From the NCBI GenBank assembly GCA_041650295.1, contig JBAZLM010000003.1, positions 2,933 to 66,932 of the forward strand: DNA of 64,000 bases, written 5' to 3'. The notes beneath the pieces were generated by a model, which was given only the letters and a program-made list of their open reading frames with translations, was not told where the DNA came from and did not search any database. This DNA comes from Candidatus Omnitrophota bacterium. GTDB lineage: Bacteria; Omnitrophota; Gorgyraeia; Gygaellales; Profunditerraquicolaceae. This document shows, in pieces, positions 1-64,000 of this stretch; positions within the stretch are counted from its first letter, which is position 1; each line of letters begins with the position of its first letter. The translations under genes were made by a program, and so were the position numbers.

Positions 1-958
1 CTGAAGTTGCAAAAACCTGCCAAGATTTATGTGCTTTACTTAATTTTTTACCTAAATCCTGCGCTTGTTTGCGATTATTACAAAGTGCAAATACCGCCGC
101 CCCACTTCCAGACATCATAATTTTTTCTAAGCCTATGTCAGAAAATGCTTTTTTAACCTGATTAATTACAGGATAAAGACTGGTAGTAGCAATTTCTAAG
201 TCATTGATCAGGTATTTGCGCTCAAACCTACTGCCTTTTTCAAGTAACTCAGAAGTTAGCATTTTAACATTACACTTCTTTCTTGTCAACCCCGCACCTT
301 GTTTTATTTCCAACTTTTTCCCATCTTGGATTTGCACAAGGTGCGGGGTCAATCTAGAAAAATGCCTGTCTGCCAGCAGACAGGCATCAAATTTTTCATA
401 AACCAAAGGTGTAGAAACCTTAAGATTAGGATAAATCAGCACAAACCAAAGCTTAAGCTTCCGCAAAGAAGGTAGGGGCGCAATCTTATCTCCGCGTTGG
501 CTACCTATAGCAAATTTAGTATTATAAATAAAGAACGCCACATCGCTACCTAGCTTTGCCCCTAAAGTAGCCAACCTTTTGAGCGATAAATTTAATTTCC
601 AGTATTTATTTAATCCCCAAAGAACAGCCGCGGCATTGCTAGAGCCTCCACCTAAACCTGCTCCCACCGGAATATTCTTTTTAAGCTCTATATCTAAACC
701 TAAATTTATTTTCTTTTCTTCTTTCAATAACTCTACTGCCCGCCAACAAAGATTAGTAGCGTCAATAGGCACAAATTTATGATTACATTTAATTTTAATT
801 AAATTATCCGCGCGATTTCTTAAAGTAATCGCATCGGCTAAATCAATTCGGCAAAATAAAGTACTTAAATTATGAAATTTATCTTGGCGTTTATTTAAAA
901 TTTGCAGATAAAGATTTACTTTGGCGAAGGATTTAACTGATAACAAGGATGGCTTCAT
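1..958 (-). CDS. ispE: 4-diphosphocytidyl-2-C-methyl-D-erythritol kinase (IspE), 3' end beyond window; carries an in-frame 63-bp palindromic insertion
   Basis: Manual translation of the minus strand from ATG at 958: MKPSLLSVKSFAKVNLYLQI...PVGAGLGGGSSNAAAVL...MSGSGAAVFAL. These are GHMP-kinase/IspE motifs. The frame stays open to position 1. The ORF is not in the track because it runs off the window edge. Confidence 0.8.
   Translation of the reverse strand, partial: MKPSLLSVKSFAKVNLYLQILNKRQDKFHNLSTLFCRIDLADAITLRNRADNLIKIKCNHKFVPIDATNLCWRAVELLKEEKKINLGLDIELKKNIPVGAGLGGGSSNAAAVLWGLNKYWKLNLSLKRLATLGAKLGSDVAFFIYNTKFAIGSQRGDKIAPLPSLRKLKLWFVLIYPNLKVSTPLVYEKFDACLLADRHFSRLTPHLVQIQDGKKLEIKQGAGLTRKKCNVKMLTSELLEKGSRFERKYLINDLEIATTSLYPVINQVKKAFSDIGLEKIMMSGSGAAVFALCNNRKQAQDLGKKLSKAHKSWQVFATS
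286..352 (-). repeat. Palindromic element (family 1 core) inserted in-frame within ispE: TTGACCCCGCACCTTGT-N31-ACAAGGTGCGGGGTTGAC
   Basis: A perfect 14-bp inverted repeat at 289-302 and 336-349 has the same CCCCGCACCTT core as the intergenic elements. Its length is 63 bp (21 codons) with no stop in the ispE frame. Confidence 0.6.
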
Positions 959-975
959 CGACTGACTTTTTGTCT

Positions 976-1905
976 TCAAGAAAGGTTAGACAAAACTGCT
1001 TTTTCGATATCTACTGCGGTTAGCCCGTACTCTTTCAAAAGCTCTTCGCTTTCGCCGGATTGGCCAAAACGATTACGCACTCCCACGCGAATAACTTTAA
1101 CCGGATAATTCTCAGCCACCACTTCATCAATACTAGAAGCTAGGCCTCCGATAATATTATGCTCTTCACAAACCACTAACAATTTAGTTTCTTTTGCCGC
1201 TTTAAGAATAACTGCATTATCTAAAGGCCTTACCGAATGCACATTAATTAAACGCACTTTCTTCCCCAACTTTGCTAAACTTTTTACCGCCGCTAAAGCT
1301 TGCGAGACCATAATTCCACAAGCAACAATCGTCGCGTCATTACCTTCAGCAAGAATCTGCGCTTTGCCTAATTCAAATTTTCCTTTTCCTTCAATGGTGG
1401 GAGTTTTTGATCTACCTAAACGAATATAAAACGGTCCCGGTTGATTAGCGGCAGCTATAATCGCATCCGCAGTTTGTGGGCCGTCGCAGGGAACAATAAT
1501 ATTCATATTCGGCAAAACTCGCATTAAAGCAATATCTTCTAATGCTTGGTGACTAGCTCCGTCTGGACCAACCGTAATTCCGGCATGTGTAGCCACAATC
1601 TTAACATTAAAATTATTATAACTAATCGCTAAGCGCACTTGATCCCAAGCGCGCCCTGAGGCAAACACAGCAAAAGTGGAAACAAAAACAGTTTTTCCAC
1701 AACTAGCTAACCCAGCAGCGGTAGCCATCATATTCTGTTCAGCCACCCCCATATTAAAAAATCTCTCCGGAAATTTTTTAGCAAAAAGACTAGTACGCGT
1801 AGAGCTAGATAAATCCGCATCCAACACAACAATATTTTTATTGGCTGCGCCTAAAGTTACCAGCGTCTCGCCATAAACATCTCTTTGAAAAAGTTGTTCA
1901 GCCAT
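976..1905 (-). CDS. tkt: Transketolase, C-terminal (pyrimidine-binding) subunit of a split transketolase
   Basis: 309 aa with motifs HAGITVGPDGASHQALEDIALMRVLPNM. It is adjacent to and stop/start-overlapped with the N-terminal subunit. Confidence 0.85.
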   Translation of the reverse strand: MAEQLFQRDVYGETLVTLGAANKNIVVLDADLSSSTRTSLFAKKFPERFFNMGVAEQNMMATAAGLASCGKTVFVSTFAVFASGRAWDQVRLAISYNNFNVKIVATHAGITVGPDGASHQALEDIALMRVLPNMNIIVPCDGPQTADAIIAAANQPGPFYIRLGRSKTPTIEGKGKFELGKAQILAEGNDATIVACGIMVSQALAAVKSLAKLGKKVRLINVHSVRPLDNAVILKAAKETKLLVVCEEHNIIGGLASSIDEVVAENYPVKVIRVGVRNRFGQSGESEELLKEYGLTAVDIEKAVLSNLS

Positions 1906-2726
1906 TATGCTAATTCCTTTAGAGCTTTTTGGGCTTCTTCTTGAGTGGGAGCTTTCCCATGAAAACCGACTACCCCTTCCATAAAAGAGACTCCTTTACC
2001 TTTAATCGTCCGGGCAATAATAATCGTCGGTTTATTTTTAATAGTTTTGGCTTGTTCATAAGCAGCTAAAATTTGCAGCATATCATGGCCATTAATTTCA
2101 ATTACCTTCCAACCAAATGCTTCCCACTTAGCCGCTAAAGGTTCTAAACCCATAACATCCGCACATTTTCCGTCGATCTGACAACCGTTAGAATCTAGGA
2201 TCGCGCAAAGATTATCACATTTAAAATGCCCGCAGGCCATCGCCGCTTCCCAAACACTACCTTCTTGTATTTCACCATCACCTAATAAACAATACACTCG
2301 ATAATCTTTTTGATCCATCTTGGCCGCCAGGCTCATCCCTAAAGCTACCGAAAGCCCTTGTCCCAATGAACCCGAAGCAGATTCTACACCCGGAGTTTTG
2401 CGGTCCGGATGTCCTTGGAGCATGGAACCTAATTGGCGTAAAGTAAATAATTTTTCTTGAGGAAAATATCCCACTTGCGCTAAAATTGCATACCAAAGCG
2501 GACAGCAATGACCTTTAGACATATGAAAACGGTCGCGATCTGGCCACAGCGGATCGGCAGGATTAAAACGTAAAACATTAAAATATAATGCGGTAATTAA
2601 ATCGGTGGCACTCAGGCTTCCACCCGGATGACCCGAGCCGGCCTTAGCCAACATCTGAATAATTAAACGGCGAGTTTCTTTGGCTTTTGTTTCTAACTCT
2701 TGAACGGTTAATTGTTTATTTGCCAT
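1905..2726 (-). CDS. tkt: Transketolase, N-terminal (TPP-binding) subunit
   Basis: 273 aa with GSGHPGGSLSATDLITALYF and GDGEIQEG TPP motifs. Confidence 0.85.
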   Translation of the reverse strand: MANKQLTVQELETKAKETRRLIIQMLAKAGSGHPGGSLSATDLITALYFNVLRFNPADPLWPDRDRFHMSKGHCCPLWYAILAQVGYFPQEKLFTLRQLGSMLQGHPDRKTPGVESASGSLGQGLSVALGMSLAAKMDQKDYRVYCLLGDGEIQEGSVWEAAMACGHFKCDNLCAILDSNGCQIDGKCADVMGLEPLAAKWEAFGWKVIEINGHDMLQILAAYEQAKTIKNKPTIIIARTIKGKGVSFMEGVVGFHGKAPTQEEAQKALKELA

Positions 2727-3684
2727 GATTGGAAAGCTTGAGTAACTTTTCTTTTATACTGCTTTGCGTAGAATCTAGTTTCAGAGATTTCTCCCAATTT
2801 AATTTTGCACTATCCAGATTGCCTAATTTTAAATAAGTTTCACCCAGGTGATCGTATATCGTCGGTTCACTTAACAAAGCTGCCGCGCGTTCTAATTGCT
2901 GCAAGGCCTCTGGATATTTATTTTTCTTAAAATAATACCAACCCAAACTATCAATATAGGCGCCATTTTGTGGCTCAAAACTTAACGCCTTTTTAATCAT
3001 CTGACCAGCCGCTTCAATATTTTTATTTTGTTCTAAATAAAAGTATCCCAAAAAATTTAAAGCTTCGTGATAATTAGGATTTAATTTTAAAGCGCTGTTT
3101 AATTCTTTCTCTACGGAAGAGTTATCTTTTAAATCAAAATAAATACTACCTAAATATAAATGCGCCTCTGAATCTTTTGGCGCCATCCCCACAATTAACT
3201 TAAAAATTCCTTCAGCTTCTTTTAATTTTTTTTGCTGCAAATAAACTACGCCTAAACTTTTGTAAATTTCAACATTCTTTGGTTCAAGTCTAACCGCATT
3301 CTTTAAAGCAACGGTATATTCCTGCGCCGCTAAATCCGCTTTATCTTGCGCCGCATAAACTAGCGCCAGTATTGCATGCGGTTGAACCGCCTCTGGAGAG
3401 ATCTCCACGGCATCTTTTAAATGTTGCACCGCCAGAACCAAATCATTCTTGCGGATATAAACCGAAGCTAAACTTAAGTGTAGTAAAGCACTCTGTGGAT
3501 CAGCATTAAGTGCTTGACTATACTCCTGCACGGCTCGATCTAAGTCTCCTAAATCTTCAGAGTAAACCCCTAAAATATAGTGACTTAAACCTTGGATATC
3601 TTCTTTGGTATCTGAAGCTCTAGCCGGACAAATAGCTAAAGCCAATGTAAGGCAAATTACACTAATAAGATATTTGAAATTCAA
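2716..3684 (-). CDS. TPR-repeat protein with signal peptide (secreted or lipoprotein)
   Basis: N-terminal hydrophobic signal (LTLALAICPARAS) followed by repeated TPR-like helices (YxxLGxxY patterns). Confidence 0.6.
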   Translation of the reverse strand: MNFKYLISVICLTLALAICPARASDTKEDIQGLSHYILGVYSEDLGDLDRAVQEYSQALNADPQSALLHLSLASVYIRKNDLVLAVQHLKDAVEISPEAVQPHAILALVYAAQDKADLAAQEYTVALKNAVRLEPKNVEIYKSLGVVYLQQKKLKEAEGIFKLIVGMAPKDSEAHLYLGSIYFDLKDNSSVEKELNSALKLNPNYHEALNFLGYFYLEQNKNIEAAGQMIKKALSFEPQNGAYIDSLGWYYFKKNKYPEALQQLERAAALLSEPTIYDHLGETYLKLGNLDSAKLNWEKSLKLDSTQSSIKEKLLKLSNHGK

Positions 3685-3688
3685 AGGT

Positions 3689-3799
3689 TTAACCCTTACC
3701 GCCCCAAGCTCTCTTCTTCAAGTGACGTAGACGACGACGTAATTTCTTACGCTTGTGGGTTTTGATTTTCTGTCGTTTTCTTTTCTTTCCGCAAGGCAT
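3689..3799 (-). CDS. 36-aa extremely basic peptide (bS22/L34-like ribosomal-type peptide?)
   Basis: Manual translation gives MPCGKKRKRQKIKTHKRKKLRRRLRHLKKRAWGGKG*. The gene is too short for the ORF track. Composition and length resemble small ribosomal peptides. Identity is uncertain. Confidence 0.3.
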   Translation of the reverse strand: MPCGKKRKRQKIKTHKRKKLRRRLRHLKKRAWGGKG

Positions 3800-3868
3800 A
3801 ACTATTTCTCCTTTAATAAAAATGTGTCATTGCGAGGAGTCCACCGAAGGCGGACGACGAAGCAATCT

Positions 3869-4753
3869 CTAATAAATAACTTTATTCAGCGGATACTCAA
3901 TAATCCCGCAAGCACCAGCTTCTTTTAACTCCGGGATTAATATGCGCACTACTTTCTCATCAATAATTGTCTCAATCGCTACCCAACCGTCATCACTTAA
4001 ACCAGAAATTGTCGGTTTCTTTAAGGCGGGCAACTTGGCAATAACTTTAGCTAAATCTTCTTTTTTGACATTCATCTTTAAGCCAACTTTATCTTCAGCG
4101 GTAATTGCTCCTTCTAAAAGTAAAGCAATCTGCTCCATCTTGGTTTTCTTCCAATTATCTTGATAAGCACTTTTATTGGCTATAAATTGCGTGGTGGATT
4201 CACAAAGTGTAGCAATTTCAGTTAATTTATTAGCCCGCAGAGAGCTGCCAGTTTCCGTAAGCTCGACGATAGCATCGACTAAACCACCGCTTACTTTAAC
4301 TTCTGTAGCACCCCAACTAAATTCTACTTCCACCTTAACTTTATTTTTCTCAAAATAATCTTTGGTAACATTAACTAACTCTGTAGCAATGCGCTTTCCT
4401 TCTAAATCTTTTACTGTTTTTATACCAGAGTCCTGGGGAACCGCTAAAACCCATCTAACCTTACTCATACTTTGTTTAGCGTAAGTTAAGTTACTGACTC
4501 TAACTACATCAGATTTATTCTCTAAGATCCAATCATTACCGGTGATTCCGCAGTCCAATGCCCCATCTTGCACGTAACGCGACATCTCTTGAGCACGCAA
4601 CAAGGTACATTGAATTTCAACATCATCTATCGACGGGAAATAAGAACGCGAACTAGATAAATTCACATTAAATCCGGCTTTTTTAAGCATCTTAAAGGTC
4701 GCCTCTTGCAGGCTACCCTTAGGCAATCCTAATTTTAAAATCTTATCTTTCAC
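3869..4753 (-). CDS. hisG: ATP phosphoribosyltransferase, long form (HisG). The GTG start lies inside a repeat element
   Basis: 294 aa with KLGLPKGSL near the N-terminus and a C-terminal regulatory domain. The start is GTG at 4753-4751 (no in-frame ATG before the conserved motif). Confidence 0.85.
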
Positions 4754-4828
4754 CCCGCACCTTCTCCTTATTTATTCTAAACCCTACCCCTTCTTCAATT
4801 CTAAATACCAAGAAGGTGCGGGGTTCAT
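4751..4828 (-). repeat. Family-1 palindromic start-codon element (copy 1): ATGAACCCCGCACCTTCT...GGAGAAGGTGCGGGGTG
   Basis: Inverted 13-nt arms CCCCGCACCTTCT / AGAAGGTGCGGGG. The terminal GTG is the hisG start. The 5' ATG opens uORF MNPAPSWYLELKKG*. An SD-like GAGGAAAG sits 6 nt upstream of that ATG. Confidence 0.6.
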
Positions 4829-4862
4829 CTAACTTTCCTCTAAATAAATTAACAAGCAAATT

Positions 4863-4891
4863 ATTATAACGGGATTAATATATATTGTAAA
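4863..4891 (-). promoter_or_regulatory. Putative sigma70 promoter TTTACA-N16-TTATAAT upstream of the hisG leader element
   Basis: Minus-strand hexamers with 16-nt spacing. They lie about 35 nt upstream of the uORF SD. Confidence 0.3.
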
Positions 4892-4902
4892 GTAAAATAT
4901 CG

Positions 4903-7566
4903 TTAGCCAAGCTCTACTGTGATTACATTGAGCTTTTCTTTTGGTAAGCTGGTGATAACTTCGCGCGTAAAAATCAGAAAGCGAGATTTATCAATGCCCA
5001 GATCCTCAGAATTAAGCCAAAGTTTAGCAATGCGGTATTTGCCGACATCCAAACGATTAGAATTCATAAAAACAATCTTTAACTTTCTATTCGCAAAAAC
5101 CCGATTAATACTTATTTTGTCCGTAAACTTAAACTGCTCTGCCGCCAGCTTTGGTTCAATCAACAAGTCACCATCTTTCCCTCGCACTCCAAATGTCTGC
5201 GTAAGCAAAGTAAAAACGAACCAACTAGCCGAACCAGTTAAATATGGGTACATTCCTTGACCAGCTAGATCAAAATACTCCGGCAGACAAGGATAAATTT
5301 TACTTTTAGTAGTGTTAGTGGCCATTTTATACAATGAACTTAATACTTTCCAACCCTCCTGAGCATAACCTTGTTTATATAATGCATAAGCAAACATCAC
5401 CACCATATGACTAAAAACCGCTCCGTTTTCTTTGTTACCGTAAGCAAATGAAAATGCCCGGCCAAAATTATGCTGCTCTTTCTTAAAATCTGTATTTAAA
5501 CGGATCCCTCCTAAAGAAGAATCATACAAATAGCGATGAACATTATTTAAAATTTCTTTAGTTTGTTTAGAGGTAGCCACCGCACTCATAATCGGAAACA
5601 CCTGCGAGGTCAAGGTCATCTGCAGAAGATTTCCTTGTTTACCGTCAATTCTATTTTTACAATTATCATAATAACCGTTAAAGAACCCTTCCTTTAACCA
5701 TTCATTTTTACGGATATGTTCTTTTATCCAAACGGATTTTTCTTTTAAAGAACGACTTAATGCTTCTGTATTTATACGTATTTTTCTACCGGAAAGATTA
5801 CTTTGAGTTTTAGAAAAATAATTTTTTAATATCTTGTGCTTTTGCGCAATATTCTGATAATTAAAATCGGTGAATAAAATCTTTAACTCTTGCGCCACTT
5901 CGATATCTTTGCGGCTGCATTTTTTTAACAGTTGCGCTAAAGTTTCCAGATTTTGCGCATACATCGCCGAAAAAGTTACGCTTTCGCCATGCTCTTTAGC
6001 CATATCCAAACCATCATTCCAATCAGCGCCTTCTAAACGAATATGATTATGCGCACCGACATTATAAAACTGCACTAAATTTTGCACCAACAGATGTTCT
6101 AAAATTGTACCCTGATAAATTTTACCATTTCTTGTTTTTAATTGATTACCGTAAGTCTGACTCCATTTGTAATCAATATCCTTGGTGCGATTAATCTGAT
6201 GATTCCGAAAATACGTGGCCGGTTCAAATAAAATCTTTAAATCGCCAGTTTCTTGAAGATATAAATCCAAGGTAATTAACGGCCAAACTCCGTGATCCAT
6301 CCAAACGCGACTAATATTATTGCGGTCAGCTACGAATTCACCAGAGTTCTTTCCAATAATCGTCGCATTGGACCCGTCAATTTTAACTCCGCAGAAATTA
6401 TTAATTAAAAGTGGTCGCACTGCTTGCGGATTACTAATAATTAAGCCTAAGCAATCTTGCCAAAGATCACGCCAACCCCGACCACCTTTACCATAATCAA
6501 AATCCGGTAAAAATGAACAACCGAAAATTTTACGCAAAGTAGGCTGAATACTTACCCAACGTAACCAATTATCAAAATCTTGATTACCACTGATAACGTC
6601 TAAAACTTTAGACTTACTGGCCCAATAATCCTTAGTCAACTTAAAATGCTTTTCAACTTTCGCATTACTGCCGAATTTGTTAATCAAGGAATTTAAATTA
6701 CAATCGTTTTGACCAATTCCCATAAGAATAATATAAGTCGCCTGAGAGTTAGGTGCTAAAGTAACTTTGGCAAAACGCAGTGCCCCCATCGGCTCTTTAC
6801 CCTGAATAAATTTCTTTTGAGAAAGCTGATTTTGAAAAACAGCCTCTGGAGATTCTAAGTCCCCAGAATCTCCACAAAAAATTTCCTGCGTTGGATAAAT
6901 ATATTGTGGACCACGACCACCCTGATTACAACCGGCCACAAAATAAACCGTATCGTTGGGCCGATGACCAGATTCATCAAAAAGCAAAGTCGGCTTAACT
7001 TTAATTCCATATTTTTCAGTTTTAATTCTAGTTAATAACGATGTAACTTGACGGTGATCACGCAAATTATCCGCGCTACGTGCATACATGGGAATCGCTG
7101 CATAAGGAATAAAGCTAATTGATTTTTTGCTAATATTAGTAAGTTTAACTTGCATTACTTCTAAAGCATCGTTACAGGCGGGCACAAAAGATAAGATTTC
7201 AGATTTTAAACCAACTGATTTATTCTTGCGACTAACCTTTTGCCAAAGTTGTCCGGCAGATAATTTAAATTTATCCTGTTTTAACTGTTTAAGGTTTTTA
7301 GAAACCCCGGTAGCCGACCAGATCTTTTCTTGATTAACATAAACCCAGAAATTACGTGAGGCCCTAGAAAGTGAAAGGCTAGCTCTGGAGGCTGGTTCAA
7401 ACAAAAAGCTATTGTGGCTACTCTTAATATCACCACTTAAATCAGCCGATATCGACGACATTAAACCCTGATTGCAAAGTGGCAGATGCAGTGACTTTAT
7501 TTTATTAGCAACAAATGATTCAAAGCTGCCCGAATCATCAATAAATTTGTATAGATTATTAGACAT
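4903..7566 (-). CDS. Large (alpha/alpha)6-barrel glycoside phosphorylase/hydrolase, GH94/GH65-like (cellobiose-phosphorylase-like)
   Basis: 887 aa with GWRDLWQDCLG and GADWNDGLD motifs, reminiscent of GH94-type phosphorylases. No signal peptide. Confidence 0.5.
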   Translation of the reverse strand: MSNNLYKFIDDSGSFESFVANKIKSLHLPLCNQGLMSSISADLSGDIKSSHNSFLFEPASRASLSLSRASRNFWVYVNQEKIWSATGVSKNLKQLKQDKFKLSAGQLWQKVSRKNKSVGLKSEILSFVPACNDALEVMQVKLTNISKKSISFIPYAAIPMYARSADNLRDHRQVTSLLTRIKTEKYGIKVKPTLLFDESGHRPNDTVYFVAGCNQGGRGPQYIYPTQEIFCGDSGDLESPEAVFQNQLSQKKFIQGKEPMGALRFAKVTLAPNSQATYIILMGIGQNDCNLNSLINKFGSNAKVEKHFKLTKDYWASKSKVLDVISGNQDFDNWLRWVSIQPTLRKIFGCSFLPDFDYGKGGRGWRDLWQDCLGLIISNPQAVRPLLINNFCGVKIDGSNATIIGKNSGEFVADRNNISRVWMDHGVWPLITLDLYLQETGDLKILFEPATYFRNHQINRTKDIDYKWSQTYGNQLKTRNGKIYQGTILEHLLVQNLVQFYNVGAHNHIRLEGADWNDGLDMAKEHGESVTFSAMYAQNLETLAQLLKKCSRKDIEVAQELKILFTDFNYQNIAQKHKILKNYFSKTQSNLSGRKIRINTEALSRSLKEKSVWIKEHIRKNEWLKEGFFNGYYDNCKNRIDGKQGNLLQMTLTSQVFPIMSAVATSKQTKEILNNVHRYLYDSSLGGIRLNTDFKKEQHNFGRAFSFAYGNKENGAVFSHMVVMFAYALYKQGYAQEGWKVLSSLYKMATNTTKSKIYPCLPEYFDLAGQGMYPYLTGSASWFVFTLLTQTFGVRGKDGDLLIEPKLAAEQFKFTDKISINRVFANRKLKIVFMNSNRLDVGKYRIAKLWLNSEDLGIDKSRFLIFTREVITSLPKEKLNVITVELG

Positions 7567-7572
7567 GAAGAA

Positions 7573-7713
7573 TTAACTTGCGGGAATTTCCGGAGTTGCT
7601 TCCTTTAACTTAGCCATCTTCTTATTTAATTTTGCTAATCTCTTTTCTTCCTGTTTCTTTTTAGCTTGCTGCTCTCTTAAATTTTTTTGAAATGAATAGT
7701 TAACAATGGCCAT
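7573..7713 (-). CDS. 46-aa charged coiled-coil peptide, hypothetical
   Basis: Manual translation gives MAIVNYSFQKNLREQQAKKKQEEKRLAKLNKKMAKLKEATPEIPAS*. The stop lies 7 nt before the GH94-like start. Confidence 0.3.
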   Translation of the reverse strand: MAIVNYSFQKNLREQQAKKKQEEKRLAKLNKKMAKLKEATPEIPAS

Positions 7714-7794
7714 GGCTTCCTTTCGATTAAATTAGATTATTGGCATTATTATAGCTTATTCAAAGATTAAAACAACAAAAACTCTAGCCCTTTA

Positions 7795-7917
7795 TTATTT
7801 TTGTTTCTCCATCGGCTTTCCACAACAAACCAATTCACCTCCGCCAACCTTGGTTACGGTAACCTCATTACCACAAACAGAACATTTATATTTTTCCCCG
7901 ACTTCTTTTACATTCAT
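7795..7917 (-). CDS. Desulforedoxin (Dx-type rubredoxin-like Fe(Cys)4 protein)
   Basis: Manual translation gives [40 protein letters not shown]. This matches the canonical desulforedoxin pattern YKCxxCGxxVxVxxxGGGxLxCCGxxM. The gene is missing from the ORF track. Confidence 0.75.
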
Positions 7918-7952
7918 TTGTCTGCTCCTTTCTAAAATGTTACATTAAAAAA

Positions 7953-8282
7953 TTAAACTCGACAATCACAAAGCTTATTTCGTAAGTTTTCTTTTTGCTT
8001 TTTAAGTGAATCAACAAATTCTATTTGCTTCTTAATTCCTTTGGCTAATTTATAATCAAGTTTACTGTGATGATTATACCCTCTGCTCTGCATCTCTTTA
8101 ATCAAAAGCTTGTGTCTTAAATAAAGCGCGGCTAGCTTACCTTTCCACCTCAAAGTTTCTGGATGCCGAGAATACCCTTTTTTATTTTTGGTTAAAACCG
8201 ACCAGATCGCATGCAACTCTCGATGCTCTCCCAACAAGTGGTTACGACAGAGCTTTTTTGGTGAAATATCCCAAATCCTCAT
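7953..8282 (-). CDS. Pyrimidine-dimer DNA glycosylase (T4 endonuclease V / DenV-like)
   Basis: The N-terminus MRIWDISPKKLCRNHLLGEHRELHAIW aligns with T4 endoV HLMAEYRELPRVF, including the catalytic Glu region. Confidence 0.5.
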   Translation of the reverse strand: MRIWDISPKKLCRNHLLGEHRELHAIWSVLTKNKKGYSRHPETLRWKGKLAALYLRHKLLIKEMQSRGYNHHSKLDYKLAKGIKKQIEFVDSLKKQKENLRNKLCDCRV

Positions 8283-8352
8283 AGCTTTATTCTATGCCAA
8301 AAAAATACCCTCTGCAAGTATTTACTCACAAAAGGTTAACTAAAATTTAATT

Positions 8353-8391
8353 GCTGGGGCCCGATCTGAACGGACGACCTCAAAGTTATAA
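8353..8391 (-). repeat. Degenerate duplicate of the tRNA-Met 3' half (att-like remnant)
   Basis: CTGGGGCCCGATCTGAACGGACGACCTCAAAGTTATAAG versus the tRNA 3' half at 8850-8889 (36/39 identical). Same orientation, about 460 bp apart. Confidence 0.5.
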
Positions 8392-8540
8392 GACTTAAAA
8401 CCTATTTTCCAGCGACTTTTAGTGTTACTCTTTTAGTCGCCTCCTTTCTGTTTAGATGTTTATATTACACTGCTAAAGAAAATCTTGATTAAGTAAAAAA
8501 CTAGTCAATTAAGTCTAGCCCTTTGCGATAATTAATGATA

Positions 8541-8726
8541 CTATTCAAGACTTTTTCCGCCTGGTAGCAACTTTTCCGGAACATCTTTCCTGTTATCTTT
8601 AAGTTTTTTCCTTGCACATTTCTCGTAATTTCCTTTACAGTATTGCTGTATAAAAAAATCAGAAGTAGTTTGTAAATTAAACCACTTATGCATAGGACAT
8701 TCTTCTAAATTAGGACAACTCTCCAT
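8541..8726 (-). CDS. Hypothetical Cys-rich small protein (CPNLEECPMH...YCKGNYEKC)
   Basis: 61-aa ORF between the tRNA-Met gene and its partial duplicate. No recognisable family. Confidence 0.3.
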   Translation of the reverse strand: MESCPNLEECPMHKWFNLQTTSDFFIQQYCKGNYEKCARKKLKDNRKDVPEKLLPGGKSLE

Positions 8727-8845
8727 ATTATGCCTCCTTGTTTAAAACTATCATATCGTAAATCCCAAAATTGTAAACAATTTAAACTACTAAAAAACTA
8801 CAAAAAAAACCCTGCAGCTTATTAAGCTCCAGGGTTTTTAATAAT

Positions 8846-8922
8846 GGTTGCGGGGGCCCGATTTGAACGGACGACCTCAAGGTTATGAGCCTTGCGAGCT
8901 ACCAGGCTGCTCCACCCCGCGA
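8846..8922 (-). tRNA. tRNA-Met (CAT), initiator-like (C1xA72 mismatch), CCA encoded
   Basis: The reverse complement CGCGGGGTGGAGCAGCCTGGTAGCTCGCAAGGCTCATAACCTTGAGGTCGTCCGTTCAAATCGGGCCCCCGCAACCA is close to E. coli tRNA-fMet. Confidence 0.85.
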
Positions 8923-9035
8923 ATTTAATGACGGCACAATTTACGTAAACGCAGTGAACGTAAATTGTTTGCCGGAATTAATCCTTGACCGCGCAGCGGT
9001 CGAGGACTTCCAAGCAAAACTGCCGTGAAATAAAT

Positions 9036-9317
9036 CTATCTTTTCTTCTCCGAGAAAATTTTAATGGGAATCTCACCTTTTCTGACTACCCCCATTTTAT
9101 CGCGTACAATTTTCTCTTGATACACCGGATCATTTTCAATCCGTTTAAGCTCTTCCTGCAAAAGGTAATTTTCAATCGCCATTTTGCGGAAGTTTTCTTC
9201 TAACTTACGATTCTTAACTCTAGATTCCTGCAGTTTAGTATAACCCGGCAGGAATAAAATTAAAAGTGCAACGGCAAACCCAAACAACCAAAAAGACTTT
9301 CTTAATATAGAAAGCAT
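9036..9317 (-). CDS. ftsB: Cell division protein FtsB/DivIC (septum formation initiator)
   Basis: 93 aa with an N-terminal TM segment and a coiled coil. It sits in the classic position immediately downstream of eno. Confidence 0.7.
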   Translation of the reverse strand: MLSILRKSFWLFGFAVALLILFLPGYTKLQESRVKNRKLEENFRKMAIENYLLQEELKRIENDPVYQEKIVRDKMGVVRKGEIPIKIFSEKKR

Positions 9318-10583
9318 TTATTTCTTCCAACTCGTCCCCGCATAGACTGCCTTCTTACCTAACTCCTCTTCAATCCTCAGGAGTTCATTATATTTACAAA
9401 TTCTATCGGTACGCGATAAAGAACCGGTTTTAATCTGACCTACGCCGGTAGCTACCGCTAAATGAGCAATAGTAGTATCTTCAGTTTCTCCGGAACGATG
9501 CGATATAATCGCATTATATTTATTCTTTTTAGCGATGGCAATGGCTTCTAATGTCTCAGAAAGCGAGCCAATTTGATTAACTTTAATCAGTATAGCATTG
9601 GCCATCTTTTCTGCAATCCCTTTTTTGAATATCTTAGGATTAGTTACAAAAAGATCGTCTCCGACTAACTGCACTTTATCACCCAATCTTGCGGTCATCT
9701 GCTGCCAACCGGCATTATCATGCTCTGAGAGACCATCTTCAATCGAAAGAATCGGATATTTTTGCAACCAACCTTCATAAATAGCAATTAAATCGCTAGC
9801 AGTTTTCTGTGAGCCTTCGAAAGTATATTTACCATCTTTACCAAAAGAACTCGCCGCGCAATCTAAAGCTAATGAAATATCTTTTCCAGGTACATAGCCG
9901 GCTTTTTTAATCGCTTCAATAATTAAACTTAAAGCCTCTTCATTAGAATTAAGACTAGGGGCAAAACCACCTTCATCTCCGACAGATGTAGAAAGTTTTT
10001 TAGATTTAAGAATTGCTTTTAAATTATGAAAAACTTCCGTGGCCATACGTAAGGCATCAGAAAAAGTTGGCGCACCTTGGGGCATAATCATAAACTCTTG
10101 AATATCTAAATTATTATCCGCATGCATCCCACCGTTTAAAATATTCATTAAAGGAATAGGTAATATCTTGGCTTTTTCTCCCCCTAAAAATTTATAAAGT
10201 GATTGTTTCTTGGCTAGCGCCGCAGCTTTAGCCACCGCCATCGAAACGCCTAAGATTGCATTAGCCCCCAAATTAGATTTAAACTCCGTGCCGTCTAATT
10301 TAATTAAAAGTTTATCAATCTTTGCAAAATCTGCATTTTGACCTTTAATCGCGTTGTTAATTATAGTGTTAACATTATTGACAGCTTTTAATACCCCTTT
10401 ACCCATATATTGAGTTTTGTCACCATCCCTTAACTCTAACGCTTCATTGTCACCGGTAGAAGCTCCCGAAGGAACCGCCGCACGCCCTAAAATACCGTTA
10501 GTTAAAAGACAATCTACTTCTACTGTGGGGTTTCCGCGTGAGTCAAGAATCTGTCGAGCTAAAACTTTTTTAATTTTTGCCAT
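9318..10583 (-). CDS. eno: Enolase
   Basis: 421 aa, [23 protein letters not shown]..., with full-length enolase motifs. Confidence 0.95.
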
Positions 10584-10754
10584 TTGGGCCTCTCCTATAT
10601 TTTTGTATTGTTATATTCTGAATTGAATAACTTCATAATTATACACACAAAAAAACCTAAGTCAAGCAAGAAAAGACGTCGTAAATAGTGTTTGACTTAA
10701 AGTTAGAGATATGTTATTTTCTAAGTACAAATCTGCACAAATTAGGGAGAAATT

Positions 10755-12404
10755 ATGAATTGGAAAAAAATTAAATTTTACGTAAAATTATACTGGGTGA
10801 AAGTTGTACTTTTTGCTTTTCTGCTTGCCCTAGGTATATCTTTAGTTATCCTCATCGTTACCGGGCTGCGCGCCTGGAATGAATCTGAGTCCTACCTACG
10901 ACAATCACAATTAGCGATGATCCCGCTGCAACTTTACTTACAAACGATCATGGCCTTAATCTTCGGCTTAGTTTATACCTACATGTGGTACTGGTTAATG
11001 TTTAAAAAAGGCGGGCAATCTTTTTCAAAGACCAGTAAAAAAGCAATCGCCGGAAAAGAAATTAATATTACCTGGAACGATGTTATCGGGATGGACGAAG
11101 CCAAACAAGAAGCCTTAGAAATTGTTAAATTAATTACGGATCGTGCCAGTCTGCAGCGTATCGGCGGAAAGATTCTAAAAGGAATTCTAATGTTAGGACC
11201 TCCAGGTTGCGGAAAAACTTATCTGGCCAAAGCCATTGCTACAGAAACCAAATTGCCTTTTATCTCTATGTCCGGTTCTGAATTTGTAGAGATGTTTGTC
11301 GGAGTTGGTGCCGGCCGCGTGCGTTCGCTTTTTAAAAATGCGCAACAACTCGCGGAATTAGAAGGTGGATGTATTATCTTTATCGATGAAGTTGATGCTA
11401 TCGGTGCCAGACGTAGTATGGATGCCGGTTTTGGTGGCACCACCGAACATAACACTACGCTAAACCAGTTGTTAGTAGAGATGGATGGCTTAAAAGATAA
11501 AGATTATAATATTATTCTAATCGGAGCAACTAATGCTATTGAAACATCACTAGATCCGGCATTGCTTAGGCCGGGAAGATTCGACCGCAAAATTATTGTC
11601 GACAAACCAAACCTAGAAGACCGCGCTAAACTTTTTACTTATTATTTAAAAAGTGTAAAATACAACGCTGAAGATGTTAAAATTGATCGCCTAGCTAGAA
11701 TTACCGTCGGCCAAACACCCGCCGATATTGCTAACATCGTGCGAGAAGCAGCACTAATTACTGTGCGTAATCAAAACCCTTTAATCTCTATGCAAGAGAT
11801 TGACGAGGCGCGGGAAAGAATTGCCTTAGGTATAAAGCGCAGAGTAAAATTAAGCGATAAAGAAAAATGGCAGACTGCTTATCACGAAGCTGGACATGCC
11901 ATTACTACTTATTTGCTAGCACCCTCCAGAGACGTTTTTAAGGTTACCATCACTCCGCGTGGTCCTACCGGCGGAGCAACTTGGACCCCAGAGAGAGAAG
12001 ATACTTTTATTACTGACTCTAATGATCTCTTAATCAACATTAAAATTTCTTTAGGTTCATATGCTGCGGAAAAAATTAAATACAACGCCACGACTACCGG
12101 TGTCTACGGAGATTTCTCTAGTGCTATGCATCATGCCCATCATATGGTTTGGGTTTGCGGTATGGGTAAAAGCGGCTTACTTGGTAACTGGGAGATTACT
12201 AATAACATCTCCGAAGACATTAAAGCTAAATTAGATGCCGATGTACAATATATATTAAACCATTGTCTGACCGAAGTAACTACGCTATTAAAAAAAGAAG
12301 AGCCTCTGATGGACCGGCTGGCCAAAGAACTGGTAGCAAAAAGTGAACTTAACTATGACGAAATCGAAGCTATCTTTAAAGAGTTTGGGAAAAGCCGGCC
12401 TTAA
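10755..12404 (+). CDS. ftsH: FtsH-family ATP-dependent zinc metalloprotease, short divergent paralog (2 TM, no large periplasmic domain)
   Basis: Walker A GPPGCGKT, Walker B IIFIDEVDA and an SRH region. It carries the HEAGH zinc motif and a shortened protease domain. Confidence 0.75.
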   Translation: MNWKKIKFYVKLYWVKVVLFAFLLALGISLVILIVTGLRAWNESESYLRQSQLAMIPLQLYLQTIMALIFGLVYTYMWYWLMFKKGGQSFSKTSKKAIAGKEINITWNDVIGMDEAKQEALEIVKLITDRASLQRIGGKILKGILMLGPPGCGKTYLAKAIATETKLPFISMSGSEFVEMFVGVGAGRVRSLFKNAQQLAELEGGCIIFIDEVDAIGARRSMDAGFGGTTEHNTTLNQLLVEMDGLKDKDYNIILIGATNAIETSLDPALLRPGRFDRKIIVDKPNLEDRAKLFTYYLKSVKYNAEDVKIDRLARITVGQTPADIANIVREAALITVRNQNPLISMQEIDEARERIALGIKRRVKLSDKEKWQTAYHEAGHAITTYLLAPSRDVFKVTITPRGPTGGATWTPEREDTFITDSNDLLINIKISLGSYAAEKIKYNATTTGVYGDFSSAMHHAHHMVWVCGMGKSGLLGNWEITNNISEDIKAKLDADVQYILNHCLTEVTTLLKKEEPLMDRLAKELVAKSELNYDEIEAIFKEFGKSRP

Positions 12405-13242
12405 ACTTTTCATACTAATTTTATTTTTATCTGCCTGCTCCTCTTCTACTGCTCCAACTTTTGTTAAAGAAGACATTCCTCAAGCAGTTAAAGATATCTG
12501 TAAAAAAGAATATAAACTTGACCTAGTTGCTAAACTAGTCGGTAGCACGCTTTGGATTTACCTTCCATTAGAGAATATTATCACTAAACCCGTTAAACCT
12601 GAAAAATACATAGAAAGATTTCTCTTGGAAGATCAAAAGAATTCTTTCAATGAAAGAATACTGCATATTAATTATTCCGTTAAACCCACTGTCGAAAGTG
12701 AAAAACAACAGGAGATGTCCATCGATAAGTCGGTTAATGAAAAAATTTTTAACGTCTTACAAGTTATTCGCCGCGTACTTTTTAGTATGGATCACTCTAA
12801 AAAAGATAAACCTCTTTTCTTTTACATCGTTACTGCCGATACCGCTAATGGTTTTGAAATAAAACAGCTTTTTCATATCTTAGATTTAAAAAAACTTTCC
12901 TATGGATTAATGTCACAAACTGAGTACCAACACCGCATCATTCAAAATACTGCAGTATCGATATTAATCATCGCAGACAAAGAAGGCAACCATCTAGATT
13001 ATCGAGATATTACTTTGGAAGAATTTATCGCAGATCAGATTCAGGGTCGAATTCGTTTAAAATTTCAAAAACCGGAAGTAGAAAAAAATGCCGATATTGA
13101 TAAGGAAGTTTTAAAGATAATTGCTTATACTTTGAAAGCTTACGAATTTAAAGATTATAATTTTGTAGAGACGACAAACTTGGTTAGTGGAGCCAAAAAC
13201 ATTCTTAACCAAAAAGCGATAATCACCAATTGTAAAGAATAA
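12343..13242 (+). CDS. Hypothetical lipoprotein (lipobox LSAC); the true start is probably internal
   Basis: Signal sequence KAGLKLFILILFLSAC. The ORF overlaps the ftsH-like 3' end by 60 nt, so the start is uncertain. Confidence 0.4.
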   Translation: MNLTMTKSKLSLKSLGKAGLKLFILILFLSACSSSTAPTFVKEDIPQAVKDICKKEYKLDLVAKLVGSTLWIYLPLENIITKPVKPEKYIERFLLEDQKNSFNERILHINYSVKPTVESEKQQEMSIDKSVNEKIFNVLQVIRRVLFSMDHSKKDKPLFFYIVTADTANGFEIKQLFHILDLKKLSYGLMSQTEYQHRIIQNTAVSILIIADKEGNHLDYRDITLEEFIADQIQGRIRLKFQKPEVEKNADIDKEVLKIIAYTLKAYEFKDYNFVETTNLVSGAKNILNQKAIITNCKE

Positions 13243-13243
13243 A

Positions 13244-13858
13244 CTAACCTAGCTTTACCCGATTCCCCCGCAAAGCCACCTTACCTTCAACAAACAATTT
13301 AATCACTTGTGGATAAAGTTTATGTTCAAGAGCATGTATCTTTTTTTCAAGCGAAGTTAAAGTTTCTTGTCGACCAAACTTTAATTCATTTTGTAAAATA
13401 ATTGGACCGTGATCAACTTGTGCATCGACAAAATGCACTGTCACTCCGGTAGAGCGAACCTTACGATTAAAAGCATCTTTGATTGCTTGTGAACCTTTAA
13501 AAGCCGGTAATAATGAAGGGTGGATATTGATAATCCGATTGTGATATTGCTTAACAAAAGCCGGAGTTAAAATACGCATAAACCCTGCCAAGGCAATTAA
13601 ATTAATCTTATAGCTCTTTAACCTTTGTATGATTGCAGTTTCAAAATCAAGGCGGCTAGCAAAGTCTTGACGATCAACCAGAATAGTAGCTACTTTGGAT
13701 CTTTGGGCGCGCTTAATTACCAAAGCTTGCGCTTTATCACAAACCAATACCACTAAATTAACTTTAATTTTTTTTTGTTTAATCGCTTTAACGATTGCTG
13801 CAAAATTGCTACCGTTACCAGAAGCAAAGATCGCTAAATTGATTCCTCGCTTTTTCAT
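13244..13858 (-). CDS. purN: Phosphoribosylglycinamide formyltransferase
   Basis: 204 aa. LAIFASGNGSNF, the INIHPSLLP formyltransferase motif and HFVD. Confidence 0.85.
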   Translation of the reverse strand: MKKRGINLAIFASGNGSNFAAIVKAIKQKKIKVNLVVLVCDKAQALVIKRAQRSKVATILVDRQDFASRLDFETAIIQRLKSYKINLIALAGFMRILTPAFVKQYHNRIINIHPSLLPAFKGSQAIKDAFNRKVRSTGVTVHFVDAQVDHGPIILQNELKFGRQETLTSLEKKIHALEHKLYPQVIKLFVEGKVALRGNRVKLG

Positions 13859-14649
13859 CCCTTAATCCTTATAGCTTTAGTCGGACAAACTCCTACGCAC
13901 TCTTTACAAGAAGTACATTTATGATAATCAATTACCGCCAGATTATCAATCACATGTATAGCATCAAACTTACAAGTTTTCTCGCATATCTTACAACCGA
14001 TACAACCTACGGCACAAACATTCTTTACTTGGATTGCCAAATCATGCGAACTACAAGCTACATACACAGTGTGATTTACGGAAACTAATGAAAATAATTT
14101 TTTAGGACAAACCAATACACATTTATTGCAAGATCGACACTTAGCCTGATCAACAATCGGCAAATTTTGAGGCCCCATGCTAATAGCACCGAATGGACAG
14201 GCCTTAACACAACTTCCAAAACCTAGACAAGCAAAAACACAGCTCTTTTGTCCACCTAAGAGTAGGTTAGCCGTAATACAATCATGAACACCATCATATA
14301 AATATTTATCTTTAACTTTATTTATGCCGCCATTGCAATATAGCGTAGCTATTTTTTTAGTTTGCTTTTCTAATGCCACCCCCATAACTGCGGCAATCTT
14401 CTCTTTTGTCTCATCATTACAAGCCCGACAGCTTTCTAAAGAACTTTTACCAATCATTAAATTTTCAGCAAAACCAAAACATCCAGGATTACCGCAAGCT
14501 CCGCAATTTGCGCCAGGTAATAAATGATACACCGCATCAAGCTTTGGATTAACTTGCACGGCTAATTTCTTAGAAGCAATAGCTAATCCAATGCCAAACA
14601 ACAAACCTAAAGAACCTAAAACTAATATCGCTATTAAGATCTCTGTCAT
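13855..14649 (-). CDS. rnfB: Rnf complex subunit B (polyferredoxin)
   Basis: N-terminal TM segment, CGACGNPGC, and multiple CxxCxxCxxxCP ferredoxin motifs. Confidence 0.85.
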   Translation of the reverse strand: MTEILIAILVLGSLGLLFGIGLAIASKKLAVQVNPKLDAVYHLLPGANCGACGNPGCFGFAENLMIGKSSLESCRACNDETKEKIAAVMGVALEKQTKKIATLYCNGGINKVKDKYLYDGVHDCITANLLLGGQKSCVFACLGFGSCVKACPFGAISMGPQNLPIVDQAKCRSCNKCVLVCPKKLFSLVSVNHTVYVACSSHDLAIQVKNVCAVGCIGCKICEKTCKFDAIHVIDNLAVIDYHKCTSCKECVGVCPTKAIRIKG

Positions 14650-14650
14650 A

Positions 14651-15259
14651 TTAAAATTTAAAACCGCTAAATCCCATAAAACTTAAACTTAAAATCGAAG
14701 CAATAATAAAAGCTAAAGGAAAATCCTTTAAAGCTTTAGGAATATTGCACAGCTCTAATCTTTCTCTTATTCCTGACATCAATAACATCGCTAAAGTATA
14801 ACCCAAGCCCACACAAATGCCCTGAAAAACAGAATAATAAAGGCTTCCCGCCACTTCTTTACCATTTACAAAAAACATATCAATATTTAATACCGCCACA
14901 CCTAAAACCGCACAATTGGTTGTAATTAAAGTTAAATAAATTCCAAAAGCTCGGTATAAAGCAGGACTGATCTTCCTAATGAGCATTTCAATCAACTGTA
15001 CTAAAGCAGCAATAACTAAAACAAAAGAAAGTGTGCGTAAATACGTTAAATTAAGAGGCAGTAAAAAAAATCGATAAAGTAACCAAGTAACAACTGAAGA
15101 AGCAATAATTACAAAAGTAACCGCCGCACTCATCGCTAAAGCTTGTTTTGTATTTTTAGAGATAGCGATAAAAGGACAAAGCCCTAAAAAACGCGAAAGT
15201 ATAACATTATAAATAAATACTGAAGAAATAAATATACTTAAGAATTCTTGTGGACTCAT
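14651..15259 (-). CDS. rnfA: Rnf complex subunit A
   Basis: 202-aa polytopic membrane protein with LGLCPF and NCAVLG motifs. Confidence 0.85.
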   Translation of the reverse strand: MSPQEFLSIFISSVFIYNVILSRFLGLCPFIAISKNTKQALAMSAAVTFVIIASSVVTWLLYRFFLLPLNLTYLRTLSFVLVIAALVQLIEMLIRKISPALYRAFGIYLTLITTNCAVLGVAVLNIDMFFVNGKEVAGSLYYSVFQGICVGLGYTLAMLLMSGIRERLELCNIPKALKDFPLAFIIASILSLSFMGFSGFKF

Positions 15260-15849
15260 GATTTTCTAATTTTTAAGAAATTGAAAAAACCTAATAATAA
15301 ACCGATTACTAAAAGTGCCCCGGAAGGCATACCAAAAACAAATGCCGGTTCAAATCCCGGAATTAAAGTATGGCTAAAAATCTGCCCAGCACCTAAAAAT
15401 TCCCTAATTGCTGAAATAAGTACCAGAGCCAAAGTAAACCCCACCCCCATTCCTAAACCATCTAAAAAAGATTTGAGCAAATTGTTCTTACAAGCAAATG
15501 CCTCGGCACGACCTAAAACTATACAATTAACTACAATTAAAGGAACATATATGCCTAAAGCCCGATCCAGTACCGGACTATAAGCTTTTAGAATTAATTC
15601 AATTATCGTAACAAAAGTAGCAATGATGACAATAAAGCAAGGAATACGTATCTTATTAGGAATAAAATTCTTTACTAAAGAAATAATTACACTTGAACCC
15701 AAAAGTACAAAAGTCGCAGCTATTCCCATTCCGATCGCATTAACTACCGATACAGAAACTGCTAATGTTGGACACAATCCCAAAGCCAAAACAAATGTGG
15801 GATTTTCTTTAATTATGCCTTTAGTAAATTCCTTAATTAAATTCTTCAC
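15256..15849 (-). CDS. rnfE: Rnf complex subunit E. The GTG start lies inside a repeat element
   Basis: The N-terminus aligns with E. coli RsxE (LGLCPTLAV; NCIVLGRAEAFA). Confidence 0.85.
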   Translation of the reverse strand: MKNLIKEFTKGIIKENPTFVLALGLCPTLAVSVSVVNAIGMGIAATFVLLGSSVIISLVKNFIPNKIRIPCFIVIIATFVTIIELILKAYSPVLDRALGIYVPLIVVNCIVLGRAEAFACKNNLLKSFLDGLGMGVGFTLALVLISAIREFLGAGQIFSHTLIPGFEPAFVFGMPSGALLVIGLLLGFFNFLKIRKS

Positions 15850-15931
15850 CCCGCACCTTCTCCTATATTATTAATTAATTTTAACCCTCACTCCTTCCAA
15901 CAATTGAGTTCAAAGAAAGTGCGGGGTTCAT
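15847..15931 (-). repeat. Family-1 palindromic start-codon element (copy 2) at the rnfD|rnfE junction
   Basis: ATGAACCCCGCACTTTCTTTG...GGAGAAGGTGCGGGGTG. The uORF ATG overlaps the rnfD TGA (ATGA). The terminal GTG is the rnfE start. Confidence 0.6.
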
Positions 15932-16869
15932 TTCATTCCATAAATTCTTGGTTTAGTATACCGATCAATAAACGGCGTTGCCGCGTTCATCATTAATATC
16001 GCGTAAGATACCCCTTCCGGATACCCACCCCAAATCCGAATTACTCCGGTCAACAGTCCACAACCTATACCAAAAATAATTTGTCCCTTAATTGTTAACG
16101 GAGTGGCCACATAATCAGTAGCCATAAAAAATGCACCCAGAACTAAACCTCCAGTTAATATAGAGAATAGCCAATCTCCGTGAAAAAATTGCGCTGCTCC
16201 AAAAACATAAGTAAACAAAGCCGTCGTAACAATATAAGTAACCGGAATATGCCAACTGATATAGCCTTTAATTAAAAGAAAAGCTGCTCCAATTAATAAC
16301 GCTAAAATACAAACTTCACCAATACAACCTCCGCGATTACCTAAAAATAAATCTAAATATGAAATATCTCCTAGAATTTTTCCTTCTTTAAGTAAGGCCA
16401 AAGGTGTAGCTGAGGTTACCGCATCAAAACTAAATGGCCTAGTAAAAGTAGTCATATATTTCGGCCAAGAAGCCATTAAAAAAACCCTACCCACTAAAGC
16501 CGGATTAAAAATATTTTGTCCCAAACCTCCGAAAACCTGCTTACCGATGGCAATAGAAAATACTGCCCCTACTATTGGCAACCAAATCGGCACATTCGAA
16601 GGAAGATTAAAAGCCAATAAAATACCAGTAATTACCGCCGAGCCATCAAAGATCGTAACTTTTTTCTTAGTTAATATTCCACAGACCCATTCAGTCAATA
16701 CTGCCGCGATCACTGCTACCAATGTGACCCAAAGAGCATCTAATCCAAAAATAATCACTCCGGCAACTCCAGCAGGAATTAAACTTAATACTACTGCCCA
16801 CATAATTTTAGGGATAGATTCATTTTTATGAATATGTGGGGAACCGGAAACAATTAAATTATTTTTCAT
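15928..16869 (-). CDS. rnfD: Rnf complex subunit D
   Basis: SGSPHIHK N-terminus, the VTSATPL FMN-attachment motif, and C-terminal DRYTKPRIYG matching RsxD DYYTRPRVYG. Confidence 0.85.
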   Translation of the reverse strand: MKNNLIVSGSPHIHKNESIPKIMWAVVLSLIPAGVAGVIIFGLDALWVTLVAVIAAVLTEWVCGILTKKKVTIFDGSAVITGILLAFNLPSNVPIWLPIVGAVFSIAIGKQVFGGLGQNIFNPALVGRVFLMASWPKYMTTFTRPFSFDAVTSATPLALLKEGKILGDISYLDLFLGNRGGCIGEVCILALLIGAAFLLIKGYISWHIPVTYIVTTALFTYVFGAAQFFHGDWLFSILTGGLVLGAFFMATDYVATPLTIKGQIIFGIGCGLLTGVIRIWGGYPEGVSYAILMMNAATPFIDRYTKPRIYGMK

Positions 16870-17389
16870 TTTTAATAAACTCTTTTATTTCAATTGCTTT
16901 TTTCATAATTGAATTTACAACTGCTCGACTAGAAATCGTAGCACCAGTAATTGCCGATACTTCGGCTAAATCTAAGCTACTTTGATTACTAAATTGACCT
17001 CTAAATTTATCTTCAGTCACTCTTGCACCTAAACCCGGAGTTTCATTTTGTGAGATAACTTTTATAGCACTAATCTGATCGTCAATAAAAATCCCTACCA
17101 AAGTTTCAATTGTACTTGAATATCCTTTTCCGCTAGCTTTAAAAACATACCCAATTAATTTATCCTGACCATCGAATGCTTTATAATATAAAACTTTATT
17201 ATCAACATTAGACTTGATCGTTGCAAATTTAACCGCTAATGGCATCACTTCTTTTAACGCTAGCTGTTCTTCTAACTGTGCTTGAGCAATAATTTTAGGC
17301 CCAGTTAAAGCATTAACTCCAGCTAATAATCCTGCAGCAACTACACAAATAAGTGCCAAAATAAATCCGTAACGAGCCATCTCTTTCAC
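16859..17389 (-). CDS. rnfG: Rnf complex subunit G (FMN-binding)
   Basis: NETPGLGARV and the ITGATISSRAV FMN-binding motif. 176 aa. Confidence 0.8.
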   Translation of the reverse strand: MKEMARYGFILALICVVAAGLLAGVNALTGPKIIAQAQLEEQLALKEVMPLAVKFATIKSNVDNKVLYYKAFDGQDKLIGYVFKASGKGYSSTIETLVGIFIDDQISAIKVISQNETPGLGARVTEDKFRGQFSNQSSLDLAEVSAITGATISSRAVVNSIMKKAIEIKEFIKNEK

Positions 17390-18651
17390 CTGGATACCTC
17401 TAATTTTGCTCTTTTAATCGTCTGTAATAATTTGCGATTAGCTGGACAAACGTAATTACATATTCCACATTCAATACAATCTAAAGCCCCGCACTCTTTA
17501 GCTAAATCCCAAAGCATTTTTTCAGATGCTAAATTAATCTGACAAGGCATCAGCCCCACCGGACAACCCCGCACACAAGCAGCACAGCGTATACAAGGAT
17601 CTTCTTCTAAGACAACCGCTTCTTTTTTATCCATTAATAATAAACCACCACTAGATTTTATAATCGGAACTTCATCTGTATATTGAGCCAAACCCATCAT
17701 CGGTCCACCAATAATAATCTTTGCTGGCTCCTCTTTAACTTTACAAAATTCCATCAAATTTTTTACGGGAGTACCAATACGCACTAACAAATTCTTTGAT
17801 TCTTGTACACAGCTGCCCGTAACTGTAACTACTCTTTCAATTAATGGTTTAGATTTGTAAACTGCTTCATAAATAGCATAAGCAGTAGCAACGTTCTGCA
17901 CCACTACCCCAATATCAAATGGCAGTTTGCCACGCGGAATTTCTTTTCCTAATACGTTAGCAATTAATTGCTTTTCTCCACCTTGCGGATATTCTGCTTT
18001 TAAAACTTTGACTTTAATTCCAGGAATTTCTAAAAATTTTCTTATTGCTCTGGGTTTATTTTCTTCAATACCAATATAAATTTCTTCAATACCTAGGCAC
18101 TTAGCGATCAACCTAATCCCAAAAAACACCTCTTCAGCTTTTTCAACCATCAAGCGATCATCGGCAGTTAAATAAGGTTCACACTCTGCGCCATTAATAA
18201 TCAAAGTATCCACTAAAACCGGAGGATTAAGTTTGATATGTGTAGGAAAACTAGCTCCTCCCATACCCACGATACCAGCTTCTAAAACAATTTTACGGAT
18301 ATCTAAAGGGGTAAGCTTGTCTATCTCTGATTGATCTTTTAATTTAAAAACTGCACCGTCATCTTGGCCATCACTTTCAATAACAATGGCTTTAGCCCTA
18401 CCTAAAACAGGATGCGGCCAATCTTGAATAGCAATTACTTTTCCAGATATAGAAGCATGAATGGGAGCATAAACTCGCGCCTCAATACTAGCGATCTTTT
18501 CTCCAAGCTTGACCAAATCACCGACTTTTACCTCAGGATTACAGAGTTTTCCTAAATGTTGAATTAAAGGAATATGTACTTTTAGAGGAAGCGGTAATCT
18601 TTCAATTACTTTGTCTTCTGAATGATGTTTATTTTCAGCTAACCTAACCAT
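17386..18651 (-). CDS. rnfC: Rnf complex subunit C
   Basis: 421 aa with GGASFPTHIKL and two CxxCxxCxxxCP clusters. Confidence 0.85.
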   Translation of the reverse strand: MVRLAENKHHSEDKVIERLPLPLKVHIPLIQHLGKLCNPEVKVGDLVKLGEKIASIEARVYAPIHASISGKVIAIQDWPHPVLGRAKAIVIESDGQDDGAVFKLKDQSEIDKLTPLDIRKIVLEAGIVGMGGASFPTHIKLNPPVLVDTLIINGAECEPYLTADDRLMVEKAEEVFFGIRLIAKCLGIEEIYIGIEENKPRAIRKFLEIPGIKVKVLKAEYPQGGEKQLIANVLGKEIPRGKLPFDIGVVVQNVATAYAIYEAVYKSKPLIERVVTVTGSCVQESKNLLVRIGTPVKNLMEFCKVKEEPAKIIIGGPMMGLAQYTDEVPIIKSSGGLLLMDKKEAVVLEEDPCIRCAACVRGCPVGLMPCQINLASEKMLWDLAKECGALDCIECGICNYVCPANRKLLQTIKRAKLEVSR

Positions 18652-19892
18652 GCGACCTTTCGATTAAGAAACAAACTTATTAAACCTAGCAAACTTAATA
18701 ATAAGCCCACTACAACTAAAATCAGCAAATGTGAAAATTTATCCGCTAAAACACTACTAATAAACATAAACAAAATAAAACCTAAATGCATGACAATCTC
18801 TAAAGAACTAAAAATTTTGCCCAACATCTCATTATCGCTAACATTATGAATAATGGTATTGGAGGCAATCATAATCGGAGAGATAATTAATCCCAAACAT
18901 AATGCTAAAAATGCTGCTAAGAAAAAATATGGAAAATAATGTATCCCCAACGCAAAGAATATCAGCATTATACCACTCAAAACTAATGAAACAAAAATGA
19001 TTTTATAATGCGAAATACGTTGCCCAAATTTTCCATAAATTATAGATCCTAAAAACAAACCAATCCCTAAAAACATCACTAAAAGTCCTAAATCTTTAGT
19101 CGCCGAATGCAAAGTCTTCTGCACAAAAACAATAATTACCACATAAACCGAACCCAGAGCAGACCAAAGTGCAAAGATTAACCCTGCCGTAAAACGGATG
19201 TCTTTCTGGCGAATAAAATATAAAACACCCTCTCTTATCTCTGCAAATACAGACTTTCTAATCACCTCAACAATTTCTTTACCTACTTTTTCAAGGTTAA
19301 CTTGCGCTACAAAACGCTTTGAGATAAGAAAAATAAATGTTCCAGAAATTAAAAAAGTTAAAGCATTTAAATAAAAACCACTTTTAGCTCCCAGCCGCTC
19401 AACAATCACACCACTTATCCCAAATCCTAAAACTGCAGCAATCATTCCAGAGGTATTAATTAAGGTATTGGCAACTAACAAGCTCTTCTGTTCAACTAGT
19501 GTGGGGATAATTGAAAGCTTGGCCGGAACAAAAAATCTTCCGATAGAAAAAGCAATAAAAATAATTAAATAAATCGGCGCTAAATTTTTTGAATAAAATA
19601 AAAATAGTGGAATAGCTAAAACTAAAAGACTACGCAAAAAATCACAAACATACATCGTCCGGCGCCTATCCCAGCGATCAACATAAACACCAGCTAAAGG
19701 ACCAATCAAAAATACCGGAATGATGGTAAAGGAGAGAATTTTGGCAATTTGCAGGGTTGAACCAGGAGCACGCAAATAAACAAAAGCAATTAAAGCCATC
19801 TGCCCTAGCCTATCCCCAAGCTGCGAGATAATTTGACCTACCCAAAGCAAAAAGAAGTCACGATTTTTTAAAACTTGACGAAATTGAGTCAT
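18639..19892 (-). CDS. MFS transporter. Its 3' end overlaps the rnfC start by 13 nt
   Basis: 12-TM MFS pattern (WVGQIISQLGDRLGQMAL). Confidence 0.7.
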   Translation of the reverse strand: MTQFRQVLKNRDFFLLWVGQIISQLGDRLGQMALIAFVYLRAPGSTLQIAKILSFTIIPVFLIGPLAGVYVDRWDRRRTMYVCDFLRSLLVLAIPLFLFYSKNLAPIYLIIFIAFSIGRFFVPAKLSIIPTLVEQKSLLVANTLINTSGMIAAVLGFGISGVIVERLGAKSGFYLNALTFLISGTFIFLISKRFVAQVNLEKVGKEIVEVIRKSVFAEIREGVLYFIRQKDIRFTAGLIFALWSALGSVYVVIIVFVQKTLHSATKDLGLLVMFLGIGLFLGSIIYGKFGQRISHYKIIFVSLVLSGIMLIFFALGIHYFPYFFLAAFLALCLGLIISPIMIASNTIIHNVSDNEMLGKIFSSLEIVMHLGFILFMFISSVLADKFSHLLILVVVGLLLSLLGLISLFLNRKVAWLG

Positions 19893-19996
19893 TTAAAATA
19901 TAGGCCGATGAGTGGAATCTCCCGCATTTCCGTATAGTTATGCGAAGCGGGATCCCGCCCACTATAAATAACCCGGCGGGAGAACCACTAAAATAT

Positions 19997-20068
19997 AGCC
20001 GATGGGGGGAGTCGAACCCTCGACCTTGACTTTACGAAAGTCCTGCTCTACCAACTGAGCTACATCGG
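19997..20068 (-). tRNA. tRNA-Thr (CGT), no encoded CCA
   Basis: The reverse complement is GCCGATGTAGCTCAGTTGGTAGAGCAGGACTTTCGTAAAGTCAAGGTCGAGGGTTCGACTCCCCCCATCGGCT. The anticodon loop is TTCGTAA. Confidence 0.8.
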
Positions 20069-20133
20069 CAATTTGCTAAGTATTATATCAACTCCTAACC
20101 AATAGTCAACCATTCACTTAAAGCAAAAAATAA

Positions 20134-20161
20134 TTGACAAACCGATAAATCGTGATAGATT
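20134..20161 (+). promoter_or_regulatory. Putative sigma70 promoter of csp (TTGACA-N16-TAGATT)
   Basis: A consensus -35 with 16-nt spacer. It lies about 125 nt upstream of the csp ATG. Confidence 0.35.
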
Positions 20162-20218
20162 AAGGTGTAGTTAAATTTTAGAGGGAAAATAAAGAAATTG
20201 ATTAGCAACACGTACAAA

Positions 20219-20264
20219 CCGCAATAGCAGAACAAGAATTTAACCTGCTTTGCGGATTTTTTTT
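20219..20264 (+). promoter_or_regulatory. Terminator-like hairpin plus U8 inside the csp 5' leader (candidate attenuator or thermosensor)
   Basis: CCGCAAtaGCAG...CTGCttTGCGG followed by ATTTTTTTT. It lies immediately before the AAAGGAGG SD. Confidence 0.35.
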
Positions 20265-20290
20265 ACTCTTAAAGGAGGTGAGACAGGGCA

Positions 20291-20491
20291 ATGGCAAAAG
20301 GTAAAGTAAAATGGTTCTCTAACCAAAAGGGATACGGATTTGTTACCTCAGAAGACGGTAAGGATGTATTCATCCACTTCAGCGCAATCGTTGGAGATGG
20401 ATATAAATCTTTAGCAGAAGGTGACGAAGTTGAATTTGAAGTTACTCAGGGCCCCAAAGGCGACCAAGCAACTAACGTAAAAAAGATATAA
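20291..20491 (+). CDS. cspA: Cold-shock protein (CspA family)
   Basis: [21 protein letters not shown]1/RNP2 motifs. 66 aa. Confidence 0.9.
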
Positions 20492-20505
20492 ATCTTTTAC
20501 ATATA

Positions 20506-20545
20506 AAAAGTCGGTTCTTTTTTAAAGAACCGACTTTTTATTTTT
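20506..20545. terminator. Bidirectional intrinsic terminator between csp (+) and SulP (-)
   Basis: AAAAAGTCGGTTCTTT-ttta-AAGAACCGACTTTTT, flanked by A- and T-runs. Confidence 0.6.
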
Positions 20546-20554
20546 AATCTCAAA

Positions 20555-22219
20555 TTATAACTTTTGTTTATTTTTTTCCACTACGGAAGTTGCCTGCGCC
20601 AAAGCTAGTTGCACATCGGCAAAGATATTTTCAATCCCAATAAGTTTAACCACTTCCGTACGCTGGAAAGTCTTAAATACCCGCCGGTTAACCCCAGCAA
20701 AAATTATGCGCGTGCCTTGAAGTTGTGCCGATTTAATAAATTTCTCTAATGTGCTTGCCGCAGTTACATCAACCGCAGGAACCGCACTCATTCTCAAAAT
20801 AATTACCTGCGGCAACTTTTCAAACGAAACAATCGCATCGTGGAATTTATCTACCGCTCCAAAGAAAAAAGGTCCATTAATCTCAAAGATCTCAATTCCA
20901 TCGGGGACTCCTGCATATTCATGTAGATGATCACCAGTCTCCTCAGAATCAATTAATTTAATATCAGTAATCTGGGCCATGCGGTGCATAAAAAGAAATG
21001 CCGCCATCACCACACCTACTTCAATGGCTACAGTTAAATCCACAAACACCGTTAAACCAAAAGTCAAAAGTAGAACTAAAACATCTCCGCGACGACTCTT
21101 TAAAAGTCGCTTAAAATGTTGTAACTCACTCATATTATAAGCTACCACAATCAAAATACCAGAAAGTGTAGCCATAGGAATCAGCCCAGCCCACTTGGCA
21201 CAAAAAAGAAAGATAATCAAAATTACAATCGAATGTACAATACCGGCAATCGGAGTACGGCCTCCATTTTTAATATTGGTCGCAGTACGCGCAATTGCTC
21301 CGGTAACCGGGATACCACTAAAAATTGGTGAGATAATATTAGCCACTCCTTGACCAACCAATTCCATATTCGAACGATGACGAGTACCCAACATACCATC
21401 GGCAACTACTGCCGAGAGCAGAGATTCAATACCCGCCAATAAAGCAATAGTTAAAGCCGAAGAGCTTAATTTAATAATCAAGTCTAAGCTTACCTGTGGT
21501 AAATGAGGAAAAGGGAATTTATGCGAGACCTCTCCAAAACGAATAAAGATCGTTTCAACTGGAACATGCAACCATTGCACAAGAATGGTAGTAAGAATAA
21601 TGGCAACAATCGTGCCAGGAATACGTTTAGTAACTCTAGGCCAAAACAAAATTATAAGAATCGTGATAATGCTTAATGCTACAGAATACCAATTCAAAGA
21701 AGGCAAGCTATGGAAATAAACTGCTAACTTATCAAAGAAATTAGCAGGAATCTTATCTATCTGTAAACCAAAAAAATCTCGAATCTGTGTAGTAAATATG
21801 ACTACCGCAATTCCACTAGTAAAGCCTACAGTTACCGGATAAGGAATATATTTTATTACATCCCCTAAGCGCATAATCCCCATTAAAACTAAAAAGATAC
21901 CCGCCATTATCGTGGCCAAGGCTAACCCTTCATAGCCATATTGAGCCACAATATTAAAAACAATAATAATAAAAGCGCCAGTCGGTCCGCCAATTTGCAC
22001 ACGACTTCCCGAAAGTAGGGAAATAAGAAAACCGCCGATAAAGGCAGTAATTAATCCTTGTTCTGGCTTAACACCAGAGGCAATAGCAAAAGCAATAGAT
22101 AAAGGTAATGCCACCACCCCCACAATTATCCCAGCCAAAAGGTCTTTATAAAAACGAGAAAGAGAATATTTCTCCCTTAAGACCGTAATGATCTTGGGTT
22201 CAAAAGTTTTATTTTTCAT
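20555..22219 (-). CDS. SulP-family anion transporter with C-terminal STAS domain
   Basis: 554 aa with polytopic SulP motifs and a C-terminal anti-sigma-antagonist-like domain. Confidence 0.8.
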   Translation of the reverse strand: MKNKTFEPKIITVLREKYSLSRFYKDLLAGIIVGVVALPLSIAFAIASGVKPEQGLITAFIGGFLISLLSGSRVQIGGPTGAFIIIVFNIVAQYGYEGLALATIMAGIFLVLMGIMRLGDVIKYIPYPVTVGFTSGIAVVIFTTQIRDFFGLQIDKIPANFFDKLAVYFHSLPSLNWYSVALSIITILIILFWPRVTKRIPGTIVAIILTTILVQWLHVPVETIFIRFGEVSHKFPFPHLPQVSLDLIIKLSSSALTIALLAGIESLLSAVVADGMLGTRHRSNMELVGQGVANIISPIFSGIPVTGAIARTATNIKNGGRTPIAGIVHSIVILIIFLFCAKWAGLIPMATLSGILIVVAYNMSELQHFKRLLKSRRGDVLVLLLTFGLTVFVDLTVAIEVGVVMAAFLFMHRMAQITDIKLIDSEETGDHLHEYAGVPDGIEIFEINGPFFFGAVDKFHDAIVSFEKLPQVIILRMSAVPAVDVTAASTLEKFIKSAQLQGTRIIFAGVNRRVFKTFQRTEVVKLIGIENIFADVQLALAQATSVVEKNKQKL

Positions 22220-22333
22220 TTTTTTAAGATTGTTTACTGACGATTCTCTTTCAGGGGAGGATTACTCTAAAGATATTAAACTAAAGTAGCGTGTAGGCTT
22301 ATCTATTCAATTAAACGCGCGCCGTCAAAATGT

Positions 22334-22363
22334 AAGTGGCTCACCCTTATCTTGGGAGAGCCT
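22334..22363. terminator. Hairpin plus T5 abutting the tRNA-Phe 3' end
   Basis: GGCTCACCC-ttatctt-GGGAGAGCC TTTTT. Confidence 0.35.
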
Positions 22364-22435
22364 TTTTAAAAATGCCGAGAGAGGGAATCGGACCCCCCAC
22401 GCCGGCCTTTTCAGGGCCGCGCTCTACCACTGAGC
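22364..22435 (-). tRNA. tRNA-Phe (GAA)
   Basis: The reverse complement is GCCGAGATAGCTCAGTGGTAGAGCGCGGCCCTGAAAAGGCCGGCGTGGGGGGTCCGATTCCCTCTCTCGGCA. The anticodon loop is CTGAAAA. Confidence 0.8.
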
Positions 22436-22512
22436 TATCTCGGCTTAAAATCTTTATACTTTGTATATTGTACACAAATTACTTAAAAAGAAAAGGATAA
22501 ATATTTAAAAAT

Positions 22513-22896
22513 TTATCTTACCCCAGTAATCACTTTTACAAAAACATCTTGAGCTAGCTCCATGTTAGGAAAGCAATATTTACGCGCACTAACCCTAACC
22601 CGAGTTGTAGCCTGGGTCATACGGATCAACTTAATCGTTACTTTACTAGACTGGGCTCCCAACTCAATAATGCCTAAATCAAAATTTTCAGACTGAATAA
22701 TTCCATAAGTTTTAGAAACAGCCAGCGCTGAATCCCAAAGAGCTTCATATTTCTTATCTGTATCTCCCTGAACCGTATCGTGACTTACCGCATAAGCGCC
22801 TAAACCTCCGGCTGCGGCTCCGATAATCAAAGTCGCACATCCGCAAACCAACGGAATTAACAATATCGCCATAACAGATATAAATTTACTTTTCAC
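22513..22896 (-). CDS. Hypothetical lipoprotein
   Basis: Signal peptide plus LVCGCA lipobox. 127 aa. Confidence 0.4.
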   Translation of the reverse strand: MKSKFISVMAILLIPLVCGCATLIIGAAAGGLGAYAVSHDTVQGDTDKKYEALWDSALAVSKTYGIIQSENFDLGIIELGAQSSKVTIKLIRMTQATTRVRVSARKYCFPNMELAQDVFVKVITGVR

Positions 22897-23013
22897 TTCA
22901 TCTCCTTTTTAGATTTAGAGAAAACTTTACAAAAACAAAAAACAGTAAAACTAATTATAACTCCCCAAGATAATAATAAAAAAACCCAGCCTTCTAATCT
23001 CACTATTTACCCC

Positions 23014-24567
23014 TTATTTTAATTTTCTACGCTGCCAAGCAATTTTTACTAAAATTGCCAATACAATAAATAAAAATAGCAATCCCAAACGTGTTCCCAA
23101 AATAAACGGCTTATTTACACTAGCCACCCCTTGCATCATTATTTTAGGTAACCACTCCTGCACAAACCACATCCCTAAAATAATAAATAAAAATAACGGA
23201 GTAATATATTTGATAATAAATTTATAAACTTTGGGAATCCTCATCTCTGACCCCTGATGAATCTCTTCCCAAGCTCGATTCATCCCAAAAACCCAAACAA
23301 ATAAAATAATCTCAATAGTCGCAAAAACCACTAAAAAAAAAGTACCTCCCCAAAAATCTAATTCATCCACTACCCCTCGACTTAAGAAAAATATTGCCGG
23401 TTGACACAATATAAATGAAGCCACGGCAAATATCGAAGCTGCCTTTTTACGATTAATATTAAACTCATCTTCTAAAAATGCTACTGCTGGTTGAGCCAAT
23501 GAAACCGAAGATGTAATGCCTGCTAAAAATAATAGAAAAAACCAAAAAAACCCAAAGATTGCCGCCATTGGCAATTTATTTAAAACTAATGGCATCGTCA
23601 CAAAACCTAAATTAAATACTCCTGACTGCGCAATCGCTTTAATATCTACCGGACCAAAAAATACAAAAGCTGCCGGGATCACAATACTTGCTCCTAAAAT
23701 CACTTCAGCAAACGCATTAGTCATTGCCGCTGTAGCCCCAGAAAGTACTACATCATCAGCTTTTTTCAAATAGCTGGCATAGGTAAGAATTACCCCTATT
23801 CCCACGCTTAAAGTAAAAAATATTTGGCCAGCCGCTTCTAACCAAACTTTGGCTGATTTCAACGCCGAAAAATCCGGATTCCATAAAAATCCAAATCCCT
23901 GGTTCACGTTCCAATCAGGTCGACTTAAATCCGGAACTCCCAACGTCATCACCCTAATCATCAACGCTATAGCAAAAAGAAATAAAAGCGGCATCGCCCA
24001 TTTACATAATTTTTCTATGCCACCTTTAATTCCGTAATAAATTACCCAAATATTTAATAAAAAAGTAACTAAAAAGAAGATGTAAGCTGTGCCAATCCCA
24101 TTAAAATATTGATTTTTTTCTAGCCCTTGAAAGCCGGCCAAGAAACTGCGCATCGCATTTTGATCAACTAAAGCTGTATATTTACCGGTTAAAGCAAAAA
24201 GACTATACGCCAAAGTCCATGATTCAATAAATATATAATAAATAAAAATAACTAGCGGTCCAAATATTCCAATAACTCCAAAATATTTGATAAAACGATT
24301 TTTTTGCCAAAGACTTTGAAAAATTCCCGGAGCCGTCCCATGTTCAAAACCTCCACCGTAACGACCCAAGGTCCACTCAATCCACATCAGTGGAATTCCC
24401 AAAAGTAAAAAAGAGATAAAATAGGGGATCATAAAAGCCCCGCCACCGTTAGCCGCAGCTTTAGCCGGAAAACGCAAGAAATTACCCAGGCCAATCGCTG
24501 AACCAGCAACGGCCATAATAATTCCCAAGCGGGATCCCCAGTTATCTCTTTTTTTTCTTTCCACCAT
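23014..24567 (-). CDS. Neurotransmitter:sodium symporter (NSS/SNF) family transporter
   Basis: N-terminal WGSRLGIIMAVAGSAIGLGNFLRFP, the canonical NSS signature. 517 aa. Confidence 0.8.
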   Translation of the reverse strand: MVERKKRDNWGSRLGIIMAVAGSAIGLGNFLRFPAKAAANGGGAFMIPYFISFLLLGIPLMWIEWTLGRYGGGFEHGTAPGIFQSLWQKNRFIKYFGVIGIFGPLVIFIYYIFIESWTLAYSLFALTGKYTALVDQNAMRSFLAGFQGLEKNQYFNGIGTAYIFFLVTFLLNIWVIYYGIKGGIEKLCKWAMPLLFLFAIALMIRVMTLGVPDLSRPDWNVNQGFGFLWNPDFSALKSAKVWLEAAGQIFFTLSVGIGVILTYASYLKKADDVVLSGATAAMTNAFAEVILGASIVIPAAFVFFGPVDIKAIAQSGVFNLGFVTMPLVLNKLPMAAIFGFFWFFLLFLAGITSSVSLAQPAVAFLEDEFNINRKKAASIFAVASFILCQPAIFFLSRGVVDELDFWGGTFFLVVFATIEIILFVWVFGMNRAWEEIHQGSEMRIPKVYKFIIKYITPLFLFIILGMWFVQEWLPKIMMQGVASVNKPFILGTRLGLLFLFIVLAILVKIAWQRRKLK

Positions 24568-24578
24568 GAAAAACTTAC

Positions 24579-24812
24579 TTACATACTTTTAATTGCTTCG
24601 GCAATTACCGGCAAGATACCTTCTGCTTCTTCTTTAGTTAAACGACCCAGTTTTGCAAAAGCATACTCACCATTCTTATCTTTTATCTCTCTAACAATTT
24701 GAATTTTTTTAGGACCATTGTTATAAGAATATACGCTAACTACAACTTTACCTGAATCATTCTCCCAAAAACGAGTAAAAACTTGTGCATCTAAGCTGCT
24801 ATCATAAGGCAT
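24579..24812 (-). CDS. PC4/YdbC-like ssDNA-binding protein (putative)
   Basis: GKVVVSVYSYNNGPKKIQIVREI...GEYAFAKLGRLT resembles the PC4 fold pattern (VSVxxFxGKxxIDIREY...KGISL). Confidence 0.4.
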   Translation of the reverse strand: MPYDSSLDAQVFTRFWENDSGKVVVSVYSYNNGPKKIQIVREIKDKNGEYAFAKLGRLTKEEAEGILPVIAEAIKSM

Positions 24813-24827
24813 TGCGCTACCTCCATA

Positions 24828-25136
24828 TTAGAACTTCTTTCCGTGTCGATAAGGCCGAGTTTTATTATACTCGATTTTTTTTAATAATGCTTTCTCTAAA
24901 TCTATTTTACGCGACCCGCAGTAATCAAAAATGCGAATACAGCAATCCGCCAACTCTTCGGCTAAATTATTATCTTTATCGTGGCTACGCATCGCTTCTA
25001 AAGCTTCTGAAAGTTCAGAATGCATTAAAGCAATTAATTCCCCGTCATTACGTTTTTCTTCCCACCAGCCTTTGCTTTTGGCTACCCGGTGGCACTCTTT
25101 AATTAGATCATTAATTGACGACTTCTTCTTTAACAT
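24828..25136 (-). CDS. MazG-like nucleotide pyrophosphohydrolase (small single-domain)
   Basis: LMHSELSEALEA...EELADCCIRIF. This is the EExxD/E-type MazG helix pattern. 102 aa. Confidence 0.6.
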   Translation of the reverse strand: MLKKKSSINDLIKECHRVAKSKGWWEEKRNDGELIALMHSELSEALEAMRSHDKDNNLAEELADCCIRIFDYCGSRKIDLEKALLKKIEYNKTRPYRHGKKF

Positions 25137-25590
25137 CAGTGATATTCTCCATTTTAGCTACTTTAGGGGTTAGCGCACTAAAGATTCGATCAGCAATCAC
25201 CTCTTTAGCATACGTGCTTGGACTAGAAACTTCAATTAAAGTATTACCATCTGAACCTTCAGTAAAAAATATACCTACCGGAGTAGTATCAGTCTGCGAA
25301 AGATAGATAGCGATCATCTTCTTATCCAGAGCTTCTGCATAAATATACGATGTTGTTTCGATATTATCTATCACTATCTTCTGAGTTAAAATATCTTTAA
25401 CTTTGGAATAACAGCTTTGGTAATCTAAAGCAAAGGATTTTTTTAAAGCACCTGGACGCCCATCCTCTAAAATTTTTGTCGAAATTCCAGCAAAACCTTT
25501 ACCCATCTCTTTAACTGTTGCACACCCCCATAAAACAGAAATTAAAAAACAAGTTGTTATTGTTAAAATAAAACGCAAACTATTCTTCAT
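25111..25590 (-). CDS. Hypothetical lipoprotein
   Basis: Signal peptide with lipobox LWGCA. 159 aa. Confidence 0.4.
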   Translation of the reverse strand: MKNSLRFILTITTCFLISVLWGCATVKEMGKGFAGISTKILEDGRPGALKKSFALDYQSCYSKVKDILTQKIVIDNIETTSYIYAEALDKKMIAIYLSQTDTTPVGIFFTEGSDGNTLIEVSSPSTYAKEVIADRIFSALTPKVAKMENITDVKEEVVN

Positions 25591-25609
25591 AGATATCCTC
25601 CCAAATTAA

Positions 25610-27619
25610 CTATTCATTAATTAATTGTTTAATCTCATCTAAATGCTTACGCGCTTCAGCTTCACCGCGGCGGGCAAACTCATCGGCTTTATGTAGCTCT
25701 AACCAAAACAAACCGGTAGTATCCGGATGTAAAACAATGTCTGCCAACTCCCCTTCACGCCGAGCAACTTCCGATTGCAAAACCTCAACGCTACTAAAAA
25801 TAATATCAACAATATTTAAATTCAAAATACCCTTTAACCAACTAAAAAAATTAAAACCTTTTTGCAACTGATTAGCTTGACCAACCGCAGGAATAGTTTC
25901 TTTAAGCCTAGCCAGCTGTTTTAAAATATCTTCCCGCGATGGAGTAACATTAACGGCAATAATCTTTCTAATCCCCATCTGCATCAAAGGCTCAGTCGGT
26001 AGAGGATAAGTTACCCCTCCATCAAAAAGGATCTCTTCTTTAAATTTAAAAGGTGCAAAGACCCCCGGCATCGAACAGCTGGCCATTATAGCATCAACCA
26101 GCAAACCTTTATCAAAAATTTTTGGTTCTTTTTTGTGCACATTGCTAGCAATTATCTTTAAAGGCAACTTTACATCATAAAAAGTTTTATCCCCGAACTG
26201 CTTTTTTAAAAAACGGTACAACTTATTACCTTTAATAAAACCAAAACGCGGGAAAGTTATATCAATTAATCCCCAAATGTGCTTAGGCTCTTTAAATTCT
26301 CTAATAATATCTAGAATTTCACCGCTACTTTTACCAATTGCCCAAAGACTAGCAATTAAAGAACCAATACTAGAGCCAACGATTGTATCGATGGGTATCT
26401 TTTCTTCTTCAATAACTTTTAACACCCCCACATGACAAAAACCATAGCCCACCCCTACCCCTAAAACTAAGCCAACCTGACAATCACCGAGGTTTCTAGC
26501 GATTCTTCTCACCGCTTTAGAGTATTCACTATCCGGTTGATCGATAATTTGCCGATCAGGAGCTTGAGATTCTATTTTAGGAATAGTGGCAAAGATATCC
26601 TGGCCTAAAATATCCAATTGATCGCTATGATTAATTTTGGCCAATTTATATTCATTAACAATAGTAATAATTTTTTTCGCATCAAAATTAAAATCATTCT
26701 CTAAACGACTAATTAAATTGTTGGTACGCTTTAAATCTAAAGGATCCGGACTAGTCAGGATATGGATAAGATCGGACTGGTTGAGGATGGTAATCATAGC
26801 CTGATCCATCGCCACAGGCAAATCTAAAATAATATAATGATAATCATTCACCAGAATGCTAACTATCTCAATTAATCTTTTAAGGCAAGCAGGATTATTC
26901 TCCTGATAATAAAAACAAAATAAGTCTATACCAAAGCTACTTTTTAAAAGATAGTCTTTTGGTAAAGTATAGATATCCGAAGCAGTGGATAAATCAAAGA
27001 TTGGCGGTTGCTCTATCCCCAATTTAGCCGGTAAAGAGTGTGGTCTACCGCAAGGCAAGATATCTAAAATAATCACTGATTTATGCGTTTCGCGATTTAA
27101 ACTTAAGCCCAAATTTAAAGCATAAATAGTTTTCCCCGCTTGAGCATAAGAACTAAAAATAGAGATAACTGTGCTTTCAAAGATTTTTTTCTGATGCACA
27201 TCTTTATGTTTAAGGCGTCGACTTAACGTCCGACTTAAATCAATTGCCAGATGAGGAATTTTTTGTAAAACATCATCAAAATCTTCTTTTTTAATTACCA
27301 AAATAACACAATCGTTAATCGCTTCACTAGTCACCGAGTGCGCTTCACTAGTTAACAATGAAATAATCCCAAAATATTTACCGCGATGTAAATACTCTAA
27401 AACTGATTGCTTGCCATTTTGATCTTTGGTATAAATCTGCACTCGGCCAGAGATAATGCAATAAAAAGCGCAAGGGTTAGCCCCTTGCGCATAAATAATT
27501 TGCCCCTTGCGATATTCAACGATCTGACTTTTAGCGTTAATTATTGCCAGCTGGCCTTTACTTAGACCAGCAAAAAAAGGTAATTCTTTTATAATAAATT
27601 CTTTATCTTTGGGATTCAC
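25610..27619 (-). CDS. Cyclic-nucleotide-binding (CAP effector) domain / ParA-MinD-like NTPase-like / patatin-like phospholipase fusion protein. The GTG start lies inside a repeat element
   Basis: N-terminal cNMP-binding beta-barrel (GQIIYAQGANPCAFYCIISGRVQIY...YFGIISLL). The central region resembles deviant ParA/MinD (SYAQAGKT). The C-terminus is patatin with GxGxxG and GSSIGS (GxSxG). Confidence 0.65.
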   Translation of the reverse strand: MNPKDKEFIIKELPFFAGLSKGQLAIINAKSQIVEYRKGQIIYAQGANPCAFYCIISGRVQIYTKDQNGKQSVLEYLHRGKYFGIISLLTSEAHSVTSEAINDCVILVIKKEDFDDVLQKIPHLAIDLSRTLSRRLKHKDVHQKKIFESTVISIFSSYAQAGKTIYALNLGLSLNRETHKSVIILDILPCGRPHSLPAKLGIEQPPIFDLSTASDIYTLPKDYLLKSSFGIDLFCFYYQENNPACLKRLIEIVSILVNDYHYIILDLPVAMDQAMITILNQSDLIHILTSPDPLDLKRTNNLISRLENDFNFDAKKIITIVNEYKLAKINHSDQLDILGQDIFATIPKIESQAPDRQIIDQPDSEYSKAVRRIARNLGDCQVGLVLGVGVGYGFCHVGVLKVIEEEKIPIDTIVGSSIGSLIASLWAIGKSSGEILDIIREFKEPKHIWGLIDITFPRFGFIKGNKLYRFLKKQFGDKTFYDVKLPLKIIASNVHKKEPKIFDKGLLVDAIMASCSMPGVFAPFKFKEEILFDGGVTYPLPTEPLMQMGIRKIIAVNVTPSREDILKQLARLKETIPAVGQANQLQKGFNFFSWLKGILNLNIVDIIFSSVEVLQSEVARREGELADIVLHPDTTGLFWLELHKADEFARRGEAEARKHLDEIKQLINE

Positions 27620-27694
27620 TCCGCACCTTCTTCTTTATTCGCTACCTAACCCGCACCTCTTAATATATAAATACAAAGAAGATGCGGGGTTCAT
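27617..27694 (-). repeat. Family-1 palindromic start-codon element (copy 3)
   Basis: ATGAACCCCGCATCTTCTTTG...AGAAGAAGGTGCGGAGTG. The uORF ATG directly follows the GH1 TAA (TAAATG). The terminal GTG is the start of the downstream gene. Confidence 0.55.
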
Positions 27695-28912
27695 TTAAAT
27701 CTCATTATCCTTGGCCACTTGCGCTAATCTCTTAGCGCTGTCTCTAATTGTCCGTTTTTGATTTTGATAATCTATATGCACTAAGCCAAAACGAGGAGCA
27801 AAGCCTTGTGCCCACTCAAAATTATCAATCAGCGACCAATAAATATAACCCAATACATTGACTCCTTGATCCATCGCCATACCCATCTGCTCTAAATGCT
27901 CATAGATATAATCCCATCTTAGACTATCATCTTCCGTACAGATTCCATTTTCAGTAATCATAATTGGTAAATTATATTTTTTAAGCGCCATTAATAATTT
28001 ATACAAACCTTGCGGATAAATATCCCAGCCTAAAGAATTTTTTCGCAATGGAAGATGGTTGTAGCTGCAAGTATCTAACAATAAACTTCTAATCTTGAAA
28101 CTACGTACGTCGGCTAAATTCCTACCGTAATAATTAATCCCGATATAATCTAAGGTTTTGCGACGCAGGAGCGCTTCAATAAAACAAAGATTGTATAATT
28201 TATGACGCAGATACAAAGCAATTTTATTTTTTAAAGTAGGAAAGCAAATCTCAAACGCCTGCAAATTGGCGGAGATACTTACCATTGGTTGAAGCAAAGA
28301 TCTTTCTTGATAAATTTTATGAATCAGCCGATAGGCTTTAACATGGGCTCTGGCCATGTTAATGGTCACCTGGGCTGTCTGAATTAAAGAATTTTTTTTA
28401 GGAGGCCAAACCCCTAAAAGATAAGCGTGTGAAGAATAAATGAGTGGCTCATTAATCGTAATCCAAAATTTTACTAGCCCAGAGAACTCCCTAACTACTT
28501 TATCTACAAAACGCAAAAAATATTTTTGTAGTTTAGCTTTAGTCCAACCACCTTTTTGACTAAACCAAACCGGATTAGTAAAATGATGCAAAGTAACTAC
28601 AGGTTCTAAGCCTTGACGTTTTAACTCTAAAAGTACTTTACGGTAATGCTCAATCTCAACGGTATTAAATTTACCCTCCACTGGCTCAATGCGACTCCAC
28701 TCTATAGAAAAACGGTGACAATTATGGTTAAGCTCTTTAGCAATAGCAAAATCTTGTGGATACAGTTCATAGTGACAACAAGCATCACCAGAGGCTTCTT
28801 TTAAAGCACCACTTTGTTCAGCTAGCCACCAATCATTATAAATATTTTGACCTTCGACTTGATGAGAGCTAGTAGCTGCTCCCCATAAAAAATTACGCGG
28901 AAATTTCTTCAT
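27695..28912 (-). CDS. GH1 beta-glucosidase
   Basis: ITINEP and ITENG catalytic motifs. 405 aa. Confidence 0.85.
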   Translation of the reverse strand: MKKFPRNFLWGAATSSHQVEGQNIYNDWWLAEQSGALKEASGDACCHYELYPQDFAIAKELNHNCHRFSIEWSRIEPVEGKFNTVEIEHYRKVLLELKRQGLEPVVTLHHFTNPVWFSQKGGWTKAKLQKYFLRFVDKVVREFSGLVKFWITINEPLIYSSHAYLLGVWPPKKNSLIQTAQVTINMARAHVKAYRLIHKIYQERSLLQPMVSISANLQAFEICFPTLKNKIALYLRHKLYNLCFIEALLRRKTLDYIGINYYGRNLADVRSFKIRSLLLDTCSYNHLPLRKNSLGWDIYPQGLYKLLMALKKYNLPIMITENGICTEDDSLRWDYIYEHLEQMGMAMDQGVNVLGYIYWSLIDNFEWAQGFAPRFGLVHIDYQNQKRTIRDSAKRLAQVAKDNEI

Positions 28913-28997
28913 ATACGCTCATTATAGCACTACAAAAAAGAAAATCCCAATATAAAAATATTGGGATCTTCTTTTAAAACAAATTAAAACTATTTAT

Positions 28998-29441
28998 TTA
29001 CCTTTTAGCAGGTTCAGTTACCCCGCTAAGATACTTACTTAGCACTTCCCAGGTCTTAGGACCAACTTTACCATCTGCCTTTAAACCATTGGCAGCTTGA
29101 AAATCTACAATCGCTTTTTTACTCTTTGGTCCGATCTTTCCATCGATACTACCAGCATAGAAACCGGCGTTCTTTAAAGCAGTTTGTATCTCCATTCCTG
29201 CAGGTTTATAGGGACCTTGCGGAGGAACGGGTACCACTTCTTTAGTGGAAACTACCGTCGGTACAGCTAAAGCTTTAACATCTTGTGCTTTTAAATCTGT
29301 TGCCATTACTACTGGCGTACTAGGAGTGCTTAAAGATTCCATCGTAATCGGCTGTAACTCTTCTACTTCTTGTTTCTTACCACAACCAGATAATCCTGCT
29401 AATACTACCACTGCCACTACTAAACTTAACCATTTCTTCAT
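28998..29441 (-). CDS. Lipoprotein with C-terminal peptidoglycan-binding domain (PGBD)
   Basis: LSGCG lipobox and GFYAGSIDGKIGPKSKKAIVDFQAANGLKADGKVGPKTW. Confidence 0.6.
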   Translation of the reverse strand: MKKWLSLVVAVVVLAGLSGCGKKQEVEELQPITMESLSTPSTPVVMATDLKAQDVKALAVPTVVSTKEVVPVPPQGPYKPAGMEIQTALKNAGFYAGSIDGKIGPKSKKAIVDFQAANGLKADGKVGPKTWEVLSKYLSGVTEPAKR

Positions 29442-29556
29442 TCCTATCTCCTCTCTAATTTATAATTATGACATTAAACTAATTAAAATAAAAACACATT
29501 GCAACTGATTAACCTTGATTTTAGCAAAATTTAAAGATTATGCAAATAAAATCTCT

Positions 29557-30750
29557 TTAGAGATCTTTTAAGCCAGGAAATATAAAATTAATTAAAGTAA
29601 ACATCGCCAAACAAATTAATCCACAAAAAGAAAGGGCAGCTGAAACCCCAAATGATTGCGCCATACTTCCAGAGATTAAATTTCCAAAAGGCATAATTCC
29701 GGCAAAAGTAATCATAAAAAGACTCATTACTCTTCCACGAAATTCATCCGGTACATTAATTTGTAATAATGTATTCACGAGTGCAATCGGAATAACGCTA
29801 GTACAGCCAATCAAAGTTAAAGAAAACATCGACAATAAATAATTTTTAGATAATGAAAAAACAATTAATGAAAATGAAAAGAGAAACGCAGAAGCCACCA
29901 AAAGTCTACCCTTATATTTAAAATCTCCTAATCTAGCTAAAATCAGTGCTCCGATTAATGCTCCAAAACCTGCACTAGACATCAACACTCCTAAGCCCTT
30001 TACTCCAGCATGTAAAACATTACTCACAAAAACCGGCATTAAGATAACATAAGAAATACCAAAAAAACTCATCGCTGCTACCATACTCACTAAAGCTAAA
30101 ATTAAAGGATGGCGACTAATAAAAATTAAACCGTCTTTTAAATCTTTTAAAGCAGAATTATTCTTGCGCACGATCCCATTTTCAAATTTAATATAAAAAA
30201 GGGCAATGATCACCGCGAAAAAACTAAAACCATTCAAATAAAAACAGCCACTCATTCCAATCACCGAAATTAATACACCCGCAATAGCTGGGCCAATAAT
30301 CCGCGAAGAATTAAAAGATACAGAATTTAATGCAATCGCATTAAACAAATGTTTCTTACCCACCAACTCCACCACTATCGACTGCCTAGCCGGAGCATCA
30401 AAAGCCATCACAATTCCATTCAATAAAGCAATTGCCATAATTTGTATAGCCGTAATCAGTTTAAACTGGGTTAAAATCGCCAATAAAAAAGCTAATAACA
30501 TAAAAGAAGCTTGTGTAAAAATTAATATATTTCTTTTATTTATCCGGTCAGCTAAAACCCCGCCAAATAAAGAGAGCACAAACATAGGAATCGAACCCAA
30601 AAAACCCACCACTCCTAAAAGAAATGCTGATTTAGTTAACTCAAAAACTAACCAGCTCTGAGCAACCGTTTGTATCCAGGTACCAATTAAAGACACAAAC
30701 ATACCCAGCCAATAAATACGAAAATATTTTACTTTTAACGAGGAAAACAT
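29557..30750 (-). CDS. MFS transporter
   Basis: 397 aa with a 12-TM pattern. Confidence 0.7.
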   Translation of the reverse strand: MFSSLKVKYFRIYWLGMFVSLIGTWIQTVAQSWLVFELTKSAFLLGVVGFLGSIPMFVLSLFGGVLADRINKRNILIFTQASFMLLAFLLAILTQFKLITAIQIMAIALLNGIVMAFDAPARQSIVVELVGKKHLFNAIALNSVSFNSSRIIGPAIAGVLISVIGMSGCFYLNGFSFFAVIIALFYIKFENGIVRKNNSALKDLKDGLIFISRHPLILALVSMVAAMSFFGISYVILMPVFVSNVLHAGVKGLGVLMSSAGFGALIGALILARLGDFKYKGRLLVASAFLFSFSLIVFSLSKNYLLSMFSLTLIGCTSVIPIALVNTLLQINVPDEFRGRVMSLFMITFAGIMPFGNLISGSMAQSFGVSAALSFCGLICLAMFTLINFIFPGLKDL

Positions 30751-30762
30751 TACTTGAACTTT

Positions 30763-31218
30763 CTATTTAGAAGGGACAGCCAATCTTTGGCGAACCAGAT
30801 CACTAACGGTTTTACCATCCGCTTTACCACCGATAGTCACGGCTAACTCTTTCATTAAACGACCCATGTCCTTCATTCCATTGGCTTGTGTAGCCACTAC
30901 CGCTTCTTCAATTAAACGCTTAATCTCTTCCACGGGCATCTCTGCCGGCAGATAACTTTTAAGAATTTCTGATTCTTTTTTTTCTTTTTCAGCAGCATCT
31001 AGGCGACCACCATTAGTAAATTGTTCAATAGAATCCTGACGTTGTTTAATCTGCTTCTTTATCACCGTAATAATCTCGGCATCATCCAATTTATCTTTTT
31101 TCTTAGTGGTAGCTAAATTAAGCATATCCGCCCGTAAAAAACTTAATACTGAACTTTTTAAAGCATCTCGAGATTTCATCGCTTCTTTATAGTCTTGGAA
31201 AATTTTCTCTACTAACAT
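30763..31218 (-). CDS. yqeY: GatB/YqeY-domain protein
   Basis: 151 aa. KEAMKSRDALKSSVLSFLRA...KQRQDSIEQF. Confidence 0.75.
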   Translation of the reverse strand: MLVEKIFQDYKEAMKSRDALKSSVLSFLRADMLNLATTKKKDKLDDAEIITVIKKQIKQRQDSIEQFTNGGRLDAAEKEKKESEILKSYLPAEMPVEEIKRLIEEAVVATQANGMKDMGRLMKELAVTIGGKADGKTVSDLVRQRLAVPSK

Positions 31219-31220
31219 GT

Positions 31221-31535
31221 TTACTCTCCCCCTTTTTTGTTAGGCTCAATCTTTAATATATATTTAACTAAAAAGAATATCACCAGAGAAATAGTTAAAA
31301 AATCAATAAAAGCAGCAATAATTAAACCAATCTTAAAATTAATCTTCCAAACGTGTAAAACTGCCTCTTGCCATTTATTACCTGGAAGAATAACTTCTAA
31401 AACTGGCATGACTAATCCTTCGACAATCATCGTAATTAATTTAGCCACTGCCTGGCCCATCACGATACCTACCGCTACCCCGACTACCGCATAAGAACGA
31501 ATAAATTTTATAAATTCTTCGCGTACATCTTTCAT
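31221..31535 (-). CDS. mscL: Large-conductance mechanosensitive channel
   Basis: EFIKFIRSYAVVGVAVGIVMGQAVAKLITMIVEGLVMPVL matches the MscL TM1 signature. Confidence 0.75.
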   Translation of the reverse strand: MKDVREEFIKFIRSYAVVGVAVGIVMGQAVAKLITMIVEGLVMPVLEVILPGNKWQEAVLHVWKINFKIGLIIAAFIDFLTISLVIFFLVKYILKIEPNKKGGE

Positions 31536-31562
31536 TTTTCCCTCACTAATTAACCATTTAAA

Positions 31563-32465
31563 TTAAAATAAGAAACAGTCTTTAAATTTAGCCAATCTTT
31601 TTTGCAAATCCATCATGGTAAGTTTACTGGTCCTAAATAATCCAAAGTCCTCAACATTAAAAGATGCCGCTACGGTTCCATAAGCCAGCGCTTTTTTTAT
31701 CGTTAAGGAATTAATCTTACCCGCTTTGACCAGATATCCCATAAAGCCCCCAGCAAAGGTATCCCCTGCACCCGTCGGATCAATTACTTTCTCAACTGGA
31801 AAAGCCGGCAATGAAAAAATAAGCCCGTTAGCGGTATAAAATAAAACCCCGTGCTCGCCTTTTTTAATTAAAACCATTTTAGGGCCAAAAGAAGACAGGC
31901 GCTTAGCAGCCTTAATTAAGTTACTTTCACCGGAAAGATCTTTAGCCTCCTGATCATTAGCCACATAAATATTAATATGTTTAAGTAATTTAATTAATTC
32001 TTTGCGCTTAGTATGAATCCAATAGTTCATACTATCTAAACCCACCAATTTTGGCGAGTGCATTTTACGCAAAAGTTCTTCTTGAATATTCGGATCAACA
32101 TTAGCCAAAAATATATTCTCAATTTTACGCTGCGCCTGCGAGATCTGTGGTTTAAATATGGAAAGCACACCTAACTGTGTATTTAAAGTAAGTGCAGAAT
32201 TTAAATCACCCTTATATTCCCCTTCCCAGCGAAAAGTTTTTCCCTTATCCACAATTAAAGAACTTATATTTAATCCTTTATCCCTTAAAAAAGTAACATG
32301 CTTTTTAGGAAAATCACTGCCCACAATCGCCGTTAAATTTACTTTAGTAAAAAGGCGAGCCGCCATCGAAAAATGTGCCGCTGATCCACCCAGCAATTCT
32401 TTGTGCTGACCAAAAGGGGTCTTCACACTATCTAATGCCACGGTACCTAAAACAATTATACTCAA
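31563..32465 (-). CDS. PfkB/ribokinase-family carbohydrate kinase
   Basis: DPTGAGDTFAGGF, the PfkB signature 2. Confidence 0.7.
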   Translation of the reverse strand: MSIIVLGTVALDSVKTPFGQHKELLGGSAAHFSMAARLFTKVNLTAIVGSDFPKKHVTFLRDKGLNISSLIVDKGKTFRWEGEYKGDLNSALTLNTQLGVLSIFKPQISQAQRKIENIFLANVDPNIQEELLRKMHSPKLVGLDSMNYWIHTKRKELIKLLKHINIYVANDQEAKDLSGESNLIKAAKRLSSFGPKMVLIKKGEHGVLFYTANGLIFSLPAFPVEKVIDPTGAGDTFAGGFMGYLVKAGKINSLTIKKALAYGTVAASFNVEDFGLFRTSKLTMMDLQKRLAKFKDCFLF

Positions 32466-32467
32466 CT

Positions 32468-32944
32468 TTAATTCCTCCTAATTTTGCGATTCTGCAAATA
32501 TTTCTGAAAAAAATAAATTAACCATACCGAGCCTAAAGAAATCAAAATACTGGCCAAAACGTCAATTACATGGTGCACGCCGACGTAAATTCTAGAAAAG
32601 CCGACCCATGCAGCTAAAACCAAAAACACAAAACCCCAGCCTCGACTAAAAGCAAAAACTATTCCCGCAATTGCAAAAGCTAATAAGGTATGGTGCGAAG
32701 GAAAACCATTATCCGCAACATGATGAATCAGTGGCACAAAATTTCCCACTACAAAAGGACGCGGATTATAATAAAGATGCCCGGCAAGCTTAGCTACAAT
32801 AATCACTAATGGCAAACAGAAAACAGCAAAAATTAAAATGTCTTTTTTCTTTAAATTATTTTGTAATAAAAACCAGATTAAAGCAAACCCCTGCATAAAT
32901 TTAATTAAATATTTTGCCCCAAAGATAAAAATTGTATCAATCAT
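32468..32944 (-). CDS. PAP2-family phosphatase (undecaprenyl-diphosphatase-like)
   Basis: PSHHT and SRIYVGVHHVIDV motifs. Membrane protein. Confidence 0.65.
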   Translation of the reverse strand: MIDTIFIFGAKYLIKFMQGFALIWFLLQNNLKKKDILIFAVFCLPLVIIVAKLAGHLYYNPRPFVVGNFVPLIHHVADNGFPSHHTLLAFAIAGIVFAFSRGWGFVFLVLAAWVGFSRIYVGVHHVIDVLASILISLGSVWLIYFFQKYLQNRKIRRN

Positions 32945-32945
32945 A

Positions 32946-33572
32946 TTATTGATGCTCCTCTAAAAACTTTTGTAAATCTTTAGCTAAAGGTGCTTCTATA
33001 GTCACTAGTTTTGCCGTTTGTGGATGCTCAAACTCTAAATGTTGAGCATGTAAACAAACTCTTTTGGCCCGCAAAGCAAAATCTTTACGAAAAACAAATT
33101 TATCTTCCCCAACCAGAGGATGACCAATTCCTTTAAAATGAATACGAATCTGATTAGTTCTACCAGTAACCGGAGAGATCTCTACTACACAATAATTACT
33201 TTTTTGTTCTATAATTTTATATTTTGTAATCGCACTCTTACCTTCAATCGCTACGCTAATCGTTCCTTGAGCATGCGCTAATTTTCCGTGCACAAAAGCA
33301 AAATACTTTTTACTAACCTGGCGATTTCTAAAAGCATCCGCCATTTTAGCTTCTATGGCTTTAGATTTAGCATAAATAACTAACCCGGAAGTATCGCGAT
33401 CCAACCGATGACAAGGATAAAGCTGATAAACTAACCCTCTGTCTTTAGCGTCTTGATTTAAAATACTGGTTAACGTGCGCGATTCATTTTTTGGCGTCGG
33501 TACGCATAACAAGCCCGCCGGCTTGTCTACAATCAAAAGATAATCATCTTCAAAAACAATCGGAATATTCAC
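32946..33572 (-). CDS. RluA-family pseudouridine synthase. The GTG start lies inside a repeat element
   Basis: HRLDRDTSGLVIYAK catalytic motif. 208 aa. Confidence 0.75.
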   Translation of the reverse strand: MNIPIVFEDDYLLIVDKPAGLLCVPTPKNESRTLTSILNQDAKDRGLVYQLYPCHRLDRDTSGLVIYAKSKAIEAKMADAFRNRQVSKKYFAFVHGKLAHAQGTISVAIEGKSAITKYKIIEQKSNYCVVEISPVTGRTNQIRIHFKGIGHPLVGEDKFVFRKDFALRAKRVCLHAQHLEFEHPQTAKLVTIEAPLAKDLQKFLEEHQ

Positions 33573-33643
33573 CCAGCACCTTCTCTTTATTCATCTAACC
33601 CTACATCTTCTATATTTAAATATCAAGAAAGTGCGGGGTTCAT
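33570..33643 (-). repeat. Family-1 palindromic start-codon element (copy 4)
   Basis: ATGAACCCCGCACTTTCTTGA...GAGAAGGTGCTGGGTG. The uORF ATG overlaps the nadA TAA (TAATG). Confidence 0.55.
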
Positions 33644-34569
33644 TAAATAATCTTTAACATCCGTTCAATCGCTAGTTTTGCCTTTAGGCGAATTTCATCG
33701 CTCACCTTCACTTCATCCTTAAGCTCTTCTATGGCCCAAAGTACTTTTTCTTGCGTCGTACGTTTCATATTTGGACAAACTGCCCGTTCGCTAGCTAAAT
33801 AAAATTCTTTTTCCGGATTATCCTGTTTTAACCGATAGACTAATCCTGCCTCTGTACCTACAATAAATTCTTTGGCCGGATTTTCTTTAGCATATTTGGC
33901 CATTAAGCTAGTAGATAAAACAACATCGGCTAAAGCCAATACTGCTGCTGGAGATTCCGGATGAACCATTACTTTAGCCTGGGGATGAAATTTTTTTTCT
34001 TTTTTTAAATCTTCTGGCAAAATTTTAACGTGAGTCGGACAAAACCCATTCCAAGAAATTAATTTTCTTCCAGTTTTTTTAGAAACATAGTCAGTGAGAT
34101 GCTTATCCGGAACAAAAATTATCTCTTTTTTATCCGCTAAGGCATTCACTACTGCCACCGCATTAGTCGAAGTACAACAATAATCTAGTTCTGCTTTAAC
34201 TTCTGCCGAAGTATTCACATAGCCCACAGTAACTGCCTGCGGATGTTGGCTTTTAAGTTTTCTTAAATCATTAGCCGTCATCATATTGGCCATGGGACAG
34301 CCGGCTAAAATATCCGGCATAATTACCATTTTATCTGGAGACAAAATCGAAGCGGTCTCAGCCATAAAATAAACTCCACAAAAAACAATTACCTTGGCAT
34401 CGGTTTTTGCTGCTGCCCGCGATAGCTCCAAAGAATCGCCTCGAAAATCGGCAATATCTTGAACTTCAGGTAATTGATAATTATGCGCTAAGATCACCGC
34501 GTTGCGTTTTTTCTTTAACTCTTTAATCTTAGCAACTAACGCTTTATCTTCCTTAATCATTTTAATCAA
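33643..34569 (-). CDS. nadA: Quinolinate synthase A
   Basis: 308 aa. VGTEAGLVYRL and CPNMKRTT motifs. Confidence 0.85.
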   Translation of the reverse strand: MIKMIKEDKALVAKIKELKKKRNAVILAHNYQLPEVQDIADFRGDSLELSRAAAKTDAKVIVFCGVYFMAETASILSPDKMVIMPDILAGCPMANMMTANDLRKLKSQHPQAVTVGYVNTSAEVKAELDYCCTSTNAVAVVNALADKKEIIFVPDKHLTDYVSKKTGRKLISWNGFCPTHVKILPEDLKKEKKFHPQAKVMVHPESPAAVLALADVVLSTSLMAKYAKENPAKEFIVGTEAGLVYRLKQDNPEKEFYLASERAVCPNMKRTTQEKVLWAIEELKDEVKVSDEIRLKAKLAIERMLKII

Positions 34570-35632
34570 TAACCTTTTGGATTATCCCTCCACCTAAAAC
34601 AATATCTTTATCGTAGAAAACTGCTGATTGACCCGGAGTTATTGCAAACTGCGGCGTTTTAAAAATTACCTTAAAACCTTTTTTATCCAAAGAGACAATC
34701 GCCGGCATTTCTTTATGATTATAACGTATCCTTACCTTTATCTCAATCTTCTTTTTAAAAGGTTTGCCTAAAAAATGTCTTTCTTTTATAATAAAACCTT
34801 TTTTATAAACATCTTTTCTTTTGCCCACTACAATCTGATTATTTTTTACATCCATCTGACTAACGTATAATGGATAGGCTTTGGCTACCCCTATCCCGTG
34901 GCGCTGACCAATTGTATAAAAGGGCATTCCTTTATGTTCCCCCAGAAGATTACCCTGTTTATCAACAATTTGACCCGGTTTAACCTTTTTTAAATCTCTA
35001 GATTTAATTAAATCACCGGGTTTACCGTCTGGCAGAAAACAAATCTCCTGGCTATCTTTTTTTTCAGCCACATTTAATCCAAAATCCTTAGCCATCTCCC
35101 TAATTCTTAATTTCGTAAAATTCCCTAAAGGGAAAATTATTTTCTTTAGCTGCGTTTGATTTAAACGATATAGAAAATAAGACTGATCTTTTTTAAGATC
35201 TTTGGCTTTTTTAAGAAAATATCCCTGTTTAGATTCTACAATTTTAGCGTAATGACCGGTAGCTAAAAATTGCGCACCTAAGTTAAGAGATTTTTTAAGT
35301 AAGATTCCGAATTTTATAAATTGATTACAACGTACACAAGGATTGGGAGTGCGACCGTTTAGATACTCTTGATAAAAATCTTCAATCACATCACGCTTAA
35401 AATCTTTATCTAAATTTATTACATAATGCCTAATTCCTAATTTCTGACAAACCCGGCGCGCATCCTCAATTCCGGTTAAGCCACAACAGCTAGGTCTCCT
35501 ACCGTCTTTCTCTGCCAAATTAAAGCACATGGTCAGACCGATTACCTCATGGCCCTGCTTCTTTAACAAAGCTGCGGCTACCGAAGAATCCACTCCACCA
35601 CTCATGGCTACGGCAACAAATTTTTTCATCAT
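34562..35632 (-). CDS. mnmA: tRNA-specific 2-thiouridylase
   Basis: VAVAMSGGVDSSVAA PP-loop and C-terminal MnmA domains. Confidence 0.85.
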   Translation of the reverse strand: MMKKFVAVAMSGGVDSSVAAALLKKQGHEVIGLTMCFNLAEKDGRRPSCCGLTGIEDARRVCQKLGIRHYVINLDKDFKRDVIEDFYQEYLNGRTPNPCVRCNQFIKFGILLKKSLNLGAQFLATGHYAKIVESKQGYFLKKAKDLKKDQSYFLYRLNQTQLKKIIFPLGNFTKLRIREMAKDFGLNVAEKKDSQEICFLPDGKPGDLIKSRDLKKVKPGQIVDKQGNLLGEHKGMPFYTIGQRHGIGVAKAYPLYVSQMDVKNNQIVVGKRKDVYKKGFIIKERHFLGKPFKKKIEIKVRIRYNHKEMPAIVSLDKKGFKVIFKTPQFAITPGQSAVFYDKDIVLGGGIIQKVID

Positions 35633-35655
35633 ACTCCATTATAACGTAATTTTAA

Positions 35656-35690
35656 CAAAAAGGGCCCAGCATTTTATTGCCGGGCCCTTT
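35656..35690 (-). terminator. Intrinsic terminator after csp paralog 2
   Basis: AAAAAGGGCCC-N14-GGGCCCTTTT. Confidence 0.55.
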
Positions 35691-35708
35691 TCTTGATTCC
35701 TGTAGAGG

Positions 35709-35909
35709 TTATAACTTCACTACTTTAGTAGCTTGTTCACCTTTAGGACCTTTTTCAATTTCAAACTCAACTTCTTGGCCCTCCTCTAAAGTTTTATAGC
35801 CTTCACCCTGAATCGCAGTGTGATGTACGAATACATCTGCACCATTCTCAGGAGTAATAAAACCATAACCCTTTTGATTGGAAAACCACTTTACTTTACC
35901 TTTTGCCAT
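35709..35909 (-). CDS. Cold-shock protein (second Csp paralog)
   Basis: [30 protein letters not shown]. Confidence 0.9.
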
Positions 35910-36059
35910 TTTCTCTGCTTCCTCCTTTCCACTGATATTATAACAAGCAAGAAAATAAAAAACCGTAAGGTGTGTTATTCTTTCCCCTTACGGTAAAAAA
36001 GACTTCTACTCCCTCGCTCACTACATTGTTAATTTTATAATATTTCTTTCTTTTGTCAA

Positions 36060-36347
36060 CTATATTTTATCTATAACTTTAAGATTATAATATCCCAACA
36101 CCTTAACTTTAGCGCTAGATTTACCTACTAACCAATCATGATATTTACGCATAAAACGATCATGATTAAGCTTTTTGTCCCACTGATAAACTGAGGCATA
36201 TTGATTCTTATAACCATAACGCTGCATCGTAAAATACGCCTTAAAACCTTTGGCTTTTTTCGTATAGCTAGCCCACATTAAGCTATCTTTGCGATACTTT
36301 GCTACTTCTTTTGGCTTGATTTCAAATAAAACGGTATGTATAAACAT
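36060..36347 (-). CDS. ABM-domain (ferredoxin-like alpha+beta barrel) protein, putative
   Basis: 95 aa. Size and pattern fit an ABM/Dabb-type monooxygenase-like fold. Confidence 0.3.
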   Translation of the reverse strand: MFIHTVLFEIKPKEVAKYRKDSLMWASYTKKAKGFKAYFTMQRYGYKNQYASVYQWDKKLNHDRFMRKYHDWLVGKSSAKVKVLGYYNLKVIDKI

Positions 36348-36413
36348 AGGTCCTTTCTTTTATGTCGCAGGTTAAGCCATTATATCTTATTAACTAGCAA
36401 AGATAAATACTTT

Positions 36414-38204
36414 CTACCATTCTAATCTAAAACCCGCCTCATAATATCTACCAGGCTGAGGGATACCGGCGATATCCTGATATCCTACATTTAAAAGATT
36501 GGTAGAATTTAAAAACAACTTAGAATTTTTATTTAAATTATAATTTAGTCCCACATTCATAAGTAACCATCCATCTCGAGATGGACGCTTCTTATAAGTA
36601 AAATCGATTACCTGCTTTCCGAATGGAAAATTAAAACTAAACACTGTACTCACTAAATGCTTAGCATAATTAGTCCCATACTTATATTGATACCCCTGAT
36701 TATCGATGCTTTTATCCGTATAAATATAATTAGCATCTAAACTAAGTAGTGAATTAATTTCTTTTTTTAAAGCACATTCAAAACCAAAAACATTATCCCG
36801 CGTAAAATTACGTGCCTGCCAAAGCTGCGTGGGATCAGATCTCACCCAATCAATCATCCCTTGCTCTTGCCGTAAAAATAAAACTAAATTTGAAGAAAAT
36901 CCCTCCTGCTTATACTCGATCCCCGCTTGATAATTCCAAGTTTTTTCCACGGTTAAATCAGAATTTCCTACCGTAGTTGAATCACTATAATAAAGTTCCG
37001 TAAAAGATGGTAGACGTAAATTTCTAGAGATCCCAAAGTTTAATGCCGTCTGATCGGTAAATTTATATTTAGCACTCACTGAGCCGGTGCCAACATTATT
37101 ATAATTTGAAAAATCGTCCCAGCGAAAAGAAAACCCAAGATCCCATTTTGGACCAAACTGCAAGCTATCATCTAAATAGATAGCCTGATGATCGCGCACA
37201 TGGTTACCTAAATTAGTTGAGGTAATCCTCTCCTGACCATACTCCAAGCCCATCCCTACTTTACCTAATAACCCCGCCTGTTTCTGAAAATAAATACTTG
37301 GGGTAAACATATCATTACGATGACTATTGAAACTATCTACTGTTTCTTTAAGTTGAAATTTATCATAATGACGGCGCCAAATAAAATTTGGCTTAATCAA
37401 TAAACCATCGCTATTTAAAGATAAACCACTATTGACTAAGTATGTTTTCGTCCATTCCCTAGAGTCAAAACCCATATTCGGGGTATAAAAATCATACGCC
37501 CCAAAAGATTTCTCCTGATAGCCGAAATTATTCTCCCAAACTCCTCCATTAGGCAGATCCAAATATGCACCCAAGAAAGTGGTAAATTTTTTAAAATCCG
37601 TATCATCAACAAATCCATGCGACTGCGCATCTTCTACAGAAAACCTTAAACCCAAATTATTCAACTTATCGCTGATACTAAATAACCCGTAACCATTACG
37701 ATTATTTCCGGCGGCAAACTCCCAAGCTATCTTTCTTGCTTGCGGCGCCACTAGGGCAAAATTAATTGCCCCACCAATGGCATCAGCACCAAACAAAGAA
37801 GAACTGGCTCCAGGAATCACTTCAATTTTTTTAATATCTTCTTTGGTAAAATGTATATAGGAATTAAAATGACCGGTTTGCGGGTCATTTATTCTTTGAT
37901 CATTAAGCAGAATTAAAACTTGCTGGAAGGTTGAGCCACGCAAAGAAAAATCGGTTTGAATACCACTGCGTAACGACCGCGTTTGCAAATCTACCGGCAG
38001 ATCACTAAGATTTTCCACGCTAGATTGATAATTAAATGCACTATCTTGGGAAGAATCCGTAGAAAAACTATTCTGGAGGAATTGTTTTTGCTTAGTAATA
38101 ACTAATTTCTCTAAATCTTGAGAGTCTTGGGCAAAGGAAAGAGTGGTTACGGCAAAAATCAACGCAAAAACAATAAAAAAACCGCATCTCTTTATATTCT
38201 GCAT
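36414..38204 (-). CDS. TonB-dependent outer-membrane receptor (small, about 600 aa)
   Basis: Signal peptide, plug-domain motif VIPGASSSLFGADAIGGAINF, and C-terminal beta-barrel ending in aromatic W. Confidence 0.65.
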   Translation of the reverse strand: MQNIKRCGFFIVFALIFAVTTLSFAQDSQDLEKLVITKQKQFLQNSFSTDSSQDSAFNYQSSVENLSDLPVDLQTRSLRSGIQTDFSLRGSTFQQVLILLNDQRINDPQTGHFNSYIHFTKEDIKKIEVIPGASSSLFGADAIGGAINFALVAPQARKIAWEFAAGNNRNGYGLFSISDKLNNLGLRFSVEDAQSHGFVDDTDFKKFTTFLGAYLDLPNGGVWENNFGYQEKSFGAYDFYTPNMGFDSREWTKTYLVNSGLSLNSDGLLIKPNFIWRRHYDKFQLKETVDSFNSHRNDMFTPSIYFQKQAGLLGKVGMGLEYGQERITSTNLGNHVRDHQAIYLDDSLQFGPKWDLGFSFRWDDFSNYNNVGTGSVSAKYKFTDQTALNFGISRNLRLPSFTELYYSDSTTVGNSDLTVEKTWNYQAGIEYKQEGFSSNLVLFLRQEQGMIDWVRSDPTQLWQARNFTRDNVFGFECALKKEINSLLSLDANYIYTDKSIDNQGYQYKYGTNYAKHLVSTVFSFNFPFGKQVIDFTYKKRPSRDGWLLMNVGLNYNLNKNSKLFLNSTNLLNVGYQDIAGIPQPGRYYEAGFRLEW

Positions 38205-38263
38205 AAAACAATTATAAAGAGCGCAGCCTAACTGTCAACTAATAATTTATTTAAGGTTTACAT

Positions 38264-39220
38264 TTACCGGCAGTGCATTAGATCCCCGCTACTCACTTTT
38301 ATCATCACTCCGGAATCCTTGCGAATCAGCAATGCTCCGTCAATATCGATATCTTGCGCCATCCCCTCAATATGTTTATCCTGGCAGTATACTTTAACCC
38401 GCTTACCCAAAGTAAGCCCAAAATGACGCCACTTCTCTACAATGGCCATATTCCCTTTTTTCTCTAATAAAAAATAATTCTCCTCTAATCTAAACAAAAG
38501 CTCCTGTAATAGCGTTACCCGGTTAACCGGTTGATCCAGCTGCTCTCTTAATGAAGTGGCTTGAGCAATTAAAGACTTCTTATCGTTATTCACATTTAGA
38601 CCGATTCCGATGACAATAAAATTAACTTTATCTACTTCAGCGTTCATCTCCGTTAAAATTCCGGCTAATTTCTTATTATGAATTAATACATCATTGGGCC
38701 ATTTAATCTGACTATCGATATCGCAAACCTCCTTTACCGCTTCACAGATACTCACCGCACTCAAAAGAGTTAAAATTGGTGAAACCGCTGGGGCAATCTT
38801 TGGTCTTAGAATTAATGAAAGGTAAATTCCTTTATATTTTGGCGAAGACCACTCTCTACCTAATCTGCCTCTGCCTTTAGTCTGTGATTCCGCTAATACC
38901 AAAGTTCCGCTAGCTGCTCCCTGCATCCCCAACTCCATCGCTAAATTCATCGTAGAATTTAAATAATCAAAATATTTAATTTTTTTACCGATAAACTTGG
39001 TGCGTAGATTACGTAAAACTTCAAAAGGAAAGAGCCGATCCGGACAAGACTGTAAACGATAACCCAAATGCGGCACTGCTTCAATTTCATAACCAGAATC
39101 TTTTAATTCCTGAATATGTTTCCACAACCCCTGACGACTAATCCCTAAATTCTTACTGATCTGATCGCCAGAAAGATAATCGTGTTCTTTACTTAGATAA
39201 TCGAGTATTTTTTCTTTCAC
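38264..39220 (-). CDS. birA: Bifunctional biotin-[acetyl-CoA-carboxylase] ligase / biotin operon repressor. The GTG start lies inside a repeat element
   Basis: N-terminal HTH (LSGDQISKNLGISRQGLWKHI) plus the BPL catalytic domain (GRGRLGREW). Confidence 0.8.
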   Translation of the reverse strand: MKEKILDYLSKEHDYLSGDQISKNLGISRQGLWKHIQELKDSGYEIEAVPHLGYRLQSCPDRLFPFEVLRNLRTKFIGKKIKYFDYLNSTMNLAMELGMQGAASGTLVLAESQTKGRGRLGREWSSPKYKGIYLSLILRPKIAPAVSPILTLLSAVSICEAVKEVCDIDSQIKWPNDVLIHNKKLAGILTEMNAEVDKVNFIVIGIGLNVNNDKKSLIAQATSLREQLDQPVNRVTLLQELLFRLEENYFLLEKKGNMAIVEKWRHFGLTLGKRVKVYCQDKHIEGMAQDIDIDGALLIRKDSGVMIKVSSGDLMHCR

Positions 39221-39297
39221 CCCGCACCTTCTAATTATTCATTAATCTTAAACCACCGCGCCTTCTAATATTATTCAAAAGAAGGTGCGGGGTTCAT
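39218..39297 (-). repeat. Family-1 palindromic start-codon element (copy 5)
   Basis: ATGAACCCCGCACCTTCTTTTGAATAA...TTAGAAGGTGCGGGGTG. The uORF ATG overlaps the upstream TGA (ATGA). Confidence 0.6.
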
Positions 39298-40358
39298 CTT
39301 TTTTTAAGATACTCTTCAAATTTACCCCAAAACGGATCCACTCTCGGATGTTCTAGCTGATATCTTTTATTGCCATCAATCACCTGCATCCCTTTAGACT
39401 TGGCCGTAACCTCACCCACAATACTAGCCGCAATCCCTGACTTTTCTAAAGCAACCACTATCTCTTTAGCTTTTCTAGGATTAGCCGTGGCTAATAAAGT
39501 TCCTTCGCTAATAGATTTAAAAGGATCCATATCAAAACACGCACAAACCAGCCGCACTTCTTCTGGAAGAATTATTTTATTTTTATCAATACACATCCCC
39601 ACCTGACTATGTGCAGCAATTTCAAATAGACCGCCCCAAATACCACACTCCGTGGCATCATGCATAGCAGTTAGTCCACCCACAGAAGCTGCCACCAACG
39701 CATCTTTTATCGTCGACATCTGATAAAAAATATTCTGCGCGCGCTTCACAAAAGCCTTGCCGTATTTTTTTTCTAGAAATTTTGGGAAATAGGCTGACAT
39801 TAAACCGGTGGTTTCAATTGCTGGGCCTTTAGAAACAATGATCGCATCACCCACTTTAGCACAAGGAATAATTAAATCTTTTTTCTTACCAAACCCAAAG
39901 ACCGTCCCGCCACCGACCATAGGATAATTACACCCAGCATAACGTGCAGTATGACCGGTAACCACGCTAATTCCCAGTTTATTACACTCCTTGTGCACCG
40001 CATCCCACATGCGCACTAATTCATCCTGTGCCATTTCAGGAGGCAGATTTAAATCAATCGCCAGATATTTCGGAGCAATTCCACTGACCGCCACATCACT
40101 AGCAATAATATGCACCGCAAACCAAGCCGCTTTTTCAATTCCTAATTCTTTAGCAATAAAAAACGGATCCGTGGATAAGACCATTACCTGATCACCTAAA
40201 TCCACCACCCCAAAATCTACACCATTCTGAGGCTTAACAATTACAGACTTATCCGGCTTGCCTAATTTATGATAAATATGCTGATTAAAAAAATCCGGAT
40301 GGATTTTTCCGAGCTTTGGTAAGGATTTATTTTTCTTCATAGAGTGGGGACATCGCAC
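39294..40358 (-). CDS. PurM-superfamily (AIR-synthase-related) protein, HypE-like but lacking the C-terminal Cys
   Basis: LSTDPFF...SDVAVSGIAPKYL and HDATECGIWGGLFEIA align with HypE NDVAVSGAIPRYL / RDATRGG. No PRIC C-terminus. Confidence 0.5.
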   Translation of the reverse strand: MRCPHSMKKNKSLPKLGKIHPDFFNQHIYHKLGKPDKSVIVKPQNGVDFGVVDLGDQVMVLSTDPFFIAKELGIEKAAWFAVHIIASDVAVSGIAPKYLAIDLNLPPEMAQDELVRMWDAVHKECNKLGISVVTGHTARYAGCNYPMVGGGTVFGFGKKKDLIIPCAKVGDAIIVSKGPAIETTGLMSAYFPKFLEKKYGKAFVKRAQNIFYQMSTIKDALVAASVGGLTAMHDATECGIWGGLFEIAAHSQVGMCIDKNKIILPEEVRLVCACFDMDPFKSISEGTLLATANPRKAKEIVVALEKSGIAASIVGEVTAKSKGMQVIDGNKRYQLEHPRVDPFWGKFEEYLKKR

Positions 40359-41490
40359 GTAGTTTTTTAACCACGGGAGGTAATTTTTCTAACAGATAAT
40401 CAATATCACTTTCGGTGGTCCAGCGACCCAGAGTTATTCTTAAAGATCCATGAGCAGTTCCATGATCTAAACCAATCGCTAATAAAACATGTGAAGGCTC
40501 TAAAGAGCTCGAGGTACAGGCTGAACCGGTGGAGCAAGCGATCCCCAGCATGTCTAGGCTTAAAAGCATCGACTCCCCTTCAATATATTTAATCGAAAAA
40601 TTGACATTATTGGGTAAACGTTTAGTCGCGTGGCCATTAAGAATAACTTCGGGAATCTTTAAAGGAATCTCTTTAATTAATCTATCCCTTAAAGCACTTT
40701 GCAATTTAATTTCATCTTTCATATTCTTTTGACAAAGCTCAACTGCTTTAGCCAGACCAACTATCCCCGGAATATTGTGTGTAGAACCTCGTCTACCTCT
40801 CTCTTGGTCACCACCGCGCATAAAAGTCTCTAAACGTGTACCTTTGCGAATATACAAAGCACCCACACCTTTGGGACCATAAAATTTATGCGCCGCTAAT
40901 GATAATAGATCAACATTGAGCTCATTTACATTTATCGGGATATGACCCACTGTCTGCACAGCATCCGTATGAAAATAAATTCCTTTTTCTTTAGCAATTT
41001 TTCCCAAAATTTCAATTGGCTGCAATGTTCCAATTTCATTATTAGCGTGCATAATACTAATTAGAATAGTTTTGTCGGTAATCGCCTTTTTTAAATCTTC
41101 CGGCAAAACTAAACCATCTTTATCCACTCCTAAATAAGTAACTTGAAAACCTTTTTTTTCTAAAAACTTTAACGGCTCGCTAATCGCATGGTGCTCAATC
41201 GCTGAGGTAATAATATGGTTGCCTTTTTTTTCTAAAGCATAAGCCACACCCATAATCGCATAATTATCCGACTCAGTTCCCCCAGAAGTAAAAACGATCT
41301 CTTCGGGTTTAGCGCCGATAAAATCTGCCAAAGTTTGTCGACTATCCTCTAGAGCTTTCTTAGCTTCTTGTCCATAGGCATGCAAGCTAGAAGCATTACC
41401 AAATTTTTCAAAAAAATACGGCTCCATCGCTTTTAAAACTAACGGATCAGTGGGTGTAGTTGCCGCATAATCTAAATATACTTTCTTCAC
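40327..41490 (-). CDS. iscS: Cysteine desulfurase (IscS/NifS). The GTG start lies inside a repeat element
   Basis: SGGTESDN, the PLP Lys region SLAAHKFYGPKG, and active-site SSGSACTS. Confidence 0.85.
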   Translation of the reverse strand: MKKVYLDYAATTPTDPLVLKAMEPYFFEKFGNASSLHAYGQEAKKALEDSRQTLADFIGAKPEEIVFTSGGTESDNYAIMGVAYALEKKGNHIITSAIEHHAISEPLKFLEKKGFQVTYLGVDKDGLVLPEDLKKAITDKTILISIMHANNEIGTLQPIEILGKIAKEKGIYFHTDAVQTVGHIPINVNELNVDLLSLAAHKFYGPKGVGALYIRKGTRLETFMRGGDQERGRRGSTHNIPGIVGLAKAVELCQKNMKDEIKLQSALRDRLIKEIPLKIPEVILNGHATKRLPNNVNFSIKYIEGESMLLSLDMLGIACSTGSACTSSSLEPSHVLLAIGLDHGTAHGSLRITLGRWTTESDIDYLLEKLPPVVKKLRAMSPLYEEK

Positions 41491-41566
41491 CCCGCACCTT
41501 CTCTCTATTAATTAACTCTTACCCTACGCCTTCTAATGTCTAATTTAACGAAGGTGCGGGGTTCAT
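41488..41566 (-). repeat. Family-1 palindromic start-codon element (copy 6)
   Basis: ATGAACCCCGCACCTTCGTTAAATTAG...GAGAAGGTGCGGGGTG. Its ATG overlaps the TGA of a 7-codon mini-ORF that begins at the GTG of the adjacent family-2 element. Confidence 0.6.
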
Positions 41567-41582
41567 CTCTTAATTACCTCAT

Positions 41583-41654
41583 TCACCACGTTAGAAACAG
41601 GTTGTCGCAGACAACCGTAAATTATCTTTTTGCCTTGTTTCTAACGAGGTTCAT
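41583..41654 (-). repeat. Family-2 palindromic element (copy a), 72 nt, fused in-frame onto the 3' end of the PP-loop ATPase gene
   Basis: ATGAACCTCGTTAGAAACAAGG...GGTTGTCTGCGACAACCTGTTTCTAACGTGGTGAAT. It shares its termini with family 1. The upstream ORF reads through ...SMNLVRNKAKR* inside it. Confidence 0.6.
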
Positions 41655-42437
41655 ACTACCAGTGCGATATCCTTCTAAATCTAATGTTATATAATTAAAC
41701 CCAAACTTTTTTAAACGTTCGACAATCTGTTGGCGCTTATTAAACAATTTATTTAAATCTTGTTTACCGACTTCAATACGACAAAATTCATGGTAATAAC
41801 GCAAACGCACTTGTTTGAAACCTAAACTATTGATATACTCTTCGGCCTGGTTGATTCTCCTCAATAATTTCGCGGTTATTTTAGTTCCGTAAGGGATACG
41901 CGAAGCCAAACAAGCTAAGCTTGGCTTATTCCAACTAGAAAGCCCTAACTTCTTACTTAATTTACAAATATCTATTTTCGTAAAACCCGCTTCAACTAAC
42001 GGCGACTTAATTTTCAACTCTGCTTTCGCCAAACTCCCTGGACGATAATCACCTTTATCCGTTATATTACTGGCTTCAAAAACAAAATTTAATTTATTTT
42101 GTTTAGCAATCTTAATTAACTTTAAAAAGAGCTCTTTTTTACAAAAATAACAACGCTTAACCGGATTAGCCGTAAACTTTTTATTACTTAATTCTTGCGT
42201 TCTAATTACTTTAAGCTCTACCCCAATATCTTTAGCTAATTTCTTAGCTTTAACTAACTCACTTTTAGGATAAGTCTGGGAAACCGCGGTGACCGCTAAA
42301 AATTTATCCGGTGCAAGGGTTAACGCACAAACTTTAAGCAGGAGTGCACTATCCTGGCCGCCGGAAAACGCCACTATACATGATTTATATCTACCAATGA
42401 TACGCTTAAGTAAATCTAACTTCTTTTGCAGAATCAT
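41622..42437 (-). CDS. PP-loop superfamily ATPase (LarE/COG1606-like sulfur transferase). The C-terminal tail is encoded by a repeat element
   Basis: CIVAFSGGQDSALLL PP-loop. 271 aa. Confidence 0.6.
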   Translation of the reverse strand: MILQKKLDLLKRIIGRYKSCIVAFSGGQDSALLLKVCALTLAPDKFLAVTAVSQTYPKSELVKAKKLAKDIGVELKVIRTQELSNKKFTANPVKRCYFCKKELFLKLIKIAKQNKLNFVFEASNITDKGDYRPGSLAKAELKIKSPLVEAGFTKIDICKLSKKLGLSSWNKPSLACLASRIPYGTKITAKLLRRINQAEEYINSLGFKQVRLRYYHEFCRIEVGKQDLNKLFNKRQQIVERLKKFGFNYITLDLEGYRTGSMNLVRNKAKR

Positions 42438-42451
42438 TACTAAATTTATAA

Positions 42452-42673
42452 CTATAAAGCGACGACTTCTTTAATTTCGGGAACTTCTTGTTTTAAAATC
42501 TTTTCAATCCCATTTTTTAAAGTCATGGAGCTCATCGGACAACAACTACAACTTCCTTTTAATTTTAATTTAACAATGCCATCCGGAGTAACTTCCACCA
42601 ATTCCACATTACCACCGTCAGCCATCAACATCGGTCTTACTTTATCTAACGCTTTTTCGATTCTGTCTCTCAT
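42452..42673 (-). CDS. nfuA: NifU/Nfu-type Fe-S cluster carrier domain protein
   Basis: 73 aa. [13 protein letters not shown]...[14 protein letters not shown]. Confidence 0.7.
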
Positions 42674-42736
42674 TTTGTCACCTCCCTATATTTGTCACTT
42701 ATTCTACCATTACTCAAATTAGCCGCAACTTATTTT

Positions 42737-43648
42737 CTAAAATTTATGCTGAGCTAAATAACGAAATGCTCCTAATGCTGCCTTAGACCCCTCACCTGCG
42801 GCAATGATAATCTGCTTTTCTGGAACATTAGTTACGTCTCCTGCCGCAAACATCCCGGCAATATTAGTTTGATTACGTAAATTAATATTTATTTCGTTAT
42901 ACTCATTCTTTTCCACATTTTTAACAAATCCAGAATTAGGAATCAAGCCAATTTCCACAAACACACCCTCCACCGCTAATTCTTTTTCTTGGCTTTGATC
43001 TTTAATTTTAATAGCCCGCACAAATTTATCACCTAATACAGCGCTCACTTGATGATTATTCATAATTTTAACATTACTAGCTTCTTGCACCTTTTGCAGC
43101 ATAATGGCATCACCGGCCAATTGGTCAGTAATATTAATCAAATAAATTTGTTTTGCAATCTTCATTAATTGTAATGTAGCATCCAGTGCGGAATTGCCTC
43201 CTCCAACTACGGCCACAACTTTATTGGCAAATAATGGACCATCACAAGTAGCACAATAAGTAAGCCCATGATTTTTAAATTCTTTTTCTCCTGCAACTTG
43301 CAATTCTTTTGATTTTTTGCCAGAAGCAATAATTACAGTACGCGCCTGATAATCGGCTTTGCTAGTTTTTATTAGAAATATGTCACCAGTTTTATCTACA
43401 CTAAATATTTCCTCATTCTCTTTAAGTGGGATATTATATTTGTGCATATGTTCTTCGAACTTTTGTGTCAACTCCGGACCACTAATAAATTGATAGCCAG
43501 TATAATTTTCAATATCCCCACTCCAGGCAGTCTGACCGCCGATATCCACACTAATGACTAGAAAGTTTAATTTCTTTCTGGCCGCATAGACACTAGCGGT
43601 AATTCCCGCCGGTCCCGCTCCAATAATAATTAAATCATAAATTAGCAT
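42737..43648 (-). CDS. trxB: Thioredoxin reductase (start taken at MLIYDLIIIGAGPAG; the track ORF extends 17 codons further upstream)
   Basis: GAGPAG FAD motif, CATC redox-active site, GGGNSA NADPH motif. Confidence 0.8.
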   Translation of the reverse strand: MLIYDLIIIGAGPAGITASVYAARKKLNFLVISVDIGGQTAWSGDIENYTGYQFISGPELTQKFEEHMHKYNIPLKENEEIFSVDKTGDIFLIKTSKADYQARTVIIASGKKSKELQVAGEKEFKNHGLTYCATCDGPLFANKVVAVVGGGNSALDATLQLMKIAKQIYLINITDQLAGDAIMLQKVQEASNVKIMNNHQVSAVLGDKFVRAIKIKDQSQEKELAVEGVFVEIGLIPNSGFVKNVEKNEYNEININLRNQTNIAGMFAAGDVTNVPEKQIIIAAGEGSKAALGAFRYLAQHKF

Positions 43649-43651
43649 ATT

Positions 43652-43730
43652 GTTAGAAAAATTTGCGGGTGGCTTGTGGGTGGTTTCGCAGCGCGTCATA
43701 GCGCAAGAAACTACCCCAAGACAGGACCCG
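43652..43730 (-). terminator. Long GC-rich imperfect palindrome (12-bp perfect outer arms AAATTTGCGGGT/ACCCGCAAATTT) between grx and trxB
   Basis: Outer and inner inverted repeats (GGGTGGTTTC/GAAACTACCCC; GCGC..GCGC). On the minus strand a U-tract follows (AAATTTTTCT). Confidence 0.4.
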
Positions 43731-43735
43731 CAAAT

Positions 43736-43972
43736 TTATATCCCTAATAATTGTTTTATTTTTTCTTTATCAAATCCCACAATAATTTGCCCATCAATAT
43801 CTAATACCGGTACACCCATCTGACCGCTCTTTTTAACCATCTCATCGGCAGCAACTTTATCTGCGCCCACATCCCAATCTAAAAATAAAACATTATTCTC
43901 TTTTAAATATTGTTTTACACGAATACACCAAGGACAAGTGAGAGTACTATAAACAATCACGCTTTTAGCCAT
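43736..43972 (-). CDS. Glutaredoxin/NrdH-like thiol-disulfide oxidoreductase
   Basis: CPWC active site. 78 aa. Confidence 0.7.
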   Translation of the reverse strand: MAKSVIVYSTLTCPWCIRVKQYLKENNVLFLDWDVGADKVAADEMVKKSGQMGVPVLDIDGQIIVGFDKEKIKQLLGI

Positions 43973-43993
43973 ATACGCCTCCTTATTTTTTTA

Positions 43994-44461
43994 CTAAACC
44001 GGCTTTCTTAAATGATACGGGGCAAGATCAACTATCTCTTCAATCTCAATAGCAATAATATGTTTGGGGTGCGGCAAGCTAGCCTCAGGATGATGGCCAC
44101 GCCCTTGTTCTTCATTTAAATTTTTAAGCAATCTTTTGGCAAGCCGAGAGGTAAGATTATCCTCCCAAATTTTAATCATCTCTTGACTAATGTCTTCCGA
44201 CAAAATTTCTGCTTTTCCCTTCAAACAATACCCAATAAATTTATGTTCCTCAACCGCACTAATACTTATTTTTGCATTAAGTTTTACATTCTCACCCGTT
44301 ACACCATGATAAGCATCAATTAAAAAAATCTTTCCCGCTGGATCAATTTTAACGATCGCTTTACAAGAGCTATGCGGAAAACCGTGCTTATCTATTGAAG
44401 AAACAATCACGAATCCCTGAGCATTAAGAAAATTAATTATTTCTGGTAATATTTTTTTCAT
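43994..44461 (-). CDS. Pyridoxamine-5'-phosphate-oxidase-like FMN-binding protein (putative)
   Basis: 155 aa with a split-barrel-like pattern. Assignment is weak. Confidence 0.35.
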   Translation of the reverse strand: MKKILPEIINFLNAQGFVIVSSIDKHGFPHSSCKAIVKIDPAGKIFLIDAYHGVTGENVKLNAKISISAVEEHKFIGYCLKGKAEILSEDISQEMIKIWEDNLTSRLAKRLLKNLNEEQGRGHHPEASLPHPKHIIAIEIEEIVDLAPYHLRKPV

Positions 44462-45645
44462 TTTAAATGTTTAGCAAAATTACTCCCAAATTCAACACAG
44501 CTCTCTAATTCAACCTGATCAGGATTAAATTTAAAAGCAATACCTGGGAGAGGAAATTCCGCCCCGCAATTTTTTAGTATCTCCTGCATCTCATTAACTG
44601 AGCCACCAGCCCAGCCGTAAGAACCAAAGAAACTAATCTGTCTACCTTTAGGCTTAAATCCTTTAACTAGCTCTAAAAATGCCGCAATATTGGGCAACAT
44701 ATCATTATCATGCGTAGAAGAACCAAAAAGAAATCCTTTAGCCGATAACATTTGGGTAATTACTTCCGTACGATCGCTTTCGGCAATATTATAAAGCTTA
44801 ACTTCAGTTCCCAGAGCAGTAATCCCTTGAGCAATTTTTCGCGCCATTTTTTCAGTTGCTCCCCACATCGTTTCATAAACAATCACCACTTTATTTTTGG
44901 TGGCCCCGCTGCTCCAAGAAACATAAGCATTAAGAATTTTACCCGGGTCTTTACGCCAAATAATACCGTGGCTAGGAGCAATCATTTTAATCGGTAAATT
45001 TAATTTCTGTACATCTTGAATTTTTTTAGCAATTATAGAATTTAACGGCCAGAGAATATTGGCATAATAAGCCTCTACCTCTTCCATTAAAGCACATTGA
45101 TCAACTTGATCGTCGAATCTTTCCGCAGAAGCCAGATGTTGGCCAAAAGCATCATTAGGCATTAACAGCGCTTCCTGAGGACAATAAGTAAACATACTGT
45201 CCGGCCAATGCACCATCGGAGCTTCAATAAAAGTAAGGGAGCGTTTACCTAACTCTAATTTATCCCCAGTCTTAACCGTTTGGAAATTCCAATCCTTATA
45301 ATAATGTCGGTATAGCCCTTCTTTACATTTAGCTGTACCGATAATTTTAGCCTTGGGACAAAGTGCCATTACTGCTGGTAACGCTCCGGAATGGTCAACT
45401 TCAACGTGATTGGCAATAATATAATCAATTTTTTCTAAAGGAACAATTTCACGAATATTGTTAATTAATTCTTCAGAAAACGGAGTATAAACAGTATCAA
45501 TTAAAGCAATCTTCTCATCAATAATCAGATAAGCATTATAACTGGAACCTCTTTTAGTGGTATAAGTATGACCGTGAAAATTGCGCACATTCCAATCTAC
45601 TACTCCCACTGAATAGATATCCGGTAATATTTTTATTGCTGCCAT
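44458..45645 (-). CDS. Flavodiiron protein (FprA-type O2/NO reductase): metallo-beta-lactamase plus flavodoxin domains
   Basis: HVEVDHSGALP di-iron motif and a C-terminal flavodoxin-like fold. 395 aa. Confidence 0.8.
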   Translation of the reverse strand: MAAIKILPDIYSVGVVDWNVRNFHGHTYTTKRGSSYNAYLIIDEKIALIDTVYTPFSEELINNIREIVPLEKIDYIIANHVEVDHSGALPAVMALCPKAKIIGTAKCKEGLYRHYYKDWNFQTVKTGDKLELGKRSLTFIEAPMVHWPDSMFTYCPQEALLMPNDAFGQHLASAERFDDQVDQCALMEEVEAYYANILWPLNSIIAKKIQDVQKLNLPIKMIAPSHGIIWRKDPGKILNAYVSWSSGATKNKVVIVYETMWGATEKMARKIAQGITALGTEVKLYNIAESDRTEVITQMLSAKGFLFGSSTHDNDMLPNIAAFLELVKGFKPKGRQISFFGSYGWAGGSVNEMQEILKNCGAEFPLPGIAFKFNPDQVELESCVEFGSNFAKHLK

Positions 45646-45685
45646 CTCTTCCCCCTTTATTTTTTCTACCTACTCACTCCTGCTT

Positions 45686-46390
45686 CTAATACCCCTGAAA
45701 ATTTTCTAAAACAATTTTACTGCTTTCTAAATTTAATTCCTCAGCTAAAATCTTACGCATCGCCTCCACCATCTGCGGTGGTCCGCAAAGATAAAATTTT
45801 CTCTCTAAATAATCCGGAATTTCATCCTTAATTACTCCGCTATTAATTAAACCCACCCTACATTTAAAACCTTCTTCAGTTTCACACAAAACATGTGCCA
45901 CTCTTAAAAGTGGATAACTTTTTGACATCGCATCGAAATCATCTTTAAAAACTATATCCCTGACCGAGCGATTAGAGTAAAGTAGCACCATATCGGTACC
46001 TAAATTTTTATCAACTACATATTTACAGATACTGCGGATCGGTGTGATCCCAATTCCTCCGGATAAAAAAGCAACTTTTGGTGCGCCTTCATCTAAATTA
46101 AATTTTCCAAAAGGACCCTGAATTTTAACCTGATCATTCGATTTTAATTCATTTAATATTTTAGAAAAATCACTTTGGGTTATTTTTTTTGTAAACTCTA
46201 AGTAACCTTTCTCGGTTGGAGAACTAGAAATAGAAAGATATCTTTTTAACTGAGGATTATCCTTAAGTGTAACCGAGATAAATTGACCGGCCTTAAATTC
46301 TAAGGTACTAGGAATTTCTAAGCGAAAACTCTTAACATTATAATTTCGCGCAATTACTTCTTTTATTCTTACATTAATTTCTACGGGCAT
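45686..46390 (-). CDS. FNR-like FAD/NAD(P)-binding oxidoreductase (likely start MPVEINV...)
   Basis: RYLSISSSP FAD motif and GGIGITP NAD motif. The track ORF start overlaps tpx; an internal ATG is preferred. Confidence 0.55.
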   Translation of the reverse strand: MPVEINVRIKEVIARNYNVKSFRLEIPSTLEFKAGQFISVTLKDNPQLKRYLSISSSPTEKGYLEFTKKITQSDFSKILNELKSNDQVKIQGPFGKFNLDEGAPKVAFLSGGIGITPIRSICKYVVDKNLGTDMVLLYSNRSVRDIVFKDDFDAMSKSYPLLRVAHVLCETEEGFKCRVGLINSGVIKDEIPDYLERKFYLCGPPQMVEAMRKILAEELNLESSKIVLENFQGY

Positions 46391-46394
46391 ATTT

Positions 46395-46907
46395 TTAAAC
46401 TTTGAGTAAACCTTGCAGGATACTAAAAACTTCTGCAAAATTGACTGAATGAGTAATTTCACTAACTAGCTGGATATAACGAATACGATCATTTTTATCA
46501 ATAATAAGTGTACCGCGAGTAAGTAGATTTAATTCTTTAATTAAAACCCCATAATTTAAACCAAAAGAGGTAAAGCGATAATCTGAAAGCACGAATTCAT
46601 TCTTTATTTCATTCATCGAACAAAATCTAGCCTGCGCAAAAGGTAAGTCTTTGCTTACTCCAATAATTACTACATCAGCAGAAAGTTGTGCCGCATTTTT
46701 ATTAAATTCTTTAACCTGTAAATCGCAAACTGGAGTATCTAATGAAGGGAAAAAATTAATTACTTTTATTTTGCCTTTAAAATCTGAGAGCTTAACCTCT
46801 TTTAGGTCCTGGGCTACTAATTTAAAATTATAAGCCCGCTGACCAAGCTTAATCTGTCTACCAGTTAGAGTTAGAGGATTGCCCTGAAAAGTCACTAATC
46901 TAGCCAT
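46395..46907 (-). CDS. tpx: Thiol peroxidase (Tpx, atypical 2-Cys peroxiredoxin)
   Basis: FFPSLDTPVC peroxidatic Cys motif. 170 aa. Confidence 0.8.
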   Translation of the reverse strand: MARLVTFQGNPLTLTGRQIKLGQRAYNFKLVAQDLKEVKLSDFKGKIKVINFFPSLDTPVCDLQVKEFNKNAAQLSADVVIIGVSKDLPFAQARFCSMNEIKNEFVLSDYRFTSFGLNYGVLIKELNLLTRGTLIIDKNDRIRYIQLVSEITHSVNFAEVFSILQGLLKV

Positions 46908-46926
46908 GCTATATCTCCCTTTGCGC

Positions 46927-47088
46927 TTAAGCTACTTTTTCAAACTGGTCTTTACCCACACCGCATTCCGGACAAACCCAAGTATCCGGCAAATCTTCAA
47001 AACTTGTGCCAGGGGCGATTCCATTATCTGAATCACCATTAGCAGGATAATAAATATAGCCACAAACTAAACATTTATATTTACTCAT
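46927..47088 (-). CDS. Rubredoxin
   Basis: Manual translation gives [53 protein letters not shown]. Classic CxxCG...CPxCG. Missing from the ORF track. Confidence 0.85.
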
Positions 47089-47125
47089 CTTTTCCCCCCC
47101 CTATAACAATAAGAAGCGTTTAAAT

Positions 47126-47491
47126 TTATTCAGCCTTATAAACAATTCCTTTATTCCCACCACATTTAGGACTAGCAGTTTTATTATTATCCTTAATAAC
47201 TGCTACTTTTTCCGGCATCTCTCTGGTCCCCATACCATCTTTACCCATCATCATACCCATTCTTTTTTGCATCATACATTTCATCGGCATAGGCCCTTTA
47301 GCCATTCTATAAACTGCTCCAGAGAACATGATTAATGTAGCTAGCCAAATAAAACCCACTACCACATAACCAAAAGCTTTAAGTGGCTTTTCTTCAACTT
47401 TGCGCAACGTATAAAGAACAAAGAAACTTAAAGTTAACAACACTGAAATTGGAACAATTGCCAATAATGGAAACATTTTCATCATACACAT
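47126..47491 (-). CDS. Small membrane protein with Met-rich C-terminal tail (hypothetical)
   Basis: 2 TM helices followed by PMPMKCMMQKRMGMMMGKDGMG. Confidence 0.4.
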   Translation of the reverse strand: MCMMKMFPLLAIVPISVLLTLSFFVLYTLRKVEEKPLKAFGYVVVGFIWLATLIMFSGAVYRMAKGPMPMKCMMQKRMGMMMGKDGMGTREMPEKVAVIKDNNKTASPKCGGNKGIVYKAE

Positions 47492-47509
47492 ATGCCCTCC
47501 TTTGTAGTT

Positions 47510-48799
47510 TTATTTCTTTAAAATCTGTTTTAAATCTTTCTCTGGCGTAGTAATTAATTTTAAATCAAATTTCTGTTGCAGAACGCCAAACACATTTTTA
47601 CTGATGAACGCAGGGGCAGTTGGCCCGATATAGATTCCTTTAATATTAAGGTACAACAAACTCAAGAGTATAGCAACTGCTTTCTGCTCAAACCATGACA
47701 AAACTAAGGTTAGCGGCAGGTCATTTACTCCGCAATTGAACACTTTAGAAAGCGCTACAGCCACCTGAATCGCTGAATAGGCGTTATTACACTGTCCAAT
47801 ATCAATTAACCTAGGAATTCCTTCAATTTCACCAAAATCAAGTTTATTAAAGCGATATTTTCCACAAGCCAAAGTAAGAATTACACAATCCTTAGGCACT
47901 CTTTCAGCAAATTCTGTATAATAGTTGCGCCCAGGTTTTGCTCCATCACATCCACCAATTAAAAAGAAATGTTTAATTTTACCCGCTTTAACTAAACCGA
48001 CAATTTTATCCGCCAATCCTAAGATTGCCGTATGATGAAACCCGGTCATAATTTTCTTACCCGGTGCCTCAGGTAAGGCTGGCAAAGACTTGGCTTTTTC
48101 AATCAAAGATTTGAAATCGCGAGATTTTAAATGTGTTGCTCCGGGAATACCTGTAATACCAATCGTAAACAATCTATCTAAATACGTTCCCTCTGGAGGA
48201 ATTAAAACACAATTAGTCGTCGCTAATATTGCACCACTAAAAGTATTAAATTCTTTCTTCTGCTCCTGCCAGGCTCCACCATAATTACCTACTAAATGCT
48301 TAAATTTTTTTAACTCTGGATAACCGTGCGCTGGAATCATCTCTCCATGCGTGTAAATATTTATACCTGTTCCCTCTGTTTGCTTAAGTAATTCATAAAG
48401 ATCTAATAAATCATGCCCAGTAATTAAAATTCCGGGACCTGCTTTAGTCCCAGTCTCTACCGCAGTCGGCACAGGATTACCGAATCTCTGAGTATTAGCT
48501 TTGTCTAACAATTCCATAACTTTATAATTAACTGCGCCGCATTTTAAAGCTAACTCTACATATTGGTTAAGATCAAAACTCACATTAGTGATCATTTTAA
48601 AAAGTGCTTCGTGCATAAAAGCATCCACCTCTTCATCATGCATACCTAACTGACGCGCGTGATAGGCATAAGCAGCGATTCCTTTTAAACCATATAAAAG
48701 TGTATCTTGTAAACTTTGAATATCTTCATTCTTCCCGCAAACTCCCACTTTAGTACAACCGGTACCACACGCTGTTTGTTCACATTGATAGCAAAACAT
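47510..48799 (-). CDS. hcp: Hybrid-cluster protein / hydroxylamine reductase, short class
   Basis: N-terminal CYQCEQTACGTGCTKVGVCGK cysteine cluster. 429 aa. Confidence 0.85.
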   Translation of the reverse strand: MFCYQCEQTACGTGCTKVGVCGKNEDIQSLQDTLLYGLKGIAAYAYHARQLGMHDEEVDAFMHEALFKMITNVSFDLNQYVELALKCGAVNYKVMELLDKANTQRFGNPVPTAVETGTKAGPGILITGHDLLDLYELLKQTEGTGINIYTHGEMIPAHGYPELKKFKHLVGNYGGAWQEQKKEFNTFSGAILATTNCVLIPPEGTYLDRLFTIGITGIPGATHLKSRDFKSLIEKAKSLPALPEAPGKKIMTGFHHTAILGLADKIVGLVKAGKIKHFFLIGGCDGAKPGRNYYTEFAERVPKDCVILTLACGKYRFNKLDFGEIEGIPRLIDIGQCNNAYSAIQVAVALSKVFNCGVNDLPLTLVLSWFEQKAVAILLSLLYLNIKGIYIGPTAPAFISKNVFGVLQQKFDLKLITTPEKDLKQILKK

Positions 48800-48889
48800 T
48801 GAACACCCCTTTCAGTTTAGTGAAATTTGAGCACCCATAAAAATCTGGCGAAATCCTTGCGCTTCATGCAAGGACCCAAGTTCCAGAAT

Positions 48890-49126
48890 TTAAGGTCTCT
48901 TCACCCCTTTTAATTGTTTCCATTTTTCTTCGCCAATACACTCCCTAGCTGCCTTACACCAATCCACGCAAGAGGGCAGCCTCTCTTTACAAATTAAATT
49001 TTTACATTTCGGGCAAGTTACTTTAATTTCATCAGAAAAAATCTCTGCCACATAACCGCACTTTACACAAGTTATGCTTTCTGCTTTGGCTAAACGTTTA
49101 TCCTGACCCGGACATTGATTAAACAT
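48890..49126 (-). CDS. Cys-rich small protein (zinc-ribbon-like), hypothetical
   Basis: 78 aa with CVKCG...CPKC...C...C spacing. Confidence 0.35.
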   Translation of the reverse strand: MFNQCPGQDKRLAKAESITCVKCGYVAEIFSDEIKVTCPKCKNLICKERLPSCVDWCKAARECIGEEKWKQLKGVKRP

Positions 49127-49950
49127 TAAAGTCTTTCTCCTTTGATACTAATAGTCGCTTCTTGAAAAAGTATAATTTTTCCTGAATTATTAATTGCCGC
49201 CTTAATTATTCCCACTAAACCAAAACAACAAGGCACTTCCATATGCGCATAGGTAACAGACTTAATTTCATTATTCGCAAAGATCTCTTCTAACTTTTGT
49301 TGATATAAAACTAAATCGTCCAATTTGGGACAACCTACTACCAACATTTTATCTTTTAATAAATCTTGATGAAAATTTGCATAAGCAAAAGGCACGCAAT
49401 CTGCAGCAATTAAAAGATCTGTATTATTAAAATATGGGGCGTGTGTAGGTACAAGCCGTAATTGCACCGGCCATTGAGATAATTCTGAGCTAATATTTAC
49501 ATTATTTTTACTTTTCACAGCATCTTCTTTTCTAAGATCAACCACTCTTGATCCTGGACAACCCTGCCCCCGAGATTTACAATCCGATATTTCATCTAAA
49601 GAAATACTAATATTATTATCTTTTAAGAAATCCAATGCTTGTTTTAAATAAACAACTTCATTATGCTCCTTGAGATGACGCAAGTGAGCCTTAATTACAT
49701 TAGCTCCTTGCTTTACGATATTAACCATAACTTTTTTCTCGTCATAAGCAACCGCTTCTCTCTCCTCAATGCTAATTGCTCCTTGTGGACAATGTCCCAA
49801 ACAAGCCCCTAACCCATCACAAAACAAATCACTAATTAAACGCGCTTTTTGATCAATAATTTGAATTGCGCCTTCCGGACAATTTGGAATACACAAACTA
49901 CATCCGTTACATTTGTTTTCATCAATAGTAATAATTTTTCTTTTAGACAT
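49126..49950 (-). CDS. 4Fe-4S ferredoxin-domain protein with Cys-rich C-terminal domain
   Basis: Two CxxCxxCxxxCP motifs at the N-terminus. 274 aa. Confidence 0.6.
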   Translation of the reverse strand: MSKRKIITIDENKCNGCSLCIPNCPEGAIQIIDQKARLISDLFCDGLGACLGHCPQGAISIEEREAVAYDEKKVMVNIVKQGANVIKAHLRHLKEHNEVVYLKQALDFLKDNNISISLDEISDCKSRGQGCPGSRVVDLRKEDAVKSKNNVNISSELSQWPVQLRLVPTHAPYFNNTDLLIAADCVPFAYANFHQDLLKDKMLVVGCPKLDDLVLYQQKLEEIFANNEIKSVTYAHMEVPCCFGLVGIIKAAINNSGKIILFQEATISIKGERL

Positions 49951-49957
49951 ATTTTCC

Positions 49958-50362
49958 TTAAATTAATGCAGCAATATTAATTTTTTTAAGCTGTTCCAAC
50001 ACACTATTCTCAATCATTTGGATTTTTTTTCTTAAAACACACTTTCCTCTATTCGGACAGATATTCTTCTTTAAAAAACACTCGCTTAACCCAACTTCTT
50101 TTTGAAAAATTTCCATTACTTGAATTACATTAATATTTCTAGGTAAAATTATTAACTTAAACCCTCCACCTTGTCCTTTGTAAGACTCTAAAATTTTTTC
50201 TTTATTTAATCGCTGAAGAATTTTTCGCATAAACGGACGCGGTACCCCTAACTTCTTGACTAATTCATCTACCGAGACTAAATCTTTTTGCTTAGAGATA
50301 TAACAAATTGCTCTTAGCGCGTAATCAGTTTTTCTAGTAATAAGTTTCATTATCAACTCCAA
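49958..50362 (-). CDS. Rrf2-family transcriptional regulator (NsrR/IscR-like, 3 Cys)
   Basis: N-terminal wHTH KTDYALRAICYIS plus C-terminal CFLKKNICPNRGKC. Confidence 0.75.
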   Translation of the reverse strand: MELIMKLITRKTDYALRAICYISKQKDLVSVDELVKKLGVPRPFMRKILQRLNKEKILESYKGQGGGFKLIILPRNINVIQVMEIFQKEVGLSECFLKKNICPNRGKCVLRKKIQMIENSVLEQLKKINIAALI

Positions 50363-50539
50363 TAATTATAAAGACAATAGGTAGTTTATCGTCATGCCTA
50401 GGACAACCTACTACAGCCTTCTTTACAATGTGCTACCGGGCGAAGCATGTATTTAATAGTTACTGACATATTCTATCACCTCCTTCACAATGCTAAGGAT
50501 ACCACAATAGTATCATTTGTCAAGAAATAAAAACATTTT

Positions 50540-51808
50540 TTATCTCCAGATAAACCAAACAAATAAATAAGCTGCGGTTACGGCAACTAGAGTAAAAGGA
50601 ATTCCGATCTTCATGAAATGCGTAAACTTAACCGGGTACCCTTCTTTTTTGAGTAAGCCACAAGCCACAATATTAGCTGAAGCACCAATCGGAGTAATAT
50701 TTCCCCCTAAACTAGCGCCGATCAATAAACCAAACAAAAATAGCGAAGGATTAATCTGTAGCTTCTCTGACATAATCATCGCCACCGGTAACATTGCCAC
50801 TAAAAATGGAACATTGTCAATAAATGCAGAGAGAATTACTGCAATAAATACTATCGCGGTATAGCCTATGAAAATATTTGTCCCCACCAAACCCGATAAA
50901 TAATTTGCTAGAACTTGAATCCATCCGGTAAGCGAGATTCCTCCCACAATAATAAAAATACCGATTAGAAAAAAAGTCGTATCCCAATCTAAGCCTTTAA
51001 AACCGGCAATAATCGAAGTTTTATTAACAAACTTTTCCCAAATCAAAGCTAGAATACCAAAACCCATACAAAGCTGACCGGCTAAAGATGAAAAACTAGA
51101 ATCAAAGAATGAAGAAAGTGCTAATAAAATAATTAAACTTACCAATAAAACTGTAGGTACCCAGCTTTTTACTTTTTCTGCTGGGATAAGTTGAGCTTTA
51201 GTTTTATGCTTCCTAAAGATAAAATAGAGTACAAAAAATGAAACAAAAGCTCCTAGCTCTACCGCAAAAAATATACTCGGTTTACCCTGATAAAAGAAAA
51301 AATCTCCAAAATTCATTTTAGTAAAACCACCCAAAAGCATACTAGGGGGATCCCCGATTAATGTCGCAGCCCCTTGCAAATTACTAGAGATGGCAATGGC
51401 AATCATCATGTTCGTAGGATTAACTTTTAGCTTCCTAGCCAAAGCTAAGGCAATCGGAGCCACAATTAACACCGTCGCAACATTCTCCACAAAAGCAGAG
51501 ATAAAACCACTAAGCACACAAATAAATAAAATTGCCCAGGCCGTACTTTTAGCTTTATCTACCACAATTTCGGCAAAATAAGCCGGAACCCTACTTTGCA
51601 TAAAAATATCCGCTAAGATCAATGTACCCACAAAAATCCCCATAACATTCCAGTTGATCGCTAGAAACGCATCTTTAAGGGATATGGCGCCGGTTAAAAC
51701 TAATAAAAAACTCCCTCCCAACGCCACCAGAGTTCGCTTTTGCGGCAAGCAAACAAACAATAGGTAGGAAGTTACAAAAACAATTAAAGCAATAATTTTT
51801 GGAGTCAT
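50540..51808 (-). CDS. ArsB/NhaD-superfamily anion permease
   Basis: 422-aa polytopic protein with the CitMHS/ArsB-like duplicated topology. Confidence 0.55.
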   Translation of the reverse strand: MTPKIIALIVFVTSYLLFVCLPQKRTLVALGGSFLLVLTGAISLKDAFLAINWNVMGIFVGTLILADIFMQSRVPAYFAEIVVDKAKSTAWAILFICVLSGFISAFVENVATVLIVAPIALALARKLKVNPTNMMIAIAISSNLQGAATLIGDPPSMLLGGFTKMNFGDFFFYQGKPSIFFAVELGAFVSFFVLYFIFRKHKTKAQLIPAEKVKSWVPTVLLVSLIILLALSSFFDSSFSSLAGQLCMGFGILALIWEKFVNKTSIIAGFKGLDWDTTFFLIGIFIIVGGISLTGWIQVLANYLSGLVGTNIFIGYTAIVFIAVILSAFIDNVPFLVAMLPVAMIMSEKLQINPSLFLFGLLIGASLGGNITPIGASANIVACGLLKKEGYPVKFTHFMKIGIPFTLVAVTAAYLFVWFIWR

Positions 51809-51868
51809 GTTTTAAATATTAACATAAATAATTAAACCAAGCAAAGCATTTAGGAAGCCCGTTTCTTT

Positions 51869-52252
51869 TTAACTTAAACTTACAAAAATAATACCTAAAA
51901 CAATTAATCCTGTACCTAACCAACGAAAAGAAGTAAATTTCTCTTTTAAAATCAATCTTGAAGCCACAGCAATAAATATATAGTGCATACTATCAGCAGA
52001 AAAAGCAAAATTAAGATCTGCCCTGGAAAGCACTATTAACCAAACACATAAAGAAATTAAGCTAAAACCAAACCCTACCCAAAGCCAAGGGTTGCTAATT
52101 AATTTAAAAATAAATTTAAATATTCTTATAATATTAAAGGGTGGCTTAAATTTCAGAAAGTCAATCGCTGACTTTAAAAATAATTGACTTATCGTATCGC
52201 ACAAACTAGTTAAAGCAATCAAAGAAAGGATCAACAATAAGCCTTGTTTCAT
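51869..52252 (-). CDS. Small 4-TM DMT-superfamily permease (ArnE/ArnF-like pair member)
   Basis: 127 aa, 4 TM. Stop/start overlaps the next gene. Confidence 0.45.
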   Translation of the reverse strand: MKQGLLLILSLIALTSLCDTISQLFLKSAIDFLKFKPPFNIIRIFKFIFKLISNPWLWVGFGFSLISLCVWLIVLSRADLNFAFSADSMHYIFIAVASRLILKEKFTSFRWLGTGLIVLGIIFVSLS

Positions 52253-52665
52253 TTAGCCTGCTCCAATCTTTCCTTACTGCTTAAAGAAACAAATATAACT
52301 CCAATCAAAACCAAAAACACCCCTAACCACCTTAAGACAGTGATCTGTTCATGCAGAAAAATAATCGATACTAAAGGAATTAAAATATAACTAAAACTAG
52401 CAATGGGCACCGCAACACTTAAATCTATTTTTGTAAGCACCATGGACCAAATAATAAATACCGCCACCACAAAAAATAGACCTAACCACAAATAAGGCGA
52501 GCCAAACGTTGCTTTAAGAAAATCTAAAGCACTAGCGATATCAACTATCGCTTTGCTACTTTGCGCTAAAGCACTTTTCTTAAAAAAGAAATGAATTGCT
52601 GTCTCAAAAATATCACAAATAATCAAAAGAAATAGTATTTTAAATGTAACTTTGTTCTTAAGCAT
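52249..52665 (-). CDS. Small 4-TM DMT-superfamily permease (ArnE/ArnF-like pair member)
   Basis: 138 aa, 4 TM. Confidence 0.45.
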   Translation of the reverse strand: MLKNKVTFKILFLLIICDIFETAIHFFFKKSALAQSSKAIVDIASALDFLKATFGSPYLWLGLFFVVAVFIIWSMVLTKIDLSVAVPIASFSYILIPLVSIIFLHEQITVLRWLGVFLVLIGVIFVSLSSKERLEQAK

Positions 52666-52673
52666 ATAATTCT

Positions 52674-53795
52674 TTACCTTTTTCTTTTTTTAATAGAAAG
52701 ATCTGGTTTAAAAAACGGAATAAGCAATTTAAGAAAGAAATTAAATATTAAATCTTTATGCTTTAAATAAGCATAAAGTAAAATAAATTCTCCTCCGAAT
52801 AAAAGCTTTGTTCTATAATTAGTCTGTCCAGAGTAATAATGGTCTATGGAGTTGTCTATACACCACTTAATATTATACGCCTGACAAACAAAATATAGGT
52901 TAAATTGTTTAGATATCTGGTAATCGAAGCCAACAAATTTATCAATAAATAAATTGTTATAAATATAACAAAGATTAAAACCGGCCAATCTACCATCTAC
53001 ATAATAAAGGAAAAAACGAGCATGGCAATTTAAATCCTGACTTACCTGTAAAAAAAAATTTTTAGTCAGATGCTCAAATTTAATTGCACCTTTATAATAA
53101 GTATTTTCATAAAGTTCGTATATTTGATTAATTTCTCCTTCTATATCTTGAACAACTTTAACCTCAATCTTGCCTCGGCTATAAGCCTGTCTTAATTTTC
53201 TTTTCAAATACTTGCGATCAAAACTTGCCAAGCTTTCAAGATAGCCTTCAAAAGAAGTAAAATTAAGTTTTAAATCCACAATAGGGAAACTTACTACTTT
53301 TGAATATCCTTTTTGGATTAAAAGATCTAAAAACAACGTATCCTGCCTTAAGAAGTCTTTAAAAACTACCAACGGTGCATTAAGATTACTTCTACAGGCT
53401 TCTATCCCTTTTAATAATAAAGAAATAATATCAGGATTATTCTTAAAACCCTGTTTAATCCCTAAAATTGCGTGTTCTCCAAAAGGGGAACCGCAAAAAA
53501 TTGTTTTAATAATTAAAAAACGTGGGAAAATCAAGCGAATAAACTTAATAAATTTAGCAAGATATCCTTCTACGGCAATAGCCAAATTAAAATCAGCAGT
53601 AAATAACGGAGCAATAAGCATAATTTCATGACCAGATTCAATAACCAGATAATGAAACTTAAACTCAGGAAATTCTGAATTCTCTAAGGCCCTAAAGAAA
53701 AAATAGCTCTCGGGGATCTTTCCAAAGACAGCATCCCAGGGTTTTTGCCCTATCTTGTCTATACTATCCAATATTTTATAATTATTATTTTGCAT
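52674..53795 (-). CDS. FemAB-like / GNAT-fold acyltransferase-like protein (putative)
   Basis: 373 aa. Weak resemblance to COG3146/FemAB-like proteins. Confidence 0.3.
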   Translation of the reverse strand: MQNNNYKILDSIDKIGQKPWDAVFGKIPESYFFFRALENSEFPEFKFHYLVIESGHEIMLIAPLFTADFNLAIAVEGYLAKFIKFIRLIFPRFLIIKTIFCGSPFGEHAILGIKQGFKNNPDIISLLLKGIEACRSNLNAPLVVFKDFLRQDTLFLDLLIQKGYSKVVSFPIVDLKLNFTSFEGYLESLASFDRKYLKRKLRQAYSRGKIEVKVVQDIEGEINQIYELYENTYYKGAIKFEHLTKNFFLQVSQDLNCHARFFLYYVDGRLAGFNLCYIYNNLFIDKFVGFDYQISKQFNLYFVCQAYNIKWCIDNSIDHYYSGQTNYRTKLLFGGEFILLYAYLKHKDLIFNFFLKLLIPFFKPDLSIKKRKR

Positions 53796-53866
53796 AAAGA
53801 GTTGTCTTGTTTTTTTATTATTTTAGCATAAAATGAATAAATAGATAATAGAAAAGGAATTATAAC

Positions 53867-55090
53867 TTGAGTCTCATACGAGAAATCCCCCCAACAGCCG
53901 GTTGGCCACTGACAATCAAAAGCCTAGCCACTTCTCTCTTTAAAAAATACCCCCCAGGGTTATTAGAAGATGACTTTAGAAGATATCTTAACGCACCGCA
54001 GGCAAAACTTACTTATTCAGGTGCATCGGCTTTTTATATAATTCTAGAAAGCATTAAAAAACTTTCAGATAAAAAAACCATACTTATCCCTGCTTTTATC
54101 TGCCCATTAATTCCTCTGGCAATAAAAAAAGCTAATCTAAAAATAAAAGTTTGCGATACTAATACACACAATTTTGATTTTGATAAAAATAAACTTGAAG
54201 ATATTTTTGCCTCCGATAATGATATTCTTGCCGTATTAGCCGTACATTTAGGCGGATTAACAATAGATTTTTCTACATTACAAACAATCGCGCAAAAATA
54301 CAATGCTTTTATTATTGAAGACTGTGCGCAAAGCTTAGGGAGCCAATACTATGGTAAAAAAACAGGTACTTTGGGTGAATTTTCTTTTTTTAGTCTCAGC
54401 CGAGGAAAAGGCTTAACTATTTACGAAGGCGGAATCGCCATAACTAATTTATCCCAGTATGCTGACCTCTTAAATAACACTGCCAAAGAAATAATGCATT
54501 CAAATTTCTTATCTGAATCTTTAAAAATTGTTGAACTTTTTGCCTACTGCTTATTTTACCAACCGAACTTATTTTGGTTTGCATTTCGATTACCACAGAT
54601 ATTCTGGCATTTGCGTAATAATCCAATAAGAGCAATGGGCGAATATTTTAACCCTGATTTACCGGTACATAAGATTTCTGCTTTTCGAGAATATATCGGG
54701 CATATTAACTTTCCTTATTTGGAAGAAAAAATTACAGATCAACGAAGAAAGGTTGATATCTATTTAGAAGGATTAAAAGATATCCCCGGAATCCGCCCTC
54801 TCGTTGAACTAAAACAAACTCGGGCTAGTTATCCCTATCTTGCCCTTATTTTTGATGACTCCAAAAAAAGAGACTTTGCTTTAAAATTATTCAAAGATTC
54901 TGGCTTAGGAGTTTCCCAAATATATCTGCATGCAATTACAGATTACCCATATTTAAAAAATCTTGTTCCAAATACAAATTGCACTGCCGCCCAAACTTTA
55001 GCAAATAAAACTATAACTCTAAGCACCAGCATATTCTTAGAAGAAATCGACTTTATAAAAATTATTAAAATTTTAAAAGAAAATTTATGA
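53867..55090 (+). CDS. DegT/DnrJ/EryC1/StrS-family PLP-dependent sugar aminotransferase (ArnB-like)
   Basis: IPAFICPL, AVHLGG, IIEDCAQSLGS, FSFFSLSRGKGL (PLP-Lys region). Confidence 0.75.
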   Translation: MSLIREIPPTAGWPLTIKSLATSLFKKYPPGLLEDDFRRYLNAPQAKLTYSGASAFYIILESIKKLSDKKTILIPAFICPLIPLAIKKANLKIKVCDTNTHNFDFDKNKLEDIFASDNDILAVLAVHLGGLTIDFSTLQTIAQKYNAFIIEDCAQSLGSQYYGKKTGTLGEFSFFSLSRGKGLTIYEGGIAITNLSQYADLLNNTAKEIMHSNFLSESLKIVELFAYCLFYQPNLFWFAFRLPQIFWHLRNNPIRAMGEYFNPDLPVHKISAFREYIGHINFPYLEEKITDQRRKVDIYLEGLKDIPGIRPLVELKQTRASYPYLALIFDDSKKRDFALKLFKDSGLGVSQIYLHAITDYPYLKNLVPNTNCTAAQTLANKTITLSTSIFLEEIDFIKIIKILKENL

Positions 55091-55950
55091 TAATTTTTTC
55101 CACTAAAGAAGACCGACGACTAATTACTGAAATACCCGACACAAGCTCTTTTTCGCCTGGTGATCGAAACCTTTGTTTTCTGATTCATGGACTTACCGGC
55201 ACCGCCAAAGAGATGGGTTCAATTGCTAAAAATTTAAATAAAAACGGTTTTTCTGTCGCTTGCCCCTTAATGGCTAACCACAATAAATCTATCTCTTGCC
55301 TTAAGCGCACAAGTTGGCAAGAACTATATAATTCTGTACGCCAAGAATTTATTAAATATGCCCATGATTATGAGAATATTTTTGTGGCCGGCTTATCTTT
55401 TGGTGCTTTAATTGGAATTATGCTGGCTTACGAATTCCCAAAAAAAGTTAAAGCCTTAAATTGCTTCTCTCCCACTCTCTTCTTTGACGGTTGGGCCAAT
55501 CCTAAATTAAGATTTCTTTTACCACTAGTTTATAAAACACCGCTAAAATATTGTTTTTATCTTAAAGAAGGGCATCCTTATGGGATTAAAAATGAGAGGC
55601 TGCGTTCAAGAATTGAAAACTTCTATACAAAATCAGAATTATTTGATTACAGCAAAGTACATCTCTACGGATACCCCGTAATTCCGGTATCTAGCATGGA
55701 ACAGAATCATTTACTGGCAAAACAAGTAATGAAAATACTTCCCCTCGTAACTACTCCGATACAGCTGCTGGGTGCCAAAGACGACGACGTCACTAGCCCC
55801 AAAAACTCTTATTATATCTATAACCATATTGGTTCAAAAGATAAAGAGGTAATATTATTCGAAAATTCCTACCACATTATTATTGCAGATCAAGAAAGGG
55901 ATAAAGTTGCGGAAAAAACTTTATCTTTTTTTCAAAAATACAAAACTTAA
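55087..55950 (+). CDS. Alpha/beta-hydrolase fold esterase/lipase
   Basis: GLSFG nucleophile elbow. 287 aa. Confidence 0.55.
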   Translation: MIIFSTKEDRRLITEIPDTSSFSPGDRNLCFLIHGLTGTAKEMGSIAKNLNKNGFSVACPLMANHNKSISCLKRTSWQELYNSVRQEFIKYAHDYENIFVAGLSFGALIGIMLAYEFPKKVKALNCFSPTLFFDGWANPKLRFLLPLVYKTPLKYCFYLKEGHPYGIKNERLRSRIENFYTKSELFDYSKVHLYGYPVIPVSSMEQNHLLAKQVMKILPLVTTPIQLLGAKDDDVTSPKNSYYIYNHIGSKDKEVILFENSYHIIIADQERDKVAEKTLSFFQKYKT

Positions 55951-57434
55951 GATTTTTTTAAGGCTCTAATTAACGCTTCTTCGAAAAGTTCAACCCCTAA
56001 ATCAATCTCTTCTTCCGTAATATAAAAAGAAGGTGCAATGGTAAAGACGTTTTTATAATAACCACCAACGTCTAAAATTAAACCTCGGCGTTTTCCTTTT
56101 ACATCTAAAGAACCGCTTAAACCTAAATTAACAATCTTATCGGTGAGCTCTTTATTAGGCGTATAGCCGTCTTTTTCGCAGATCTCCATACGCAAAGCCA
56201 AACCAATTCCATCAACATCACCGATCTGAGGATATTTTTTCTGTAATTTCTTAAGTTGATCAATAAAATAACGACCTTTTTTAGGGATCGATAATGCAAA
56301 ATCAGACTCTTCAATTAATTTCATCACCGCCAACCCCGCAGTTGTCCCCAAGGTATTAGAGGAAAATGTCGCATGAGTAGAACCCGGAGGAAAAACATCC
56401 GGATTAATTAATTTCTCTTTAGCCCAGATTCCGCTAATCGGATTTAACCCATTAGTTAGTGCTTTACCAAAAACAATGATATCCGGGGTAATATTAAAAT
56501 GCTCAATCGCCCAGAACTTTCCCGTGCGGAAAAATCCCATTTGGATCTCATCGTCCACAAAAAGAATTCCGTAGCGATCTAAAATTTCTTTTAGTTTAGA
56601 ATAATACTCTTGCGGTGGAACAATATAACCACCAGTACCTTGAATCGCTTCAGCATAAAAAGCGGCAAACTCACATTTATTATTCTTCTTATTCACCACT
56701 GAATAATATTCAGTCTCAAAAAGTCTTTCAAACTGTTTTAAACAATATAAATCACAAAAATCTCTTTTCTTATCATATGGACATCTAAAACAATACGGAT
56801 ATGGAATAAACATTGCCCGGTCTCCAAAATGACCGAAACGTTCCCTATATCTAAAACTCGAGGTAATCGCCGAAGCCGCTAATGTCCTCCCGTGATAACC
56901 ACCCATAAAAGCAAAAACCAAACTTCTACCAGTATTATTACGCACTAACTTTAATGAATCCTCTAAAGCACTGGAACCTCCGACATTAAAATGAATTCTC
57001 CCTTTCTCTTCAAAAGTCCGCTGATTTTTCTGAGCTAATTTTGTTGCTAACTCAATTTTTTCAGTATGCAAATACTGGCAAGCTAGTTGTGGTAAGGTAT
57101 CGATTTGCTTTTTTAATGCTTCATTGAGTTGAGGATTACCATAACCAAAGTTCACCGCTGAATACCACATCTGCAAATCTAAAAATTCTGTCCCTTGATC
57201 ATCATAAAGATAGCTACCATGAGAGCGCTTAAATATATTTAACTTTTCCGCATAATGCACGGTATCTCCCCAAGAGCAATATTTTGCTTCCAGATCAAGC
57301 AACTCATTATGCGTAATATTCTTTTTAATTTTAGCACTTCTCTTAATCATCGCTTTTGAATTCACCCCGTTAGAAACAGGTTGCCAGAGGCAACCGTGGG
57401 GCTTCTCTTTTATCTTATTTCTAACGGGGTTCAT
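55947..57434 (-). CDS. Class-III PLP-dependent aminotransferase. The N-terminal 26 codons are encoded by a family-2 repeat element (true start may be the internal GTG or ATG)
   Basis: DDEIQMGFFRTGKFWA and FGKALTNG (PLP-Lys) motifs. The track ORF begins at the element's ATG: MNPVRNKIKEKPHGCLWQPVSNGVNS. Confidence 0.7.
   Translation of the reverse strand: MNPVRNKIKEKPHGCLWQPVSNGVNSKAMIKRSAKIKKNITHNELLDLEAKYCSWGDTVHYAEKLNIFKRSHGSYLYDDQGTEFLDLQMWYSAVNFGYGNPQLNEALKKQIDTLPQLACQYLHTEKIELATKLAQKNQRTFEEKGRIHFNVGGSSALEDSLKLVRNNTGRSLVFAFMGGYHGRTLAASAITSSFRYRERFGHFGDRAMFIPYPYCFRCPYDKKRDFCDLYCLKQFERLFETEYYSVVNKKNNKCEFAAFYAEAIQGTGGYIVPPQEYYSKLKEILDRYGILFVDDEIQMGFFRTGKFWAIEHFNITPDIIVFGKALTNGLNPISGIWAKEKLINPDVFPPGSTHATFSSNTLGTTAGLAVMKLIEESDFALSIPKKGRYFIDQLKKLQKKYPQIGDVDGIGLALRMEICEKDGYTPNKELTDKIVNLGLSGSLDVKGKRRGLILDVGGYYKNVFTIAPSFYITEEEIDLGVELFEEALIRALKKS
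57363..57434 (-). repeat. Family-2 palindromic element (copy b), 72 nt, in-frame with the aminotransferase
   Basis: ATGAACCCCGTTAGAAATAAG...GGTTGCCTCTGGCAACCTGTTTCTAACGGGGTGAAT. The ATG overlaps the upstream HAD-gene TGA (ATGA). Confidence 0.6.
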
Positions 57435-58105
57435 GATAATTTCCTTTTTAAATAAACTAACACGTCTTTAAGGTTATTAAAAGCCATATAATCTAATTTA
57501 CTTTCTTTAAGATGCCTGAGCAAATGATCTTTAGCAAAGATAATGTGGGCATGTTTTGCAGGGCAAGCATCTGATTCTCCGTCGCCAACATAAACTATAG
57601 TACTATCTTTTTTTGCTTTAGCCAAAAGATTCTTGGTTTTACAATGTGCACAGATCTGACAATCTTTATTTTTAAAAGGGTAATCAGTAATTAATTTAGT
57701 TTTAGAAAAACGCAGTTTATTAGCATAAACCTTAAGATCCTTAATCTTATTAATCTTTAGAATTCGATTAATTATATAATCATAATTATCACTTAATATA
57801 TAAGTTTTAACTTTCTTTACACGTAAAAATTGATAGACCGGCTTAAAATAAGTATCTAATTTTATTTTTGATAGATAGGCATCCAAAGCTTTAACATTTA
57901 AATCCATCCCCCTGAGTTGACCCTCTAAACAGGTTTTAGAACCAATCCTACCACTCTTCCAGCGCTTTTCTAATTCTACCCAACGGTCATCCTTAGAAAA
58001 AAGTAAAAGCATATTGTCAAAAACATCACAAGTAGCAATAGTATTATCAAAATCAAAAAACACCACGCACTTTTTTGGATTCAACTGCATATTTTTATCT
58101 AACAT
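57431..58105 (-). CDS. HAD-superfamily phosphatase-like protein
   Basis: DFDNT (DxDxT) motif I. 224 aa. Confidence 0.5.
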   Translation of the reverse strand: MLDKNMQLNPKKCVVFFDFDNTIATCDVFDNMLLLFSKDDRWVELEKRWKSGRIGSKTCLEGQLRGMDLNVKALDAYLSKIKLDTYFKPVYQFLRVKKVKTYILSDNYDYIINRILKINKIKDLKVYANKLRFSKTKLITDYPFKNKDCQICAHCKTKNLLAKAKKDSTIVYVGDGESDACPAKHAHIIFAKDHLLRHLKESKLDYMAFNNLKDVLVYLKRKLS

Positions 58106-58235
58106 AATATTTTGGCGCCTTTGAAGGCACCAATATCAAGCCACAAACGCTTGTTTGGTTACTCTCAATTTAAGGGTAACTTATAAATGGATGGATTACT
58201 TTTATTTTAATCCCAACTAACCAACCTGTCAATAT

Positions 58236-59243
58236 CTAAGAAATATATACGCCCGGCAACTCTTTTTGACAAAATTTACATTTATTCCCTATAATATTAG
58301 CCTCAATAACGCTAAAATCTTCTCTTTTAATTATCTTTTCTCCACATTGGTTACAACGCGTATCTTGCTCCCCACCATCAATATTACCAACATAAATATA
58401 ACGTAAACCTTGCTTCTTCCCTAACTCATAAGCCAAATTAAGAGTGCTTTTAGGAGTTTGAGGATAAGCATCAAATTTATAATTCGGATGAAAAGCAGAG
58501 ATATGCCAGGGAATATCTTTATTTACTTTAGAAATAAACTCAGCAATTCCCGATAATTCTTCTACACTATCATTTTCTCTAGGGATAACCAAAGTAGTAA
58601 TCTCCGTCCAAATTCCAAGCTTATTTAATAATCGAACTGAATCAAGAACAGGCCCTAAACTACCACTACATATTTTTTTATATGCATCTTCTTTAAAAAA
58701 TTTTAAATCAACGTTAACCGCATCTAAATATGGCCTAATTAATGAAATTGCCCGTGCACTCATGTAACCATTAGTAACAAATATATTATAAAGACCAGCC
58801 GCTTTGGCTAATTTGGCTATCTTTAAAGCAAATTCAAAATATATCGTCGGCTCAGTATAGGTATAAGCTATACTTTGACAGCCATTTTGTTTAGCCAAAT
58901 TAACAATTTTAGTAGCCGCAATTTCTTCTCCAGGCTTTTGATTAATATAGTTACTTTGAGAAATTTTCCAATTCTGACAAAACCCACAACGAAAATTACA
59001 TCCTGCACTAGCGATTGAAAACGTCTTTGTTCCTGGCAAGAAATGATACAGTGGTTTTTTCTCAACTGGGTCTACATTGGCCGCTACTAATTTGCCAAAA
59101 TTATGAGTATAAAGAACTCCTTGGATATTTTGTCTTACCCCGCAAAATCCAAATTTTCCCTCAGGAACCTTACACTCATGCGCACATAATTGACAATGTA
59201 CCTTTTGTTGCGCTAATTTAATATAAAGCAGAGCTTCTTTCAT
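58236..59243 (-). CDS. Radical SAM enzyme (activating-enzyme / AmmeMemoRadiSam-type)
   Basis: CNFRCGFC radical-SAM motif plus N-terminal CQLCAHEC...C cluster. 335 aa. Confidence 0.6.
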   Translation of the reverse strand: MKEALLYIKLAQQKVHCQLCAHECKVPEGKFGFCGVRQNIQGVLYTHNFGKLVAANVDPVEKKPLYHFLPGTKTFSIASAGCNFRCGFCQNWKISQSNYINQKPGEEIAATKIVNLAKQNGCQSIAYTYTEPTIYFEFALKIAKLAKAAGLYNIFVTNGYMSARAISLIRPYLDAVNVDLKFFKEDAYKKICSGSLGPVLDSVRLLNKLGIWTEITTLVIPRENDSVEELSGIAEFISKVNKDIPWHISAFHPNYKFDAYPQTPKSTLNLAYELGKKQGLRYIYVGNIDGGEQDTRCNQCGEKIIKREDFSVIEANIIGNKCKFCQKELPGVYIS

Positions 59244-60220
59244 ATTAATAAATGCACAAATTTACTTTTAGGTTGATGTACTATTCTATGCATAATTTCA
59301 TCTGTTTGCGGAATTTGTCGATAAAACACCTCTATCTCTTTTAAACCCACAATATCGGTATAAGCAGAGACAACCTCCGAAGATAATAAAATTAACTCTT
59401 GATTAACAAAACCCCGCATTAAAGCGCTAGGCCCGGCTAAATTTTTTTGCGGACCCAATAGACAATCACCCGGTCTGGCTAACTCTTCAAGTAAATTATT
59501 CTCACCCTCGTTTCTTCCTACCACTAACCGAGTATTATCGCCAATGCGAAAATGTCTGCCCATCTTTAAAAGCGCCAAATTTTCCAGATTTAATTCTGCG
59601 TGCACTAATAGCTCTTCTAATCGCTTAGAATAGTCAGCATCTGTTAGTAAGCATCCTCCGGCAGGAGTAGGAAATTTTAAAATCCCTAATTCTTTGGCCA
59701 ATTTAGTTTGTGGATTACGTCGGCGTCCATTAAATTTAAGCAATTTTTCTCTTTTTACCCAACCTTGAACTTCTGCTAAGCTGGGAGGGAAAAAATGTGC
59801 TGACAACGGACGCAATAATAAATCATCTAAACCACTTCGTTTTTTAATTAGTTTTAATGCCTGCTTATTTTCCGACATAGGACGTTGACCCAACACTTCA
59901 CCAGTAATAATAAATTTAGCTCCTAGCTCCTCCATTAAAATCTTAGCCTTACTAAACATCAATATCTTGCAATCAATACAAGGATTCATATTTGAACCAA
60001 AACCGTAACGCGGCTTTAAAATTAATTTTAAGAATTCTGCACCTAAATCAATTTCAATTATCTTAAAACCAATATTACAAAATACATTTTTAATATTTAA
60101 TTTACAGAAAGGAATTTTAAAATGCACTCCCACAACTTCTATGCCTTGATTTTGAATGAGTTTAGCTGCCAAAAGACTATCTAGGCCGCCGGAAACTAAT
60201 GCTAATGCTTTTATCTTCAT
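59240..60220 (-). CDS. PP-loop ATPase, ThiI-like tRNA sulfurtransferase-type (no THUMP domain)
   Basis: ALALVSGGLDSLLAA PP-loop and CIDC motif. 326 aa. Confidence 0.5.
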   Translation of the reverse strand: MKIKALALVSGGLDSLLAAKLIQNQGIEVVGVHFKIPFCKLNIKNVFCNIGFKIIEIDLGAEFLKLILKPRYGFGSNMNPCIDCKILMFSKAKILMEELGAKFIITGEVLGQRPMSENKQALKLIKKRSGLDDLLLRPLSAHFFPPSLAEVQGWVKREKLLKFNGRRRNPQTKLAKELGILKFPTPAGGCLLTDADYSKRLEELLVHAELNLENLALLKMGRHFRIGDNTRLVVGRNEGENNLLEELARPGDCLLGPQKNLAGPSALMRGFVNQELILLSSEVVSAYTDIVGLKEIEVFYRQIPQTDEIMHRIVHQPKSKFVHLLI

Positions 60221-60436
60221 GATAATAAAATTAATTAGATTTTTTTATTCTGGAAGAGTCGATTTTACTAATACTATACAGAATACTTAAAAGGAAAGCA
60301 ACAAATGCAGCAAAAACCGCTTAAAAAAATTATATAACAGACTATCCTTGGGTACTAAAACAACAATCCCACTAAGGATATTAAGCTAACTAACAATATA
60401 CTGACTAAGATCCAAAAGTAAAACCATATGCAGCAG

Positions 60437-60517
60437 CTTAACCTAAATTTGGTTTTCTGCCTTTATTAGCTTTCTTGGAACGCCAGTTAAGTTTTCCTCT
60501 ACGTTTTCTTTTTCCCA
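60437..60517 (-). CDS. Ribosomal protein bTHX-like 26-aa peptide
   Basis: Manual translation gives MGKRKRRGKLNWRSKKANKGRKPNLG*, compared with Thermus Thx [25 protein letters not shown]. An AAGGTG SD sits 7 nt upstream. Missing from the ORF track. Confidence 0.55.
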
Positions 60518-60527
60518 TGTCTACACC

Positions 60528-61208
60528 TTAATTTTTATAATAACTTATTGGTACATTTTGCGCAATATAACGCCCTGCTTCCACCAGACAATCGTAAATA
60601 ACCTTGCCCATAGGTTTACCCGCATAATCATTTAATCCTGCTTTAAAAACTTTATCATGCGGAGTTTTTATCTTCTTTCCAGGATTTTCTACAGCTTGAC
60701 TTTGAATATCTTGACTACAAATTACATTTGAGCTAACTGGCTCAACAATGCGTACCTCTAATTGCATGTTGGCTTTGTTTAAAACTTCTCCGAGCAAGCC
60801 ACCCATAAAACTACTAGCGCTACTGCCTCCACCAGCTAAACCATTTTTACCGCCGGAACTTTCGGGAATGAATTCAATCACGGCTACGCTAATAATTAAA
60901 TCGGCTTCTACCGGAGGTACAATTACAAAGCGTTTAGTTGTATTTAAAATACTAATAAAATATTCTTTTAAAGCTAATCCGGTCGCCGCATCTATTCCAG
61001 AGGTCTTTAACTCAAAATCATTTACCGCAATTTTTGCCCGCGCACCAATATAAGGAGTAATCGGCTGACCCATCAAAGAGCTATCCAACACAGAATGCGG
61101 TTTAGTAGAAAAACATCCTGTCAAAGATAACACCACTACGAAGAAAATTAAGACAAAATTTCTTTTCACCTTGCTTTTTAATATATTACCGATTGGCCAA
61201 ACTGTCAA
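60528..61208 (-). CDS. CsgG-family lipoprotein (curli-type secretion channel-like)
   Basis: Lipobox LSLTGC and DLIISVAVIEF, similar to the CsgG core motif. Confidence 0.5.
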   Translation of the reverse strand: MTVWPIGNILKSKVKRNFVLIFFVVVLSLTGCFSTKPHSVLDSSLMGQPITPYIGARAKIAVNDFELKTSGIDAATGLALKEYFISILNTTKRFVIVPPVEADLIISVAVIEFIPESSGGKNGLAGGGSSASSFMGGLLGEVLNKANMQLEVRIVEPVSSNVICSQDIQSQAVENPGKKIKTPHDKVFKAGLNDYAGKPMGKVIYDCLVEAGRYIAQNVPISYYKN

Positions 61209-61257
61209 GGCAAACCTCGCTTAGGCCAAAAGTATCGGCCAAATTATGATTGAGAAG

Positions 61258-61902
61258 CTATAACAAATCCCTTAATTTACTAACTGCGGAGATAATTTTA
61301 AACGGCTTTTCTTTTTTAATCTCAAACAGATGGCTAGAACCTGTTGTAACAATAATTGTTTTGATCTTTGCCCTTCTTCCGGCTTGCGCGTCAATAATCA
61401 TATCTCCGACGTATAAAGCTTGAGATTTTTTTAAACCAAACTTAGCAACAATTTTATTTAAAATTTGAGGGGCGGGCTTACCCTTTTTAAGCTTATCAGC
61501 ACAAAGAATATAATCAAACAAGTTAAAAATTTGTAAATGCTTTAATAAGATTAAAGAAAATTTTGTCGGACGATTACTGGCTACGGCTAACTTATAACCT
61601 TTAGCTTTAAATTGTCGCAAAAGCCTAAGCACTTTCGGATAAAGCTTAGATTGTTTAATTAAACTAAAAACATGATGTTGACGATAAATATTTGCCGCAA
61701 GTTTTAGTTTTTTTATTTCAACATAAGGTTGAAGTAAATTTGTATCCCCCCAGCCCACTGAAGCACGGATAGTTGCTGCTTTCTGGGGTTTTAGGCCGAG
61801 CTTGCGCATCGTAAAATTAAAACTACTATTGATCGCCGCATAAGCATCAATCAACGTACCATCCAAATCAAAGATAATTAATTTAATATTCTTCATAATC
61901 AA
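61258..61902 (-). CDS. HAD-IA hydrolase (phosphoglycolate-phosphatase-like)
   Basis: IIFDLDGTLIDAY motif I. 214 aa. Confidence 0.65.
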   Translation of the reverse strand: MIMKNIKLIIFDLDGTLIDAYAAINSSFNFTMRKLGLKPQKAATIRASVGWGDTNLLQPYVEIKKLKLAANIYRQHHVFSLIKQSKLYPKVLRLLRQFKAKGYKLAVASNRPTKFSLILLKHLQIFNLFDYILCADKLKKGKPAPQILNKIVAKFGLKKSQALYVGDMIIDAQAGRRAKIKTIIVTTGSSHLFEIKKEKPFKIISAVSKLRDLL

Positions 61903-61977
61903 TTAATGGTATTACAAAATTTTAGGCAGGGTTTTAAGGCCCTGCCTAATTTAAATAATCTTTAAAATAAAATTATA

Positions 61978-62634
61978 TTATTGAGCTTGACCTTCCGAAA
62001 CTACTGGAGCTGGCGTTGCTTCTTCAGCTACAGGTTCAGTTGGCGTTACTGATACAGGCGCTTCCACTGCTGGTGCTGGTGCCATTTCCTCTACGGGCGC
62101 TGGCGCCTCCACTACCGGCATAGTTTCCGTAACTGGAGCTGTAACTGCTTCGGCTACAGGAGCTGGTTCTTCAACCGCCGGTGCTAAATCAGTTGGCTTG
62201 CCCTCTTCCATCGCCTGAGCTGGAGCAACCGCAGCCGCATCCGGTTGTTCAAAATTAATATTTTTAGCAACATTTTTACCATCAGCAGCAATAATATAAT
62301 CGATACTTAAAGTATCTTTTATTTTTATTTCATCAAAGCTTTTAATATTTTCAAAAACAGTATTTTCATCCGCAGTTAAAACTAAATCCTTTTCTTGATC
62401 CGTTTCATAATCTAAATATTTTAAAGTAACTGTTTTTGCTTGAGGATCTAAATTAGTTACCTCGCCCCAGGCCCACTGCGCATCATTTGTACTCTTTACT
62501 GGAGTCTGTAAATCAGGATTAACTATAGTTGTATCCACGGGAGCGACTACTGGTTCTTCTGCAAAAACAAAAGTAGTCATCGCCATAATTAAAATAATAA
62601 AACCAAATAAAACTGTGAATTTTTTAAGACTCAT
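61978..62634 (-). CDS. Secreted protein with Pro/Ala/Val/Glu-rich low-complexity C-terminus
   Basis: Signal peptide, then APVxE repeats. Confidence 0.4.
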   Translation of the reverse strand: MSLKKFTVLFGFIILIMAMTTFVFAEEPVVAPVDTTIVNPDLQTPVKSTNDAQWAWGEVTNLDPQAKTVTLKYLDYETDQEKDLVLTADENTVFENIKSFDEIKIKDTLSIDYIIAADGKNVAKNINFEQPDAAAVAPAQAMEEGKPTDLAPAVEEPAPVAEAVTAPVTETMPVVEAPAPVEEMAPAPAVEAPVSVTPTEPVAEEATPAPVVSEGQAQ

Positions 62635-62694
62635 CTTTTGCCCCTCCTTTTATGATTAAGCATCAAATTATCATAATTTATTTTGCTTGTCAAG

Positions 62695-64000
62695 TTATCT
62701 ATAAAACGGCAAGAAAATTAACGCGATCATGACGATAAAAGTCGTCACCAACCCCACCGTTAAACCCACCCAAAACCAATCTAAGAAACTAATTTTTAAA
62801 CGTTTTTCTTTTTCTAAAATTCCGATCGCTACAATATTAGCCGTTGACCCAATTAATGTAATATTGCCCCCTAAACAACCGCCAAAAAGTAACGCCCACC
62901 ATAACGGTTGAAGATTAATATTTAAACTTTGAAACCCTTGAACCACGGGAATAAACGCTGCCACTAAAACCACGTTATCTAAAACACTAGAGCCGATTGA
63001 ACTTACCCACAACACAGCAGCAGTCAAAAAATTAAGGTTGCTTCCGGTGGCTGCTAACATGTGCTTGGCAATAAAAATAGTGGCTCCCGTATATTTTAAC
63101 GTTCCAGCTTGTACAAACAAAAGCAAAAAGAAAAGTAATGTCCACCACTCCACATCTTTCTCTATATATTTTCTAGCCTTTTGATGCTTCCAAATCATAA
63201 CTAATCCACTGGCCACCAACGGAACCACTAACAAAACAGTGTTAGCTGGTAAGTCCCATGCTACCTCCATACGATGATGCAAAGAAATAAAAAAAAGCAT
63301 TATCCCAAATATCGCCAAGCTTATTTTAAGATTTTTTTCTGGAGGCACAGAGATTAATTTAATTAACATTTCGTTTGCCCCAAGTTTTTTCATCTGCTCA
63401 TCAAGAAATTTTATTGATTTTTTATACCAAAACAAGAGGATAATAATCGTTACTACTAAGCATAAAAAAGCCAAGGGAAAAGCTTTAGTAATAAAATCTT
63501 CAAAGGTTAACCCAGATTTAGAAGCAATAAGTATGCCGATAGGATTTCCTAAAACTGTCGCCGCGGATCCGATATTCGTAGCCAAAACAGAAATAATCAG
63601 AAAAGGTGCTGGATTAACTTCAAAATAATCACAAATTTCCATCACCGCTACCACCATAAAAATAATCGAAGTCACTTCATCTACGGTGCAAGCAAGAAAA
63701 GCCGACAAAATACTAATTAAAAGTACAAACTTTCTACCCGTTAATTTTGGAATGCGTAGAATTAAACTTACAATCCAAGCAAAAACTCCCGAATCTTTAA
63801 GTAATCCGATAATCACCATCATCCCCACTAAAAAAAGAATAACTTCCAGCGAGGAAAATTCAATCACATGCTCAAGATCGATAGTCTTGGTCATTAACAA
63901 TACAGATGTGCCGATAAAAGCAAAACTCAGACGAAAATCCCAGAAGAAAAGTGTACCTAATATGGATGCGGAGAATATACCAATGGAAAGAGCCTGATGG
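62695..64000 (-). CDS. ArsB/NhaD-superfamily permease, 5' end beyond window
   Basis: The frame is open to position 64000 with a continuing TM helix. The ORF-track start at 63900 is a TTG within the window. Confidence 0.55.
   Translation of the reverse strand, partial: HQALSIGIFSASILGTLFFWDFRLSFAFIGTSVLLMTKTIDLEHVIEFSSLEVILFLVGMMVIIGLLKDSGVFAWIVSLILRIPKLTGRKFVLLISILSAFLACTVDEVTSIIFMVVAVMEICDYFEVNPAPFLIISVLATNIGSAATVLGNPIGILIASKSGLTFEDFITKAFPLAFLCLVVTIIILLFWYKKSIKFLDEQMKKLGANEMLIKLISVPPEKNLKISLAIFGIMLFFISLHHRMEVAWDLPANTVLLVVPLVASGLVMIWKHQKARKYIEKDVEWWTLLFFLLLFVQAGTLKYTGATIFIAKHMLAATGSNLNFLTAAVLWVSSIGSSVLDNVVLVAAFIPVVQGFQSLNINLQPLWWALLFGGCLGGNITLIGSTANIVAIGILEKEKRLKISFLDWFWVGLTVGLVTTFIVMIALIFLPFYR

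Follow-up and report, generated by a model that had tools for sequence, protein, structure and literature searches.

Two miniature inverted-repeat elements at a larE–iscS junction in Omnitrophota and their ~0.3-kb relatives encoding a GIY-YIG nuclease

The window analysed here, a 64,000-nt stretch of an Omnitrophota contig, contains two sulfur-metabolism genes, larE-like and iscS, which border a pair of tandem palindromic elements, and the stop and start codons running through these elements raise the question of what the junction represents. An earlier note on this DNA read it as a translational relay, in which elements of two families are chained by stop/start overlaps that are hard to explain other than by selection for, or insertion preference at, coupled junctions. 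All of its sequence statements on the junction hold on the minus strand, where all genes there are encoded, and the kinship it saw between the two families is confirmed by the CC..GG ends and TGAA flanks common to both. The explanation favoured here is that of a double insertion of mini-elements derived from parents that encode a GIY-YIG nuclease, in which this nuclease would drive mobility and translational coupling may arise at the start codons; taken as a whole, it is considered probable.

The junction region (41486–41654, minus strand) comprises a pair of miniature inverted-repeat elements, each surrounded by a 4 bp duplication of TGAA. The element nearer larE, belonging to family 2, spans 64 bp from repeat to repeat (41586–41649, minus strand), with inverted repeats CCTCGTTAGAAACAAGG and CCTGTTTCTAACGTGG and an inner palindrome, GGTTGTC..GACAACC. 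Its upstream TGAA (41650–41653, minus strand) lies in the Met-Asn codons of larE (ATGAA, 41654–41650), with the downstream copy found at 41582–41585 (minus strand). The second element, of family 1, measures 72 bp from repeat to repeat (41490–41561, minus strand) and is bounded by CCCCGCACCTTC and GAAGGTGCGGGG, with an imperfect third arm, GAAGGCGTAGGGT, inside; its upstream TGAA (41562–41565, minus strand) falls within the original ATGAA of iscS and its downstream TGAA (41486–41489, minus strand) forms part of the present iscS GTG. The arms of the two elements are 15–22 nt in length with 82–93 % complementarity, and the corresponding RNA hairpins have predicted energies of −29.4 and −26.5 kcal/mol (z-scores −7.1 and −4.2). 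A search of Rfam 15 with positions 41300–41800, at E-values up to 1, returned no match to a known RNA family.

The state of this junction before insertion can be read from relatives L001–L005, in which larE and iscS overlap by ATGA in the DNA AGTATGAATGAGGTAATTAAGAGATGAAAAAAATAT and neither element site is occupied, each showing one TGA(A); the empty site of family 2, AGTATGAATGAGG, contains a single TGAA. On the strength of this alignment, the ancestral junction is shown to have been ...AGT ATGAA TGAGGTAATTAAGAG ATGAA GAAAGT..., with the larE TGA overlapping the iscS ATG, and the present region is shown to consist of two non-autonomous miniature transposable elements, inserted at neighbouring TGAA sites of the larE–iscS junction.

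Family 2 is likewise shown, by the same comparison, to have entered larE at an internal ATGAA (Met-Asn), seven codons ahead of its original stop, evidently replacing the tail NEVIKR with LVRNKAKR and stranding the old tail as a 7-codon frame. The larE-like PP-loop ATPase ORF as it reads today (41622–42437, minus strand; 271 aa, tail ..GSMNLVRNKAKR*) ends ...GYRTGS-ATG AAC CTC GTT AGA AAC AAG GCA AAA AGA TAA, corresponding to ...SMNLVRNKAKR*, with its stop inside the element. That this copy rewrites the larE C-terminus, as previously proposed, is borne out by the homologues, since NLVRNKAKR occurs in only 1 of 120, and nearly all others carry (L/M)NEVIxx. The usual end amongst orthologues is ..GS(L/M)NEVIxx, a tail of the form (L/M)N(E/A)(V/I/A) is present in 116 of 119 homologues, and their length is mostly 267–268 aa. 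The closest of them (P0002, 84 % identity) finishes GSMNEVIKR, matching the frame now stranded in the window (GTG AAT GAG GTA ATT AAG AGA TGA = VNEVIKR*; 41586–41563, minus strand), which past its element-derived first G is, by DNA comparison, the L001 sequence ATGAATGAGGTAATTAAGAGATGA. Given that the relatives' sites are empty, and that larE there ends ...GSMNEVIKR with its TGA on the iscS ATG, the supposed mini-ORF is the orphaned tail of larE, and the AGATGA overlap is ancestral. The frame itself is present, as the earlier note had it, but it is a cut-off gene end and not a module of a relay; its GTG is, on this alignment, an accident of the terminal G of the element.

That the apparent frame continuity stems from an error of sequencing or assembly, a doubt the earlier note had itself entertained, finds backing solely in the fact that metagenome assemblies are generally fragile at repeats, and is of negligible probability. 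A separate ENA contig (sample ERZ27247363) is 100 % identical across 1816 bp that include both elements, the seven family-1 and two family-2 copies of the window are alike in architecture, and more than 100 further copies occur in other genomes.

Family 1, for its part, is shown by the aligned relatives to have struck the start codon of iscS, the old ribosome-binding site and ATG of which now evidently open a short uORF, MNPAPSLN* (41566–41540, minus strand). This is an N-terminal remnant of the GIY-YIG ORF of the parent (MNPAPS..), and the former iscS ribosome-binding site, GAGG (41580–41577), sits within the stranded larE tail. The ATGA in question (41563–41566, minus strand), formerly the larE stop on the iscS start (a 4-nt gene overlap in L001–L005), today joins the stop of the stranded tail to the start of the uORF (AGATGAACC; ATG at 41566–41564). 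The cysteine desulfurase gene (iscS/nifS-like, 40327–41490, minus strand; PF00266, 299 bits) now starts on a GTG (41490–41488) made of the last G of the family-1 element and the TG of the downstream TGAA copy, exactly as had been claimed, with a Shine–Dalgarno-like GAAGGTG 6 nt upstream; the element supplies both, and the IscS N-terminus, MKKVYLDYAATT, agrees with that of relatives starting on ATG. The asserted chain of overlaps is accordingly real with respect to its TGA/ATG junction, which is ancestral, but broken at its last link, as the uORF ends after 8 codons, in the loop and 49 nt short of the GTG. The hairpin encloses GAAGG and the GU of the GUG, and in the mRNA the 13-bp repeat stem would hide the new Shine–Dalgarno-like sequence together with the start codon, such that ribosomes arriving from the upstream gene or from the remnant ORF might open the stem and thereby couple translation. 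Because the remnant ORF stops in the loop at iscS, coupling at this copy can only plausibly be inferred.

Elsewhere in the window, matches to the family-1 arm number 14 (seven elements), against 0.09 expected. Besides that at iscS, copies lie on the starts of birA (39220–39292, at an ATGA overlap with an upstream AIR-synthase-like gene), an RluA-like pseudouridine synthase gene (33572–33638), a cNMP-binding/patatin gene (27619–27689), an Rnf-Nqr subunit gene (15849–15926) and hisG (4753–4823), all on the minus strand. A degenerate copy with TTGA/TTGA flanks (290–348, minus strand) is intergenic, following a terminator-like hairpin and off gene starts. The window copies are mutually 62–80 % identical over aligned stretches, and hence recent activity shows no sign here. 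Three copies of the window, counting both elements of the larE–iscS junction, have empty sites in relatives, the third being that at 15849–15926, the site of which is empty in L089; this case is reciprocal, as L089 has a copy where the window has none. The birA locus of L002 (position 2394) was considered as a further empty site and rejected, as it holds a decayed 3′ half of an element, with the GTG changed to ATG. The idea of a regulon was rejected, as the genes 3′ of the window copies are unrelated (hisG, rnf, patatin, rluA, birA and iscS).

At large, copies of family 1 were found in at least 120 stretches, the majority from Omnitrophota MAGs. Both 4-nt flanks agree in 99 of 130 copies, and variant flanks co-vary (TGAG/TGAG in seven instances, then TGGA, TAAA, TTAA, TTGA, TTTA and TGAT), albeit imperfectly, as some copies combine a TGAG flank with a TGAA flank; tandem copies have one TGAA in common. 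Internal orientation, called by the purine content of the inner region (with the inner third arm as criterion, 96 of 146 copies stayed unassigned), is coupled to the orientation of the TGAA flank by 84:0. As regards location, 114 of 137 copies are exactly on a gene start codon, judged by a frame of at least 60 codons from the 3′ GTG, with the other two frames yielding 3 and 5; such copies swap in their own GTG, preceded by the Shine–Dalgarno-like GAAGGTG, and 46 of the 137 are on an ATGA overlap. Empty sites show the same tendency, with 70 at gene starts and 10 in other intergenic positions against a TGAA background of 193 and 684 (odds ratio 25, p = 4e-32), an enrichment derived from crude ORF calls and from loci picked for exact repeats. 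No extended target motif was found beyond (A)TGAA, the profile around empty sites being that of ordinary ATGAA gene starts. The preference for start codons and ATGA overlaps suspected in the earlier note therefore exists, whilst its notion of a relay selected at this locus does not hold, the overlap being ancestral.

Both families are shown, from their repeats and flanks, to be what are evidently internally deleted copies of longer elements, of ~0.28–0.31 kb, with the same ends; the mini-element consensus retains ~25 nt from each end of the full element. The parents (about 280–313 bp) possess a single ORF, an 85–106-aa stand-alone GIY-YIG nuclease (UPF0213/SLX1-like), which scores 61 bits (range 53–66) with the Pfam GIY-YIG model PF01541 (cut-off 22.6) and 19 bits with the group I intron endonuclease model TIGR01453 (cut-off 56). 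The nearest solved structures are the UPF0213 proteins 1ZG2 and 1YWL, then SLX1, and the Y..YIG..R..E motifs are conserved in 104 nuclease sequences. In family-1 parents the DNA reads ATGAA, CCCCGCACCTTCT..ORF..GAAGGTGCGGGG and TGA, as exemplified by L089 (6430–6724), where the ORF is enclosed by family-1 repeats. In these, and in family-2 parents of the ATGAA type, the nuclease ORF opens on the host ATG (MNPAPS.. and MNPVRN.., respectively), crosses the 5′ repeat and ends either on the TGA of the 3′ duplication (GTGA), overlapping the new start of the host gene, or on a TAA a few bases earlier inside the 3′ repeat. Across 104 full-length homologue clusters, an MNPAPS-like start is seen in 36, an (E/K)GAG end in 49, and either or both in 59. 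Parents are positioned in line between the ribosome-binding site of the host and the host gene; those of family 1 occupy gcvPA/gcvPB, cdd/nrdR, RND adaptor/acrB, ABC ATPase/permease and rnfB/purN junctions, always with a 4-nt overlap with the downstream gene and in most cases with the upstream gene as well.

For family 2, parents were sought with a DNA pattern free of coding information, requiring repeats 255–285 nt apart, which gave at least 120 matches; among the matches listed, 94 of 119 intervals (79 %; 280–305 bp) contain a GIY-YIG ORF. Copies such as L175, L177 and L180 have the MNPVRN start on ATGAA, at host starts such as that of dxr. Flanks of full-length family-2 copies are identical in only 30 of 89, with many unequal. 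Nuclease identity follows repeat class: it is 0.68–0.70 for members of one class, 0.57 for different family-2 subclasses and 0.45 across the two families. One operon (L128) harbours both a mini and a full copy, and a full-length copy (L126) derives from the same metagenome sample as the window, not necessarily from the same genome; no GIY-YIG gene was found by tblastn in the 64-kb window itself.

As the parent ORF opens on the host ATG and reaches the GTGA, stop–start chaining would be inherited from the parent. It is, by this reasoning, built into the GIY-YIG element, retained in 33 of 72 family-1 mini copies and decayed at larE–iscS. Of the 72, 47 have the reading frame whose end is the GTGA, and the 33 are those of the 47 that are open throughout, compared to 16 % after shuffling. 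Selection appears to keep a relay-like design in about half of the mini copies elsewhere. The parent would take over the ribosome-binding site and ATG of the host and, via the GTGA overlap, hand back a Shine–Dalgarno-like sequence and GTG; copies may persist at start codons because such positions allow expression of the parent without loss of the host gene.

It could be argued that the palindromes are host-selected cis-regulatory modules which couple larE, the mini-ORFs and iscS, as a hairpin that sequesters a Shine–Dalgarno-like sequence and start codon, a remnant-ORF frame and openness far above chance across the family, and a strong enrichment at start codons would all be expected of a relay. 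This is, however, judged improbable, given that relatives express this operon with both element sites empty and the genes simply overlapping by ATGA, that the 7-codon frame is a severed larE tail, and that presence or absence differs between relatives in both directions. Added to this are the functionally unrelated downstream genes, the early stop of the remnant ORF in all six intact family-1 window copies and the want of a matching family in Rfam.

With regard to what moves these elements, the proposal here is that the nuclease itself would mobilise them, its substrates being TGAA targets and the hairpin or cruciform into which the repeats fold. In its full form, this holds that the ~0.3-kb units are undescribed minimal autonomous mobile elements, mobilised by a bare nuclease of SLX1/UPF0213 type, which take over start codons with a GTGA hand-back, and that the hairpins of the window are their decayed, trans-mobilised offspring; the chances of this being correct are put at about even. 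GIY-YIG enzymes are, to our knowledge, hydrolytic nucleases with no known strand-transfer activity, and a nuclease by itself does not account for integration or for the 4-bp duplication.

It is here that a more conventional reading gains some purchase, namely that ordinary mini elements are moved in trans by an unseen DDE-type transposase, with the GIY-YIG gene as cargo or loop invader. Inverted repeats together with co-varying duplications of 4 bp are the hallmark of DDE transposition, and transposition by GIY-YIG nucleases is not known. Against this, no larger repeat-bounded gene or transposase was seen in the window and fetched loci, some ~1 Mb of element-rich Omnitrophota sequence, where repeat pairs further apart proved to be neighbouring mini copies only. 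In addition, the nuclease ORF covers the whole element from flank ATG to flank TGA, each of the two repeat families has its own nuclease subfamily, and the nuclease occupies 79 % of the 280–305-bp family-2 intervals among the matches listed; a fixed orientation (84:0) to a non-palindromic target would also be unusual for symmetric-ended DDE elements. A DDE transposase is on these grounds regarded as unlikely.

A comparable question attaches to IS200/IS605 elements and their miniature derivatives (PATEs), which are very small, hairpin-dependent and fixed in orientation beside a specific tetra- or pentanucleotide; they generate no target duplication, have separate subterminal hairpins and employ a Y1 HUH transposase. 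Family 1 shares the fixed orientation, and differs in its paired ends and duplicated, co-varying flanks. Were the elements of this type, or REP/REPIN-like, TGAA would be a recognition tetranucleotide and not a duplication, which would suit the hairpin-forming palindromes, their orientation relative to the flank and the single TGAA common to tandem copies. Variant flanks that co-vary on both sides are unexpected, however, if one TGAA belongs to the element, the element ends pair together in place of forming separate subterminal hairpins, a Y1 gene was never seen adjoining a copy, and copies are situated on coding starts or inside larE as opposed to extragenic positions, rendering this reading very improbable.

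Returning to the nuclease-encoding units, the free-standing GIY-YIG homing endonucleases of T4-like phages (seg, mobE), which spread by intronless homing, provide a parallel, their genes likewise being selfish passengers lodged between conserved genes. Homing enzymes carry an added DNA-binding domain and enter the same allelic site via flanking homology, without inverted repeats or target duplication, whereas the enzymes described here are bare 85–106-aa domains of the SLX1/UPF0213 branch, located at no fewer than 6 unrelated junctions with repeats and duplications. By sequence, the closest protein family is that of the stand-alone SLX1-like proteins (UPF0213; 1ZG2, 1YWL), a minimal GIY-YIG domain. 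A survey from 2006 regarded SLX1-like proteins as vertically inherited, with a probable role in repair, and traced selfish GIY-YIG enzymes to another, UvrC-like, branch (PMC1564403). Unlike the SLX1-like proteins of that survey, the members considered here are framed by inverted repeats and dispersed; parent units of this kind would challenge a purely housekeeping view of the branch.

The mini copies resemble bacterial MITEs in being short and non-coding, with terminal inverted repeats, target duplication, many dispersed copies and presence/absence polymorphism between relatives, and in having a longer coding element with the same ends. They depart from them in that this full-length relative is not a transposase-bearing insertion sequence but a ~0.3-kb unit with GIY-YIG only; no recognised IS-family transposase was found in the longer element, its sole ORF being the GIY-YIG domain (PF01541). 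Copies here, moreover, are precisely on start codons, in one orientation, with the start codon replaced. Amongst known MITEs (the Correia element of Neisseria, QMITE of Coxiella, ERIC and BOX), there are some that change the C-termini of proteins or share a transcript with genes (PMC10969869). REP2 repeats of Neisseria and inverted-repeat sequences on Borrelia plasmids are found immediately upstream of genes, to which they supply a ribosome-binding site and start codon (PMC3184786), and the 3′ end of family 1 serves iscS in just this way. The sequences are unrelated, and for those repeats PMC3184786 mentions neither terminal inverted repeats with target duplication, empty sites nor a nuclease gene.

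A literature search, with most subscription journals outside its reach, found no description of such elements. Should ~0.3-kb units prove to be nuclease-mobilised, they would be the smallest self-contained bacterial transposable elements known to us (IS200 is ~0.7 kb), and a selfish function would be provided for part of the long-unexplained stand-alone GIY-YIG family. A repeat-bounded unit of ~300 bp, the whole length of which is one nuclease ORF, would be an unusually economical parasitic design. The more than 100 natural insertions, each placing a strong hairpin, a short uORF and a GTG before an unrelated gene, form a ready series for the study of coupling and of start-site tolerance.

There are consequences for annotation as well, as many gene starts in Omnitrophota genomes would be element-borne GTG codons, many entries annotated as "GIY-YIG nuclease family proteins" and small ORFs with an MNPAPS or MNPVRN start would be parts of mobile elements, and some protein ends, such as that of LarE in the window, would be element-encoded. 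In this respect the elements recall the Rickettsia palindromic elements (RPEs), palindromic selfish DNA in coding genes that adds or replaces peptide in frame. RPEs, in contrast, are ~150 bp in length and found anywhere within gene bodies, and no autonomous partner is known for them, whereas insertion here is at TGAA, mostly at gene starts, and the larE copy truncates and does not extend in frame. Comparable to an RPE, along with the larE copy, is the second family-2 copy of the window, of 65 bp (57365–57429, minus strand), where a phosphatase-like gene meets a class-III aminotransferase gene at an ATGA junction; together with its duplication it amounts to 69 nt in frame, a possible N-terminal extension of 23 aa.

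On the minus strand, the junction between larE (41622-42437, with PP-loop ATPase signatures) and the cysteine desulfurase gene iscS (40327-41490, PF00266) reads ...GGTAGT ATGAA/CCTCGTTAGAAACAAGGCAAAAAGATAATTTACGGTTGTCTGCGACAACCTGTTTCTAACGTGG/TGAA TGAGGTAATTAAGAG ATGAA/CCCCGCACCTTCGTT...GAGAGAAGGTGCGGGG/TGAA GAAAGTATAT..., the first palindrome belonging to family 2 and the second to family 1. The chain of reading frames described in the earlier note is present in full: larE continues into the first palindrome and stops inside it (tail ...SMNLVRNKAKR-stop), the GTG at the 3′ foot of this palindrome opens VNEVIKR-stop, the TGA of that frame overlaps the ATG opening MNPAPSLN-stop, and iscS has the corresponding GTG of the second palindrome as its start codon. 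An assembly or sequencing artefact is an extremely unlikely source of this arrangement, as another ENA contig matches it at 100 % identity across 1816 bp spanning both elements. RNA folding yields −29.4 and −26.5 kcal/mol for the two palindromes (z-scores of −7.1 and −4.2 against shuffled sequence), and folding is likewise seen for either strand of the DNA. The window contains 14 matches to the family-1 arm, from 7 elements, where 0.09 would be expected.

The window LarE is recorded at NCBI as a protein from a Candidatus Omnitrophota MAG, and its C-terminus has indeed been rewritten by the family-2 copy, with the tail (L/M)N(E/A)(V/I/A) found in 116 of 119 other homologues, which are mostly 267-268 aa; the closest of these (84 % identity) ends in GSMNEVIKR. 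In the closest relative (L001) and in contigs of the next (L002-L005), larE and iscS overlap by 4 bases, the junction DNA being AGTATGAATGAGGTAATTAAGAGATGAAAAAAATATATTTAGATTATGCG. Removal in silico of each palindrome and one TGAA from the window restores this layout. Both palindromes have thus been inserted, with TGAA duplicated in each case; the 7-codon mini-ORF is what larE originally ended in, now cut off from the gene; and AGATGA is the overlap by which larE and iscS were joined ancestrally. In the severed tail, the first base, originally an A, has given way to the G that ends the element. The remnant ORF, MNPAPSLN, is at present served by the former ribosome-binding site of iscS, GAGG, located 10 nt 5′ of the ATG.

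For family 1, species-representative genomes were searched with a DNA pattern of two 12-nt arms 35-65 nt apart, which matches at least 120 stretches, the majority from Omnitrophota MAGs. Among the matches listed plus the window, the 4-nt flanks are identical in 99 of 130 copies (TGAA in most), and variant flanks co-vary (TGAG/TGAG seven times; also TGGA, TAAA, TTAA, TTGA, TTTA and TGAT), indicating true target duplications; the direction of the purine-rich interior relative to TGAA is 84:0. Within this same set, a frame of at least 60 codons opens at the 3′ GTG in 114/137 copies (3 and 5 for the other frames), and the TGA of the 5′ ATGA is the upstream gene's stop in 46/137. Computational excision there places 70 sites on called gene starts, 10 in other intergenic positions and 19 within ORFs, compared with 193, 684 and 7202 unoccupied TGAA sites, respectively (start versus other intergenic: odds ratio 25, p = 4 × 10−32). 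The family does favour start codons, as well as the stop-start junctions suggested in the earlier note. No motif beyond (A)TGAA separates occupied sites from ordinary ATGAA starts. The site of the window rnf copy is empty in the relative L089, whilst the next junction carries a copy in L089 and is empty in the window. Family 1 is therefore mobile and targets start codons. The six intact window copies occupy the starts of hisG, rnf subunit, patatin/cNMP, rluA-like, birA and iscS genes, which are functionally unrelated, and a regulon is accordingly disfavoured. That the elements are purely host-selected regulators is very unlikely, being contradicted by these unrelated downstream genes as well as by the empty sites in relatives.

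The origin of family 1 is apparent in L089 (6430-6724), where its arms lie 270 nt apart and enclose a small, frameshifted GIY-YIG ORF. A protein search using the repaired ORF as query returned 112 clusters, the named ones mostly from Omnitrophota, with 104 being full-length. An MNPAPS-like N-terminus, corresponding to translated ATGAA plus the 5′ arm, is found in 36 of these 104, a C-terminal (E/K)GAG, corresponding to the translated 3′ arm, in 49, and one or both in 59. The full-length unit has the layout ATGAA/CCCCGCACCTTCT..ATG TAY CAT GTN TAT..GAAGGTGCGGGG/TGA, has an ATG-to-TGA length of 303 or 321 nt, and lies between gcvPA and gcvPB, cdd and nrdR, an RND adaptor gene and acrB, an ABC ATPase gene and its permease gene, and rnfB and purN. 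It overlaps the downstream gene by 4 nt always, and the upstream gene likewise in most cases. As the mini-element consensus retains ~25 nt of subterminal sequence from either end, the family-1 mini copies are internal-deletion derivatives of this unit, and their uORF is what is left of the nuclease N-terminus; one operon (L128) holds both a mini and a full copy. The nuclease is a bare GIY-YIG domain (PF01541, 61 bits) with conserved catalytic Y, YIG, R and E positions, and its nearest structures are UPF0213 (1ZG2 and 1YWL), followed by SLX1 structure-specific endonucleases. Many of its relatives, including P0240, P0249 and P0262, are 240-300 aa with the domain at residues 1-85, and may be known methyltransferase fusions or read-through into a host gene.

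Family 2 shares this origin. Scanning metagenomes for family-2 arms 255-285 nt apart, with a pattern free of coding information, gave at least 120 matches, and 94 of 119 intervals among those listed contain a GIY-YIG ORF (HMM E < 1e-5). Copies with the window arm type (CCCCGTTAGAAAC..) have ATGAA/TGAA flanks and an MNPVRN start on the host ATG, and the long ones adjoin recognisable host N-termini (e.g. Dxr, sugar nucleotidyltransferase); the window peptides, MNLVRNKAKR-stop at larE and MNPVRNKIK.. at 57434, agree with this start. Nuclease identity follows arm class: 0.68-0.70 for members of one class, 0.57 when the two family-2 subclasses are compared and 0.45 across families. Among the matches listed, family 2 is the more heterogeneous, since only 30/89 long copies have identical flanks, and other sub-lineages use different 4-mers. 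One of these (long elements in L152, L162 and L178) duplicates TATG, copying the host ATG to both sides, which looks like independent convergence on start codons via a different target word. A library-wide protein search retrieved 11,125 cluster representatives with E ≤ 0.001, with termini of similar style (..GEAG, ..GGAG, ..LSLTG, MNPAPP.., MSPALP..) amongst them. The second window copy (57365-57429, minus) lengthens the sequence by 69 nt, made up of 65 bp of element and 4 bp of duplication (57361-57434), without bringing in a stop, so that a class-III aminotransferase ORF (55947-57434) is readable with a possible 23-aa N-terminal extension, MNPVRNKIKEKPHGCLWQPVSNG.

The elements thus combine inverted repeats, a 4-bp duplication, a TGAA-fixed orientation and start-codon placement; the parent ORF takes the host ATG as its start and, for family 1, stops on a TGA overlapping the regenerated GTG. 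The family-1 3′ arm contains GAAGGTG, 6 nt 5′ of the GTG and one mismatch from canonical GGAGGTG, and CACCTTC in the 5′ arm mimics the anti-Shine-Dalgarno sequence, suggesting that the 13-bp stem would hide the new start until opened by a ribosome, whether one that initiated on the host ATG or one that is terminating at an overlapping stop of the upstream gene. A frame ending on GTGA occurs in 47/72 mini copies (chi-square p = 3 × 10−8), 33 of which are open throughout, against 16 % in shuffles; selection hence appears to favour such a coupled hand-over in mini copies. The relay proposed in the earlier note consequently stands in part. Stop-start chaining is a real family design, but at larE-iscS it is decayed, as the remnant ORF is open in none of the six intact window family-1 copies and the iscS stump stops 49 nt 5′ of the GTG; the overlap and mini-ORF taken for its links are the ancestral junction and the larE tail.

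The GIY-YIG nuclease is probably the mobilising enzyme, perhaps through structure-specific cuts at the base of the repeat hairpin or cruciform as well as at TGAA; if these cuts were staggered and left non-palindromic 4-nt ends, the duplication would be accounted for, and so would the fixed orientation. That a conventional transposase mobilises the elements in trans and the nuclease is cargo seems rather unlikely, given that no gene for one turned up in about 1 Mb of element-rich sequence. The fixed orientation would also agree with a REP/RAYT or IS200-type mechanism, with which the co-varying duplications disagree, rendering it extremely improbable. Formally, the window elements are MITEs, and the larE-iscS locus is a double MITE insertion, a kind of event already known. 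RPE, ERIC, BOX and QMITE elements rewrite protein C-termini (PMC10969869), resembling the family-2 change at larE, and Neisseria REP2 and Borrelia repeats supply a ribosome-binding site and start codon (PMC3184786), much as the family-1 3′ end does. It is the element class that appears new, and is of high interest. Its parent matches none of the IS families, and no description of repeat-bounded GIY-YIG mini-elements was found in the literature searched, coverage of which was incomplete. A 2006 GIY-YIG survey placed selfish members in the UvrC-like branch, and took the stand-alone SLX1-like proteins to be repair factors with vertical inheritance (PMC1564403).

A degenerate family-1 copy with TTGA/TTGA flanks (286-353), in the same strand orientation as the others, lies just past a terminator-like hairpin (about 354-390) and off any gene start, a rare intergenic case. 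In a relative (L002 2340-2400), birA is preceded by the family-1 3′ half alone (..GAAGGTGTGAGATGAAAG), with the element GTG mutated to ATG and the arm decayed, which suggests that the 3′ arm, once the 5′ arm is lost, lives on as ribosome-binding site of the gene. At L018 1080-1185 and L113 2290-2392, a solitary family-1 3′ arm and TGA(A/G) directly follow another kind of palindromic repeat (GTAGACCTACGCGGTCTACA plus its inverse), which may represent an additional repeat family or a composite element. Tandem or nested copies have a single TGAA in common (L013 7439-7609, L018 5904, L065 4208-4339, P0303 and P0338), with two MNPAPS motifs in some called proteins, consistent with renewed insertion at the regenerated target. 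In nearly every 2-kb bin of the window, GC skew is strongly negative, and 61/67 ORFs (crude calling) are on the minus strand, so that element orientation there is inseparable from replication direction. Finally, a 46-nt direct repeat (8351-8396 and 8848-8893; 89 % identical, 497 bp apart) duplicates the 3′ part of tRNA-Met (8845-8921); the copy away from this gene comprises no complete tRNA, and could be an old integration scar.

Follow-up and report, generated by a model that had tools for sequence, protein, structure and literature searches.

Several described systems come close to the arrangement reported here. Rickettsia palindromic elements (RPEs) are short palindromic repeats of ~150 bp that lie in frame inside Rickettsia protein-coding genes, contribute a peptide segment and leave the host open reading frame (ORF) intact (PMC10969869). 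Classical MITEs, such as the Neisseria Correia elements, ERIC and Nezha, are small, carry terminal inverted repeats, duplicate their target site and occur in many copies; they lack a transposase gene, are transcribed together with genes and can change gene expression. All these MITE traits recur in the repeat family described below. REPs are extragenic and are not known to make target duplications. We analysed a 64,000-nt stretch of DNA from a Candidatus Omnitrophota bacterium (the window), in which a 65-bp repeat occupies the very start of a class-III aminotransferase gene. Our main reading, that this repeat arrived as a mobile element, that it was moved by a putative transposase and that it is now translated as part of the enzyme, has as a whole a probability of about 0.75. 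The features of the locus are the following.

55947..57434, minus strand: class-III aminotransferase ORF, 495 aa from the ancestral ATG, which is the 472-aa orthologue length plus 23
57431..58105, minus strand: HAD/Put_Phosphatase gene, upstream of the aminotransferase; its stop is kept by the left TGAA copy
57440..57445, minus strand: Shine-Dalgarno (SD)-like AGGAAA, 7 nt upstream of the ATG, within the end of the HAD gene
57432..57434, minus strand: ancestral ATG of the aminotransferase, in ATGA overlap with the HAD stop
57430..57433, minus strand: left copy of the 4-bp target-site duplication TGAA, holding the HAD TGA (57433..57431) and the final TG of the ancestral ATG
57365..57429, minus strand: palindromic, presumed mobile element of family 2 (copy b), 65 bp, with termini CCCCGTTAGAAAT and GTTTCTAACGGGG
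57379..57395, minus strand: inner hairpin GGTTGCC-TCT-GGCAACC of copy b, the most conserved part of the family-2 interior, with TGTTTCT after it
57361..57364, minus strand: right copy of the TGAA duplication, which with the terminal G of the element (57365) makes GTG-AAT
57348..57350, minus strand: downstream in-frame ATG (MIKRS...), the start in the NCBI annotation, 467-aa product
Between Asn2 and Ser3 of the predicted product: 23 residues from the copy b insertion, PVRNKIKEKPHGCLWQPVSNGVN
Within the copy b reading frame: predicted tryptic peptide PHGCLWQPVSNGVNSK

The preliminary description of this locus had reported a 72-nt stretch without an in-frame stop from the ATG, which overlaps the HAD-gene TGA as TCATGA, to a terminal GTG. 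That stretch is real: the string ATGAACCCCG...ACGGGGTG is found once, at 57434..57363 on the minus strand, with none expected in shuffles, and the aminotransferase ORF is open from the ATG for 495 aa. The arms of copy b are perfectly complementary over 13 nt (ACCCCGTTAGAAA / TTTCTAACGGGGT), and the stem extends to 15 bp. The origin of the stretch is indicated by two loci, L001 and L002, which share the gene order of the window (94–96% amino acid and 86–88% nucleotide identity), and in which the site is empty and reads ...AGGAAATTAG(A/T)(A/T)TGAAC|TCAAAA. Compared with them, the window differs by a single 69-column gap, made up of the 65-bp element (57365-57429) and the 4-nt TGAA. The empty sites therefore define the event as an in-frame insertion of 69 nt, placed between codons 2 and 3 (MN|23 aa|SKAM). 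The start codon region is ATGA in L002 and TTGA in L001, overlapping the HAD gene in both, and the SD-like AGGAAA is unchanged base for base in the two loci. Since they are present at the empty sites, the ATG, the SD (AGGAA) and the ATGA stop/start overlap are ancestral. Thus the ATG (TTG in one relative), the SD and the 4-nt overlap with the HAD gene predate the insertion and are not parts of the element, to which the ATG had been assigned. Likewise, the 26-residue N-terminus is not encoded entirely by the palindrome, as had been proposed, because its Met and bases 1–2 of codon 2 come from the ancestral target sequence. An SD-like 4-mer precedes 26 of the 52 long ORFs of the window, compared with 6.6% of random positions.

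Could the added residues instead be native to the aminotransferase, as a lineage-specific extension or signal? The ORF is indeed open from an ATG with an SD. Aligning the protein with its orthologues, the check proposed in the preliminary description, gave a different picture. The orthologues listed are mostly 469–474 aa long, and the closest four have 472 aa (495 minus 23) and begin with MNSKQL or VNLKQM. Apart from the protein of the window itself, none of the listed orthologues (119) has the copy b peptide, not even those 94–96% identical, and none of the 119 starts with MNPVRNK..., the beginning that homologues from unrelated taxa would show if it belonged to the protein family. Unrelated genes and other phyla contain the same DNA. 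Moreover, the Pfam and PDB alignments begin past the insert: Aminotran_3 spans aa 65–488 of the 495-aa protein, and PDB homologues align from residue 33 or later. The sequence is therefore a signature of the repeated element and of neither protein family, as had been suggested, and the orthologue comparison together with the empty sites effectively refutes a native extension. By the same comparisons, copy b almost certainly originated as a mobile-element insertion. Its effect is not a native N-terminus, and it is not simply an extension.

The second family-2 member that had been noted in the tail of a PP-loop gene was confirmed.

41586..41649, minus strand: family-2 copy a, 64 bp (1-nt deletion), in the last codons of larE (PP-loop, LarE)
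41650-41653 and 41582-41585: TGAA flanks of copy a
41563..41581, minus strand: displaced relic of the original larE 3' end, (AA)T GAG GTA ATT AAG AGA TGA

The two copies are not of exactly the same length, as had been stated (64 and 65 nt for the element, 71 and 72 nt from ATG to GTG), and the peptide said to recur in copy a, NPVRNK, is NLVRNK there. In silico excision of copy a with one TGAA yields a 268-aa LarE with the tail GSMNEVIKR*. Nearly all listed LarE orthologues have 268 aa, and the closest of them, P0122, terminates with GSMNEVIKR, as predicted by the excision.

Copies a and b belong to a much wider superfamily with the termini A-Y-CCCGTTAGAAAC and with 4-bp duplications.

ACCCCGTTAGAAAC ... 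GTTTCTAACGGGGT: conserved terminus pair of family copies
CCCGCACCTT: ends of family 1, related to the CCCGTTAGAAAC-ended repeats, 7 copies in the window

Within the window, there are two family-2 and seven family-1 copies. A genome scan gave 11 matches to the element, and a metagenome scan more than 120 loci with it among the matches listed; a scan of viral contigs gave no hits for the element. Superfamily members are hosted by MAGs of Omnitrophota, Saccharibacteria, other Patescibacteria, Nitrospirae and Planctomycetota. Copies from MAGs of other phyla are 72–92% identical over all pairs, and copy b shares 92% identity with one in metagenome locus L046. Such identity between MAGs assigned to different phyla points to recent horizontal spread or a shared putative transposase. 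Most copies are 44–88 bp long, and the Saccharibacteria variant has about 118 bp. The terminal arms are conserved in more than 150 copies, of which ~14 nt are kept at each end, around extremely diverse interiors that fall into 105 clusters among 154 copies. The diversity of the interior sets the family apart from classical MITEs, as does the lack of a parent IS in 0.94 Mb of loci: neither a transposase with the family termini nor an autonomous copy, sought as an arm pair 300–4000 bp apart without inner partners, was found in these loci. In other respects copy b agrees with a MITE, being a 65-bp sequence without coding capacity for a transposase, with terminal inverted repeats, an empty-site-verified duplication and membership in a dispersed multi-copy family.

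The target duplication recurs across the family. Identical 4-nt flanks border 80 of 116 non-redundant copies (permutation control: mean 8, maximum 17), and in the window the duplication is perfect in all seven family-1 copies. The outermost Y..R pair covaries (81 C/G and 24 T/A, versus five mismatched C/A or T/G and five other). Duplications of 5 or 6 bp were discarded: identity is consistent over no more than the central 4 nt, and the Y/R bases next to them covary in the manner of a base pair. The copies are preceded by a purine before T-V-A-A in about 95% of cases. We propose that the element was moved in trans by a putative transposase that would recognise A-Y-CCCGTTAGAAAC and cut R|TVAA with a 4-nt stagger.

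These same features bear on whether the repeats might be palindromes of the REP/REPIN or IS200/IS605 type, moved by a Y1 enzyme (RAYT/TnpA) and not MITEs of a DDE transposon, the flanking tetranucleotide being a recognition or cleavage site instead of a duplication. Like REP doublets, the copies consist of two conserved 14-nt inverted arms around a highly variable spacer, and like REP/REPINs of the RAYT type they form hairpins, reach high copy numbers and occasionally stand in tandem. The preference for a purine before T-V-A-A, and the single tetranucleotide that is common to both copies of a tandem, would fit a recognition site as well. However, the tetranucleotide differs from copy to copy, even inside one interior subfamily, and yet it matches on both sides of each copy. 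Furthermore, removal of the element with one tetranucleotide restores the orthologous sequence exactly in two cases, so that here, unlike in REP/REPINs, the duplications are verified by empty sites. Many copies are also intragenic, and copy b itself is neither extragenic nor free of a target duplication. We consider a Y1-type origin very improbable.

In this Omnitrophota lineage, the MITE-like 65-bp element with its 13–15-bp terminal inverted repeats inserted into ATGAA at the start of the aminotransferase gene, and the consequences follow from the duplicated TGAA. The left copy keeps the HAD stop and the ancestral ATG with its SD, and the right copy, together with the last G of the element, rebuilds GTG-AAT, which re-creates codons 1–2 of the ancestral gene. 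This systematic regeneration of a stop on the left and a start on the right by TGAA and the terminal purine distinguishes the family from classical MITEs, and we know of no such description for other MITEs. The copies are strongly enriched at true ATGA(A/G) start codons. Copy b lies exactly in an ATGA stop/start overlap, as in translational coupling and split ribosome-binding sites, and a short leader ORF, either closing 4 nt ahead of the regenerated start or overlapping with it, is present in many family members. Unlike in operon ATGA coupling, the arrangement was made by a mobile element and is not a fixed operon feature, the coupling itself being deduced.

Translation from the ancestral ATG through the element appears the likeliest outcome at this locus. 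The insertion adds 69 bases, a number divisible by three, without a stop codon, and a canonical SD at normal spacing stands only before the ancestral ATG (57434), not before the GTG (57365) or the downstream ATG (57350). The read-through product would be a 495-aa enzyme carrying 23 extra residues in a poorly conserved N-terminal tail, outside the region aligned with Pfam and PDB entries. In two loci from other phyla, L006 and L007, family-2 copies are 69-nt stop-free insertions that follow an ATG, and the copy in L007 has GCG at its right end and hence regenerates no start codon. Because an insertion into ATGA always regenerates an RTG at the right end, read-through cannot be proved from sequence at the aminotransferase locus.

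The principal alternative accepts the same insertion and leaves the element untranslated, as a spacer or leader between the HAD and aminotransferase genes, with a start at GTG 57365 (MNSKAM, the ancestral N-terminus) or at ATG 57350 (MIKRS, annotated). The preliminary description had left the choice between an extension and a start at the terminal GTG. A GTG start does hold for the family-1 copies of the window, in which the right arm carries the SD-like GAAGGTG and six copies lie exactly at GTG starts of ORFs; the right-end RTG is built into the family. In addition, in 18 of the 34 start-codon copies elsewhere, a short leader ORF has its stop in the right-arm TAA or in the TGA of the right RTGA, implying a restart at the right-hand end. 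PGAP picked ATG 57350, and the corresponding database protein (P0001, 467 aa, N-terminus MIKRSAK) is 100% identical to the window aminotransferase; a Met at this position is also found in orthologues without the element, so it is a possible start. The hairpin beside ATG 57434 also disfavours direct initiation there: the RNA of the 72-nt stretch has a minimum free energy of -31.8 kcal/mol (z = -6.0; none of 200 shuffles as stable), and a hairpin beginning 3 nt past the ATG should hinder de novo initiation. On the other hand, the right arm of copy b lacks the SD-like motif seen in family 1 and in the GGAGG subfamily, one of those that carry their own SD. A GTG start is less likely at copy b than in family 1, because the GTG is not preceded by an SD, it is paired within the stem of the hairpin, and there is no stop that would deliver ribosomes to it. 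As the element is stop-free in frame, no terminating ribosome would reach ATG 57350 either, and the sole canonical SD is that upstream of ATG 57434. Overall, we regard a downstream start as unlikely, though as the most serious competitor of read-through. Read-through probably begins mainly by reinitiation at the ancestral ATG after termination at the overlapping HAD stop, and the ribosomes terminating at that stop would melt the hairpin.

A further way for ribosomes to deal with the hairpin would be to hop over it between the duplicated Asn codons, since it is flanked by AAC and AAT. Programmed bypass, as in T4 gene 60 and the mitochondrial byps, involves take-off and landing codons that match, a stop or a hairpin at the take-off site and a signal from the nascent peptide. 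Matched Asn codons and a hairpin are present here, but no stop follows the take-off codon, which is codon 2 and leaves no room for a nascent peptide; hopping is far-fetched.

The stability of the structure also raises the question of whether the element has been co-opted as an RNA regulator, for instance one that makes aminotransferase translation strictly dependent on that of the HAD gene, or a thermosensor, a weak terminator or an RNase III site between the two genes. Its strong structure stands against an essentially unstructured mRNA of the empty site (-11 kcal/mol, z = -1.3), compensatory changes preserve the inner hairpin across phyla (C-G to T-A in three of seven copies), and this hairpin followed by UGUUUCU fits a terminator-like pattern. 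However, recognition by a transposase or recent spread explains the conserved hairpin equally well, the U-tract is interrupted, and no run of U follows the outer stem. The insertion is not found in the 119 other listed orthologues, and the two syntenic relatives have empty sites. As the insertion was not found outside the protein cluster of the window in these comparisons, a recent selfish insertion fits better than a selected regulator, and co-option seems improbable.

Rfam gave only chance-level matches for the element (best E = 1), and at the gathering threshold only tRNAs were found in the six sources searched (the window and five loci), which rules out a described RNA family. A hammerhead-like three-way junction was rejected by eye, because the conserved cores do not match, and an attC (integron) site by inspection, because the GTTRRRY and RYYYAAC cores are in reversed order. 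A HMMER search with the 30-aa N-terminus in 1.84 billion representatives gave four hits, all of them unrelated low-complexity repeat proteins and therefore uninformative. AlphaFold modelling of the 495-aa protein from a 33-sequence alignment gave a mean pLDDT of 48, too poor for reading the insert. A literature search on Omnitrophica palindromic repeats, on MITEs in the candidate phyla radiation (CPR) and on the terminal sequences found nothing relevant. The element is best described as a variant of MITE/RPE-like elements, and its family is large and apparently undescribed.

The resemblance to RPEs extends beyond the aminotransferase gene. Insertion lengths divisible by three are commoner than expected (80 of 154 copies, 57 of 105 interior clusters, p = 8e-6), an excess of which part could come from shared ancestry of subfamilies. 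Copies lie in frame within the catalytic domain of AlaRS and within DNA polymerase III delta' (HolB), as well as between the two domains of trigger factor (Tig) and of DapF; in-frame insertion, the length excess and these locations are all, as predicted from sequence, RPE-like. Together with the 69-nt copies of L006 and L007, these lengths and locations make translation of copy b in frame plausible. Unlike RPEs, the family lives in Omnitrophota, Patescibacteria, Nitrospirae and Planctomycetota MAGs, makes clear 4-bp duplications, has a strong bias towards ATGA(A/G) starts and carries its own SD in some subfamilies, and copy b has 65 bp compared with about 150 bp; host and size set copy b apart from RPEs as described.

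We tentatively suggest, at slightly less than even odds, that the CCCGTTAGAAAC-ended and CCCGCACCTT-ended repeats form a hitherto undescribed class of "translation-transparent" mobile elements that spans phyla and is specialised for compact genomes. Such elements would target start/stop junctions of the ATGA(A/G) type and further R-TVAA sites, and their duplication and terminal purine would rebuild the upstream stop and the downstream start. Length modulo 3 would then decide between an in-frame fusion, a leader ORF ending at the arm TAA and one ending at the regenerated RTGA. With many elements carrying their own SD, operon junctions and even essential genes could be colonised almost without cost, and new peptide segments would be added to Omnitrophota and CPR proteins. 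The conserved 14-nt termini are a concrete handle for finding the transposase, and copy b offers a natural test case for the tolerance of a very stable hairpin 3 nt past a start codon, e.g., through obligatory coupling to the upstream gene. For annotation, start codons are systematically affected: PGAP cut the aminotransferase to 467 aa, six other genes of the window start at a GTG made up half of element and half of target duplication, and in MAGs of Omnitrophota and CPR bacteria many genes will be given wrong starts and ends by gene callers.

For protein evolution, the family would be a second case of the RPE phenomenon, independent of the first and far more widespread, in uncultivated phyla, with selfish palindromes apparently becoming coding sequence inside housekeeping and essential proteins. 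When concatenated element peptides were compared with an index of 5.8 billion proteins, two of the 52 candidates were hits (P0241 and P0242), which are anecdotes and not a census; P0242, a partial Omnitrophota protein, contains two in-frame copies.

The 72-nt stretch at 57434..57363 on the minus strand, on which the genes here run, reads ATGAACCCCGTTAGAAATAAGATAAAAGAGAAGCCCCACGGTTGCCTCTGGCAACCTGTTTCTAACGGGGTG and occurs once in the window, with 0 occurrences expected from shuffled sequences. As the preliminary description stated, this palindromic stretch is open in frame and its ATG overlaps the TGA of the HAD gene, which was confirmed in both the sequence and the ORFs. It contains perfect inverted arms of 13 nt and an inner hairpin, GGTTGCC-TCT-GGCAACC, and its predicted RNA fold has an energy of -31.8 kcal/mol (z = -6.0). 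The features of the locus are as follows.

55947..57434, minus strand: aminotransferase ORF, 495 aa, its first codon being the ATG of the 72-nt stretch (Pfam Aminotran_3 match at residues 65-488)
57431..58105, minus strand: upstream HAD/Put_Phosphatase ORF, its TGA overlapping the aminotransferase ATG
57379-57395, minus strand: inner hairpin GGTTGCCTCTGGCAACC, then TGTTTCT, flagged as intrinsic-terminator-like

All aminotransferase relatives among the matches listed came from Candidatus Omnitrophota MAGs. The peptide encoded by the element was found in none of the 119 other listed orthologues, which are mostly 469-474 aa long with N-termini such as MNSKQL.., MSQKQL.. and MTEKEM.., so that alignment with the orthologues supports the view that the peptide is a signature of the element and not a trait of the protein family. 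The four closest orthologues listed (94-96% identical) have 472 aa, that is, 495 minus 23. We aligned the DNA of two of these four (L001 and L002) with the window. Both share the gene order of the window (ThiI-like, radical SAM, HAD and aminotransferase, followed by a convergent hydrolase), and the flanks are identical base for base up to ...TTTAAAAAGGAAATTA, after which the relatives read G(T/A)(T/A)TGAAC|TCAAAA, whereas the window reads TCATGAAC-[element]-GGGGTGAAT|TCAAAA. One 69-column gap is the sole length difference over the whole gene. Together, the gap and the matching flanks show, as read from the alignment, that the aminotransferase start codon, the AGGAA SD site that precedes it by 7 nt and its 4-nt overlap with the HAD stop are all older than the element, and that the added DNA comprises 65 bp (57365-57429; copy b) and a second copy of TGAA. 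By the same comparison, the ancestral protein started MN|SK.. and the present ORF starts MN[PVRNKIKEKPHGCLWQPVSNGVN]SKAM. The N-terminus is thus not encoded wholly by the palindrome, as had been thought, since the ATG predates the insertion. The NCBI-annotated version of the gene product (P0001, 467 aa) starts at a downstream Met, at 57348-57350, and so loses the five ancestral residues MNSKA together with the insert; it is an instance of such elements distorting automated start-codon calls.

The comparison with the empty sites demonstrates that the element inserted and duplicated its target, that the HAD stop and the ATG with its SD were preserved, and that the frame stayed open. Of the candidate starts, ATG 57434 alone is preceded by a normally spaced SD; across the window, an SD-like motif is found ahead of 50% of long ORFs and 6.6% of random positions. 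Translation could instead start at GTG 57365 or ATG 57350, leaving the element untranslated; the argument for this is the hairpin predicted to begin 3 nt past ATG 57434, whereas the empty-site mRNA is predicted to be unstructured. Such a start is considered less likely from the motifs at these codons: GTG 57365 has GGGG immediately next to it and is paired within the stem, the best motif upstream of ATG 57350 is GGGGTG, 14 nt away, and, because the element is stop-free in frame, no terminating ribosome would be brought to either codon. We favor coupled reinitiation at the ancestral ATG 57434 followed by read-through of the element, with a probability of roughly 0.6, because a normally spaced SD is present only at this ATG, no ribosome would be delivered downstream, and a ribosome that terminates on the overlapping HAD stop would by then have opened the left arm of the hairpin. 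Read-through would lengthen the protein by 23 hydrophilic residues rich in Pro, Gly and Asn. The insert lies outside all aligned parts of the protein (Pfam from residue 65, PDB homologues from residue 33), and the N-termini of the 119 listed orthologues are variable ahead of ..ELLDLEAKYCSWGDTVHY. The AlphaFold model of the aminotransferase (pLDDT 48) was too poor to inform on the start or the insert.

The second family-2 element of the window, copy a, gave an independent test of the insertion origin in a different gene.

41586..41649, minus strand: copy a of family 2, in the tail of the PP-loop/LarE gene
41563-41581, downstream of copy a: displaced 19-nt relic of the larE end (GAG GTA ATT AAG AGA TGA: last codons and stop)

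Contrary to the preliminary description, copy a is not of the same length as copy b (64 nt vs 65), and the peptide in the PP-loop tail is NLVRNK, not NPVRNK. If copy a arose as copy b did, deletion of it and one TGAA should restore a larE 3' end reading ...GGT AGT ATG AAT GAG GTA ATT AAG AGA TGA, and with it a LarE of 268 aa that ends GSMNEVIKR. Of the LarE orthologues listed, nearly all have this length; the closest of them (P0122) ends ...GSMNEVIKR, and the remaining ones end ...GSLNEVI(N/K/G)(R/K). The LarE of the window is now terminated by the element's own TAA (..GSMNLVRNKAKR*). The relic sits between copy a and a neighbouring family-1 copy, indicating that the larE/nifS junction took up two elements within a stretch of 90 bp.

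Family 1, with termini (Y)CCCGCACCTTCT / AGAAGGTGCGGG(R), has the following copies.

290-348, 4753-4823, 15849-15926, 27619-27689: family 1, copies 1-4
33572-33638, 39220-39292, 41490-41561: family 1, copies 5-7
4753, 15849, 27619, 33572, 39220, 41490, minus strand: family-1 element ends at ORF starts

A perfect 4-nt duplication flanks 7/7 copies (in minus-strand reading, TGAA six times and TTGA once). Six minus-strand ORFs start with a GTG composed of the family-1 terminal G and the TG of the duplication, and the right arm carries an SD-like GAAGGTG just upstream of these starts. Judged by these motifs, family 1, characterised within this window only, is like family 2 in its behaviour at gene starts. 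The proposal that the terminal GTG is the real start, as in family 1, therefore holds for the six family-1 ORFs and is less favored at copy b.

The single aminotransferase locus is modest in itself; its interest lies in the family behind it. A scan for the exact pattern in one genome per species recovered the 65-nt element in MAGs whose record titles name them as Nitrospirae, Sedimentisphaerales (Planctomycetota) and Omnitrophota (two MAGs), and a shorter copy in one Patescibacteria MAG. A variant of ~118 nt that shares the termini and the inner hairpin (GGTTGTCTAAAGACAACC) has six copies in one Saccharibacteria MAG (CAZJVK01; small genome).

L004, L005, L008, L010, L012, L013: ~118-nt variant, flanks TGAA, TTTA or TAAA

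Several of these copies end ..CGGGATG right at a gene start. Any two 65-nt copies share 72-92% identity; copy b matches a metagenome copy (L046) at 92% and copy a at only 74%. A metagenome scan with the two arms alone yielded at least 120 loci, most of them of groundwater or sediment origin, the exact arm patterns missing divergent members. Among the matches listed, the arms A-Y-CCCGTTAGAAAC are kept and the interior is highly diverse (105 clusters among 154 copies). In family 2, the most conserved interior part across phyla is the inner hairpin, with a compensatory C-G to T-A change. Also among the matches listed, the two 4-nt flanks are identical in 80 of 116 non-redundant copies, as compared with 8 on average and 17 at most for permuted flanks; the flanks are mostly TGAA, TAAA, TCAA or complements, preceded by a purine in ~95%. 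The two bases of the outermost arm pair covary (C..G in 81 and T..A in 24 cases among the matches listed, with 5 C/A or T/G mismatches and 5 other combinations), and the family-2 alignment has compensatory changes at three pairs. No Rfam family matches the element, none of the viral contigs scanned contains it, and a literature search found no published description.

The base before TGAA/TGAG flanks is A in 37 and G in 4 of the 41 cases among the matches listed, so that all are RTG. We compared 34 such sites among the matches listed with 1318 control RTGAR sites, both followed by ORFs of 80 codons or more. The open in-frame stretch upstream of the left ATG had a median of 3 codons at element sites (40 or fewer in 31/34) vs 72 codons at control sites (40 or fewer in only 40%); therefore, the elements occupy genuine start codons. 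This placement was confirmed in individual host genes, in which the Pfam domains of MurG, Ddl and RibBA start directly after the insert and that of dihydroorotase ~50 residues past it. The bias may reflect, as far as sequence can tell, either target choice or survival after selection. The fate of ribosomes starting at the left ATG is set by the insertion length modulo 3. Among the matches listed, 8/34 sites, copy b included, are stop-free in-frame fusions (5 of the 8 without an SD in the element); a leader ORF ends at the right-arm TAA, 4 nt ahead of the regenerated RTG, in 13/34, at the TGA of the regenerated RTGA in 5/34, and at an earlier stop in 8/34. Among the matches listed, 18 copies of 51-54 nt form a subfamily in which GGAGG or a close variant stands ~11 nt ahead of the right-hand RTG.

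L017, L027, L033, L036, L044, L069, L076, L091, L093, L128, L131 and others: GGAGG subfamily

Its members have a third, internal arm (..CTAACGGGG..) and a leader ORF of 16 or 19 codons ending at the right-arm TAA or the regenerated RTGA; the tabulated copies are at ATGA(A/G).

Evidence that family members are translated came from their lengths. The insertion length (element + 4) is a multiple of 3 in 80 of 154 copies and in 57 of 105 interior-sequence clusters among the matches listed (p = 8e-6 vs one third), the cluster-level test being a partial control for phylogenetic non-independence of copies. Moreover, on either strand two of the three frames run through the arms without a stop and encode PVRN..VSNG or PLE...LTG, and ten copies among the matches listed lie inside ORFs open for at least 60 codons on either side. 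Relatives of 53 nt (57-nt insertions) are in frame at the following loci.

L118:3457-3509
L133:8895-8947
L088:3038-3090
L085, minus strand: 11359-11411 on the reverse complement

In-frame relatives lie within the AlaRS catalytic domain (Pfam match 7-391, insert 320-338), within DNA polymerase III delta' (match 11-187, insert 90-108), in trigger factor between its N and C domains (Pfam), and between the two DapF domains (Pfam), with a second copy at the N-terminus of the same gene read in the other open frame (TPLE..FLTGFT). An 88-aa partial Omnitrophota protein (P0242) contains two in-frame copies and the start of a third; one is at ..EEMN|EVII.., indicating that the target is the sequence ATGAA, not start codons alone. 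The same in-frame behaviour, palindromes within protein genes, was described for Rickettsia palindromic elements (PMC10969869).

The family-2 element works like the Rickettsia elements, yet differs from them in hosts, size and duplication, and an assignment to them was rejected on these grounds. It was likewise rejected as a REP/REPIN, since these are extragenic and without duplication, neither of which applies to it. In size, inverted termini, verified target duplication and copy number it corresponds to a MITE; no cognate autonomous IS was found in the 0.94 Mb of loci examined. What appears to be new is the spread of the family across phyla in uncultivated lineages, its concentration on real ATGA(A/G) start codons, and the rebuilding of the upstream stop and downstream start by the TGAA duplication and terminal purine, with SD-bearing and frame-preserving subfamilies.

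Tandem elements were observed at five loci.

L025:~6003-6400
L060:~1285-1372
L023:~6800-6873
L074:~2140-2228
L122:254-359

They have one tetranucleotide in common between them (..CTAACGGGG-TCAA-CCCCGTTAG..), which suggests insertion beside an existing copy or amplification as arrays.
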